Shown: positions 1 to 64,000 of the stretch, in pieces
Position numbering within the stretch: the first letter of the stretch is position 1
Layout of the letters: every line of letters starts with the position of its first letter
DNA from: Massalongia carnosa
Taxonomy: Eukaryota
NCBI GenBank assembly: GCA_965645245.1
Contig: OZ287076.1
Coordinates: 1,116,001-1,180,000, forward strand
Reading direction: 5' to 3'
DNA: 64,000 nucleotides
The notes under the pieces: generated by a model
What the model saw: only the letters and a program-made list of their open reading frames with translations
Told to the model about the DNA's origin: nothing
Database searches by the model: none
Made by a program: the position numbers and the translations under genes

Positions 1-48
1 TGATTATAGACTTAGGAATAGATTCGAGATGATATTAATAATTTGCAG

Positions 49-861
49 AAAACCCGCAGAGTATATGGCTATCAGTGATACATACTCTCCAATTCTTCAT
101 CGAATCGACCAAGCGGTTCGCTGGCGAGCCATTCATCCTATCGATTCTATACCCCCCCCATACGAGATCTTAACAAGATACTCTCAATTCCCCAAAAAGC
201 TTGTGGCCAGTTCCAAGCGTCAATTGGAGGATCTAGTAGCAGCAGCAAACGTCAAAAAAGGTATATTCATCATGCGTATCTATAGCAGTAGTCCAAATTC
301 GACCGTTAGCTAACGAAACCCCCTCCAAAGTCCCCTCCAAAGTCCGAAGCCGAAAACGCAACCGAAACGAAGCCAAACCCCTCTCAGGCCTCGATGTCGA
401 CTCTCTCCTCCACCAAAACTCTGCCAAAAAAGCCAAAACCATCTCCCCCCAAAACATTATCCCCGAGTTCCGGCAAATGCTCGACGCGGCCGAAGATGCG
501 GCCGGCATCCGCGACGCTGTGGCGCAGCTAGCTACAATCATCCAGGATCAAATCACGGATAGCTTTGGCGACGTCAATTACGGGCGTGCAATCGCCGAGA
601 TGGCCCTGATGAGAGAAGAAATGATAGAGTTGGAGGAGCCGGAGTTATGGGATGAGTTTGTGAGAGGGTTAAAGGGAAAGTTAAGGGGAGGCCAGTTGGG
701 GGGGAATAGGAGAGAGATGTGGGAGGAGATTAGGAGAAATAGGTTGGGGCTTGTGGGGAGGAATGTTGCGGAGGAGGAAGCCCGGGAGGTGAGTTTCGGC
801 CGCAGCGAAGGAAGGTTTTCGCTTGCTAAACTCGTGCTATCAGTTTCTTTCCTCGAGGTGA
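49..861 (+). CDS. ku80: Ku80 (ATP-dependent DNA helicase II subunit 2), 3' part; 5' end lies outside the window
   Basis: Spliced reading gives YSPILHRIDQAVRWRAIHP...KKVPSKVRSRKRNRNEAKPLSGLDVDSLL...ISPQNIIPEFRQML...IQDQITDSFGDVNYGRAIAEMALMREEMIELEEPELW..., which I recognise as the fungal Ku80 C-terminal region. Introns lie at ~261-330 and ~789-843; the last exon reads FLSSR* with TGA at 859-861. Confidence 0.85.
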
Positions 862-1750
862 GGTAGCAAATCTTCTTCTCTTCCTTGTGCGGCAGATGCA
901 GCGATCTCTAGCAGATTTGGAAACACTCCCCAGTCCGAAGCAACTAGAGATTCGACTAGGACATTCAGGGCGTAGGTAGGTAAACTCCTGTGCAGCTGCC
1001 ACGTTATCAGGTTCTGTGAATAGGTATACAAGCTATCGGCTGCTTAGTCTTTCGTTTTGTCTTAATCCTTAAAGTTCAATAATAGACAAAAAGCGGAAAA
1101 GTCGGAAAGTAACTAGGAATGTACTAGGATCTTCCTCAAAGAGAGATTTTGTAGTAGCTGAAATGACTTTAGAATAGAGAGATAGCTAGATAGATATACG
1201 CATGAGCAATCCAGATAGGAAAGAGTGGGGGGGTTGGATTGTGATTGTTATTTCTACATCTACTCTCAAATTCACTCATTTCGTCAGGGGCGGAGAAAGA
1301 GGGGAAGAAGCATGGAAATTATAGGGGGTTTCTAGCGAGTATCTTCTTCTCTTCCTAGTACGATAGCTAAGGGAGGAGAATACTTTTGATGGAATGGGAA
1401 TTAAATGGCTGGCCGGCGAGAAGGGAGGCGAGAAGGAGGCGCGGAAGGGACGTGGGGGGCAATGGAGGGCGGTAGGAAGTTTCCCTTTACCTTTTCTCCC
1501 GCCTCGGCGAATAATCCATAAAATTTTGGGTGAGTGGGTTTATGTTGCTGCACTTCGTTCATGGGCAGAAGGGATTAAACGCTGCATGGCAGAAACTTCT
1601 GGGGGAGCTTTTCAGACCTTAAGCATATAAATCCATCGGCAAAGCTAGATGCCAACGTTCGCAATATCCTAGTGGTATCGTGGAGCAAAAAGCTTTCCTA
1701 CCGAATCTCAGTCCACACTTCCATCTTTACTCTTCGAAATCTTTCTCCAC

Positions 1751-3274
1751 CTAGCTACCATCTCTAGAACCAATAAGGGCACCAAGGTTTTCAGCCACAG
1801 AACCCTTACCCGCTACCATGCGACTGTCAACCTCTTCGCGTTTTTTTGTGACGAAGTAACGGCAATAGCAACTTCCCTCAGCCCAAACGGGATACGTATG
1901 CGGGGGACAATGACTTGGGCAATCCTCGATCAGGCCGAACTTGGAACCCGCGACGATACTGGCGGACCTTGGGGAGAATGGAACGGTGATTTGGCATTCG
2001 CATACTCCGTTGACGGACACGGAAGTGAAGCGTGGGGGGCATACCCGTACCAAGCAGTCATCCAGTGCAGGAAAAAGGGGTAAATTTTGGCGCCTGTTAT
2101 CCGCAACGAGTTTGCGTGATGCAAACAGAGGGGATGCTGTAGCGGTGGAAGTGGGAATGACCTTGGCATGAGCGGTAGCGGTAGAAGAAAGGATGGATTT
2201 TGCAGGATCGGAAGCTTGGCCTGTAAATGGAATGGAGAGTGGGATAGGTGATGAAGGGGATTTTCCGGCATCATTGCCTGTATTGTTGTTGATGTCGCTG
2301 CCGAGACAAGAACATGCTGCTGAAAAGCAAACTAAAACTTGATGAGGCGGACATGGACTTCTAAAGCTGACACCTTTCTTAACGACGGGGAGAGCATTTG
2401 GAAGGTTAACGGGAGAAGTGGTATTCCCCCCCCCAATGCCATCGCCAGTGCAGAAACACTCTCCTCGAACACAGAGAAAGACGCCACCGTCTGGACATGA
2501 GATGACCTTGGATTCGTTGACTTTGAAATCAGTGCCAATTTGACGTTTCTCATTTCCACGGAGGTCTCCGCAATGACAAACCCCGTTGTTGGATAGGAGA
2601 ATCTGGCCAGCGTGACATCTGCAAAACGCAAGTTTGTCATACGCAGCCGGGGCTTCTCGCTTAGGGAAATGGTCATCAATGCAATGACATTTCCCTCCAT
2701 CAAATCTGGGGAACTGAGTGCCTGGGCAAAAACAAATGGCTTCTGCTACTGCTACAAGAGCAACATCACGTTTAACCCCACTAAAAGGTTCGTCAACGCA
2801 TTGGCAGTCTTTCCCGTAATAAATCGCAGTCTGGCTCCCGGGGCAGAAGCAGCTTGCATTTTTTGAGCTGATTGATGTGTCGCGCTTGGATTGATCATTC
2901 TCGATGCCGTTGCGCTTTAAAACAGTAATTGGAATGCGAAGATCGTCATCTGTGGTGATGCTATCAGCCTTACGTATATTTCATCCAGCAACGAAGTTTT
3001 ACACTTGTCTGTGTTGGCGTGGTAGAACCCGGGATCCGGGATCCCAGTAAACGGGATTGAACCTTTGCTACTGTTAATTTTTACAAGCTTAAACCCCAAC
3101 GGTCTCATTATCTCGACCATGATATCAAGATAAGAATCACAAAGTTTGGTCTTGAAGAAGAAACTTACGAAGGGACAGCTCAGACTTCGTAGAGGCACGT
3201 TCAGCCACGGGTGCTGTAGTACACAGAACCGCAAACCATGCCACCACGGTGACATGGATAAGGTGAAGCATCAT
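1751..3274 (-). CDS. Secreted Kex2-processed repeat polyprotein (~454 aa) with seven 4-Cys modules (C-x12-C-x-C core)
   Basis: ATG at 3274 in an accATG context. Exon 1 (3274-3169) reads MMLHLIHVTVVAWFAVLCTTAPVAERASTKSELSL, signal-peptide-like, then a GTAAGT donor. Exon 2 is 3062-3003, followed by a 53-bp intron at 3002-2950. Exon 3 (2949-1751) is one stop-free frame with KR-delimited Cys modules. The ORF track shows only the last 100 aa. The exon 2 acceptor (AAG) and the extreme 3' end are less certain. Confidence 0.8.
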
Positions 3275-3904
3275 GGTCAGACAGTAATCGTGTGATCAGG
3301 GCAAAGGTGCCAGTATGATCGAAGATGGCGTGCTATGGTAGATGACAAGGCGTGTAGGATGAAGATGAGAGAAGGAAGAAGACGAAGGAGGACACAAAGA
3401 TGGATAAGAGGATAAGAGAACAAGAGAATAAAGAAGGGTTTTGAAAGAAAGTTCCAGCAGGGGTTCGGATGAATGTTGTGTGAAATGTGAATTTCGGCAA
3501 CTATATCCGAAGAAGCCCTAATTCACCCTCATCATCACCGGCTTTGAGTACGCCAGGCATCAGAGGGCGAAGAAGACCGAAACTGAAATACTGCAGGCCC
3601 ATTGATGTGACACCGGGAAGCATGTGAAAGGAATACTTAAAGCGAAGTTACTCAAAAAGTTGTAATCATTTGAAGATTGTCTCCAGCCGTAAGCAATATT
3701 TCTTCATACAATCGATAGCTTCATTAACATGTACTCGTAGTGATCTTGGCGATAACATGTTATGTTCTTTGCGCTTCGCAAGGCCGATAACTGATTAACC
3801 CCAAATGCCATAGGCAGAGCGTATGATGACGGACCAATCTTATCGTAAATCAAGATCCCATCAAAGCAAATGCTTCATGTCTACCTCTTGACTACCTAGA
3901 CATC

Positions 3905-5977
3905 TCATCCTAGATAATCCTCTAGCCGGCGCCGTAATCCCATCCAACCTCTCCAACCCATCAATGTTGCTTGCTTCGTTCCTTGAATTTGGGGCAAGCT
4001 TCGTAACCTTTCTACTGGCCTCTGGTTCTGCACTTGAGCTTCCGTAAACCAGTTTCCGTGTAGGCCATATGGCACTCTCTGTGGCAAGTAAACCCGAGCC
4101 ACAACATCTTCCATGTTGTTAGCGTCAATAATCCACAACTCGCTCCGAGCAAAAGCGTGACACTCTCCAGTAGAATCTAGCTGAGATTCGTCAAAAACAT
4201 AGGTAAGAAGCCAGCCATCGTCCTCGCTGACTCCGTTCTCACGAGGCACAAACCGGGATTCTTGGGCATACCAGCCTTCGGGCATTTTAAAAACTTTGAT
4301 GGGATCTTTAGGGTCATTGCTTTGGAGCACTTCTGCTACGTTCCTCTCGTCGACGCACCCTATGATTTGGATAGGAGGATCTTTCATGCCCTTAGCGATG
4401 AGTGTTTCGGCATCAATCTTCACCAGCGAATTGATTTTAACCGCTCTAGCAAGGGCCGCCCCGAACGTAGCACCAGCTACAGAGCAGCCATAGATGTACT
4501 TTGCGGGGGACATGCATACAGAATCACGTAAAGACGGGAACTCGAAAGGGATGGCGGACAAGGCCCACTGGTGCAGGATCTTATTCGAGTGTATGTTATC
4601 TTTAGTAGTATAAGAAGGCACTGCATTTGCTAAGCAAAATTGGTAGTAATAGAGACGGCACTGTTCTTCTTCTTTTTGATGAAAAGGAACTTCTCCCAGT
4701 GGAATAGGTGCAGCCAGGTCACCGGCACTGTAAACAAGAGCAGCAGAAGTCAAGCGACATGCCAGCATATTTATAACCGGAACATTTTTTTCCTTTGGAG
4801 GCACATCAGCAACGCTTGAATCCCATGAGTTGGCAGTGTGAAAAATGCAGCAGGCATTCGTCTCGAACCATAGGATTGTATCAGGCTCATACCGGGGAAA
4901 TATACCAAAACGCGAGCGACCCCTCGGATCATATGATACTACAGGTAGGTTTTTTACCAGATTCAGGGGATCCAATGATAGCGGAAGATCCATGATTATC
5001 GTGTGCATGCTAGAAACTCCAAAATCATGCATCATCTTAGCTGACCGAATGCCAGGGACAGGTAAATTTAGTATAGGCTGTCGGATTTGCAGAGACTTCC
5101 CTGGCTCCTTGCTCGAGGAAGGGGGAATAATCGAGTAGTGGACATACGGTGGTAAAAAAGTACTGTGGAACAGAATGAGCTCGGACGTCTCTGGGTCTAC
5201 TCTAGGCTAGAAAGCGTCAATGTCAAGCTTCCCATGGCATGCGAAGTTTTGCCCACATGCGCAGTTGTCCATTCTTTCATAAAGCTAAAAAAGCCATTTC
5301 CCCCAAAGCCAGAACGTACGTTAGGTCCTTTCTCCCCCTCGCATTTGTTTCCATTGAACCACCCAACTGTCTCAAGTCCAGGTAGCGAAATTCGGATTGG
5401 GACTCCACTTTCACACGTTGCCAGCGCCCGGCCATCGTGATACAAAATTGCGGTATTTGCGACACTGATTTTATTGATTACTTGTCGTGAACCGGGAAGA
5501 TTCGACAATAACACAAGCAGTATGGTTCTCAGGATTTTTAAAACGATCGTGATCAGGGAACTCAACGGATTGACAAGGGTTGTGATACTGGGCAAAATTG
5601 GTGTCTTGAGAGATGGGGAGGTGACAGATGAGAGAAAGACATCGGTGAGAATATACTGATTGACAAACTCCGGCTGAATCCCCCCAGTATCAAGGCACCG
5701 AAACGCCACACCACTGAGCATTCCATCGCCATCAAACCAGTGGGCAGTGCGCCCTTGAGTCTCGTTCATCACAGGGTTTCCCCCATTTCGAACGTATTCT
5801 CCACCAGCCAGCTCCAACGGGATTGAACCTGTAAATTTGCATGGAGTAAGTGATTGTACGTGATGCAGTGGGGCAAAGTTCCCTGAGAGATATCTAATGA
5901 ATATGCTCAGCATCCAATAGTTGTACTATATGATGTGCTTACGGATGAGGACAAGATTTCTTGTGATCTGGCGGCAT
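3905..5977 (-). CDS. carX: Carotenoid cleavage oxygenase (retinal-forming, RPE65/CCD family), CarX-like
   Basis: Three exons, with introns at 5942-5894 and ~5256-5207. Reads MPPDHKKSCPHP|YLSGNFAP, then YVRNGGNP and HWFDGDGML. The four Fe-binding His are in WTTAH, MMHDF, IFHTAN and YGLHG; EDDGWLL is also present. Transcribed divergently from carRA. Confidence 0.92.
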
Positions 5978-6692
5978 ACTCAAGACCTTGAATGATCACG
6001 ATGCAATAGGCTTAGGCAGAATGCTTCGTTCATGGGGCGTCCTTGCCATCAATGTGGTCACCCAACTCATGCCAAATAGCTAAACAATGGGTATAATCGT
6101 GCTAAACCACATTCGGAATGAAAGGGGCGGTTTAGCACAATTAATAAGGCCTGAGTCTTGTGATTCTTGTGATTCCTAGCGCATCTCGATAAGGCTTCTC
6201 CATAACGTAACTATTTGACGTCATGATTTCTTGTTTTCTATACGAGTTCGAACTGCAGGGATTGTCGGGAGGCGAGGATTTCCGACCGCGATCTTGTGTA
6301 ATGCCGCTTTTACTGATTTCATTCTCGCTTTTGCAAGGCTGGAGCTTGGAAGCTTCAGCAAATGAGAACATGGCAAAAAAAACTCCACCAAAAGGTTGGA
6401 TGATTGGATCTAGGATTTGTCGTAAAGAATAATAATCTCCTTCAGACTAGAATTTCCTACATCCTGAGGAAAATGTAATTGCTTGTGATAATCTTCTCTG
6501 AATACGCGCCGAGGTCCCCGCAATTTCCTAGATCAAGGCACGGAGCATTACCTCCGTATGTGTGACATCGTCAGTTGCGTACCTGATTTATGCAAAATTC
6601 TCCCCGCTTTTCATCAAACTTCCGCCCTTGTATCCCCGAAGCTCACCATCATGAATGTCCCAATTACTCTGTTGCATTCATGAAGTTCAGAT

Positions 6693-8718
6693 ATGGGTTA
6701 TGATTATGCCTTGGTGTAAGCCCATTTGCTCTGAGTTTGTCGTACCTAGCGCTTGCTAACAATTGACATCGCTTTAGCCATCTGCGATACACGATTCCTC
6801 CCGCCATAGTGTTGACTTACTGCTACCGCCCGTTATGTACAGCGCTCGATGTCTACAAAATTCTTTTTCTGATTACTGTAAGTCAATGGATGGCTGTCAA
6901 GATGTCAGTAGCGTTGACCGATTTGCTCTTAGATTGCTGTGTTCTCCACAACGCCTTGGGACTCGTACCTAATTCGCACAAAAATATGGAGCTATCCACC
7001 CAATGCAATAATTGGCCCTACAGTCTTCCGCATTCCGGCAGAGGAGTTCTTTTTCTTCGTCATTCAAACTTATAACACCAGCCTGCTGTATCTAATCCTT
7101 AATAAACCCACATTCCACCCAACATATCTTCGCGGTGAAAAATTGCAACATGATGGGAAGCGACTTCGGCTCTGGAGGGGGGTGGGGACCTTCATCATGA
7201 GCTTTCTGACTGCCGGGGGCGCTGTCATGGCTTCAAGCAGGGGAAAGGGGCTCTACATGGGACTGATCCTAGTTTGGGCCCTGCCTTTTGCCCTCGTCCT
7301 ATGGTATGTATATCTGTCTTCCATGAGCGAAGGTTTACTAAATTTATTAGGAACCTTGCGTATCAATTCATTATCCAGCTCCCGCTTACAGGTTGTTTTG
7401 TTCCTATTGCATTACCCACATTGTATCTATGGATTGTGGATACGTTAGCCTTGAAACGAGGGACCTGGGTGATTGAATCAGGAACCAAACTCGAAAAGCA
7501 CATATGGGATGGACTAGAAATTGAGTATGAGAATTCTCTTCTGATTTCATATCCCAGGCTAACCGTGATGCAGAGAAGCTGTCTTCTTTCTTGTAACAAA
7601 TGTACTTATCATCTTTGGCCTAATCGCCTTCGATAATGCCTTGGCTATTCTGAATGCTTTCCCTCTCTTGTTTCCTGCAGTACCATCTCTCCCATCGCCT
7701 ATCCTCCTAGTTCGAGCGCTTCTTACACCGACCCAAGATTATGACATGGATCGTGTAGTAGGGCTACAACAAGCACTAGCTCGGCTCAAGGCAAAAAGCA
7801 GAAGCTTTTACCTAGCAAGTAGTGTTTTCGAGGGTAGGTTACGTGTTGACTTGATTGTACTGTAAGTAAATAGTCAAAGATAACAACACTACGTGTACTC
7901 ATAAGTTTCCTAGCTATTCATTTTGTCGTGTGGCAGACGACCTCGTCGATAATGCATCTTCGATCTCCGAGGCCAAGCATTGGATAGCTCGGCTTACGAA
8001 GTATCTTGATTTTTGCTACTCAGATCCGGCAAAGGGAAGCGTACGCGATACGTTCATACGTAATACATTTCCGGATAGCTGTCAAGCTGCGTTGCTCTTG
8101 CTTCCCACTTCTTATCTCTCTTCAACGCCATTGTACGATCTTTTGAAAGGATTTGAGACCGACCTAGAATTTTCGTCATCCAGCAACCCATTCCCCATAC
8201 TCGATGAAGCTACTCTGCAAACCTATGCTTCTCGAGTTGCCGGCACTGTAGCTGAATCGTGCCTGGAACTTGTCTACTATCATAGTAATGCAAAGATCGA
8301 AAAATCCAAGCGGCAGGATATTGTACGTGCTGGAGGTCGCATGGGAATTGCTTTACAATATGTCAATATATCTCGAGATATTGCTGTTGATGCGTTGAAC
8401 AACCGTGTCTATATTCCTACAACCTGGCTTAAGAGGGTAGGACTCACACCGCAAGATATCGTGTCTGATCCTAGAAGCTCCGAAGCCGAGTCGTTGAGAC
8501 AGCGGCTTTTGGATGTTGCTATGAAGATCTATGATGAAGCAAAGAACGCAATTGAGCAACTTCCTATGGAGGCGCGAGGTCCTATGCGAGTCGCTGTGGA
8601 AAGCTATGTTGAAATCGGAAGAGTTCTACGAACGCCAGGATATCGAGTCAAGGCCGGAAGAGCAACAGTTCCAAAAATAAGAAGATTAAAGGTTGCTTGG
8701 CATGCTTTGAGACGGTAA
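6693..8718 (+). CDS. carRA: Bifunctional lycopene cyclase / phytoene synthase (CarRA / Al-2)
   Basis: Starts [16 protein letters not shown]. Cyclase motifs [20 protein letters not shown] and [16 protein letters not shown]. Synthase motifs [24 protein letters not shown] and [10 protein letters not shown]. Several short introns; stop TAA ends at 8718. Confidence 0.95.
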
Positions 8719-8938
8719 CGTTCTTGAAGGGAGGGGCTGGGTATGAATGAAAAGTTAATAGGAGCATCGGCGTACATTGTGATACCATTCTGCATGAAGG
8801 CGTATTCGCTTTATTTAATCGTTATGTAAATAGTATATGTAAATACGGTTCTAACTTTCTTGACGCTTCCTTTTGATATTGATATTGAACAAGAAAGAGA
8901 GAAAAGGCATTTTAAACTGGGCCGTCTAAGAACTCTTA

Positions 8939-9016
8939 TCCGTGCCACCCACATCGCTCGGGTCGCCTCGCTTAGTGCTAGCCAGCCATACAACCCAACT
9001 CAGCCATACCACCCAA
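8939..9016 (+). repeat. Left TIR of the Fot1-like element
   Basis: TCCGTGCCACCCACATCGCTCGGGTCGCCTCGCTTAGTGCTAGCCAGCCATACAACCCAACTCAGCCATACCACCCAA, with an internal duplicated CAGCCATAC(A/C)ACCCAA subrepeat. Confidence 0.95.
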
Positions 9017-9068
9017 TTCGTCAAATTTCAAGTATTTACCTTTCAACAATTTATCATCCATCACCACC

Positions 9069-10714
9069 ATGCCTGAATCATATACCGAAATCGAAAGTCG
9101 CATTACGAAGGCTATTGACGCCTTAAACACGCGGAAAAACGCGAAACTTCGAGCAATTGCACGAGAATTTGAAGTGCCTAGAGAAAGACTTCGTTCTCGA
9201 TATCATGGGGCCCCATCTAAATCAGAGATACGAGGACTGCATACTAGACGTCTGAAACCGGATCAAGAGTCGGCCCTATATATGTATATCAAGAAACTGG
9301 ACTCTTTGAACATACCTGCCCGATTGCACATGGTGGAAATCGCAGCAAATTCTATTCTTCGTCAAACAGCTCCTGTTTCGGAACCGCCTCCTTTGATCGG
9401 GTCGCATTGGACCAAGATATGGTTAAATCGTCAGCCCGATTTTTTCAAAGTTCGACGAAAACCTCTAGCTGTTGAGCGAAAAAATGCGCATGATTTAGAG
9501 TTGCTAATGGCTCACTTTACAAAATACAAAGAGGTTATTGATGAGTATGGCATAGATCCTCAAGATCAGTGGAATTTTGATGAAACCGGGTATCGCATTG
9601 GCATGGCACGTAATGATTGAATAGTCAGTGCATCAAAAGACCGAAGGATCTATAATAACGATCCATCAAACAGAGAATCACTGACCGGAGTGGAATGTAT
9701 CAATGGGACTGGACGAGATATTCCCCCTATGCTGATTTTGACTGGTATCAGCATTCTCGCTCCCTTTTTCCTCAACGATCTTAGCAATGATGTTCTTATT
9801 ACTACTGCTGAATCAGGTTCTTCAAATGACTGGCTGGCCTTGCAATGGATTAAACACTTCGATAAACACTCTCGAAACATTCGAAAGGGGGCATGGAGAC
9901 TGTTGATTATGGATGGACATGGATCTCATCATACTCGTGAGTTTTTAGAGTATTGTGACGCTTATAACATCATTCCATTTGGATTACCATCACATACCAC
10001 TCACTTATTGCAACCGCTTGATGTATGTGTGTTTCAGCCTTTAAAGCATTGGCATTCCGAGGCTGTCAATGAGGCCATTCAGAACGGTGATGAAACGTTC
10101 TCGAAAGTGGAATTTCTAGCTACATTCAACACCTTTCGGGCAAAGGCCTTCAAATCAACAACGATTACGTCTGCATGGAGAAAAACCGGCCTAATTCCAT
10201 ATAATTCAGAGGTGGTTCTTCAAAAGGTCAGAGAGAGTTTACCACCCCCCCGCGAGATTACCCTACCCTCGTCGATTCAATCAATACAAGAGACCCCTAG
10301 GACTGTCAGACAATTGAGTACAGTAGCCGCAGACATTATGATGAATTCCCGTTGTTCGGATGAACTTACACAAATGATAGCAAAATTTGTAAATGGGGCT
10401 GTTTCGGAAGTCCGAAAAGGAGAACTTCTCGAACAACGATGGATCAACAAACAAAGGCCAAAAAAGTTCGAAAAGCACGCAAACGAGAGAGCAATAAGGT
10501 ACTTCAGATTGGGGGCATACTTACTGCACGAAAGGCTCGATCAATGATTCGTGATAGACAGAATCAGGAGGCTCAGAGGGAGAAGGATCGAATGATCGCA
10601 TGGGAAAAGCGATATTCTTTGGCACTGGGCAAGGTTGCTAAACAAACCAAAGCTCATCGAAAGTTGAAGATGACCAAAAGTATGGATAGCATAAAAGATA
10701 GGAGGAAGTACTGA
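9069..10714 (+). pseudogene. Fot1-like DDE transposase with an in-frame stop and a frameshift
   Basis: HTH-like N-terminus and motifs WNFDETG, LLIMDGHGSH and HLLQPLDVCVFQPLK. In-frame TGA at 9618-9620 (9069 and 9690 share a frame). A 1-nt frameshift near 10438 leads into ...KVLQIGGILTARKAR. Confidence 0.9.
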
Positions 10715-10759
10715 AGGAATTGTTGAAAAAAACCCCGATGTATGTAGAGGAGTAGCATT

Positions 10760-10837
10760 TTGGGTTGTATGGCTGAGTTGGGTTGTATGGCTGGCTAGCA
10801 CTAAGCGAGGCGACCCGAGCGATGTGGGTGGCACGGA
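10760..10837 (-). repeat. Right TIR of the Fot1-like element
   Basis: Reverse complement of 8939-9016 with one mismatch, followed by TA. Confidence 0.95.
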
Positions 10838-10928
10838 TACTAGCTCGACGCCTCTACTTTATTTTGAAATATTTCTCGGCATCGACATGTGAGATTTAAG
10901 CCCCTCCGTTCTCCCCAACGGCTTAGCA

Positions 10929-12775
10929 ATGAGTGTTAAACAACGCCAGAAATCTGCAATAATTGTGGGTATGCTTCATTTATCTTTGTTGCCGTCCGAG
11001 TGGATTTGACTGATAATGCATTTGCCCAGGGGCTGGTGTCGGCGGAGTGGCTGCAGCTGCTAGACTTGCAAAGGCCGATTTTAAGGTTACGGTGTTTGAG
11101 AAGAATGATTTCACTGGCGGCAGATGCTCCTTGATAAATCATGAGGGCTACGTGAGTGATCTGGCCCATCAAGAAAAACCCAATGCTAATAGATATCCAG
11201 CGTTTCGATCAAGGCCCCTCCCTCCTTCTCCTCCCTCATATGTTCCGTGAAGCCTTTTATGATCTAGACACGTCCCTTGAGGCCGAGGGCGTGGAGCTCA
11301 TGAAATGTGAACCCAATTACAACCTCTGGTTCAGTGATGGCGAGTCTTTTGAGCTTTCCACAGACATGGCGCGTATGAAAGTTGAGGTTGAGAGATGGGA
11401 AGGCAAAGATGGATTTGAACGTTACTTGAGCTTTCTTCAAGAAGCCCATCGTCATTACGAGCTCAGCGTCATGCATGTCCTTCAAAAGAATTTTACTTCC
11501 TTTCTCTCCATGGCACGACCTTCCTTCCTTCGGCATCTACTGACTCTCCACCCCTTCGAAAGCATCTACTCTCGAGCTTCGAGGTATTTCTGGACCGAGC
11601 GTCTTCGCCGCGTGTTTACGTTTGGGAGCATGTACATGGGAATGTCTCCGTTTGACGCCCCAGGTACGTATTCTTTGCTCCAATATACGGAGCTCGCGGA
11701 AGGGATCTGGTACCCCAAGGGTGGATTTCACAGCGTCATTGGTGCACTTGCCCGGGTCGGGGAGCGGTTAGGGGTGAAATACCGACTTTCAACGCCAGTT
11801 TCAAAAATCCTATTAGACTCAAGACAGCGTCGCGCAACAGGTGTGACCCTCGAAAACGGCGAGACGATCATGGCCGACATTGTCCTCGTAAACGCTGATT
11901 TGGTCTACGCATACAACAATCTTCTCCCCTCGTCCTCTACCGCAGAGTCCCTTCAAACCCGTTCCGCAAGCTGCAGCTCCATCTCCTTTTACTGGGCCAT
12001 GAATCGCACCATCCCGGAGCTAACGACCCACAACATATTTCTTGCGGACGACTATCGCGACTCTTTCGACAATATCTTCAAGAAACACTTGATCCCTACC
12101 CAACCCTCCTTCTATGTCAACGTCCCTTCGCGCATCGATCCCACCGCTGCCCCGGAAGGAAAAGATGCCATCGTCGTCCTTGTTCCTGTCGGCCATCTCC
12201 TAAACGAAACCACAAGAACCGGAATTGAAGCACTTAGCACGCAAGACTGGACGGCCATGGTCTCCAAAGCCCGCCACACCGTTTTTTCCACCATCGAAGC
12301 CCGCACCGGCGCGCGCGGCCTGCAGGAAGCCCTAGTGAAGGAACTCGTCAATACCCCCGTAAGCTGGAAGGAACGCTTCAACCTTGACAAAGGTGCCATC
12401 CTTGGCCTGAGCCATAGTTTCTTTAACGTGCTTTCGTTCCGGCCGTCAACCAGGCATGCCAATATACAGGGCTTGTATTTTGTAGGCGCGTCGACGCATC
12501 CAGGGACTGGGGTGCCGATTTGTCTTGCTGGGGCTAAGCTCACGGCCGAACAGATATTGGAGGGGGAGGGGGTGCCAAAGCCTTGGGGGAGGAAAAGTAA
12601 GGGTGGGGGTGGAGAAATGGGAAAAGGGGGGAGGAGGGAAGCGCGGGAGATCGATCGGATGCAGGCGCTACCGCTAATTTCCCTTGTTCACATCGCTCTT
12701 CTGTTTTTGGTTTTGCTCCTAGCAGGTGCAATAGGATACGGATCCGGGTTTAAGGCATGGGGGGTTTTGCGGTGA
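10929..12775 (+). CDS. carB: Phytoene desaturase (CrtI-type, CarB / Al-1)
   Basis: MSVKQRQKSAIIVG|AGVGG dinucleotide-binding motif, then EKNDFTGGRCS, RFDQGPSLLL, GSMYMGMSPFDAPGTYSLLQYTE and YFVGASTHPGTGVP, with a hydrophobic C-terminal tail. Two 5' introns. Confidence 0.95.
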
Positions 12776-15113
12776 GGGTTGGATTTGTTTTGATGGCTGT
12801 GAAGGGTAGATATGGTGTACTATAATAAGATGTTCATACCAAACCGAGGCTTTTGTTTTTTTGTTTGATGTTCGAAGTTTATCCTCATTCACCTTTCTCT
12901 ATCTCAACCAACATCTATAATCTCCTCTCCCACCACGCCACTCCACTGCTCTCATCCATTCATCTACTCATCTACGCACCTACAACCCAAACCTTTCATT
13001 CCTTTGATTCCTTCCTCTCCATCCCTTTCTTCTCTCTAGCGAAAGAAAAAGAAAAATAAGGAACAAGAATACCTCCTACTCTTCATCATCAGGTCAATAT
13101 TTCAATCCCTCCGCTATTGAAACGAAGTTGGTACTTGGGCAGAAGTGATGATGTGAAGCGCGAGCAAAGGCCAGCCAACCGCCAGTATTCTTCCGAAGCC
13201 ATTCTCCGTAGGATTCGTAGCTTCTGTTAAGATACCCTGCAAGTGCTCTATAGCCTCTCGAACCCTAACCCCGTGCAATGAAAGCGGGTATACCCGATAT
13301 GACGGACCCTTTCTTGGCAGATCGTCCACTTGCAAAGCGTCACGTTGCCTAGCGCGATGTACAAGGCAGGCAGCTCTCTAGCTCATCTCCCGAAGCGTGC
13401 TCCTCTACGAAGTACAGAGTAACTATAGCTCCAAGAAGCTCCCTTCCAATAATCTCTGCCAAGTTTTTCCACTCTGTCTTTCTGCCCGGCAACAATAACG
13501 GAATAGGCATCGCTGCTTGAATTGGACTTGTTAAAGCTCAAATAGGCAGGCGGGACAATAGTGACTGACGATGGGAACGGTTTAGGTTGGCAAACCAGGT
13601 TTTGGTTTGTTGTGGCTTTTCTAAGGGGCTTCCAGTTCCCTTGCTCTACCTGAAACTTTCTGGTGAGTCCGAGAAGGGGCAGAAATTAATGGCGGGGAGT
13701 AGGTGATGAAAGCGATGCCGCTACGGAGTACATCATGCAATACGCGCTGTGCTCTCAGCAAGGAGCGAGGTGCGTGCTGCACACTGCGAACCAATCCTTC
13801 TCGAAGTAGTCCGTACTCTATACTTACGTACTCTGGTTGGATTGCCTGGAAGATCAGATGTTCGATCATCAGATGTCTCATGACCAGCACCGAGTACCCC
13901 CTACTTTGAACTAAGCTTTCACCATCACAGCACGAGAAGCGGAGTTCGGGCTTTCGGTTGAAAGAAGATGTGGTGACTCCGGTATTCTGATGGAACAATC
14001 CAGAAATGTCAACTCGATTGATTTCGATTGATTTCGTTTCCACCCCTTTCTTTTACGTCGCAGCAATTGCCACGATGACCAACCGACGGGATAAGAACAA
14101 AATGTTACGATGAAAAGTTAATGATGTAATGAACGGTGACGTCGATTCTGTACGAGGTGAGACAGCCAAGTGGGAATCCGAAAATCCCATCCTTTCTCTC
14201 CCTTGGCTCCTTCTGCCGGGGATGACACGATTGCAGGAATGAAGAAGGTGCACGACAAAGCAGCGTCCGATCGTGAAAAGCAGTCCGACCGGGATGTCAA
14301 GCGAATCAGAGGTTCAGTCAAGCTTCCTTTGATGGAACTTAAAAAGCTGGCCGACATGGTGCTAGAGTGGTTAGTCATGAAGCTAACGAAACTAGTGGTT
14401 CGGTTGCATGCAGAGACAAGGGGGGTGGGGAGAGCTCTGTTGGTTGTGCGCGTGCACTGCATGTTATGGTTTAATGCGCTATGTGATGCTGTAATGCGTT
14501 GACTTTTTCCAAAAATCGCATGATACTGATTGCCGTTGGTCGTAGAGTCGAAACCGAACCATGAAGGGATATATCTACGTGCCTATGTGCAGGATATCAT
14601 CTACACCTTTAGAGATGGGGAAAGCCGTCAAGAACGGCGGAATGGAAAGGAAGGGCCCATGACATCATTGTCAACATTCCTTGAGAGCGGGGAAGCATCC
14701 GTCGGGAAATTACACGGTTAGGAAGATGGCTTCACTTGCTTCACTATTGGGATACGCTGTTGGAGGGAAAAGAGGCGGACAGATAGGAAAGGACCTGAGG
14801 GGGTGGCGAAAGCTCTTGATATTGATTGGATTGGAAAGAAAGGGAAGGAAAGGATGGTTTAATTACGTTAGTGATGCAGCAAGTCATATGTCATGATCTC
14901 TGTTTTCCCCCCCCAGCATCCGGAAAAAAAAACCTTACTAGCGGTAGCAGTGTCATAGACAACCTTACCTATACAAACGAAACACAATTCACATCGCATC
15001 TTCCCTCCTGCACCCATTATCTACTTTTGTAGCACGCCCATATCTTCAATAACATTCTCTGTGAAACACAATATCTAAATCCTTCAGTTAGTTGACATTG
15101 GAATATCTTCAAG

Positions 15114-16278
15114 ATGGGTAACGGAGCCATCGTAGCCAACGGGCATCCCACCCCTCATGCCGTCAACGGCGGTGTTTCTGACATTGCCATCACCACCCAT
15201 GGCTCCAATTGGTATTTTGTAAGAAGCTTCCACTCTTGCTCTTCTCTGTCAGACTGACTGACATGTTCGATCTAGGCCGTCACCGCTGTCATGTTCGTGG
15301 CTACGCTCGTGTTCATGGGGATGTCGTTCACCAAGCCTCGCTCGCATCGTATCTTTCACTACATTACCGCTGCCATCACCTTGGTTGCCTCGATCGCATA
15401 CTTCACCATGGGCTCTGACTTAGGCCAGACACCAATAGGTGTTCAATACCAGCGCCATAATCCAAAGGTTCATGGTATTAACCGAGAGATCTTTTATGTT
15501 CGATATGTTGATTGGTAGGTGATCTTTTGGGAATTATATTCTAAATCTCGTCTGACTGGCATAGGGCAATCACCACTCCATTGCTCTTGATGGATCTGCT
15601 TCTGACTGCTGGTCTTCCATGGCCAACTATCCTCTACACTATCTTGATCGATGAAGTTATGATCATTACAGGTCTCATTGGTGCATTAGTACAGTCTTCT
15701 TATAAGGTACTTCCCACATACCTATCCTGGCTCCTTGGTAATGACGCTAACATCAACTCCAGTGGGGCTATTTCACCTTTGGCTGTATCGCATTCCTATG
15801 GGTTGCATGGACCGTCACCTGGACTGCCCGCAAACACGCCGCAGCTCTGGGTCCTGATATCTCGAGGGCCTACGTTACTGTAGGAGTCTGGACTATCTTC
15901 CTTTGGTTCCTCTACCCGATCGCATGGGGACTTTCAGAAGGTGGAAACGTCATTGCACCTGACTCCGAGGCTGTCTTTTATGGTATTTTGGACATCATGG
16001 CTAAGCCTGTCTTTGGTTGCCTCCTACTGTGGGGTCATCGGAACATCGATCCGGCTCGACTCGGTCGTAGGTTCCCTTCGCTGCTTTTCTGTTGATATCA
16101 GCTAATGTTTCATGTAGTTCATATCCGTGATTACGACGATGACCTAGCTCGTGTCGGACACGGTCCCACTGGGCCTCGCGGCGAGAAATCCTACAATGGC
16201 GCTGGAGGTGTCACCGAGGGAACCACAACCACCACCCACGGCACTACCCCAGAGGCCGCTCCTACGCTGGCTGTCTAG
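15114..16278 (+). CDS. carO: Fungal microbial rhodopsin (CarO-like, predicted light-driven proton pump)
   Basis: Five exons. Helix C reads RYVDW|AITTPLLLMDL (equivalents of bacteriorhodopsin R82/D85/T89/D96). Helix F reads LWFLYPIAWGLSEGGN. Helix G reads YGILDIMAKPVFG with the retinal-binding Lys. Stop TAG at 16276-16278. Confidence 0.93.
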
Positions 16279-18649
16279 ATGCGAAGTGCAAGTCACGTTG
16301 GATTGGGTTTTGATGTAGAATCTGGTCCGTTGGATGATGTACTCGAATAGAAATATGCTACTCCAATACCAATTTGTTGTTTTTCTAGCGAAGCGGCTTG
16401 ATTGAGATATTGAACGAGGGTATGGTATCTAATCTTAATACTGGCGATGGATGGGAAAAAAGATTTTCACAGCCCTTTTTTCATCTTTTGGTCAAAGGAT
16501 CGTTGATCACACAGCTGGTGTAAAGTTGGTAATGCCTTAAATCCATTGTATCGTTCAGTCTTTGTTTATTTACCCTCGCCCGCCTGCTCATGCCTTCCCT
16601 GACTTTTGCACTCTTTGGACTTTTATTCTTCTTGCATGTAGCCCAACACTTAGAGATCTTTAATATGTATTCCCGGTCTTTGAATACTAAGCGAATTGTC
16701 CAATTCCATTGAGATATGATCATGGGATTTCTAAGCTGGTCCCTCATTCTGCCATCGTTGGCGTAATTCACGTCACGCTAGAATAGGAGAATTATATAGG
16801 TATGTTTCATAGCCTCATGATCTTGTTTTCAGTTATCACTTTCCATGTTCCAGCTATGTTCGTCCTGGGAATTTATCATCTGTTCCATTCGGCAGAAAGG
16901 GAATCAATCTGCCAATCCATCAATTATGGCACATAGCTATGGGAATTCCAATACATATTCCTAGATCACACCCGTACTAATGATAAACGGTTGATTAGAT
17001 CGCCCATGGCCTACATACCTTGGCATTAAAAAGACATTGCGTTCAACACGTTCGAATGCTACAATACCGCTCGATTTCTACTTCGCAAAATAAAAGTTAT
17101 ATTCGGGCTTAATGTTTCTGGTGTCCCTGTCGCATTCGATGGCTCATTGCGTTTTTGCCAAAAGTACTCAATATATGGATGAAGCCACGGCCTAGGGCTT
17201 AAGGAAGATCGGGCGATGAAGCTACATTGTGAGATATTGTCCCGGTCCTATATCAATCATAAGCGGCATCCTGGTCTTAGACGACACGCCGGTTAAGCCC
17301 AAGTCGGGAGACCAGGCTACCGGAGAAAAACCAAAACACCCTCTTATTAGGAGGATGTCTTATTATTCCACTACCTCGTTTATTGGGGGCAGATTGGACG
17401 CGCTCGACAACGTCTACCGCAGTAATCATGCTCACTGAATGCAAGCTGTTCACGCCAGCGTACGAGTATAAGTTTCAATATGATTATATCCTTCGCCCTG
17501 GCTCTCTCGCCAATCATCGTATTCTAGCTCCGTTCAACCTTAAATCCATGTACAACCTTCCCTCCCATCCCCTAGACCTTCCTTCGATTCTGACACCTAT
17601 CACGCTCAATCCAATCAATCGTGCACCTTCCGTCCTTCCGTCCTTCCTCCATCGTCCCCAATCACTTAACACCCACAGCCATGCACAATCCCCGCTCTCT
17701 ATGAACTGTAGCATGGATCTCTCTCCACTCTACTCTATCTACTGGTATCATATCATATTGATTACTTTTACTCTCATCTATTTTAGAGGGGGGTTGGGGG
17801 TTACTTATTTGCCGTCCTCGAATCGGATCGGATCGGATCGAGTATTCCTTTACTTAGCTTGACTCAAAGGCTAGGTTAGGAAGTTAGCGATGCATGCATG
17901 GTATGATATGTATGACGGTGAGGTTCTTTAGCGTCCTAGTTCTCTCGTTATCATTGGTTATTGTCTTGTGTGCGACTCTTCCCTTTACCATCCCCCTTCC
18001 TTCCATCTTCTCTCCCTTTCATTATCCTTCATTTCTCTATTCTCCTAACGGCTCCCTTTCCTTCTTCCTTTCTCCGAGCACCCTCGGGTTCTATACTTTT
18101 ACATCCATTCGCAGTTCTCGATACTTTACGACTTCCAGCTTCAAGTAAACCTAAACCTAAGCCTCTTCTCCAACTCGGGTTCTTTTTTAAAATGGAATGG
18201 AGAAGAAGGGCTTTGAAAGAATAACCTTTTAAACAGACTTGCTCCACACTATGATATTTCAGTTGATACCTCACCAGGAAACAGAAAGGTCAGGGGGGGG
18301 GGGGGAAGCTTGATCTACGCGAAGCTGTTGTGGCGCCTGCCCTTTAGCTCTCAAGCTCATCTAGGCGTGTACTGATCCAGTATTTCCAAGCATTTCGGCG
18401 ACTGTAGAGGGAAAGTCGAATAGAGATTTTCTTCGATACGCTGGACAGGGGAATGTGAGGGAGTGATATCCGACATTTAGAAACCCGGCTAAACTAAATC
18501 TAACTAGCTAGTTGGAGTCATAAAACCTTATTTCAACCCTGATAAGATCACTTCAACTAACCCTAACCGTACATGAACTTCAAACTCTTCTTTTAATGAC
18601 TCTTAAAATCCCATCTGCTTAAAGGAAGCACGTACTGCTACTGCAAAAA

Positions 18650-20230
18650 GATGGACGACAAAACCCCCTCCTTTACCGGCTATGGAATGTCTCTCAATGA
18701 AAGCTGCATTGCCCGTACAGAGTTGATTCATGATGATGAAGTCTCAGAAATGCAAAGGCTCCGCAGCTGCAAACTTCAACGAGTGACAAGAGAAATGCAA
18801 AGCCGACAAGCTCAGTAGCAGTATCCCCCAAGACAAGAACACTCCAATAGCCAACTACCCTCCAGAACCCAAACCAGAGATATCGCTGAAGGAGATTCAC
18901 ACGAGCACTCTGGGGACATTGCTTGACAGGACTTGTCCATCCAGCATAGGTTGGGACCCTTAGATCTGCAAGTGCTTCCACGATTTCCTGATCATAGTTC
19001 TCGTACTCGTGATAAGAAAGTAAGTGCTTAACTAGAAGCGCTATGGGTATGCCCTCGTAGGTTGAAGAAGTTGAAGGATCACATTTTCATTGCTTGTTCT
19101 TTCAGTCGTCAATCGGAACTGGTGCAAACAGAAGCAAATACCCATTCCATGAGTTTCCTTGTTTCCTTTTCAACCAGATGGCGGTAAGAACGATACAACC
19201 TTAAAGACAAATTTCAGCAAAAAGCCCATTTCTATCTGCTTAACAGGTTCCACTCCTACATAGCTTTTGAGGAAGTGTTCCTGCATTTCCAATAGTAATT
19301 AGCTAAACCGCGGGAATCTCTTTCGTTATGTTCTGCAAACGATACAATCCGCGGAATCCATTCTTGTTCCTTCTTTACTTATCTTGATAGATTAGCACAT
19401 AAAGCTGCACTATAGCAGCGATGTTAACAATGGGCATGCCTAGACCTATCGTTTTCATATTGAAATCTGAAGAATTTATTGATGTGCTTCTGATTGTATG
19501 TCTGAATGCACCCATCTCTATTGATGAATTAGAGCGAACCCTTGGGCTACAGTTAACTCTTTACGTTTTCCATGCTCGTCCACGCCGAGTATAGTTATAT
19601 CATCCAAGCGTTTCATGTCATTGGTAGAATATTTGTTACGGTTATAAGCTGCAAGCGCCTCCAGGCGCATATTTGTCAAGAAAAGGGGTATTTCTAGCGC
19701 TAAGGTGTAAATATTAGTCCTACGGGTTATAGCTTGCCATGTTTAGGATAGGAAACTTCTTGAAGTGGAAGATAAGACAAGTTAAAGATACCTTCTTTGA
19801 TATCAAAAAAAAAAACTTGATTGCAGGCGTTCAAGGTGTTGGGGTGGATCATTCTCTAGCTTTCCTGGTGCAGTATCCCAACAGTCGTCAGGGTTACACT
19901 CGTACATTAGCACAGGTCTTAGATAAAAGTACCGGCATCATCACCACTTACACCAACACGAAGCAAGGACCCCCCCATCTTATATGCCATAAAAAGTAGT
20001 CCCTTGAACCATTCCTAATCCCTGCTAGCTAGCGAGTGTGGCGATGGAAATCCACATACCTGCTCTCATCTCTGTGATTAGAATATAGCTTGCATACGTG
20101 TCTGCTAACCTCAAGAATTGGACCTGGAATCTAGCGAAGGGCCTTCATATTTGCTAGGAAGCAAAGACAAACTTAAGGATCATAGCATCTAGTGTCCCCC
20201 ACACAAAATAGATGTAAGCGCCATTAGCAT
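18650..20230 (-). pseudogene. Heavily decayed cytochrome P450-like relic (tentative)
   Basis: Fragments occur in P450 order on the minus strand: hydrophobic start, FARF/GP (~20120-20140), LRVG followed by a GTAAGT donor (~19950), EHGKRK..QGFA (~19535-19580), GDTAT..GFAFLL (~18790-18830) and LRSLCISET (~18745-18770). Many stops and frameshifts; no heme motif seen. Confidence 0.3.
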
Positions 20231-21591
20231 TGACACGCTGACCTAAGATGTCACTGATCATCTGACGAAGATACATCGTAGACGAAGCTTTCTTCTTCTC
20301 CTTCTAAACTCGTAGTATTGGCAGAGCCTAAGGCGCTGAACATTAAGAGCCTCATAAATAGCAGAGAGTTACCCGACACAGGCAAACAGGATGATGTGGT
20401 ATCCCCGAGATTGATTCATGCAAAGAATAGGCATGGTGGTGCAAAGGTATGGTAGAGTAGAATCACCTGATGGCTTTCGGAAGTTTAAACGTATCAAGCC
20501 CATTTCAACGTCCATCATACTATTTCTTCCTTTTTGACTTGGTTCGTGACACGTAGGAATTAAACTGCCTCGAGCACCCCATATAACGAAATTGGTAATT
20601 TTAGTATCTTGTCATGCCCATTTTGCTTCTCTACAATTAGTAGATAAACGCGGTAAGAATCTGCTGACTTAACGACTGCGTGCAGCGATTATGTTTGAAA
20701 GGCAATCGCTAAGGTTAATCTTCTCCCATTCCCTACCTAATCTTAGCAGTAGTTATTCTAAGTATATCAAATCAGTTCTTTCTCTTGTATTCCTCATAGC
20801 TTATGTTCAGATAGCATACATCCAGAATGCTAATTTCTGAAGCCATTGAGTCCACGTGTCGTAATCTGAAGTCATGCCTAACAAGGGAGAGAACAAACGC
20901 AACAGCAGACGGCCAGCGACTATTGAAAGTCTCATTAATTGGACGTTCCCACATCTTCTAACTTTCATCCCAGCTTTACTAGTTTAGCATCGCACGCTTA
21001 GCTGCCAATATAGTTTTAGAAATGTGTCTGACTTGTCGCTTTCTCTGGATGAACTTTCAAGAATCTTCTAAGCCGCCTTCACAAACTTAATTTGCAGTGA
21101 GTTGAACGACTTCATCTATCAATATGGCATGAAAAAAACAAGATAATAGATGCATGTACATTCCGATCGTACATGTACACATCCCTAAGCATCTTCATCT
21201 CTTCATTTAGCTCTTTAAGCATTCGTTTGGTTAACGATTCCATTAGATGTTTAGCTAGGTCTTCATTTCACTCTGCTTGCAACTAAGAGAACGTTGGCAG
21301 CGCATATAAAACGACCTAATGAATGATGGAGCCCAATGAGAAACAACATGGCGTACGTGTATCTGTTAGTAAGAATAAAATAGCAACAGGTACCTAGACT
21401 TTTCTTGACACAGACAGCAACAATGCAAGGACCTTGGAACTAACTTAGATCTTTAGCTGACTCAACAAGCTGTCTTCTATGCTCAGTAACCCTGGAGATG
21501 CCGCTCGGAGCCCGCTTCAAGTTTTAAAATCATCTATTGAAACTTCCGCTTCAAGCTCGTCAGCCGAGGTGTCGTACGATTGTTGAATGAG

Positions 21592-22928
21592 TCAATGATT
21601 AGGCGTAAATAACTCCAAGTCTGAATGTTTCTCCTTCCGCGCCTTGGCATTAGCCGCAGCTGCAATTTCTTCACGCTGCTCTTTTGCCCACTCTCTGGTG
21701 TTTCTTAAAGCACTGGCTCCCTGCGGGAAGTTATCTAGTTTCCCAGTCATAGACCAGCCATCCAGCTCGGTCATGTGAAACTTGGAAACTCTATTTGGAT
21801 CGGTGGAAGGGGTGAGGTGAATATTATACAGTTGAAGGCTCCCTGTGCCACTATGATAGGTAGAAGTGATTGCATATGCTTTTGGTCGTGAGTAATTTGC
21901 GGATCAACATAGGATCGAAGTTTTCGTACCCCACGAGCGCCTAGAGCACCGTCGTAAAGGGCCTGTCGCTTGCACACAGCAGTATTTCCATTTGGACCTT
22001 TGGCTTCCATGAAGAACTTAGGCATGCACGGTGCGGCTGTGTTTGTTGACGGCACGATGAAAGGGCCGAGGCCCGCCCTGACTGTAGGGTTTAGTTCTGC
22101 CGGGAAGAGCCCATCATACCAGTCTGGTTTAGCATTGGTAATAGTGCCGTCGGTCAAGGCTTTCAGATTTCCGAATTGAAGGTCCGTTAAATGAGGGATG
22201 GTGGACGAGCCAGCCATGATTGAGAACACAGCGCTCATTACCATACTCTCAGTCAACGCTTGTTTGTTGGTCTGCCGAAAGCTGGTGAACGCAGCCTCAG
22301 AGAAGCGTGATGGCGAAAGAGATCGCCTTCGTTGTACAATTCTGTTGTTTATTCCTGCCCAGTTGCTTGGCATCTGATCATAATTATCCATGTATATGCC
22401 GTGATCGAAGAGATGTTGATCAAACCCGCCGTCATAAGCTGAGGATTTCTTGGTTTTGGAGGATACACTCGATTCTGTTCCCGTCTTGACACGTTTCCTT
22501 GAGCCTGATTGACTGTTGCTCATGATGGAGTTGGAAGTTGCTGCGGTCCCGGGGTCATGATACTATTAAATAGTTAGAAAGCTATTCGGAAAACGGTTCA
22601 ACATATAACTCACACCTCTGAGATCAGCGAGGCTCGGTCCACCGTGCCTTGCAAAGCGCTTGAGTTGTACAGGGTGAATTTCCCCCTTACTCGTCCGATC
22701 AGGCGGGCTTGGAACAGCAGGCCAACTGCTTCTTCGATCAAATTCTCGAAGAGTCCGAGGGGTGAGCCACTGCCGGGAGAGGTTATCCCAGAAGGAACTG
22801 GGCGTCCTGGGTCGTTGGTATTTCTCTAGCTTTCGTTGCTTAAGAGGTGGTGACGGTATCGTAAGCTCGGTTTCACAGGAGAGCCGCCGCTTCCGATTCC
22901 AGGGCTGCGAAGCATCTTCTGAATTCAT
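21592..22928 (-). pseudogene. Fungal PD-(D/E)XK-like (restriction-endonuclease-fold) protein, frameshifted
   Basis: Exon 1 ends FARHGGPSLADLRG, then an intron at ~22614-22564. Exon 2 has KPDWYDG...FFMEAKG...RQALYDGALGARG. One A is missing in a 4-A run near 21880; the shifted frame continues AYAITSTYHSGTGSLQLY...MTELDGWSMTG...ALRNTREWAKEQR. TGA at 21592 is followed in frame by DTSADEL. The nuclease fold is inferred from motifs only. Confidence 0.65.
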
Positions 22929-23621
22929 TGAACCTCATTCTTGATGAGACGAAGGTTTTATAGAATGATAGATCTAACGGAACCCAATGAGACGAAAACT
23001 TGAAGGTAGCGCGCGTCTTGAGATAGAAGCAGGGCTCTAATCTCTACTTGCTCTTAACATTCATTGCTGCAGCAAAAGTATAACGACATAAAATTAAAGT
23101 TCCCACAAGTGCGTTATAAAGTGCATCCCTCTTGCTAGCAGCGTAATCGTGCCAATTACTGCAGGTCTGGTTTACTTCTTGCGTCGGCACCATTACGTTT
23201 CTTGCGTTCTCGATATGAGCCGTTCGGCATTCACACATGAAAACCTTAGTAGGTGAACTTTGTTTCAATCCAGCTCACTCCTTCCTCACCGGACAAAATT
23301 TATTCTGCGAGGGCATCTACTGACGTTTCCCATTTTAGGATATACGTGTGGCCGGTAAATACCGGCTGCAAAGGAGGATTGGTGGTGGTAGCTTTGGCGC
23401 GGTATACATCGGTGGGTAAATAGATGTAGACTGTACTAGCTGCTTTTTGAGCCTAATGGCCTACAAGGAACCCACATCGACTCTGGCGGAGAAGTGGCCA
23501 TCAAACTCGAGCATGTGTCAAACGATCCCTCCTTTCTGGAACGTGAAGTCGACCTCTATCGATCCCTCTCTGGTGCAGCCGGTATCCCACGAGTTCACGC
23601 TTATGAGACTGAATGTGAATA

Positions 23622-25629
23622 CAGTGAACCCTGGCTATAACGAATCGATGATTCCATGAAAAAATTCGTTATAACCAGTTTTCGTTATAACCTTAATTTC
23701 TACGAAAACATCTCATTTTCTACCTAAAATAGCTGGTAATGGTCATCTGCTTTCTAGTATTGATTTCCCCATTTAGCATAACCTGCTCCGAAGCATTCAA
23801 ACGTTGAATCAGATCGATGTCGCCATCTTCCTGTTGCTCATGAAATGTACGTAGTATTCTCAAAGCTTGAATAGCTTCAGAGTATTTCACTGTAGGTTTG
23901 ACGATCTCATCTTCATCCGATTCTTCAATTTGACCCTCGGCGTATGCATCCACAATAGTATCAAGAATGTCATCATCATCATCATCCTCAATGATTTCTT
24001 CCGCGGGATTGAGACATCGTTCAATACTTATGACGTCTTGAATGCGATCATTCTTCTTCAACTGCTGCAATGTAGTGCTCATCTCTTTTACTAGTTGATT
24101 GTAGTCTTCCGTCTCTTGATCAACTGCCTTCGACCAACCCTTTTCTTTCGTCCAGCCCATTTTCTTCGCTTGCAATTGCGTAGTAGGTCCGTAATTTGCT
24201 GAGAATACCAAAGACTTAATCCAGCAGTTGACGATAGTAGCGGGTTTGACGTCATACTCCCAAGCAGTCATTGACCAACGAATAGCTTGCAAAATATGCA
24301 TGTTCTTAAAAGGATCTTTGTCCGCATCATACTGATCACATAAAAAGGCTAGCCATTTTCGCTTGTAGTGAGCCTTAAACGTCTTGATGATGCCTTGATC
24401 CAATGGTTGACAGATGCTTGTAGCATTGGCAGGAAGAAATATCACTTTAACGTTTGATTCAGGATTTGATTCTGAATACTGACGATAGCCAGCAACATGA
24501 GCTGAAATTCCATCGACTAGCAAGACTACTTTGCGATTTGTTTGACGACTAAACCATTGCAAATACTCTTGAAATAATACTCCCGTCATCCATGCCTTTC
24601 TATTGCTTCGCCATAGCATATTCAGGTTGCTAACGTTGATCCCCTCACGCGTAAAACAGCGAGGTGTTTTTGCCGTACCAATGAACAAAAGTGGAAGTTT
24701 ATGAGTGCCCGTTGCATTAACGCAAAAATTAACGGTTATTCTAGCTTTCTCAAGCTTCAATCCAGCAGATGAAGCTGTAGCCAACGTTCCATTCGGATTC
24801 ATCTTCCAATACAAGGCAGCCTCATCCATGTTGTATACATCGTCTTGATCGTACGGAGCCAACTTAATTCTCAAGTCCCTCAATTCTTCTTCCACTGTCT
24901 CCTTGTCAACTGATGCCGCTTCTCCATGTCGAATACGAAAGGAGATGGAATGACGAGCTTTAAAAGCATCTAGCCAACCGTTAGAAAATTTGGGCATTTC
25001 TTCATGAGAGTATTGAGGAAGTCTTGTCCAGATTTTCTTTGCCATCTCCTTCAATAACTCTCCCGTCACAGTCGCCTGCTTTGTCTGCATTCGTTGTTGC
25101 CATTCGAAAAGAGCCGCTTCAAGATCCGGCCAAAAAGAAGCTTTCAATCTTTTGATATCAGGTTGAAATGTGTATTTTCGAGAAAGAATATCCGATATTG
25201 TAGATTCCGAAGGTGTATGACCGAATTCAGCTTCAAACCAGACTTGAAGAGCTTTGCCGAAAGGTCTTTTAACGAAATTAGTCTGAACATACTGACGAAG
25301 CGCGTGTTTTTCTGCATCTGTGATAGGTCGACGACGTTTTTTGGAGGAAGAATTCATGATGAGTTGTTGGTTATTAAAAGGATATGTTATCTATCGATAG
25401 GATGCGCAGCATGTAGTACTACGTATCAAGAATTTTTATCAGCTAATCCTAAAAGGGTAATTGCCGAGGTCTAGTTATAGCGAATCACTAAGAAACTTTC
25501 TAAAATTGCTTACGAATTCGCAATAGGCCGACATTCGTTATTTTACATACAAGAATCGCTCATCCATGAAAAAAATTCGTTATAAGCCGAATTCGTTGGA
25601 AAAAGGTTCGTTTTAACCAGGGTTCACTG
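23622..25629 (-). mobile_element. Tigger/pogo-like (CENP-B family) DNA transposon (2008 bp), apparently intact
   Basis: TIRs CAGTGAACCCTGG(C/T)TA(T/A)AACGAA (23 bp, 2 mismatches). TA duplication at 23620-23621 and 25630-25631. Subterminal TTCGTTATAA repeats, with TCCATGAAAAAA(A)TTCGTTATAA near both ends. Confidence 0.95.
23720..25357 (-). CDS. Tigger/CENP-B-like DDE transposase (545 aa)
   Basis: Uninterrupted ORF with CENP-B-type HTH (DLEAALFEW, FSNGWLDAFKARH), catalytic motifs YNMDE, VLLVDG and QPLDQG, and an acidic tail ending KQMTITSYF. Confidence 0.93.
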   Translation of the reverse strand: MNSSSKKRRRPITDAEKHALRQYVQTNFVKRPFGKALQVWFEAEFGHTPSESTISDILSRKYTFQPDIKRLKASFWPDLEAALFEWQQRMQTKQATVTGELLKEMAKKIWTRLPQYSHEEMPKFSNGWLDAFKARHSISFRIRHGEAASVDKETVEEELRDLRIKLAPYDQDDVYNMDEAALYWKMNPNGTLATASSAGLKLEKARITVNFCVNATGTHKLPLLFIGTAKTPRCFTREGINVSNLNMLWRSNRKAWMTGVLFQEYLQWFSRQTNRKVVLLVDGISAHVAGYRQYSESNPESNVKVIFLPANATSICQPLDQGIIKTFKAHYKRKWLAFLCDQYDADKDPFKNMHILQAIRWSMTAWEYDVKPATIVNCWIKSLVFSANYGPTTQLQAKKMGWTKEKGWSKAVDQETEDYNQLVKEMSTTLQQLKKNDRIQDVISIERCLNPAEEIIEDDDDDDILDTIVDAYAEGQIEESDEDEIVKPTVKYSEAIQALRILRTFHEQQEDGDIDLIQRLNASEQVMLNGEINTRKQMTITSYFR

Positions 25630-28600
25630 TACAATGCCATGATTTTCGATCTTCTGGGACCAAGTTTGGAAGATCTTTTCAACTTTTGTAATCGCGAGTT
25701 CTCTCTAAAAACAGTTCTGATGCTCGCCGATCAGCTCATTTGTCGTCTTGAGTATATTCATTCCATGAATGTTATTCATCGAGACATCAAGCCAGAGAAC
25801 TTCTTGATGGGTATGGGAAAGCATGGTAATCAGGTTTATGTCACTGACTTGGGCCTTGCTACGGAACACCGTGCCGCTCAGATTAGGACCAACAGCTGTC
25901 GTCTTCGGGATGCAAGTTTGGTTGGCACAGCACGTTTTGCTAGCGTTAACGGTCATTTAGGAGTTGGTTAGTGCAACGTCCTTGACTCTTATTACCCGAA
26001 GATTGATGGCCTTTCAAGTGCAAAAGTTCTCCGATGATCTAGAATCTCTAGGATATATGCTTCTCTACTTTCTCAAGGGCTTTCTCCCGTGGCAAGGTCT
26101 CAAGGCTGAGGATGATCATCAAAAGGAGGAATTTATATTGGAGATGAAGAAGATGATCAGCACGAAAGACCTTTGCGAGAACCTACCATGGGAATTCGCG
26201 GCTTACTTTCATTATATTCGTTCTCCTGGCTTCGACGCAAACCCTCGGTATTCTTATCTGCGCAGAATATTTCTCTGTCTCTTCATACGTGAGGGTTTCG
26301 AGTATGATGATGTATACGATTGGACAATCCTCAAATATTGGATGATTAAACAATGAAGGAAGTTTCTGCAACGCGTGGATCCCAGGTCAGAAAGCCGTAA
26401 CGCTATTGCTGTTTGGTGGCAGAATAACGCGAAGCAAGTTTGACATCAGACGAAGGCAGTTGTTCATAAGGGATGCACAAGGCTTCAGTTTCTCAAGAAA
26501 AACGTAAAGACTGCAATTGGCTGTAGAAAGCCTGCACCCAGCAACGCCATGCAGTCTTTCGACCAGCCTTTTGTATTCACTGACGGTCGATCGAGACAGG
26601 AGCCGCATTATAGAACAAGCTTCGAGTTAAAGATTACCACCTGAAAGTATGTCGGCTTTCACTCTGGCGATTGCAGGCATCGGCAAGTGGCCATCAGGGG
26701 CTGAAGAGGGCTACCACAAACGTCTGAGACGAGCTAGTCAAAGCTTGTCTTGAGGTGCTCTGCGCTCAGGACATGACCTGATATTTTTGAGGTTGAAAAA
26801 CCAAAGTCAAGAAGATAGACATCAGAAGACTTTTTGGTTCACGATGTAGCGGCTGAGCAAAATATTATTTTGGCTGCAAAGCCTTTGATGGACGTGAAGT
26901 ATTTATGTATTTGAGGAAAAACTCGCTTTTCAGCTCCAAATATTGAATGGAGGAGTACTGGCTGGTGGAACAGCGGTCAATACTTCTCCCACCATTCCTC
27001 TCCACCCTTCCCTCCCTCCGGATATTGAAATGATTTGAGTTGGAAGCTGCCAAAACAGAATTATAATTTCCAGGCATTTACTACCTAGGAATAATCGTGT
27101 GTGGACAACCAAGAAAGGCAAGGGAACGCAGCAGAGAAGTCGATAGACATCCAGTCTATTCTTTTCATGTCCATCACCAAACCTTTATAAGAGATATAAC
27201 TAACACCCTTCATCATCATCATCACTACCTAATCTAACCCCCCCCCCCAAAAACCCTTAACTCCGCCTAAAGGAACCCCCCCCAAACCTCCCCCTCCTAA
27301 CCAACCAATCAACCCCTAACCCCTCCTCTCAGGAGTCCTAACCGCGCCAAACAGGTCTTTTAGATAAGACTTCCTCTCTAGGAAAGGAGGGGGATCAAAA
27401 GCCATGGCGAATAAGTAATCGGGCGAGCGATTGATTGGCCTGTATGTGGGACATGGTGCTTTGACAAGAGCGGGGTAGTTGGGAAATCAAATGGAATGGG
27501 AACTTTGTTTGTTTGGAGGAGTTTGGGGGGGAGGTAGTAGGAAGGGGTTGGTTTTCGGTCAATCTATCTATTCCTCCGTCTTGTTTTCATTACTTACTTG
27601 ATAGGAAGGGAGGAGGGGTGGAATGGTTGAGCAACTGAATCAGACCCATCATTCAACGACCCAAACCTAGGTTTCGTCTTCCGAGGCAAAATATGTCTTT
27701 CCTTGCTTGAGACTCCTAAATTCATTTGATAGTAGAGCTACGGAATGAAACGAGAGATAGCTGAAGTTGCCGCAATTTAAGTTAAACCTCGAGAGTGCGT
27801 ATATACAAATCTCCTCAAAATAACCCTCTCTTGCTTCCTTTAGCCACTATCTTGTCGGAGTTCTTGGCACCTACTTCTAACATCCTCTCGCCACTCCTCC
27901 GTTTGCATCTCTAGTCCACCAAGAGAGAGCGGCAAAAACAAGAAGCATAGGTATATTAAAAGGAGCCCCCCCCCCTCAAACAACCTTAAAGCTAAGCCAT
28001 TCGTCCCTCGGGGTAGGCCCCAAATACCCCTTTAAAAAAAAACTCCGCTCCCACCACGCGAATTGGGGAATATGATAAACAGTTTTGAGGGGATTGAAAA
28101 GTACCCTTGATAAGCCGAGAATAAAGAACAATGTAGAAGCGAAGATAATTGATCGAGGTAAGAAAAGAAGCAGACTCCTTTGCTGGCTGAGCGGCTTCGT
28201 GAGTCGAATAGGTAAGAAAGAAACTTCGGCAGTAGAGCCTAGCCTATAAGAAGAGAAACTAGATGCGTAGGAATTTCGAGGCTACCCCTACTGATTACCG
28301 GAAGAAGATCTTTTTGTTGAGCTGAAAGGCGTCCGAAAGAAAAATGTTAGATAGAACGGTTGTTCACCGATATCCTTTTTCTTCTCTTTCGACATGAAAA
28401 GAGTACACGTTAAGTCGGAGAAAGCCGTTGCGAACATTATTAAGGGGGTAAAATTGGACACCATTTCTGGAGCATTGTCGGTGAATTTGAGGGGTTCGGT
28501 CTTACATACAGAGAGAGGCTAGACGGTGGATGACGCGGTGTTGGATTCGCAAAGCCGATTCAAAGCATAAGGCATTTCCCACTCGTCAGCAAGAAAGCAG

Positions 28601-28681
28601 CTGATGATCGAAGCTACAGATATCGATCCGCAAGCATAGGAAATGAAGGAATCCTAGCTTTAAGAAAAGCTCAATAACCAA

Positions 28682-30879
28682 CTAAACTTCTTCCGTAAAC
28701 CGGGAGCCCCGAGAGCCGTCAAAGCTGGGATGACTTCGTCCTAGCTCATCTGTGGGACGATTTACAGGTGATGCCGCGATTGGCAGAGCTCGAGGAGGAG
28801 GTGTACTTCGGGGAGGCCGTGGGGCATTCCGCAGGGGAGTAAAGCTGGGCTGATTCGTCACCGGAGTGCGAGCTGGACCGGGCCGCATAACTGCGACCTC
28901 ACTGTTGCCACGACTTGAACTCTGCACGCTTTCGGGAGGAAGACCTGCACCGACGGGCGGGATAACGGTGGGAGACGGAGCCTGTGGTGAACCAGGTCCG
29001 ACCAGCATCGATGATTGTGTAGATCCCCGATCAATCTCGGTACCTCCGTAAAACCCTTGCGAGTCCCAGTAAAAGGACGAGCCGGAAAGGGTTCCTTGTT
29101 CAGATGGGCCGGGACTATAACCAAAACTAGAATTATGGGGAGCACCGGCCCCCAAAGCGCCAGCAGCGGAGGGATGCCCTGGTTCACCATAGCCATCGCC
29201 TCGGGACGAAAGAACCGATTCTAATTTGCGCCCACCAAAATTCTGGAAGCCACGTTCACTCGGTCCGGTATCGGAGGTCGCCGCGGTTTGACCAGAATCC
29301 GGGCGCAATCGCTTGAAGAAGCCAGCGCCAGCCAATGGTACCACGCTTGATCTTTCAGTTATGGTAGTGCCTTGATCGGCGCTACTTGACGGCAGCGCTG
29401 GAGGGATCGGTGGAGATGTAGGTCTTCGGCTTGGTAGCCGACTCCATCGCCGACGAATGAGGAAGAGAGCGAGGATGAGGAGGATGCTTAAGCCTGCAAG
29501 TCCGCCTACAACGCCACCCACGACGATTGGCGTGAAAGGCGCAGCGCCACCACCGGATCCATTATTCGTACCGACTGCCGTGGAAGATGTCGCTGGGTTG
29601 CCGTTGCTATTGCTGCTTCCACCACCAGAACCTCCTCCCGTCACAGAGATCACCCCAGAGGTGATGGTTGTGCTTGATAGCAGTGTTTGAGACGAAAGGG
29701 AAGAAGTTAAGATTATGAATGAAGACGGAGTCAAGGTGCTACGGCTCGACGCTGAAAGAGAATTCGTAGGCGCACTCGATGATGTTTTGGTCCTTCGAGA
29801 ACTAGTGCGGGATAACGAGTGTGATTTCGTGGATGTAGTACTAGTACGCGTAACGTTGTGGGTACTTGTTCCCGTACGGAGTGTGGTTGGCCGAGTGGAG
29901 GTTATGCTTAGTTGCGAAGAGGAAAGAGCTGGTGTACAAACTTAGTGAATGGCGAGGCAGCGGAATATATCTATTTACCTGAAGTGCTAAAGTTTCCGAC
30001 GCTTGGCATTGAACGGGTCCTCGAATCTGGCGTCGGTTGAGATATCCCGAGAGGGAGAGTCGAAATGGTACTGGACTGTAAGGGCGTTGCGGCTGAGGAT
30101 GGAAAAATGGAAGTAGAATCGCTGCTGGAGGCCCATGAGCCAGCAACGCTAGATGCCAAGGGTGATGATGGCGACGGCGAAAACACCGTCTGAGAACTCA
30201 GGCCTTGGAGGTTAAGGCTAACTGATGTTGGATTTGCCGATGCGGTGCTGCTGGCAACGCTACTCCCCGAATAATCCTGGGGTTTTGCTAGTTGCCATGA
30301 TGCTGACGACTGAGAGAGAGGCAAGGACAGTGAAGATGGCGCTGACACCTGGGTTGATGGAGGTGCATGCGAGTATGGAGGCAGTATAATGGATTGGGAA
30401 GCCACCAAAGGCGTAACAGGCAACATGGGCGACAGACGTGAGGGGTTTGCTGAGTTGCCATTGAAAGTCGAAGAACCAAATCCTGGAAGTGAAAATGCAC
30501 TGGCTGTTGCCGGAACATACAGTTTGGTAAGGGTCGCATCTCTACTGTGAACGATGACTCGAACGACTGAAACGATAGGTGTGTTGGGCGCGTCTGTACT
30601 CTCTTGTTGGGGTGGATCTCGAGGCTGGAGCACTGAACGTCGAAAGTACCCGGAGATCAACGCTTCAGGAGATACCTTGGGTCGATTGATAAGTGAACCG
30701 ATGGCACTCGAAGCATCCGATTGCATATGAGCTTGCGGTATTTGTTCCCTCTCAGGATCATTTTCTATGATCCGTTCGGAGGAGTACCATGTAGCCTCGG
30801 AGACGCCTGCGGTGTTGATGGCGTTGGTTATGGTATCAGCGCTGCTCATTACCCTACGCCGCTTGAAAGGCTGTTCCAT
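28682..30879 (-). CDS. Ser/Thr-rich single-pass membrane protein (mucin/Mid2-like architecture)
   Basis: Two exons joined by a 50-bp GT-AG intron (29978-29929). Long S/T-rich region, a TM segment IVVGGVVGGLAGLSILLILALFLI followed by RRR, and a cytoplasmic tail ending DGSRGSRFTEEV. The start codon is uncertain. Confidence 0.75.
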
Positions 30880-31522
30880 CAGACCTTTCTGCCTTGGCTT
30901 TATCACAAGAAATTGCGCTTTAACTATTATGCTGATGGTCGCAGAGCTAGAGGAGCGTTTTCAACTGACGACTGGAACGATCCAGCGAGGCAATTCAGTG
31001 AACAACGATGCAAATAGTAGATAGAATCCCTGGCTAGTAATATCTGGTGAGTAATGTTATATGCTTTCGTGGGTTGTATGTGCGTATGATCGAACGAAGG
31101 TTGGGGTTGGGGGGGGCGTCTTTGAGCGGACGTATCGCTTGTGCGATCGAAGATCGGCTTCGACGGTGTTAGATGTTACTTTGTTGCATATAATTTTGGA
31201 ATGAGTGGATGCCGTCCAAAGACTGGCACGAGTTAGATGGTCCAGGGCCTGCACGACTTGAATCAGAACGACACCTTCATTACTCGGGATGCTCTGATCG
31301 TAACATACCTGTCCTTTACACCTGCATTGCAGCAACAAGACCTTCGACCAGAGTGAAAGCACTGTCACTCAACATTAAGAGTGTTTTTCGATGTTGTTGG
31401 CGTCCGGTTGTCGAGGTTGATTGAACTGCCATCCGAGGTGACTTGAGGTTATAACTTGCGTCACGCTCTCCTTCATAATCTCCTCGTCGCAGACCTCTGC
31501 AGCGCACAGCTTGTTTGCAATT

Positions 31523-31557
31523 CTCTGCCTCTGCCTCTGCCTCTGCCTCTGCCTCTG
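31523..31557. repeat. (CTCTGC)n hexanucleotide microsatellite, ~5.8 units
   Basis: Direct reading of the sequence. Confidence 0.9.
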
Positions 31558-32946
31558 TACCAGCGACAGCGAGGCAGGAGTCAATGACACGGGGATGGCA
31601 CAGCCGACAATGGAAAGGAGGAGTGAGAAACATAAGGTATTCTGTACCGGGTTGCGAACAAGCGGCTCACCTTCAGATTGCATTGTATCCGGCGCTAACG
31701 CCATATGGACTAAAGGATGGATGTGACTGGGAAGGCCAAAATAGGCTAACTTTGGAATTGCGACATGACATACCTTGTCGTGTACTGTGTTACGAGTATT
31801 CCGTACATACGGAGTACGGAGTACCTGGGTGTGAATACACGCAGCGAATCACGAGCGAGCACGAAAACAGATTGAATCCACCTCGAACATCCAATCCGGT
31901 GCTCGGATGGACGTGTTGGATCAATCAAGGAATTCCATCTCAGCTGATCTAATGTTGGATGAGAGTCTTCGCGGATCTTACTGAGTAGTGACTCTTGTGC
32001 TAAAGTATCCTAAAGTATCACATCTTACCAGCAATTTACAATGCCATTCCACCGGCTTCAGAACCGATGGGGTTATTTAATATCCGAACACGGAGGACCA
32101 GTAGAACAGGGCAAAGGTGTCCTACGTCCAAGAGTTGAACATCCACTGGGAATGAAGGAGAATGGCGTGCATGTACTTCGTACTCTGCACCTTCCGAGCA
32201 CCTTCCGAGCTTATGCACCTTGAATCATGTACCTTGCGTGCGGGGCTTGGCGTTTAATCTTAAATGTCGGACAGTCGGCGGGATGCTCGACTCAAGCGTC
32301 TTGATTGGACAGCGGGCCAAAGGCCAGTCTCTGTTTCTGACAGGACATACCGGTACTCTCGTGACTCTGTACTTCGTATTGGGTACTCTGTACTCTATAC
32401 TCCATACTTCTGTACATACTGACACCACATTGAAACTGTCTTGCCCTAGGGCGCATATCATAAACACGATTGATCGTTGACTTTGAAACAAGACCGCCGC
32501 CTGACCATCGATCCTGCCAATTCTACAGATCATGACTTGTCGTGTCATGGTGTCATGTCATCAGCTAACTAAGCCCAGTAAAGAGGGACAGGGACAGGAG
32601 GAAATAAAGGCTTCAGGCGCAGCTAGCTCACTAGGTAAGTACATGCGCCTAGTTCAAAGCTCCAGACTGTACTCCGTACTCTGTAGTTCAAACACCCCCG
32701 TCTGGGCGGTCCGCGGCGGGAGGAACAACGGCTCCTAGCGACGGAGTATTGACGACCGATGACCCCCACTCAGTGCAGAGTTGTCTAGTCTTCACTTGCC
32801 TACAGAGTACATGGGCGGTAACCATCATGGTTCCCTATTAATCTTTGGCTCCACCCGTATTCGGTCGGGCGGTCAGCAGAGAGAAACATAGGTTAAAACT
32901 GCTGAATTCGAAGAATGGATTGACCATGGAACAGCCGTGAGATTCA

Positions 32947-35636
32947 TCATTTCTTCCCTAGTTTAGCTTTGCAGTCCGGGCAATACCACTTGGTTCGTCG
33001 CCCAGGCGGCTCCTGTAGGCCTACACACTCGAGGTGAAACCATTCTCGTTCGCACTGTAGCAGAATACCCCTTATTAGCCCTATATACGGCGAAGGGAGC
33101 ACCAAAAAGCATCGTAAAGCTCGGCATAGAGTAGACTTACTTCCGTGTTCTCGCAACATATCATGGTCCCAAAACTGACATCGCCACATACGCAATACCG
33201 AGGCTCATCGGGATCGATGTCTTCCCCAGCAGCTTCCTCCTCTGTTTTAGCCTCCTCCTCCTTTTCTTTCGCGTGGCCCGCGTGCTCGGCTTGCTTCCTC
33301 GCATGCGCGGCAGCCGCACTCCCGCGTTTTCTAGGGGCATTCTTTCGCCGGCCCTCACTTACTGCTGCTCCTCCGTCCTGACTGTTGGTCACCGGCCCTG
33401 GCGCCGGACGTTTGCTTCGTCTACCAGCAGCTGTGATAATTGGTACATATGCTGTAGCTGGTGTGGCGCTCCTGCGGCGAAGGTGCTCGCGGCCGATGGT
33501 GGCCGATGGTGGACCGGCAGTGGAGCCGCGCCGGGAAGCAGGCCGAGAACTTGGATGAGAGCGAGTTGGGGGCTGGTCAGTTGGGGGAGCGGGGCCTTTC
33601 AAGGTCAAAGACAAGCGACGCGAGCGTGTAGAGGGCGCGCTTGACTTATATACGTCAGTAGGAGACTTGAGCGGTAAACTAGGCGTAATCGGTACTGGTG
33701 GCGAAGGAGCGGCAGGGGCAAGCGGAATACTGGAAGTTTTCGTGCCTGACGGTATATCTAGAGGCGCAGGATGAGACTGCACTGCCCTGCGTCTCTTTGA
33801 CGGTGACTTCGTTGGTGAGTTACTAGACTCGACTGCTGATGGGGGTGCCTCAGTCTGTGGGGTGGCCTCCCGCTTACGCTTCTTTACAGAAGCTTTGAGG
33901 CTTTCTGTCTCTGACTCTCTTTCGTCTGCGTTCTGCCCCTCCCCTTTGTTCTCCTCATTTTCCTTCTCGAGATCCAACTTCTGTTGTTCATCTTTCGCTA
34001 TTTGCCGCACCCTTTCTAACTCCTTGGCCCTTTCCATCTGCTGCTCTCTTTCCTTTTCTAGCTCCAGCTCCCTTTCTCGCTCCCTTTTTTTCTCCTGCTC
34101 CCTCGCTTTTTCCTGCCTTCGCTCTATTTCCTTTAGCTTCTCTCTCTCCCTCTCCCTGTCTTTTTCTCGTTCTCTTTCTTTCTGCTTTTCTTTTTCCCTT
34201 TCTTTCTCTCGTTCTCTCTCTTTCTTTCTCTCTTTGTCTTTGTCAAACTCTCTTGCTGACTGATTCGCTATTGCAGCAGGAGGAAGATTGAGCCCTTCGG
34301 CAGGTTTAGCAAATAGACTCTTGAAGGTGCTGCCAATATCACCCAGCCTCTTTGCTGCTTGTTCAGCTTCTGCAGCCGCCAACGCAGCTTGCTCCCTTGC
34401 TATAATTTCTCTCTTAAGTTTTTTAGCCTCATTTAGCTTCATTCCCCTGTTACTGAGCTGAGTCTCTTCGAGCCCCAAGGAATCTGCACTTATCTCTCCG
34501 GGTGCCAGTGGCTTTCCAGGAGCCGTAGTGGCAATCTTGTCCTCATCAATAAATTCCTCCCCTAATGCATCTGCCTTAGCCTTGGAGCTTCGATAATTTT
34601 CAGGACCTCGACCTGCGTCAGATAGCTCACGTCTAATCATCGTCTCGCTAGGGGACCATATTGCATTCTTCTTCATTCTCTTCCGCAGTTTTGCCATTTC
34701 CCACTCTGTCAGACGCATCCACGGAGCATGCTCGCTGCCTGGCTTGGCATCAGGAGGCGGTGGAGAAAGGAGCGAAAGAGCGTTACTGGTAGATATGCCA
34801 GCAACCGCGCTATGAACATTAGTTCCCATTGCACCAGGTGGTCTTGGTGGTCGAGACCCCTTTGCCGCATTTATCCTTGGCATGTTCGGGATTTTCGAGA
34901 TTCGTACCCGAGGAGGCTTAATGGATCGGCTGCGAGATGTCGCTCCGACACGAGAAGTTGCTAAAGGCGCTGGCGAAGAAGGCCCAAATTCATGCTCTGA
35001 ATCTGTGACCGGAGGTGAAGACTCAGGGTTTGGCGGTGGGAGCACTTCACCCGGTATAGTAATTTTCGGGTTGCGACAACGTGGTCTGGCAGTACTCCTT
35101 GCAGCCGACCCCGTAGCTCGGGGACCTTCGAGCCGAAGCCTAATGCGTGGAGGCGGAGTTCCATCATGTCCGTCTTTCACTATTGCCTTCGCGCGGTTTA
35201 TCTGGGGCGATCGTGCTTGAGGCACTGGCGTAGGGTCTCTGGATGGCGGCTTAGGTAAAGCGTGTAGCTTTGAGATTATGCTGGTTAGGCGATTGTAATG
35301 GCGATCAACCATATCATAGAGACGCGAGGCCTCGGCATATGACGACTCGCGGGCACTGATGGCAAAGTCAAGGCTTTGTGAGATTTGCTGGCGTAGAGCT
35401 TGCGGGCTCGGCCGATTTGCGGAAGATGCATTTGGTAGAGAAGCATAAGCCGCAGACAGCTGATGCACCTCATCTGCCGATGAAAGGTAGAGTTCATCTA
35501 ATTTTTTAACCAAGGTGAGGGATCGAATGAGATCCGACGGAAGGTATTCAGTATAATCCAGGAAATCAGTGACAGTTGCTTGAGCGTCAGGATCAGGAGG
35601 GAGATCATTTGCGATAATGTGAAGTTGTTTCGCCAT
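32947..35636 (-). CDS. ING-family N-terminal domain plus C-terminal PHD finger chromatin protein
   Basis: N-terminal DFLDYTEYLPSDLIRSLTL and a central E/K/R-rich tract. PHD finger YCVCGDVSFGTMICCEN|CEREWFHLECVGL...KWYCPDC is split by an intron at ~33140-33056. Confidence 0.88.
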
Positions 35637-36508
35637 ACTTGCTAGCAGAGTAGGTAACGTATCGAAGTATCACGCGCAGCAATCTCTTACTATCAGGATG
35701 ATTGTGTTAGCGTCTCGCAAGTTGACTGGCTGTAAGAAGAAGGTGGTTGCAAGCTTGAGTTGAGTTGAGTTGAAGCTGAAGAAGACGCTCAGGTCCCACT
35801 TAAAATCGGTGGGCGGAACGATTTCATCCGTGCTTTCCACTTCCGAGTTGATCACGATATAGTTACCTTAGATATAAACACATTTGCTATCAAATGAAAT
35901 CTGAGTTTCTGATACGTGAGGTAGACTAAGGATATAGTTTCTGAAAACTGTTGATAATGTGGTTCCCTCAACGTGTTCGTAAATGTACTCTACATTTCAG
36001 GGCGGTCCCATGGCACGGAGTATTTACTGGGGGCAGCAATGTTGTTGTCATCTAAAACGTTCTACAAAGATCTCCGTCACCCGTAACATCCTAAGTTCGG
36101 CCTGATTGTCTTCTCAGTGAATTCGGCTGTAACGTTGATCCATACACTGTATGACTTGTATTGATAATGTATGTCCTCACTTGACATGTGGAAGAAGATG
36201 TCTTTAAACAAGTCATATCTACCATTCGAGCCTAGACATAAAATATCTTCTGGTCGTCTAATACTCCGCCAAAGAGAGGCAGGAGCAACGAGGGAGTAGG
36301 AATAAGCACTTTACAACGCGAAGGATCTGCTTATGCATGTCTCTGTTGAATATCCTACGTCGTTTCACTCTCTTTACTTAGGTTCATCCTCATCTAATCT
36401 TTCCTACCACACTTCACTCAAGTACCTTTTGAGCTGCCTAAGCTACTGTTGCACCTAAAGTACAGTTATACGAACCAGACGGCTTTCAGTCCGGTTCCAC
36501 TGCTTCAA

Positions 36509-39397
36509 ATGCCTCTACCCATAAATACCTCACCGCCTGAACAAATGGCAAAAGTGAGCAAAGCCGTATAGGCATTGCTGTAACCCTCAAAGCCTTAGGG
36601 ACGACATTGTTGACCTAGATTAGCCTCTTTTACCCCCATTCACCACACCGAACACAGATTCATGGGAAGCTACTTCCAATGGTTTATCAATTATAGGCCC
36701 AGAAGAGGGCCAAGGTGTATCTCTTAATATTACGAATGATCTTCCAGAAAATCCAGATCTTGAGATTGATTTACCTGACTCAGACGAGGAATATCAACCT
36801 TCTCGAAAGCCAGTCCAATCCTTACGGAAGGGGAAAAAGGGTAAGAAAGGCAAACCGCAGAAAGAATTCAGTGTGGAGTATCCTTCGCCCATTCATCTCT
36901 CACCCTCATCCTTGCAATTTTCATTTGACATGTCTACCAGTGTTGTGGGCCGATTGGCCCCCCGAGAACAGCTCTTCTGTCCGTTGATAGCTGTCACAAA
37001 GTTCCCATACAAATACGTCAGAAAAGAAGATTCGGACAAGGTTTCAAAGGCCTACTTTGCCGAAGGGAAGTTCTGGGCCAGGGGTTGGACAGTGTAAGTA
37101 TTGAACATTCCAACAGGCTGAACCATGATTATCATCCGTAATCTTTTCGTCTGTTCGCATGGCTTTAATCCAAGTGTGAGATAGGGAAGTATCCACTGCA
37201 ACTGTTTTCTTTCCCCCCCTCTCTTGAGCATTATTGTCCTATACGTATTTCGTTCTCAGACACGAGGAGAGGAATAGGAAAAAATCAAGGATAAGTAATA
37301 GCTTCTAGCTGACCTATCTCCAGGTTTTATATACATACCTTGCTTCAATCATACTCTAAGCCTTTGATTGTTGTACCGGCTTCTGAAGTGGAGTCTTTAC
37401 TATTTGAGATCAATGATACGCTAAAGCTGCATCTTGGCTTCCCACACCCAAGCATTGAACCTGGTTTCTTGCTTCGTTTTCTTGAAGAAGGAAGTCCTTG
37501 CCCTAGATACCTAAGTCGCGTAGTTACGAAGGGCGAGCTGGAAACAATGGAAAAGAAGATTCCGGGACCTGGATTTCATGAGGATGGAGAGGATGCCCTG
37601 GATCCTTGCTCATTTCCAGCGTTCAGAGTCAAGATGGAGGCTGCCATTCAAACAGGCAAGAATCGATCAAAAGTATCCAAGGAAAAGAGGAAAAAGGAGC
37701 GAATAATCTTGAAAGGAAGTTGGTGCGCTCAACTAAAAAGAGCCCAGCGTTACCTTGGCATCAGACCCGAGTGGAGTGCACTGATAAATCCGCATTCAAT
37801 CCCAGACTTGGATTGGGATGAATTACAGGCTGCTGAGAGAGACTTCGAAAGTGCCAAGAATTTAAGGGATCGAGATATAGATATTACAAAGCCCGCCCCA
37901 AACGTGTTTCATCAAAATGTAATTTTCATATCTGTCGATGTTGAAAGCTATGAGCGAGACCGGAAAGCGATCACTGAGATTGGAATCTCCACCCTTGACA
38001 CTAATGACTTAATCAACCTACCACCTGGTGAGGGAGGTTTAGCCTGGATGAAAAGGATTCGCTCGCGACATTTCAGGGTCCGGGAGAATTCACACCTTGT
38101 GAATTCGGATTTTGTTGCTGGCTGTGCGGATAGATTTGAGAAAAAGTTTGGTAGCAGTGAGTGGATCTCAATTAATGAGGCACCCCAGGTTGTTGCTTCC
38201 TGTTTTAAGCCTCCTTTTTCTTCTCCCCTCCCCGTCACTGATCCGAAAGGGGGTCTTCCTGGCTCCGATTATCGTCAGCCACCATGTCAATCAAACAGTG
38301 TTCTACGATCCCCGTCATTTAGTACTGAAAGCGATGACGACGGATTACCGAAACGCAACATTATCCTTGTAGGGCATGATGTTAAGGCCGATATTGATTA
38401 CCTACGTAGCATTGGCTACGACTTGAGCAATCTATCTAATATCCTAGAGGCTGTTGATACCGCGGATTTATTTCGGGCTTTGAGACATGAACAGCAGTCT
38501 CGAAGTCTTGGGGGTGTACTTCTCGAACTGAACTTGGTCGGCTGGAATCTCCATAATGCTGTAAGTAGGATTCTTTCCACACCTTAGGAAGTCTTCCGCA
38601 CTTCTACCAGCTTTTTGCTCCCATGAGCCGCAAATCCCCACCTTTTATTAAATCTTGCTAATAATGGTATATACCACCAATAGGGTAATGATGCGGCTTA
38701 CACTCTCCAAGCCATGATAGGTATATCCTTTAAAGGCTTACAAAATAGTCGCGATCGCCGAGCTAAAATAGCTGGAGAGGAAGCAGCTCGGCAGGAGAAC
38801 GCAGCAAGAGATGCTCGGGAGCATGTTATACAAGAGAGTCAGGAATGGGAGTTAGCGGATATCGACGAAGGCGATGGTGGGGACCCCGTGAAGCTGCTTA
38901 GGCTGGATCCGGCAAGGAACCCTCAAAACGGGAGCTCCAAGGTAAATGTTGCGGAGCGTTCGGCAAAGGAGACACTGAACGCAAATAAGAATAAAGAGCA
39001 AGAGCCGGCGGCAAAAATAGAGATTGCGAATGTTTCTTCTCGTTCCCGGAAAAACGGAATTCTATCATCGGGGGACGAAGGAACTCTGGTCTCGCCCGGT
39101 CAGAAGAAAAAGCCCGCGGGCTATGAAATAGCAACCCAATCCTATCAAGTTCGTGGGGAATCAACTGATCGTATCGGCGACGACCCCAAACTTGGACCGG
39201 ACGAAGTGAACAAAATAATTACGAAAGGGGCGGGCCACGAGGAACTCGACATACTAATAACCAAGCAGGGTATGGCCTCGGTGTCTGTCGATGAGAGCAA
39301 TGGCGAAGATATTGGTGCTGTCCCAATCTACCTACTTGATCGCTTGGCTCTGCTAGAGGCCATGGACATGGACGAGGATGGGGGCGTAAAGTTGTGA
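36509..39397 (+). CDS. qip: QIP/Gfd2-like DEDDh 3'-5' exonuclease (QDE-2-interacting protein homologue)
   Basis: N-terminal block FCPLIAVTKFPYKYV...GKFWARGW. Exonuclease motifs ISVDVESYE..ITEIG, LVGHDVKAD and LHNA|GNDAAYTLQA. Introns at ~36554-36623, ~37094-37323 and ~38561-38683. The start is approximate. Confidence 0.75.
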
Positions 39398-39713
39398 TTC
39401 TGACCATGAAGAGTTGAATGAGATTTCGGTCGACTCGTCAGCGCTTCGAGTTGCAGGCTTGATAAACAAATTTTATCTAGTTTTTTAGCACCTCGATAAA
39501 TGCAATGCTTAGATTTTGTTTTGGAAGTTCCCGTTGTGTAGTTGTGGTATTCTCTGTATTGAAACTGGAAAGCGTTCTCTTAAGGTTTTTGGTCGTCTTT
39601 GCGTAAACCTCAATACTATTCAGGTTTAGTAGGTACCTTGTACATAACTAAGGTATGTAGTTTAATATAGAACATCACCAACCTCACAAAATAACCGAGA
39701 CAATCAAGTTTGA

Positions 39714-41294
39714 ATGAGAAATACGATAAAGATGCAAGTGCATTTGAAATCCCCAGCTCCATCTTCGAGCAGCGAAACTTCTAGTAAATCGGATTCTGCT
39801 TCATATGTTGAAAGGCTAACGGCTTCGGCACGAAAGAGGCGGAGATTATCGCCTGAAGATGTATCAAAACCGAGCAGCGTCCACCCAGTACAACCCTTGA
39901 TTTCCCGAGTCACACCCCGTGCATTGGCTGCTACTTCACAACCTTTACCTTTGATTGAAAATCCAGTCGTGAGCAATGGCAAATTGGTCGACGGAAACGC
40001 AAGCTTTGCTTCTCTTGATGTATCGCCGTGGCTCCTCGCGTCCTTGGCCGCTATGGCGATCAAAAGACCTACCGCAATTCAGAAGGGCTGTATTCCTGCA
40101 ATACTAGAGGGTAAGGATGTGATAGGAGGAAGTAGGACTGGATCTGGGAAGACGGTGGCATTTGCGGTTCCGATTTTGCAGTTATGGGCACAAGACCCTG
40201 TGGGTATTTTTGCTGTCATTCTTACGCCAACGAGAGAGCTTGCTTTACAAATATACGAGCAAGTTAAAGCAATTTCAGCTCCGCAATTTCTCAAACCCGT
40301 TCTTATCACCGGTGGAAGCGAAATGCGGCCACAGGCTCTCGCCCTCTCCCATCGGCCTCACGTAGTCATTGCCACTCCTGGTCGGTTAGCAGACCACATA
40401 CTCAACTCCGGTAGAGATACAATAAGTGGATTGCGCCGGACTCGGATTGTTGTCCTTGATGAGGGGGACCGATTGCTCGCTTCAGGGCCTGGCAGCATGC
40501 TTTCTGACGTCGAAACCTGCCTCTCTGCTCTTCCACCGTCACATGAGCGCCAGACATGTGTTTTCACTGCGACTTTAACGCCTGAAGTAGTGGCACTCAA
40601 ATCTCTTCCAAGGGCCAATGATCGAGCTCCTATTTTTATCTGCGAAGCTGACACTTCTGATCTGGCCATACCGTCTACTCTACACCAGACATATCTCCAA
40701 ATTCCCCTTACATACCGGGAAGCATACTTGCATATTCTACTCCTCACTGGCCGTAACGCAGCTAAGAAATCGGTCATTGTATTTTGCAACCGGACCGCGA
40801 CAGCAAACCTGCTTGAGCGGTTGCTCCGACTCTTAGACCATCGGGTCATATCACTACATTCGCTACTCCCGCAGTATGATCGAACATCTAACCTTGCAAG
40901 ATTTCGAGCTTCAGCTGCACGCATATTGGTTGCGACGGATGTTGCGAGTAGAGGTCTTGACATTCCCGAGGTGGAGCTTGTTATCAACTATGACGTGCCC
41001 AGGAATCCAGACGATTACGTCCATCGAGTGGGACGTACGGCACGTGCAGGGAGAAAGGGCGAGGCCATTACTCTAGTAGGGCAGCGAGACGTTGCGTTAT
41101 TCCTTGCTATTGAAGCACGCGTAGGGCAAAAGATGGGAGCATTTGAAGAGGAGGGGGTTAACATTGAGACTCGGGTTATCAGGGATGGCCTCAAGGATGT
41201 TGGGCTAAGAAAGAGAGAAGTCCTTTTGGCAATTGATGAGGGGAGGGATGTCAAAGGAAATCGTACCAGGGGCAAAGTACGGAGGCTGGAGTAG
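39714..41294 (+). CDS. dbp8: DEAD-box RNA helicase Dbp8 (18S rRNA processing)
   Basis: Q motif PTAIQ, then [43 protein letters not shown] and [12 protein letters not shown]. Single exon. Confidence 0.85.
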
Positions 41295-42066
41295 CAAAGA
41301 CATTCCTAAAGGTCAGAGGGCGGAAACGCCATGAAATAGCAGGGTTGTAGCAGTTATTTTATGAATGGGAATTAGGTGTAGCATGCGAGTATACTCAGTA
41401 CTCGTGCAGAGAACAGTTAGCATATGTGTTGTGTTGAACGAGGAATAGCTAATCAGAATGTACGTTGTCCCACAGAGTCAGTTTTCATGTGAATTATAAA
41501 TTCATCAGGAAAGCCCGTGACATCTATGGCGTTTTCGGCTCGTCTTGGTACTGTACCTGCGCACATCCTTTCTGAGGACGTGCTCTCCATTTCAGAGATA
41601 TATGTGGTCGCCATAACTATCAGCAAGTTCCAGTGCAGAATAAAGTGCTTCATACTTAAGGTATGTAGCTATCGTTCATTCCGATTCGAGTTGCATATGT
41701 GGGATTGACCGCGTATAGCACGCGTTTCACTTCTTCGTGCAAATAATACCAAATACCAGCTCAGCTCTCACTAGTTGTTGAATGAAGTATATCTCTGCAG
41801 ATCGGACGCAGCCGCCAGCGGTACCTGTTAATACCGACTGTTCAATCGGCAGAGTGTTTCTGATCTGTCCAGGCAGGTCGTCGGCCGCACTAATTGTGCA
41901 TAAATATCGATTAGCTGTGACGTACGCCACAATCTGATTGCGCCGCAAACTGTCAACAACTCCCCAGTTTGCACCTGACAAAGCCCCATCCTCCTGATCG
42001 CTATCAGCAACAAGCTTACCACTTGATCATTTCACACGAAACTGTGGACTTCAAAGTTGGAGCACA

Positions 42067-44309
42067 ATGCCCTCGACATCCAAACGTAAGCGGATAGCCG
42101 CAAAACGCAAGGCTTCGGAGGTGGATGTTCCTGATTCTTCTCCATCCGACTCTGCCGCGAAGAAGCGAAGGGTAATTTTATATATCTCAGATGCTGTTGG
42201 GTCCGAAATGCTTCTCTGACGAATGTTCTAGACCAATCCTTCTCTCCCGGAGCCATTTCGTCCAGACAGCGCCGAGGTTGAATTAACTCATAATGATGAG
42301 GAATCCGATGATACTACCAGCAATGCGGAGATGCAAGAGCTTGCCGATGCTATCATACCACATTTGGCTGTTTGCCGTGAACCTATCGCAGCCGTGAAGG
42401 ACTGGTCCAATAATCATATCGGAAGGAGTTTCGGAACCGGCGTAGCTGCTTACGCAAAGGTGTGCGGTAGGGAATGGACATACTATGTCCAGCAGCTGCA
42501 CGTCAACATTGGAAGACCTTTAGATGCGCCATCTCGACCAAGCGCAGGGGTCGGTTCAGATTCCAGCCCCAAGCTGGCGCTCAACGAGTCGGCTTCTATC
42601 CATATTGATCTTGGTCCGAGCAAGGTAATTTCAAGACTGCATGCCGAGCTTTTCTACAACCAGGATGATAACAAATGGCATGTTCTCGTAAATGGCCGTA
42701 ATGGGATGAGAGTAAACGATCTAGCGCTTCGGCGGGGAGAGCGAACTCAAGTCAACAGCGGAGATATATTGGAGATTGCAGGAACTCAGATGATGTTTGT
42801 GACAGCCTCAGGTAGAGCTGTGATTCACCCAATATTCATTGAAAAGCTTCGCAACGAGATCCTGGACGATCCGGAGCCGATCGTTAAAGAAAATCTGCCT
42901 CTTTCCCAGCCGGAAATTTTGGGCCAGCGCAATGGGCAACCTTTGTCTCGACCCCAATCGGCGACAAAAGCCCGTGTCCGTGGGCAGGCAGTACTTGCTC
43001 CAGCTCCTCCGAACCCCGTACGTTTGACTACTCCGGCACGGTCTCCCAGGAAGCCTGCCCCCCCGGGATTTGGAGCCCAGCGATCCCCTGCGCTTGGGCG
43101 TGGGATTGTCATGGAGTCCAGCGAGCTGATTGACTACAGTTTAGATGTAGCGAAGGATCTGAAGCCTCCATTGAGTTACGCTACCATGATCTCACAAGCT
43201 ATCCTGTCTACACCAGAACAACATCTTTCGCTAAAGGGGATCTACGAGTGGATATCTGCAAACTTCGCATATTATCGCTTTTTACAAGCTAACTGGCAGG
43301 TATGTCATATATCCATCCACTGATTCAGATAAACTCCTAAGGTTTTTCGACTAATGATCTATAGAACTCAATTCGCCATAATCTGTCTTTGAACGCGGCG
43401 TTCAAGAAATTAGCGCGAGGTACCAACGAGCCGGGGAAAGGGTCCAATTGGTGTATTAACCCCGAGAAAAGAGAAGAGCTCCTGGCCGCTGCCCAGAAAC
43501 AACTTAATAAACTTGGGGCTCGACGCTCTTCGGCTGCAAGCTCTCCGGCTGTAAAGGATCATTTCGTTAATCATGCTCCCAGCAGCAGACAGTCAATTGT
43601 CCTTGGACGTAATAGTGAGGTTAAGGTGTCTCCAATAGATCTCACTCCTCCTCTGGCCTCATACCCACCAACGGCTCAAGAATCCTACACTCCCTCGCGT
43701 GGACCCCATATCGGTTCCTACGAAAATCGCCAAGCCTTGCCCGTGCTCTCCGATAATCCTTCTCCACTACCGCACCGTTTTCCTTCCGATCGCACCGTAG
43801 CAGCAACAGCATCATCTCCAACGCTAACTTCTGGAGGCTGGATGCATGATAATCAACCTATGATGACACCTGCGCCTCGGCCTCACAACCTTAACTTGCC
43901 ACTGCCAAACACGGCAAAACTGCCAACCAGTCATATGCCTGACAGCAGTCCTGCGCCCTTCTGGAAATACCAAGATCAACCTCTCAGCACCCCTGCTGGT
44001 GGACACGTATGGCCCGAGCTTAGTCCATTGAAAGCTGGTGGGGTTGGGAGCAGTAGTCCTCCACTTGAGGCGATTCATGGCAATGAGAGTCCAACTGGAA
44101 AGCGAGTGATGGCAGTATCACGCGCAGAAAGGATTATTGGGGTTGAAGATGAGGATGGAGGCATCGACCTTGCAAGGTGAGTCCTCAAACAATCTAGTGT
44201 TCTCAAAATAATATAGATATCTGACAACTTTCACAAAAGGGGGTTTCCGAACATTAGCACCTATCACCATCATCGAAGCAATGCCGCATCCAGCCACGTA
44301 ACATCCTAG
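42067..44309 (+). CDS. fkh2: FHA plus forkhead transcription factor (Fkh1/Fkh2-like)
   Basis: FHA motifs [30 protein letters not shown] and GRNG. Forkhead motif [14 protein letters not shown]...[13 protein letters not shown]...EPGKG. Introns at ~42172-42231, 43300-43364 and 44177-44239. Confidence 0.88.
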
Positions 44310-45617
44310 GTTGAGATTATGGAACTCTTAAAATCAAGGTCCCGTTTTCGTAATTTCTTAACTCCTAGAAGCCTCGAAGCTCACTCATTTCACAATCATT
44401 CTATCCATGGGTCTAGGATCTTCAGATGGTCTCTTCTTCGTTGCATATCGTTAGGAATTTCTCTTCATCATGTACATGTTCCCGATTTCTTTTGCTTCTT
44501 GTGCCTTCATAGATGTTTCGCACCCCGAAAACGAACCAGAAGGACTTACTGGAAATATAATTAAAAGAGCTGCCTTTTGAGCTTCAATATGTTTTGCAAA
44601 TATGATTACATGGGGAAAACTGATCGAGAGTTTTAATATACTCGGGAAAGATAAGGTATGCTACAATGGATCTTGCATGGAACTAAATTTCTCAAAATAG
44701 TATTCTTCTTCTTTCCAGAAAATAACAATAATAAAGAGCCTGACTTATTGAAACTTAGAACATACCGGCTGATCTTAACGATTCATCTCATCCTAGCGTC
44801 TCTTTTTTCTCATTGTCTGTTTGACCATTCGACAACCCATTCTCTTCTTCCCGTTCACATTTTCTGTCAAACCATCCATGTACCTCCCTATGGCGATTCC
44901 CCTCCAGGACATGACACCTTTAAGGTTATGTTTACCAGCACAAACAGGAAACGCATGTGGTCACCACAGTTCGGTGTAAGGTGTTACTAGATATGTATAT
45001 TTGTGGATTTTCTATCAAAGGGGGGGGAGGGTTGGGGGTTTTGGCGGTAATGGAATGAACAGCGAAGCTGTAGTTAACGATTTCTTTTCCTTACTGCCGC
45101 TCGCAGCTGTGCTAATTTACGTTTTTCGTTACCTGTCCTATTTTTGAATACAAAATACCCATGTACAAACTTTGAGCAGGAGCCCCTCCCTTAGCTCACC
45201 TTGACCTTGCTTAGTCAAAGAAGGCTCTTCTTCCCACCAAGTTTCCTTTCCCGCTTGAATTCCCCCAACCTCCCCAGATTTTCCCGGCTCTTCCTGACTC
45301 CCACTTGCCTTTCCCTCCTTTCTCGAATTCGTAAATTACTATAAAGGGAGTGATAATAATACCAAAAGGGGCAGAAGAGAACTAAAGGGTTGCATGGGAA
45401 GGGGAGGGATCTTGAGCAAGTAGATTTAAATGGAGCAACGATATGTCAAGGGAGAGGCGGGATAAATGGTCAAGGCGAGGGTTCCTAAGAAAAACGCTTT
45501 GATTATTTATTGCTAGCTACCAAAGGGCAAAGCGACAGCTATATTTTCAAACTATCCTAAGGAAACGAAAAGAAAAAAGACCCGTCCCGCCTTATCCAAC
45601 CCCCATTCCGTCTTTCC

Positions 45618-46009
45618 TTAAAACTTTCGCCAAAAAGGTAGCGTCTTCAACGACTCCTTGAATACGCGAAAAGGACCCAAATCGTTGCGGTTGATGGCGT
45701 CGTCAACCGCCTCCTCCAGCACGTGCAAGAGCGTGGTCTTGGTCCACGCGTCGTTGACCATGGTGAAATCGATCCCAATGCCGCGCGGGATGTTGTCGAT
45801 GAGCGCCTCGCAGATATCCAGCGGGGTTTCCCCCAACACAAGTTCCGTCTCCCAGCAGGGCACGGCGTGGCACATCTCGACCTCCAGTTTGCGGACGGGA
45901 TCGGGAAAGTCGGTGCGGTAGGAAAGTCTGGGTCGGGCCCCACGAAATAGAGGTACCATCCCCGGGTGTTACCGTCGTGACCGCGATGAGCCTTCCATTG
46001 ACAGCCCCC
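45618..46009 (-). other. Small GC3-rich orphan gene or gene fragment, possibly frameshifted
   Basis: Locally GC-rich with codon-like third-position bias. An acceptor-like CTAATTCCTACCAG ends at 46010. The frame CQWKAHRGHDGNTRGWYLYFVGPDPDF joins YRTDFPDPVRKLEVEMCHAVPCWETEL... if one base is restored near 45924. No family recognised. Confidence 0.4.
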
Positions 46010-47199
46010 CTGGTAGGAATTAGAATAAAAATTTTGTACCACAATCGATGTTTTAATTCAAGTGTAGACTCCAATCCATTGAAGAGCCGTCAAGTGAAAT
46101 TGACTGAAAAAGAGAAGAGAAAGTGCATCCGGCATAGAATTTTACCCATGGCGATTGTAACTAAGTTTTTCCTGTGAGTCATGATCTGGGCTAAGTATTA
46201 GTGTCAAAACGTAATCTTTCCAAGAGAAGGAACCACTCCAGGATCTATGGTAGCTGGGATATATGATAAAAGTTTTGAAGTACTGAAAATACCGAGGGAA
46301 TCCGCTTCGTCCCAACAATCACCTCGTCAGGCAGCCACAATCAAAGCAAATAAGTTCCCTCTTGTCAAATACTTTTGAGAAGAAAATGGGGCGTGATTCG
46401 ATTCAAGAATCGGATTTCCAAAGTGAAGGCTTAACAGGCGGAGAAAGCTCGAGAAAATTTATAGTTTCTCCTTGGGATTCGTGGTGGATATTGACTTGCT
46501 TGATCTTTCAGTAGCGATGGCATCCCTTTACACGGGCAATCTGAGAAAGAGGACCCTGGATTACAAGATCTTCTGGTTTGGAGGAAGCATCATAACCCTT
46601 ATAAGAGGTAAAAGGAGTCACCTTGGCGCAGCATTTATGAGTGACATTACTGAAAATCTATTTCTGAACTTGAAATGTAGTTGAAAAATAGAAAATTTTG
46701 ACTGGGCAGAAGAAGGCGAGTTGAGCATGCTGTGTTGTCAGAACAGCACTTCCGGCAGCCATATGGAAACACTAGAACAGTCCCAGCCCCCCTAGAAATG
46801 CCCGGAGAAAATTGCTCTAACCAAAGCTTTTTCTCCCCCGACATTTTCACTTCGTAAGCTTTAGAAACCACAATACGGCCCCGGGTACGAGATAATGAAA
46901 CCACTTTCAGATCGGATAAGCCCACAATTCGCAGCCTCAACCCATGAGCAGGGAATATCTCATATCTTGGTTTGACTAGGAATCCGAACTGGCTAAAAGC
47001 ACGGGCGTTTTCATCACCATGGGGGGGATGATAGATTGTCCAGCTGGCCCCTGTTGGCGCTGTTTGCTCGAACTTTATGCTCTTAGTAATTATCTAACAT
47101 CGGGGGCAAAGCATGGAACTGCAAATGGTATAGAAGTTGAACTGGACTCGAAACTGGGAATGAAGAGCCTTGGTACCATCGCCTTTGATAGGGTTCTGG

Positions 47200-47860
47200 T
47201 GAAGACGGATACATGCCTATACTCAAGTTCATGCAGATTTTCTACTGAGCATGTGTGAGTACAGAGCTTTTTCTTTACCCATCCAATTCAGATCCACTCT
47301 TTATCCACATCACATCTCTATCCTTCAGCCTACTCCTTTTTACCGACCAGCGAGAAACTTAGATTCCAATTATTGGTTGTACATCCTAAATCGCAACCTT
47401 GTTCCTGTGCTTTCAGCTCCGCGTCATTGCGACCGGCCAGGATAGAGGATAGGCTGAGTGGGTTGATCACTGGATTGCGACCAAGGGGTTTGAAACCTTC
47501 AAGGGCAGGTGTAGCTCGCTGTCTGCAAACCGAGCTGCTCAAGTCAGTGAACTTAGAGAACCGCATGTTGTTAGACATCTTCTCTCCGCGTTCCCATTTC
47601 TCATATTGCCTCCGCCTATCGTCTTTGAAGCAGAGTCGTTCTGCTGGCTGTCAGTAGCTGTCTACTAGCCTCTTGATCCTAATCAGCTATTGGTTCTCAG
47701 CAGACCACTGAGTGTAGGGAGCTGCCTCTGTCGTGGCTATTATGCACCCAAGGAAGTTGTTCCCCAGAAGACGCTAACCTGTTTTTACAGGTCGCCCTAT
47801 CACATAAAAATCTCTCCTCTAGTGATAAATTTACCTATGGCGTGGACTTAGTTAACTGAG
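47200..47860 (+). pseudogene. Decayed GST-zeta / maleylacetoacetate isomerase-like relic (tentative)
   Basis: Fragments LYSSSCR (~47217), QLRVIA...AEWVDHWIATKGFETF (47414-47500, with an internal stop) and YGVDL (47836-47850) occur in the order expected for zeta-class GSTs. Confidence 0.3.
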
Positions 47861-50800
47861 GACTCCTTTCCATCGGAATTTTCCTGGTGTGAGCTTCTTC
47901 CTGATCCGACAGTACGCTAGCATGTCGCTAGTGAACTGGTTCATTCAATATTTCTTTTTCATCATTCTAGCAGCCTCTGTGAAGCATGTTCGCTTTTCAC
48001 CTAGAGTGCTGAGTGATCACTTTATCACTTGAGCATGCTTTCCGTGCAAATTTCCTCTAAAAAGAACCTAATTTATCCTGATAATGACCAGCAATGAACC
48101 CCTTGGACTTTTCGCCCGCTAAAAGGCTCCTAGCATTTTGCAAATGTACTCTTCCCATGAATTGGACCAGAATCCAGTATGCTACCGATGCTCGGGAATG
48201 TTCTTTACATTTCCCTCGGTCTATGGCCATTCTAGCCTGTTGGTGGTGAACTCTTCCTATGAATTGAACCAAGTCTATCACCCTAGAAACTTTTGGTGAA
48301 GAGTTCTCACCAATCAGATAACCCTTTATTAGTATCACATCCTTTTTCAATATCGGCACTTCCAGTTCCTTCACTCATAGCTGCTGCCTGTTAATTTCCT
48401 TCTTGGGTATTTTTATACACCACTTTCCTCCCAGGTTTTTCTCTTCCTTTCATATTCAATCTTCTATCATCCCCTCTCTCCATCTTCTTTCTTCCATTCT
48501 TTCTATTTACCCTCATCTATTTCTATACATATATAAAATGGGGTTAATATCCTGCCCACGCCAAGTATGTCATTGAAGCCTCGCCCTCTGAATGAATATA
48601 TTTGCTGACATCCTCCTTGATCATAGGGGTTGAGAACTCGGTGAGTTCTACTAGATTTCATCTAAGAAATCTTATATATTGTTTTGATCTATAAGGGCAA
48701 CATATCCAACAGCTGTGTTGTAGATCTACTGATTCGAGCCGTGATCAATAATGGTAGAGATCTAATACTCGAGTAAATGTAATAGTCTTCATCAAGTTGT
48801 TCCTTTCGAACATTACGGAGTTTGTACAAACGAGGCCCGAAAGAACGACATACAATGTGCAATGTCCTTATATAGAGGTTACAGAGTTTCCTTGTCATAT
48901 TGTGTTATATTTTATCTTGTTAAGTTGTCTTGAACACACAAATCTTTTTTCCGAGATCGACAGGACCGCAAACGACATGCCTAATCAGCTATTCTCAATT
49001 TTTTGGCCCAAACATGTGTCTCTTTCAGTTATGGATTCTCTAATGGCGACCGGCTCCTAAATGCCAAAATTCTTTAGTCCACTACACTAGAGGGTAGGTG
49101 TTATAGGCGTTCTCCCTACTCGTGGTTCTTTTTAAATGTGCTATGAACTTACACTCGGATGCTTGGTTGATCACGCCTCTACTGCGAAATATTTATCGCC
49201 TTATCTGGAAGGCATTAGATCTGAGGAGCTGTACTGGCTATATATAAGCTGATAGATATAGTCTCTAACCTTTATTCTGAAACCAAGGACATACCGGAGC
49301 CATAGCGGATAGACCGTGTGCAGGAGACGATTGCATGAGGGCCTTTCCTGTTCTGAGATTCTGTCGGGGGCGATCGATCCGAGGGACATAAGAAGTCCAT
49401 GTGCAGGAATCCTGTATATTGCCTTTCGGTATGACAGTTTCGATTTACTGTGAGAGCCTCTACTATGAAGTCTCTGATTTGAAGGATGCTTTTTTTACAA
49501 GCACTAAAAAACTTCAGATGCTGAGATTATTGGAAGCTGCAACAAGTTTTCGGTTTTGAGGATGCTACAACAGATGCTCACAACGTGATTTTCGTGGCTA
49601 CAGCCAGGGAGAGGTCAAAGGCCGCCCCAGGCAGGGATCTCCCCGAGGTGAAGAGTCGACGATCAGTATCAAGAAACGCAAAATGGCTTCCGAAGATATC
49701 TGCAACTGTTATACCCTCAAGTATTGGGGGACTAAGGGCTCTTTTAAACTGTAGACCAAGCCCGCCACGCTTGTGGACAAGGCATGCAGATGCCATTGCC
49801 AGATTCGAGTGCCTTTAGTCGTCCCGTCTCGTGCAGTTGAAGAGGCGAAGGAGCAAGGATCGATTGATCGCTTCATGCTTCATCTTCAACCACCTTACCT
49901 GTGTATAATGGAAATGGAATTACTCTGTGGTAACGCCCTCAAGTGAAGGTTTAAATTTATCTTCATCTTGGTTTTGTCCAAGTCCATACATCGACAGAAG
50001 AGGCGGATTATTGTGTCTATCGGTTGAGATCTCTGGTAGCCATAACCAAGGGGACCTACCTCTTACGAAAGCGCCTTGATACGTAAGTACAACATATCAT
50101 ATATAATAACTTCATGTGTTGAAAAATGATGAGTTTCTCTCTTGTTCGTTGCTCAAGTTGCAGAGATGGCGCTTCAGGTCGTATGTTGCAGCTGAGATGA
50201 TGTTGCGTCTTTGCGATTCTTTCAAAGATGCTCGATGACAGTTGAACCATACGAAGGTACAAGATCGGAAAATAGTTCTTTGGATTGTTTGCCAAAGTAG
50301 AGGCACGACATAAGAGAGATAAAAGGGTTTTCCGCATTTTCATTCTACACACATTCCAAAATCGAATAACCCAAAGCTAATATAAGAAAAAGTAGAGCTT
50401 TAAATCCTATATTCTTCTTGCCCTGAGGTCGAGGGCGCCAATACCAGCCACAACTAAGCCTGACTTGTCCCTGTCGCCGTGTCTATCTTACGTGCTCAAT
50501 ACTGTATGAGCGGCTTACGAACACGAAAACCCCTTGGTACTCTTCGGTGAAAACCAAAAGCCTCAAGAATGATCGCAGAAGATAAAAGAATTCTCAAATA
50601 ACGTGGCTAATGTTCAGGACAGATAGGATTATGTCTCTGCTTTTTAGGCCGCACTCCCCCTCTAAAGCTACCAAAAGTATTTGGAAACAAGCAACGTTCC
50701 GCAGCTGCTGTTTCTATCTTACAACTGTGGCTTCCTTCTTTCAGATATGTACACAGCTTATGACCCATTAGCTATACTCAAATCGTTATATTACGTTAGA

Positions 50801-53800
50801 AATCAGCCCTAGAGCTTTCTTGTGCAATCTCTACCGTCTCCTTAAGACTCACTTTAGCATCGAATATTCTAAGTCATTCTTCGTCTGCCTCCGGACCAAG
50901 GGTAGAGAGAGGACAACCCGACCAGCGAGCTTAACACCCTCCTGGTTTAGCGAGACAAAGCTATTCAAACTAGGAACGGCAAAAACATGCCCAGGTATTT
51001 CTGGACCATCACAATACCGGATGAAGTGACTTTCTGATCTCAATCAAAGCATAGTATGAAAATAACTAGGCGTTGCCCATCACAAAACATCCTTAGCGAC
51101 AGCGGCGCCTTATCATACGGATCGCAATCAGAAGAGTCGAATGCGAGCGCTAGATCGACGCGTTGCGATTCTCACTACCTCAAGACATGAAAAATAACCA
51201 GCAGCAAGGTTACACAGATGAGACATGGCATCTTCAAGTAGCTTTGAGTTAGCTAAGTCGGCGGCGTTTTACCACCTAGCCGACTTTCCCTAGTGGTTCT
51301 CAAGATCCGGGGGCAATCATATCGAGATAACACTCAATCTCTTTACAACTTAGTGAATACGTCTACATTATTAAACTTAGCTATTGAGATGATTGACGGA
51401 GGCACCGTGGAACCCGGCGCTGACATGAACGAAGGGTGATTGTAGCTTCCGTGGGCAGATTGCTCACATAGCACTTTCATACCGATCCTATTTCTTTCAG
51501 GATCTATAATTTATTTGGGACTTCGAAGCAGCTAAACTTCATCGCAAGGACCCAAATATACTATGGACTCTTGAGTAGGACCAGGCTAAGAGCATGCCTT
51601 GTACGAACGTATGCACGAGAGATGAAGAAGAGTTGATGCTATCATTGTGGCAGATGCAAATACAGTCTTTAATATAACTGTTGAAAATCATTGAAGTCCG
51701 GCGCGGTATGACGCTTTACTGGGAGCTTCTCAAACCCAAACCTGTCACTACGACATCTTCGCTTCCAAAGACTGCCCGATGAGAAAGAAATAAATTCCGT
51801 ATATAGCAGTTATTAAGCGGTGATCTAACAGATAACGGAGAGTTAAAGGAGCTCAGGAACTACGTTAATCGCACTGAATATGGGTTGCCTGCTCACGGCG
51901 CCGAGGTCATTGGACAGCCCCATGAGACATTTATGACTTTTTGGGCCGGAAATAACTCCGTTCTGCCCTTTTGGGTAAGCTCAAAATCTTGGGCTCGGAA
52001 TCGGTAGAGGATATTGTTACAAGATTTCACAAGACAAGCTATGAATCTTAATATATTCAATATGTTTTCTCCCGCGTGGGAATATCTGGTCCCTGAAGAG
52101 TTAGCTAAATGCGTCCCCCTCATCCTCTCATCGCAAGGGCAGCCCATACATGTTACTGCCATTTCCCAACTATCGGGGCGCGATTTTCCTCTCTTGCTCT
52201 TTCTCCCCCGCCTTAGAGACCCAGCGCCAGCCAACCCTTCGTCCCACCTGGCCTTGGGGCCTCAGACTGGACTTGAATGATACTATTTTCAAATTGCGTT
52301 CCGTATGGAAGTGTTGAGGATGCTAGAGAAGGTAAAGTCAGGGGATATAGTGCCCAAGGGACGCGCGATCTGTGTGAATGCAGGCGATCGCTTGATGCAC
52401 TACTAAATTGGCCTGTTAAGAATATAAGGAGCCCAACGACTTTCCACTGTGGGCTTCATTTACCTTCAAGACGCTACAGCTTCGAGTGGCATCAAATACG
52501 CACATGAGGGCGACATCGAAAGGCAAGCTATTACGGCGACCAACATGGGAACGCGCCAGAACTCTCCAAATTGGAGCTATTTGAAGATTTTCCCCATGCA
52601 AGAGAAAAGTGACCTCCTGCAAGACATGATTTAATAAGCATGAAGATTACAGACACTAAAGGAAGGTGGGGAATAAATTCGTGCTTAAGCACAGCACGAT
52701 TGCCCTATTTAAGTCAGCAGGAGAGGAGATAAAAATAGTGTGAGGCATGGAACATCTCCTACGAAGAGTTCGAGAGGCTTTTCTTTAAAAATCAACAGTC
52801 TGGCAACCTCTCTTCACACTATATATCAAAATTTCTCACTCTCGAATTGGTTTTTTTCGCTATTCGGAAAATGGAACAAAGACTGCCCTGGGTTGCATAC
52901 TTCGCAGATCTTCCTGGTCATGGAAGAGTTGGCGGACCCAATTGAGTAGTACACCATCCCTAGGCAATCTTCAAAGAGTAGATCGCCACCGTAAATGAGA
53001 CGGCGGCTATCCACAAACACGTCAACTGTTCTTTCTCGTCTGGCTCCCTCCATAAGCGCTATGCAAGTTCCTTTCATGCCCTCAATGCGATGAGATTAGA
53101 TTCCTACCATCAACATTCTGGCTGTGGCGGATACCACCGCGGCAGCAACTTACAAACATTTGAACTGACCTTTCGCCTGCCTACCTCACTTTATGAGAAT
53201 CCGGTCAATGCCTGTATGGACAATGCAGCTGATATCGAGTTTACTATCTAAGATGACATAGAATGGCAAGATTCGATCTCGAACCCGTAACTTGCCTCAT
53301 GGATCCCCTGGGCTGACACTTGATGTTGGTGCTGACCGAGTTGAAAATGCTTCCATGCGATGAACCACCGGCACATTTATGAACAAGATGTCCTTCCTCA
53401 TACTTAAATCGACTAAGTACTTGGGGAATGTGATGGATGGACCGATTTTGGGTAAACTCTATATAAATAGATGTCGGTAGCATTTCTATATCCTCGAGCG
53501 TAAAGAATGTTAGGTTACAACTATTCTCGGAATGCCACTGTTAGGGCAAGATGACTAAGACAAGTTATTAATATTCTGCTTCCCTCTCAATATGGAGCGA
53601 TTTGAGGGCGATCCGCCCTCACTTGAACCAAATAAAGTAACCCGACGATTGGGCTAGCGCAAAAACTGTCAAAACTGAAGGAGACCATCAGCTCCGAAAG
53701 TGAAGTAAGCGGCACTTGGAAGAAATGCCAAGGGCTCAGGTGGAGTCTGAATGAATGAGGAATGGGTTCCAGGGTGACAGCGCATGGAAATTCCGTGCAG

Positions 53801-55356
53801 AAGATATACTGAATCTCAAATATATATATAGATAGGCCCCAGGTACGTCCATCAAGACTAGGTAACGAAAGAAGGGGGGGAAGAGGCAAAATCACAAGAG
53901 AAAATCGTGACCATCCCTAAGTCTATGACGATGAACACAAGATTTATGACAACGCCAAACACGCCACCACAACTACCGATTAGGAGTACGAACGCCAATG
54001 TGACACATTTCACAACACAGAAACCACCATTAGGGTGAGGGAGAGGGTAAATGGCTTCAATCCTCAACTGCGGGCGGAGTGCCTAATATTACGGTTAGAA
54101 AGAGTGCAAGGGAAAGGGGCATGGGCCTCAGCCCAGAGTGGTGTTAAGGGGGTCGAAGGGGCCGAGGGTTTGAAGCCCCCGGAGTGCTTAGAACAACACA
54201 GAAAATGACAGGGGAGAGGCTAGGTGCGGGCATTTTTGCTACCTTCGTCCACAGCATCGTATCAAGAGGCCCGTCTCACGAGAAAGGCAGGAAATGGCGG
54301 ATATGCAAAGTGGATCACCAGATCTTGATTTCGAAAGGCGTTCCCCGGGATCACAAATTGCTCGATTAGATGGCTCTTTGTCACGCCTCAGCCGATTCCC
54401 CCCATAGGCTGCCCAAAAAGGAATCTTCCGCTGCTGCGGTGGAATGACCTATGGATCAGCGGGAGGAATATGCACGCCCAAAGGGCGTCCGCTCGGCGGG
54501 CAACTTCCAAGATCAGAAATAGGCAGGCAGCGGCTATCTATCATCCAACAACCTGTGGGGTGGTTTCTTCGAATTGGGAAACCCTGGCTTTCATGGTCGT
54601 TTAGTCGTATTCCCCCCCCCTTACAAGTTCAATACTCAAACTTTCGTAGCCACTTTGGGACGTATATAGGTACCTAGCTGTGCTTTGAGCTGGGGATAGT
54701 ATATACTGGAATTGTAAAAGACGACCAAGGTATACATATACTGAAGGATTGGGGATAGCATAGCTAACTAGATGGATTCATGACGATTTATTCAATAAAG
54801 CTGCCGACCCCTGGAGAATCAGGTAACTGCCATAAACAAGTTTCCAGATGCAGTCGTCTTTCCGGCCTGTTAACTATCGGCTCATGCCGACAACAAGCTT
54901 TTGGAACCCCTAACCAGATCCTTTAAGCTAAACCTTTAAGGCAAAGCGTGTACCTTGACCTAATCACAGACTTAAATCGAAAATTCACCGATTTTTGCCA
55001 CATGACTGATCTTTTCGATGTCAAACCGCTGAGGTTCGTAGATAAGACACCATATATAACTGATAATAAACATCAAAGCTTTCGAAGGATTTCTCTATAG
55101 ACGTTGGTGTAGGCTTTCTCACAAGTGTATCCTATATGGCGTTGATGGTATGTCTGGAGTAGCGTAAATTAGCATTATGCTATTAAGTTTCGGAGCAGAA
55201 AGCTATCTAGTTCGGTATTCGTCCACCCATCCCTAAAGATTCTGTACCGAACCTACGAGCTCGACGTCTTCACGCCAACCCAGCAAAGCATCCACCTTCA
55301 GCCCTCAATAGCACATGGTCCTCCCCGCTCCACCCGCCAATTACCAATCGAAATGA

Positions 55357-58127
55357 CTATGACATCCTACCGAACCGCTCTTTGGCCTTGTCCTTGTTTT
55401 TCTCCAAAAAGCCACCATATCCCCCCTTGGTATTCCTGTCCGCCTCCTCGGCTGCGTCGCCAATTTTGCCACCCTGTGCCCCCAGCCCAACGCCTTGAAC
55501 GTACATGTCCGTGGTGACCGGCGCGATCATCCCGGTGCCTTGAGCGCCCAAGCCCTCGCCTGCAGACCAGCCCATCTTGCCCAGGAGCGCAGCGCCCTTC
55601 GAAGGCGGAGGTACTATGTCGGTGTCTTTGTCATCCTTGGCATCATTATCGTCTGATTGACCAGGAGCCTTCTTTAATGGGAGGGATATTTTTTTAGAGC
55701 CACCAAAAGCGGCACGGCGTTCTTTGGCACGATCCCGATATTCCTGACTTTCTTCCTGTGGGATTGTTGGAATACCTGCCTTGAGCATTTTCGCTTCAGC
55801 TTTGGACACTAGTTCTTCATTCTTTAGATTGTCCCGGTGGAGTTGGCTGAGACGCTCGTGCTTATTGACTTCGGCTTCGGTCTTGAACTGGCGGGAACAT
55901 AAGTAGCAGCATTTCTTGTTAAGGTCGGCATAAGTTTGTATTGGTGTGCTGTTTTCGCGTGGGTTTGGTTTTGAAAAGCTTCCATCATCTGAGACATCGT
56001 TTGGCTTGAGCTGCTTCTCCACGGGGCTGTTAACTTTGACGCCGTGAAGTTCGGCGTGGCGGTTGCTCCAAAACTGTAAATGAGCCGGTGCAGCCTACCA
56101 ACATGAGCACATAAATTATATTAAGGATAGATCACGTACCTTCTTCTGCTTGGTTACGTCACTCGTCTCGGCCTTTCGTTTCTTCACCTTAGCTTCAGAC
56201 TCCTTTCCTGGTTTTAAGAGACCTTCATTTTCCGCAGCAGCTGCTGCACGATCTGAAGCCGATTGAAACTGCTGCTCCTTGGCCGGGGCAGTCTGTTTGG
56301 GAGTGGAAGATGATACCACCAATTCACTTGCCCATGCCTGTTCGTCCCAATAGGCGAGTTTAGTCGCAGAGTTTCCAATGGGGCTAAACGTAAATTTTTG
56401 CGAAGTTTCGCTTGAGCTAAATACTGGCACAAAAACACCGGCATGGACGTAGTTCGCTGTAACCGGTTTCGAGGATATTGTGAACTTCTCAAATGAATTA
56501 AAGCGAGTCAAAGCAGCTTGGGCGTCCTGTAGAGCTAGTCAGCTAAAGCCAAGTTATCCCAAAGCCACTCCTTACGTCGACGGTACCGAACTCGGCAAAG
56601 CCATAACGCCAACTTTCGTTGCTACGCCTATCCCTGATAAGAAGCACCCTGCGAAGACTACCATCTTTGGCACCTAAATTGGCATCACCAGTGGTTGACG
56701 CAACTTTGGCATTGTTTTTCTTCGAGGTTGACATACTGGGGGATGGTGACCTTTTGCGGGGCTTGTAGAGCTTTGTTACGCCCTTCGCTAAAAGATCTTC
56801 CGTCACCGTAGGCTCCAAGCCTCGAATGAGTAGGAATTGCGAGGGAGTTCCGTTGGGTGAAGCATCACTGTCACCAATATTTAAATATTCCGAGGGCTTT
56901 ATCGCAGCTGTAAGACCCAAAGCGGTCATGTCTACAACTAGTAAGAGAAGCCTCTGAATATTCTTATTCTAAACATACCAATTTGAGGGCTTTGACAACG
57001 GAAACACTTAACTCGACCTGGAAAGTTGACAGAGGTGCACTACTCGTACGTTAGTTGAGCTATTGGTTGCAGGATACCCAAGATACATACAATTTTACAG
57101 GTCCATTCCCCTTCAGCTTTCTCGCCTCGATTTCGATCATCTCTTTCACGGCTGTACGCAAGTCGTACTTTAGCTGCTTGATCGTCACTGTCTGTTGAAC
57201 CATTTCCATAGAGATATATCATCGGGAAATTGGTCTCAACAAAAGCTTTTGATTTCTCCAGATTAGGAAATCGCAGAAACCCAAACCCTCGAGACACCTC
57301 TTACACTTAATTAGATACTAGATGCGGAATGGCGGTACATAGCACTTACTAGTCTGCCGATCTCGGATAATTCGCACATCGTCAAGCTTTTCGACATGGT
57401 GATATTGCTTTAGTTCTCTTGAGATCTGTGAGGCCAAAATTTGGTAGGCTTAGCTAGAGTTCGATACGCGTTTGAGAACACTTAGGCTCTTAGAGGTTGA
57501 ATGTAATGGTTCGGGCATCGAAGGTTAACTGGATGGGGAGGTGATGGCCAACGTCGTCTTCTACCATGTCCAGCGGTAGCCCTTCCAATATAACTTCCTT
57601 GCTCGGAGGTCCCCCAAAATATGGTGATCGAGCTCTTTGTGGACTTCGAGTCCTGCTTCGACTATTGTGGCCAGGCAAAGTATAGCCTTCCCGGTCTCGA
57701 TCTCGATAGGTTCCTCTGCTTCCCCTCCTTGGTGACGAAGAGCGTTCGCGGTATGAACGATCATTATCTCTAATGCTGTCTCTCTCTGCTCTAGCTCTCC
57801 AGTCCCTAGGGCTGAAGGAATCTTGGCCGCCTGCTCTGCTTCCATCAGGATAATTTCTGTAGCGGTCTTTCCAAAACGATAATTAGCAGACGCGCAAGGT
57901 GATAGGTTTAAGTTTCCTGTTTATGGTTTACCATGCGGAGATGCATATCGTCTAGGTGGAGAAGGACTTTGCCGATTTTGGTCCCTTGAATCTGGGTGAT
58001 GGTAGGCATCCTCATACATCATCCCCTGGCGATTATCTCGACTTCTTGCTTGATGAGGTCGAGAGTTATCATAAGGTATGAAGTTCTCCGCATCAGGTCG
58101 TCGATTAGAGGCCATGGAATTACTCAT
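55357..58127 (-). CDS. RBM5/RBM10-like RNA-binding splicing factor (RRM, RanBP2 ZnF, RRM, C2H2 ZnF, G-patch)
   Basis: Multi-exon. Motifs SRGFGFLRF (RRM1), GEWTCKI..CFRCQ (RanBP2 ZnF), LLIRGL..SWRYGFAEF (RRM2), CYLCSRQFKT..HERLSQLH (C2H2) and KGAALLGKMGWSAGEGLG..GLG (G-patch). Confidence 0.88.
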
Positions 58128-58500
58128 GATGGACGATGTACTTTTACCACTGCATCGGACAACTTTGCAAAGTTACGAAAGGAAAGTGAGATGAAAGTCG
58201 GATATTGTATATTGAGTATGAATAGGTATTGCTAGTCCCTCTTTGGAAGGTTGATATAACGAGCTCACGTGCTCACGTTTGTTTCCGGCATGCTCAACAA
58301 TTAAGTCACCACGCGAATGTACAATAATGACTCTTACAACACCATTTCTTTATCTTCTCTAAAATTTTGCAAGATAGTGCTTCAATCAAGTTTCATCACA
58401 TTCTCATTTCATCGATATATCTTCTCTCTGTTGCTGCGTTTTTGACCTCTTGTTTTTTGAAACTCATTAGCTATCTGAATGATACCCTCTGACATCAAAC

Positions 58501-59174
58501 ATGGCTTCATCCAACGATCTACTTGATATTGCCAACTCCCTTGCAAAGTTGACCCCAGCTCCCGCATCTGAAAACAATGATACTATTCCCATTCAACCTC
58601 TCATGTCTGAAGCTGATGCTGAACCCCTCTTATCCGACTCCTCCACCCCCCCCCACAAGCCCCCAAACTCCTCTCCAAAGCTCGGGCCAAAAAAGCCCGC
58701 AAAGCCCGCCAGCAAACCCTTCCCAGCTCACAACCGCGCCACCGGCCCCTGCGCCCTGCAAAGGACATCCTCTCCCGCATCCGGCACGACCCAGCGCTTG
58801 ATAACGCGGAGTTCATCGTAGGCTACCACGATCGGCATGCCGATGTGATGGAACTTCCGGTGGCGGCGTGGAAGGGAGGAGGGGACGTTACGGAGGAGGA
58901 ATTCATACCGCAGCATCGAATATTGTGTTTTCGGCGGAAGGAAAATGGGGTGAAGATGTGGGATCGAAAGGAGAAGGTGGATTTGCTGTTTGGGAGTGGA
59001 TATGGGGCTGGGAAGGTGGCTCTAGATAAGGGGGAAGGGAAGGAATTGAATGAGGCTCCAGCGCAGGGTGAACTAGAGGGTGGGGTTGAGAACAAGGATG
59101 AGGAAGTCATAAGTGATAATGTGGAGGAAGATTTAACGGACGAGGAAGAAGAGAAGGCTAACCTTCGTGAATAG
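58501..59174 (+). CDS. MJ1316/DUF504 domain protein with an apparent 1-nt frameshift in a C9 run
   Basis: A second frame, open from 58623, reads LRPAKDILSRIRHDP...FIVGYHDR...IPQHRILCFRR...WDRKEKVDLLFGSG, the MJ1316 signature. It joins the ATG at 58501 if the C run at 58646-58654 has 10 C. Confidence 0.75.
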
Positions 59175-60462
59175 TCAATGGCCAGAGAGGACATAGGGCA
59201 ATGAGGTACCCTAGCATAGGATACTTAGTCTTTTGCTAAGTAGACTTGATTTCTGGGCGTATTTCAAACCAATTTGGACCACATAGCGAGTCTACATTGG
59301 AAAAAACCGGGAGACTTCTTGAGATGGAGCTAGAAATGAAACGCCCTAAGGAAAGGCCACTGGCAACTTTGTTGCAACGACTCCAATGCTGGATACTCAA
59401 GGGTAAAGTTTTGAATGGTCTCCATACGATGGAAGGCTTGGCATCAAATAACATGGCTACTCGCTCGTTTGGTGAATTTGTGACATGCCTCTTCCTTTTT
59501 CAATCTAGTCTCGCGATCCTACTTAGTTTCTTTAAGGATATCGACCCTTAATCGGCTGATTTTTTGACACGTTGGTGAAAGCACTGTTCACCCTCGAGAT
59601 AGCCTTCACGATCCAGTTTCCCATGTAACGAATATTGGAAGTTTTAACCCCGTGAAATTTCTTATGCGAATGCAAATATACCTAATGTCTCGGTGAAGGT
59701 ATATGCATGTCCATGAACAGTACGGACTCCAGGACTAACCCAAACGCTTCCTTGACGTTTTGGCTGAATTGCCAATTGCCATAGAAATTTTGTGCTCTTT
59801 CTCCCAAAGGCCAGCGGTCATTGTGACGCTACATGGGTGTTATAATGATGCTACATTTTAGCGCTGTCCATCGTCGCCGCTGTTCCCATGACGGAGGAAA
59901 GAGTTGTAGAATGTTTTTATATAGGCGAGTTTTCAAGGTAGAGCGAAAGGCTAAATTGCTGGAGGGGTGAGCGAGGTAGGTCTGTGGGTTTCCCGTCGTG
60001 ATCTATATCTAAACTTTTAGCGAACTAAGCCATGCGATGAAGAGATAAGAGGAAAAGGAGTTAAGAGCTGAAACGCTCACCCTGCATGTGAGAGAAGTTT
60101 CTTCATGACATGGTAAAACCCTAATGAGTGGGGTTGGAAGTTGAAAGGCAGAGTTATGAGGGAAAATAATAGGAAAAGTCTATAACTCTTCCAACGTGAT
60201 TAGGATGAGCAGGAAGCCGACAAAAGACGGAGAGGCAGAAAAGCCCCTAGGGAAGAAAATAGAAAAGAGCCCTGCGGTCAGCTCAATCGTGATAGAGCAA
60301 ATCATAGTTCTCCAAACCTACATGCTAACCTGGACAAACAAGTAAGCACGAAGGTTTTAAATACGAAACCCGGGTATAAGTAATCGATCCGGCCTGGGAT
60401 TTCGTTATGCAGCCCCTCCATCCTATACATGCCTTAAAGCCAAAAATCCCCCATGGGCCCCC

Positions 60463-62614
60463 CTAAGAAATAGCTTCAGCCTTGGCCAAATCAGGATAAA
60501 GTCCATGACTGGGCTCGTTTACGTTCGGCTCCATCCCTCCCTCTCCCTTTTCTCCTTCGCTCCTATCAAACCCCACAATCTCCCCATCTTCTTCATGCCC
60601 ACGCACGCTATTGTCCCCATCTCCGCCTTCATATTCGCCATTTTCGACCCGATGGCGAATCCAATCACGTAAATTTTCAATCGTTCGCACAATCCCTACC
60701 CACACCTCATTGGCCTTGATATCGCGCTCCTCTAGCTCTCCGGACAAGGGGCGGAGGGGCACCATGGACACGTCAGAGAGAGCAGGATCAATCATCGAAT
60801 CCGAGAGTTCGGGGCGAGCCTGGGGCTGCAGGGTGTTGGTAAAAGATGAGCTGAATGTGCGGCTGTTCTTGGAGTTAACGACGTTGCTGTCGTTGGAGGA
60901 TGTGTCCATATAGTCGGTGTTGTCGTTCCGCATTTCCCTCTGCAACGCATGTGCATTACTCTCTTGGGTAACGTGAGAAGGACGGGCTCTTTGAAGACGG
61001 CCACCGCGCATGCGACGATAATCGTCGTCATGGAATTGTGCGCCTAAGGTAGAGGTAGGAGCTATGCTTGAAGGGAAATAATCATTCGCAATGGTTGCGG
61101 AGTTGGTGCTTGGTAGAGTCGGGTACATGGTTGTGGTGCTGGCGGGCGACCTAGCTCCATTTGATTGAAGCGATGTGGGAGAGCGGGCCGAGGTATAGGA
61201 TTGGGTGCTTTCTGTAGGAGTTAAGGCTGGTGGGCTTTCCCCATTGAGTTGCGAAGTAGCCACGGTGGCGGGAGATGCTGATGTGGCGTTGGCATATTGT
61301 GACGTTGGTATTTGAGTTCTGGGCGGAGTGACGCTATGGCGATATCTGATACCGCTCTGAGGAAAATACGCGTCAGGCTGCGCCACTTGAGCGACTCCAG
61401 CTGCAGCCATCTGGTTTGGACGATCGTAAATGGTAGCTTGAGCTTGTTCCATAATCTGATCGATGGCTAAAAGGTCACTCTTGGTCCTAAGATTATCTAG
61501 CCCTGGAAGCTGATATTGAGCGGTTGATGCATAGGCTCCAACTTGCGGGCCTCCCCCACTCATAGAGCCTCCTCCAGTGTGGTAGTCAGCCATTCCTCCG
61601 TTGCTCAGGAGTGGCAACTGGCCGGCTTGGATAGCCATGAGACGACTCTCGACCTGAGGATATGACTTGGGGTCAAAAAGCCCGCGCTGAGTGTCATAGT
61701 AAAATGTATTTAGGGCATTAAGGCTATTATTGCGTATGTCCATGGTGGTGTGATTTCCCCCATCACCTCCTTGATTCGCAGGGTAGTATACATGGCCATA
61801 TGTGGATCCATGCTGGTGTTGTGTAGGTCCGTAGTACCCTTGCGAATTGTTAGGGACTTGATGGCCATAGCCCATATGAGTGTGGGCTTGCATCGGATGC
61901 TGCTGTTGTTGATCGCCGTAATAACCAGCCGCTATAGTGGCAAATGCTTGCAAGTCAGCTATCAGATCTGAAGCATGCAAGGAAGAATACAATTGAACTC
62001 CCGAAGGCTGTTAAAGAGAGGCCATGCTACTTACGCTTGTGCTGGTTGCCAAGATTGAAATGGCCGTTCTGGTTGGCATGATTCCCGTTTTGCGGGTCTG
62101 TAGAGCGCACAAGCACCGTGTCTTCGGCATGTGTCTTTACATGCTTTTTCAAATCTTGAGGCCGTTTGAAGGCCTTTCCACAAAACTCACAGCGATGTGG
62201 TTTCAGCGGGACATGGACGCGAATGTGCGAGGTAATATGGTCACGTTTGATAACCCGTATTTGACAATTGCCCCATGCACAGACGAGATTCAGGTTGTTC
62301 GTGCTTTTACGCCCGATGTGAGTATCACATACGTGATCCTGTAAAACAGTTCAGTTCCATCGTTATATTGTTAGTAGCCAGTTATTGTGCGATCTGTGTC
62401 TTACATAAAGCACCTCGGGGGTCTCCACCCTCTTCCCACAACCCGACCATTGACAGACATAGGTGTCGTTACCGTTGCTAGGAAGCTGGGCAACGGATTG
62501 CTGTGGATGAAGGTGATGCTGTTCAGTAGGAATCGTAGTGGGCTGGCCTAGATCATGGTCTTGGCTGCCGCCTTGGCCGCCTTGGCTTGGAGTGTCTACT
62601 TGGTGAGAGGACAT
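60463..62614 (-). CDS. pacC: pH-response C2H2 transcription factor PacC/Rim101
   Basis: Three zinc fingers: [73 protein letters not shown]. YPxL motifs MYPTL and LYPDL. Two introns. Confidence 0.95.
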
Positions 62615-62672
62615 TATCGATAAGAGCGCGACGTCTGGTCACGAGATCTAAGAATCTTTTGCAGGTAAGGAA

Positions 62673-63311
62673 GCCAAGACGGGTAAAGTTTGGATTTTGA
62701 TTTGTATTCACAAGCCCTCAACACTTTTTGAAGCTGGTGCGTGAAATCAAGGGAGAGAAATTATCGTGAGAAAACTCTGTCCCACATCAGAGTTCTCTTG
62801 TACCCTTGAGAGGGAAGGTGCACAGATTTGCAAGGTACGGTCAAGCGGGTGAAATTACAGTTTTCGAAAATGTGCCTTTTTCCGTGGTTTTTTTTTTCTT
62901 TTCCGACTGGCAGTAGAGCAACGACTCGCTACTTAAGTTATCCTCCTTCTGCCCAGTAAAGAGCTGTTCAACAGACTGGCAGCACAAACATCATCCCATC
63001 TTCCTCCCTTCACCTGTCTACACGTTTACACAGCCCCAATCATGAACGGGTAGTAGTTATAGAGCATGCGATGATGATGGTAAATCCGCCTTGGTCCGAC
63101 CCCTGTGACCCCGTCTATAGCGAATCACAAGCGGATGTGACAAAATGCCAAGAAAAGTGGAGGGCTTGGCAATGCGGGCGACGGGGTTTGTCCGACAGGT
63201 AAGAGCCAAGCGTTTTCTCACCCGTGAACCCTCCCTAAACATGCCGAGAAATCCCGCCCCATGTCTCACTCTGCTAATTTTGGCGGAAAGTCTTGGAGAC
63301 CAAGCGCCAAG
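62673..63311. promoter_or_regulatory. Cluster of PacC consensus sites (GCCARG) upstream of pacC
   Basis: GCCAAG at 62673, 63147, 63205 and 63306, and CTTGGC at 63165. Four of the five fall within 165 bp. Confidence 0.7.
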
Positions 63312-64000
63312 AAATTCCTATCGTCGTCGTCCTTTTTGCCATCCTCATCATCACCTTCTCGCTGCTGAAATATGTGCTCCCCGCAACCTTGATCCATACA
63401 TAACCTGTGCCGAACCCACTTCTCAGGCCTTTCTGGTTCTTGTTCGCCTCGTCTTCACGTACCCCGAGCTATAACAACACGTGAGTGTGATAGCCACTTG
63501 AGGTCTTAAGTTTCGAGATTTAAAATTTTGGTTAGTAAAGATGGGCCACATTCGACGTCAGCTCAAAAGCATGTCAATACCGATATAGAACTCATAAGCT
63601 CATAATTTCAGCCAATGGAGCACCACAATGCCACCATCGTTGCTTCTGGTCCTGACTACCCTTACTATTCCAGCAAATAGTAACTATTTGACCGTTGCCG
63701 CCACATGTGGTGTTATCATGGAGTCAATACTATTAGTTCTTTCATCCTGCTCCCTTGGTCCCTAAAGTTTTTTTAAGGAGTCATTATTTGCATATCTTTG
63801 AATTTCTACCTACTGCTGTGCCCATTCACGCACATCATCCTTTACATGAGCCGAGCGTTTTTTCCGTGACAAACTCTCAAAGAAGCTTGCCTAAACAAGT
63901 GTGTCGTAAACGTTAGCATTCGCAGCGTTTTTCAATTGAACTCTGAAGCCTTGCTGCCAATGTCATGGTACGAGGCGAGTGACAAAATTTCTCAACATCA

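Follow-up and report, generated by a model that had tools for sequence, protein, structure and literature searches.

Gene model and architecture of the encoded protein

A stop-to-stop frame of 409 codons was found on the minus strand at 2980..1754 of the 64-kb window (the whole stretch of Massalongia carnosa DNA analysed), terminated by TAG at 1753..1751. Its four in-frame start-type codons are TTG at 2053, GTG at 2020, ATG at 1819 and GTG at 1798; since the first ATG/GTG/TTG lies at 2053, an ORF track that requires a start displays the tail alone. The first-pass annotation had described the frame as open from 2949 to 1751 with none of these codons before 2053, and had added two upstream exons that supply a signal-peptide-like leader. 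Both proposals were borne out: the three exons, joined by script, gave 1365 nt in frame and a 454-aa product, and the translation agrees with the peptide strings quoted at that time. The exons, introns and parts of the product are as follows.

Exon 1, 3169..3274, minus strand: ATG at 3274-3272 with A at -3; hydrophobic signal-peptide-like N-terminus and beginning of the pro-region
Intron 1, 3063..3168, minus strand: 106 nt, GTAAGT...AG (AG at 3064-3063), with a TTAAC branch-like site
Exon 2, 3003..3062, minus strand: 60 nt, pro-region with the conserved SIPFTG motif
Intron 2, 2950..3002, minus strand: 53 nt, GTAAAA...CTGAT (branch-like)...CAG ending at 2950
Exon 3, 1751..2949, minus strand: end of the pro-region, all seven four-Cys modules and the tail; stop TAG at 1753-1751
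Pro-region end, 2882..2917, minus strand: KR at 2917..2912, 10-aa spacer, second KR at 2887..2882
Unit 1 (residues 79-116), 2768..2881, minus strand: CxC-x12-CxC, KR end at 2773..2768; AlphaFold2 hairpin at P0001 residues 40-51
Unit 2 (residues 117-153), 2657..2767, minus strand: CxC-x12-CxC, KR end at 2662..2657
Unit 3 (residues 154-191), 2543..2656, minus strand: CxC-x12-CxC, starting EA-PA, KR end at 2548..2543
Unit 4 (residues 192-247), 2375..2542, minus strand: C-x7-C-x4-CxC, then a Gly-rich tail, KK end at 2380..2375
Unit 5 (residues 248-342), 2090..2374, minus strand: C-x7-C-x4-CxC, then a Ser/Thr/Pro-rich linker of ~80 aa, internal RK, RR end at 2095..2090
Unit 6+7 (residues 343-426), 1838..2089, minus strand: C-x4-C-x12-CxC and C-x3-C-x12-CxC, not separated by any dibasic site, KKR end at 1846..1838
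C-terminal tail, 1754..1837, minus strand: 28 aa, free of Cys, its end not hydrophobic

The donor GTAAGT directly follows exon 1 after position 3169. The exon 1/2 junction aligned without gaps to annotated proteins of Pseudocyphellaria aurata (P0002) and Lobaria immixta (P0010) (LR/SIPFTG vs. HR-SIPFTG and YR-SIPITT), and residues 27-58 of P0002 matched the exon 2 region at 3069..2971 by tblastn. Support for the exon 2/3 junction is limited to the frame, the splice signals and an alignment to P0002 of equal length with no gaps. A rival splicing pattern (acceptor after AACAG, donor two bases earlier) was also in frame, but it lost the SIPFTG match and aligned to P0002 at 98 instead of 123 bits, and was rejected. 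Local codon usage was weakly positive, with the coding frame scoring best of the six (0.048 vs. -0.037 to -0.426). A pyrimidine-rich tract lies upstream of exon 1 at about 3340-3440. A look for RNA runs over 1600-3500 returned none. The four sequence runs covering the stretch are contig sets, have no joints at the introns and have no bearing on expression; their loose ends start with GATC, which suggests ligation-type genomic libraries.

The N-terminus of the 454-aa protein is signal-peptide-like, as judged by hydropathy and conservation. Its highest 12-aa Kyte-Doolittle mean (2.27) falls at residues 8-19 and is followed by small residues, and alignment showed that this N-terminus is kept in P0002 and P0010. 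Hydropathy analysis found no second hydrophobic 19-aa stretch outside the N-terminus of the protein, and hence no transmembrane segment. The tail, having no hydrophobic end, carries no GPI-signal-like feature. Four N-x-S/T sequons are present.

The seven modules have a conserved frame, C-P-x11-CxC plus one mobile Cys, which is common to all relatives. The mobile fourth Cys sits at -2, -4, -5 or within the loop, depending on the module. Units 1-3 are KR-delimited, 37-38 aa long and alike in Cys frame, with a mutual identity of 31-42%, and they make up 113 of the 454 aa (25%). The whole set is heterogeneous (four Cys patterns, 19-42% identity). No tandem DNA repeats were found in the coding region, and the modules are therefore old duplications. 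A tblastn search with eight family proteins found no further copies in the 64-kb window outside 1754-3069.

AlphaFold2 predicted seven beta-hairpins on low-confidence linkers for the whole protein. Built on an alignment of 20 rows, this model was of low overall quality, at a mean pLDDT of 46.3. The 10-residue block means were 68-86 for modules 1, 2, 6 and 7, with the highest confidence (up to 77-86) in the hairpins of modules 6 and 7; the Ser/Thr/Pro-rich linker of unit 5 stayed below 50. Module 2 modelled alone reached a pLDDT of 70.8, with 82-84 in its core. A Foldseek search with a single-module model gave no significant match (best E 3.8; EGF-like hairpins of complement C8/C9 at E 6-10), and in a wide VIA-align search none of 48,161 chains reached a Z of 2; a single module is too small for both methods. 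The best match of the family profile in the PDB was the Cys-rich region of EphA4, which was not significant (E 0.17; CPPHSYSVWEG..SCTC resembles module 7). EGF-like and ephrin-receptor-type repeats also form a short beta-hairpin with CxC on the second strand and C-P before it, but they have six or more Cys and belong to uncleaved receptors.

Relatives in lichen fungi

An exhaustive HMMER search of 1.84 billion representatives returned eight matches, of which seven are true relatives (E 2.8e-29 to 7.3e-5; best identity 51%). The eighth, P0004 (631 aa, E 6.5e-20), was spurious, consisting of a 60-residue low-complexity repeat that does not have the Cys frame. By similarity, the nearest named relatives of the source gene are in Lobaria and Pseudocyphellaria (Peltigerales), namely the hypothetical proteins MCJ1464918.1 of P. 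aurata (P0002) and MCJ1261901.1 of L. immixta (P0010). Each shares 37% identity with the spliced model over 221-227 aligned residues, from residue 1 to 8 onward. In both, the conserved leader and a SIPFTG/SIPITT pro-region come before CxC-x12-CxC units, which are followed by CP-type modules; both lack a name or a described function. They differ from the M. carnosa protein in that the L. immixta protein has four near-identical KR units and lacks modules 4-5, and the P. aurata protein has ER at three boundaries.

The other searches added little. A word-index protein search with P0001, the product of the open frame, gave no match by this method of limited sensitivity, and the same search with a 10-row family profile found P0009 alone; as it misses relatives found by HMMER, its blanks carry no weight. 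Scans of metagenomes gave 192 and 337 pattern matches, none of which was confirmed by tblastn. In the ESM Atlas, P0001 had no usable match, and P0010 had best scores of 0.80 (DUF5874 cluster) and 0.76 ("Pheromone 1" cluster), both too low to be more than a lead. The first-pass annotation did not recognise the family, and neither did we: no Pfam family reached threshold in 20 family members (best for P0001 FeThRed_B, E 0.14), and the literature searched held no description of such a four-Cys hairpin family. EGF_C8A_B_C6 appeared in one of the 20 members at E 0.16 and ephrin-receptor-like families in none, so that the gathering score was not reached. The family appears to be small and undescribed, seen so far in lichen-derived sequences only, and its named members come from related lichen fungi.

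These comparisons bear on whether the locus is a gene at all. It is very unlikely that the stretch is non-functional, either as a decaying pseudogene or as a chance frame with an invented leader. The weak codon-usage score would suit such an origin, and so would the failure of both protein searches to return the frame itself; no protein matching it came up from the collections searched, while the neighbouring helicase is there at 100% identity. However, a caller that depends on start codons would be expected to leave a gene with this long exon uncalled, and we would not expect 409 codons without a stop to arise by chance in DNA of 47% GC. All 28 module cysteines are in register with the relatives, the splice signals are intact, and the N-terminus and the SIPFTG motif are kept in the two annotated orthologues.

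Dibasic sites and predicted processing

KR is in order-specific excess in the window protein, is confined to linkers, and has been kept while the neighbouring sequence diverged. Six KR were counted vs. 1.18 expected from shuffles (P=0.00045), and RK occurs once. The eight dibasic sites of the protein all lie outside the Cys cores and in AlphaFold2 segments with pLDDT below 50. The six module boundaries carry KR in three cases, KK in one, RK/RR in one and no dibasic site in one. In units 1-3, KR follows the last Cys by 6-9 residues each time, despite their 31-42% identity. Across eight non-redundant family proteins, KR was found at 24 of 34 module boundaries and any dibasic site at 27 of 34; 38 dibasic sites fell in 1044 linker residues vs. 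two in 834 core residues, and a site within a Cys core was seen in two relatives. KR is present at 6/6 boundaries in a paralogous subfamily. In the L. immixta protein, a 38-aa unit occurs four times almost unchanged, and every copy closes with KR, after which comes DA-LP.

The modular four-Cys architecture with dibasic sites at the module boundaries, as first proposed, is thus kept in the relatives. The first-pass annotation had taken homologues without conserved KR as evidence against a polyprotein. Such a loss was found in part: ER replaces KR at three of six boundaries in P. aurata, which means that the family cannot everywhere depend on setting single modules free. Cleavage at the dibasic sites of the window protein would give six Cys-bearing pieces. 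Three of them would hold a single module in 35-36 aa, a fourth would be 54 aa long, a fifth 93 aa including a Ser/Thr-rich tail, and the last, with two modules, 81 aa. The "up to seven" peptides proposed at first are therefore too many, with modules 6 and 7 staying together.

On balance, we favour a real spliced gene of a lichen ascomycete that encodes a secreted precursor with the architecture of a Kex2-processed repeat protein (KEP), which Kex2 would cut into peptides; cleavage, secretion and expression are inferred. The hydrophobic N-terminus would bring the protein into the ER, where each of the seven modules may fold into a short beta-hairpin with two disulfides. In the Golgi, Kex2 would then cut after KR, and perhaps after KK or RR, in the flexible linkers. 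Kex1 would remove the basic residues. Ste13 is a possible trimming enzyme for the X-Ala and X-Pro dipeptides in unit 3, the EA-PA start of which resembles a Ste13 signature. The expected outcome is the release of the three single-module peptides and the larger pieces of 54, 93 and 81 aa.

A less probable, though quite possible, explanation is that the protein is secreted or associated with the wall as a modular glycoprotein and remains mostly uncut, with hairpins as structural or binding repeats on O-glycosylated linkers and at most the pro-region removed at KR. The ER residues at three P. aurata boundaries, the missing site between modules 6 and 7, the ~80-aa Ser/Thr/Pro-rich linker and the four N-glycosylation sequons agree with it, and the best non-significant look-alikes (EphA4, C8/C9 and EGF_C8A_B_C6) are Cys-rich repeats of uncleaved proteins. 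Against an intact protein stand a KR excess that is specific to residue order, KR at most family boundaries and its near absence from cores, and an offset retained while units 1-3 diverged. The 38-aa KR-to-KR periodicity in L. immixta also argues against it, as do the lack of a GPI-like hydrophobic C-terminus or a transmembrane stretch in the protein and of a Pfam repeat family at threshold. We conclude that the precursor is probably cut into separate peptides.

Comparison with known precursors and possible roles

The definition of the KEP class, with the yeast alpha-factor precursor as archetype, comes from Le Marquer et al. (2019; PMC6339444) and from Umemura (2020; PMC7329392). Both pipelines require a SignalP signal peptide and at least three similar units, each 8 to 100 aa long, between KR/KK/RK/RR (PMC7329392; PMC6339444). 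Le Marquer et al. further ask for no transmembrane domain and for repeats of at least 15% of the protein, and Umemura for an identity-based repeat score above 0.6. The window protein has no transmembrane stretch, and units 1-3 account for 25% of its length, in agreement with the former set; the Umemura score might fail to call units 1-3 because their identity is only 31-42%. The L. immixta orthologue plainly fits the repeat-unit criterion with its four units. Like KEPs, the window protein has a signal-peptide-like leader, a KR-ended pro-region and tandem units with KR/KK/RR ends, and its units of 35-93 aa are within the 8-100 aa range given in PMC7329392. D/E-A and X-P dipeptides come after KR both in unit 3 and in the orthologue from Lobaria, similar to the KREA/KRDA plus Ste13 signature described in PMC6339444.

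There are also differences. KEP cores are short and linear, whereas the units here are folded four-Cys mini-domains with a predicted beta-hairpin; the modules have diverged, while the KEP pipelines were built for near-identical repeats (PMC7329392); and one boundary has no dibasic site at all. The words cysteine, Cys and disulfide do not occur in the main text of PMC7329392, and two-Cys pheromones are the only Cys peptides mentioned in the available text of PMC6339444. The strings CFCPG, CLCPG, CPPRF, Lobaria and Peltigera are absent from the supplementary text of both papers, and Pseudocyphellaria from that of PMC7329392, the sole survey searched for the name; these supplementary texts may be incomplete. 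The first-pass annotation had proposed a candidate new peptide system. The locus represents instead a new sequence family, and the kind of system to which it belongs, KEP, is already known.

The signal peptide and KR-delimited repeats are also the layout of ustiloxin-type precursors (PMC7329392), and a RiPP precursor of the dikaritin/ustiloxin type, with cores tailored by enzymes encoded nearby, was considered. We regard this as extremely unlikely. In ustiloxin-type clusters a DUF3328 (UstYa) gene lies on average about three genes from the precursor (PMC7329392). In contrast, a Pfam scan of the 64-kb window found no match to DUF3328/UstYa, tyrosinase or methyltransferase in 34 ORFs of 110 aa or more, a set reduced from 75 by leaving out shorter frames that overlapped others. 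Near the locus are a Ku C-terminal domain gene, carotenoid genes and transposases, and the units are folded Cys modules of 35-93 aa, not short cores.

Antimicrobial activity, one of the functions first suggested, is not supported by charge: five of the six Cys-bearing pieces have a net charge of -1 to -3, and the pI of the pieces is 4.2-6.1. A signalling, symbiosis-related or metal-/partner-binding role is a better fit than a cationic antimicrobial because the pieces are acidic to neutral. It is unlikely that the modules, cleaved or not, are extracellular Cu/Zn/Cd binders that use thiols and nearby His/Asp instead of disulfides, an explanation compatible with either architecture. CxC motifs occur in fungal metallothioneins, and CxC pairs with adjacent His (CHC, HY..GKC, DDHF), acidic flanks and low pI would suit such a function. 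Passage through the oxidising ER, however, favours disulfides, His is not conserved across module types, the shifting place of the fourth Cys is easier to reconcile with a disulfide that can move than with a tetrahedral metal site of fixed geometry, and Pfam showed no metallothionein-family similarity.

Lichen fungi are not easily studied genetically, and knowledge of the secreted molecules through which they control their photosynthetic partners is, as far as we are aware, very scant. The four-Cys hairpin family, which gene calling based on start codons misses, would widen the idea of a KEP precursor beyond short linear peptides to include folded mini-domains stapled by disulfides. The predicted peptides of 35-36 aa have defined masses, expected to be 4 Da lower than in the reduced form, by which they could be traced in thallus extracts. 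If found, they would be candidates for signalling in the symbiosis or for defence; otherwise the family would still represent a Cys-hairpin repeat that has not been described before.

The Impatiens Ib-AMP polyprotein, a plant source of disulfide-stabilised defence peptides, releases several small four-Cys peptides from one secreted precursor, and legume NCR peptides are host-made, have four or six Cys and act on the bacterial symbiont. Both serve as a working analogy only, by likeness of description: those peptides are mostly cationic and use other processing enzymes, whereas the pieces predicted here are acidic to neutral. We consider it a long shot that fungi of lichens with cyanobacteria (Peltigerales) have evolved their own class of disulfide-stapled hairpin peptides, made in quantity from KEP-type polyproteins as a fungal counterpart of NCR peptides, and send them to the Nostoc or green-algal photobiont to control its growth or differentiation. 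Lineage-specific amplification of different modules (type A in Lobaria and, in a paralogue, the CPPRF type) would then represent partner-specific tuning.

Gene model and splice junctions

On the minus strand, a frame of 409 codons is open from 2980 to 1754 and is followed by a TAG stop at 1753-1751. The only ATG, GTG or TTG codons in this frame are TTG 2053, GTG 2020, ATG 1819 and GTG 1798, so that an ORF list dependent on start codons displays just the tail of the gene, as the first-pass annotation had noted. A start ATG is present at 3274, with A at -3 and a pyrimidine-rich tract before it, and the gene was modeled with three exons.

Upstream exons and introns of the gene model
From ATG 3274, minus strand: exon 1, 106 nt, ending ahead of GTAAGT
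Terminal AG at 3064-3063, minus strand: intron 1, 106 nt, GTAAGT...AG
3062-3003, minus strand: exon 2, 60 nt, ending ahead of GTAAAA
Terminal CAG at 2950, minus strand: intron 2, 53 nt, with a CTGAT branch-like site

The three exons spliced by script yielded an open 1365-nt frame encoding 454 aa; the peptide strings quoted in the annotation match the translation of the frame and of the spliced model. In local blastp, the model aligned with the Pseudocyphellaria aurata (P0002) and Lobaria immixta proteins ungapped from the N-terminus to beyond the exon 1/2 junction, where the residues are LR/SIPFTG vs. HR-SIPFTG and YR-SIPITT in the two relatives, and the alignments extended into the modules (123 and 120 bits). 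Another in-frame splice model was rejected, as it lost the SIPFTG match and gave 98 bits to P0002 vs. 123 for the chosen model. The exon 2/3 junction was placed by frame, splice signals and equal-length alignment only. Among six frames, the coding frame ranks first in local codon usage, albeit weakly (score of 0.048 vs. 0.11-0.22 in control genes). Judged on frame and homology, the gene is very probably real. The four sequencing runs at this locus consist of unspliced, genomic-type contigs. Loose ends starting with GATC were found at contig breaks 2484-2513, 2867-2896 and 3036 (runs X3 and X4), which suggests proximity-ligation (Hi-C-type) libraries and no biological joints.

Cysteine modules, predicted fold and relatives

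The protein has a hydrophobic N-terminus (top 12-aa Kyte-Doolittle mean of 2.27 at residues 8-19) and no second hydrophobic stretch, in agreement with the signal-peptide-like leader assigned earlier to the upstream exons. This is followed by a pro-region ending in KR, a 10-aa spacer ending in KR, and seven 4-Cys modules.

Cysteine patterns of the seven modules
Modules 1-3: CxC-x12-CxC
Modules 4-5: C-x7-C-x4-CxC
Module 6: C-x4-C-x12-CxC
Module 7: C-x3-C-x12-CxC

The reference alignment indicated an invariant frame, C(P)-x12-CxC, common to all seven, with the fourth Cys at position -2, -4 or -5, or within the loop. AlphaFold2 modeling of the exon 3 product (P0001) with a 20-row family alignment was poor overall (mean pLDDT 46.3) and predicted a two-stranded beta-hairpin on every module. 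The 10-residue block means reached 68-86 in modules 1, 2, 6 and 7, and all linkers were below 50. Module 2 modeled singly gave the identical hairpin (pLDDT 70.8, core 82-84). All eight dibasic sites of the protein fall within the low-confidence linkers.

The family had been described as unrecognized, and this was upheld: Pfam gave no match for P0001 (best E 0.14) and none at threshold for 20 family members. The best hit of a seven-module profile among all PDB sequences was the EphA4 cysteine-rich region (E 0.17), in which CPPHSYSVWEG..SCTC is visibly like module 7. Foldseek on the hairpin module gave a best E of 3.8, with complement C8/C9 EGF-like hairpins among the weak rows, and none of the 48,161 chains compared by VIA-align reached Z 2. 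Given these weak results, the hairpin can be called EGF-like only loosely, and it falls outside the EGF-like family.

Of the eight proteins retrieved at E up to 0.001 when 1.84 billion representatives were searched exhaustively with HMMER, seven are relatives (E 2.8e-29 to 7.3e-5); P0004, whose low-complexity repeat lacks the cysteine frame, was dropped. Two of the relatives could be named by cluster look-up: MCJ1464918.1 (P. aurata) and MCJ1261901.1 (L. immixta), each filed as a "hypothetical protein" of a lichen-forming fungus in the Peltigerales. The gene was fairly called hidden: searches of the protein collections did not return its own product, and the neighboring helicase is present there at 100%. 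This conserved helicase, encoded elsewhere in the window, is 82% identical to that of L. immixta and 81% to that of P. aurata (other Lecanoromycetes, 72-80%), which places the window in a lichen fungus related to these two. For the M. carnosa genome, the window protein founds a small family, as yet undescribed, whose members so far all come from lichen-derived sequences. Modules of the module-6 kind (C-x4-CPPRF...CxC) have been amplified in a paralogous subfamily comprising P0005, P0006, P0008 and P0012; in P0012, KR stands at 6/6 boundaries. Several CPPRF-module members (P0005, P0013-P0019) come from contigs of just 1.2-2.4 kb encoding 316-318 aa; such transcript-sized contigs hint at expression of this subfamily in some of the lichens sequenced.

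Dibasic sites and predicted processing

KR occurs six times in the window protein vs. 1.18 expected (20,000 shuffles, P = 0.00045), and RK once. The KR excess was also found in five of seven relatives tested (P up to 0.003); P was 0.014 for P0002 and 0.30 for the relative P0007. The module boundaries of the window protein carry KR (three), KK (one) and RK/RR (one), with none between modules 6 and 7. Identity among units 1-3 is down to 31-42%, and KR still lies 6-9 residues past the last Cys in each. Across 16 proteins of the family, which include many near-duplicates, KR is present at 50/64 module boundaries and any dibasic site at 53/64. Dibasic sites in eight non-redundant proteins numbered 38 per 1044 linker residues vs. 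2 per 834 core residues, the latter being one site in each of two relatives. At the sequence level, the L. immixta protein reads as a textbook case of KR-delimited units: its four near-identical 38-aa units each start with DA-LP and finish with KR, which matches the KRDA and X-A/X-P Ste13 signature given by Le Marquer et al. (PMC6339444). Window unit 3 starts with EA-PA.

The predicted architecture is that of Kex2-processed repeat proteins (KEPs). Umemura (2020; PMC7329392) defines these by a SignalP signal peptide and by three or more tandem repeats, each 8-100 aa long, set between KR/KK/RK/RR sites; Le Marquer (2019; PMC6339444) asks for a signal peptide and three or more similar KR/RR/KK fragments in a protein free of transmembrane domains, with 15% or more of its length made up of repeats. 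The window protein conforms in size, transmembrane prediction and the 15% share, its signal peptide and repeat similarity being judged by proxy only; the L. immixta orthologue plainly has the required repeats. A single precursor with several subtypes of folded 4-Cys mini-domain, as modeled, would carry an unusual payload for known KEPs. The words cysteine, Cys, disulfide and lichen do not appear in the Umemura main text, and the Le Marquer text, as far as available, mentions Cys only for two-Cys pheromones. In the supplementary text of the two papers, which is possibly incomplete, neither the family motifs nor the genera Lobaria and Peltigera occur; Pseudocyphellaria was looked for in PMC7329392 alone and is likewise missing there. 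None of the clusters in a 2025 survey of lichen RiPPs (PMC12048977), in the part available, is reported to contain repeated core peptides. A dikaritin-type RiPP is unlikely because a Pfam scan of 34 ORFs of at least 110 aa across the 64-kb window gave no DUF3328, tyrosinase or methyltransferase match.

A Kex2-processed precursor releasing disulfide-stapled hairpin peptides would be the best-supported mechanism, and we lean toward it. The expected conservation of KR sites in homologues held at 24/34 boundaries of the eight non-redundant proteins (any dibasic site, 27/34), but the P. aurata orthologue has ER in place of KR at 3/6, so that its first four modules would remain joined, barring another protease. 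Two relatives with a dibasic site inside a core, and the boundaries of the window protein with KK, RK/RR or no site, likewise count against simple processing. The main rival, a modular glycoprotein left largely uncleaved, is doubtful; four N-glycosylation sequons and the long Ser/Thr/Pro-rich linker that follows module 5 would fit it as well. If the Kex2-type precursor is cut in silico, six Cys-bearing pieces result (three of 35-36 aa, one of 54 aa, one of 93 aa and a two-module piece of 81 aa), short of the seven peptides first proposed. Five of the six have a net charge of -1 to -3 and pI 4.2-6.1, unlike a cationic antimicrobial peptide, which speaks against the antimicrobial role suggested earlier. 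We infer expression, secretion, cleavage and function for the family peptides; those predicted here are concrete, testable candidates for putative lichen symbiosis or defence molecules.

Neighboring genes

A carotenoid gene cluster (3905-12772) lies directly upstream, in a layout that we take to resemble the carX-carRA-carB clusters of other ascomycetes.

Features flanking the gene
240-863, plus strand: Ku C-terminal (Ku_PK_bind) domain frame, converging on the 3' end of the gene
3908-5206 and 5200-5925, minus strand: RPE65-type carotenoid oxygenase, two exon-sized frames
7870-8715, plus strand: phytoene-synthase-domain frame
8982-10544, between the phytoene-synthase and amine-oxidase frames: degraded Tc5/pogo-type transposase, HTH_Tnp_Tc5 and DDE_1 in separate frames
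11156-12772, plus strand: amine-oxidase/phytoene-desaturase-like frame
23723-25390, minus strand: pogo/Tc5-type transposase frame, 556 aa, apparently intact (HTH_ABP1_N, HTH_Tnp_Tc5 and DDE_1, E 6e-15 to 6e-49)

The stop codons of the Ku_PK_bind frame and the gene are about 890 bp apart. The transposase at 23723-25390 is a second copy of the type interrupting the carotenoid cluster and is possibly an active DNA transposon.
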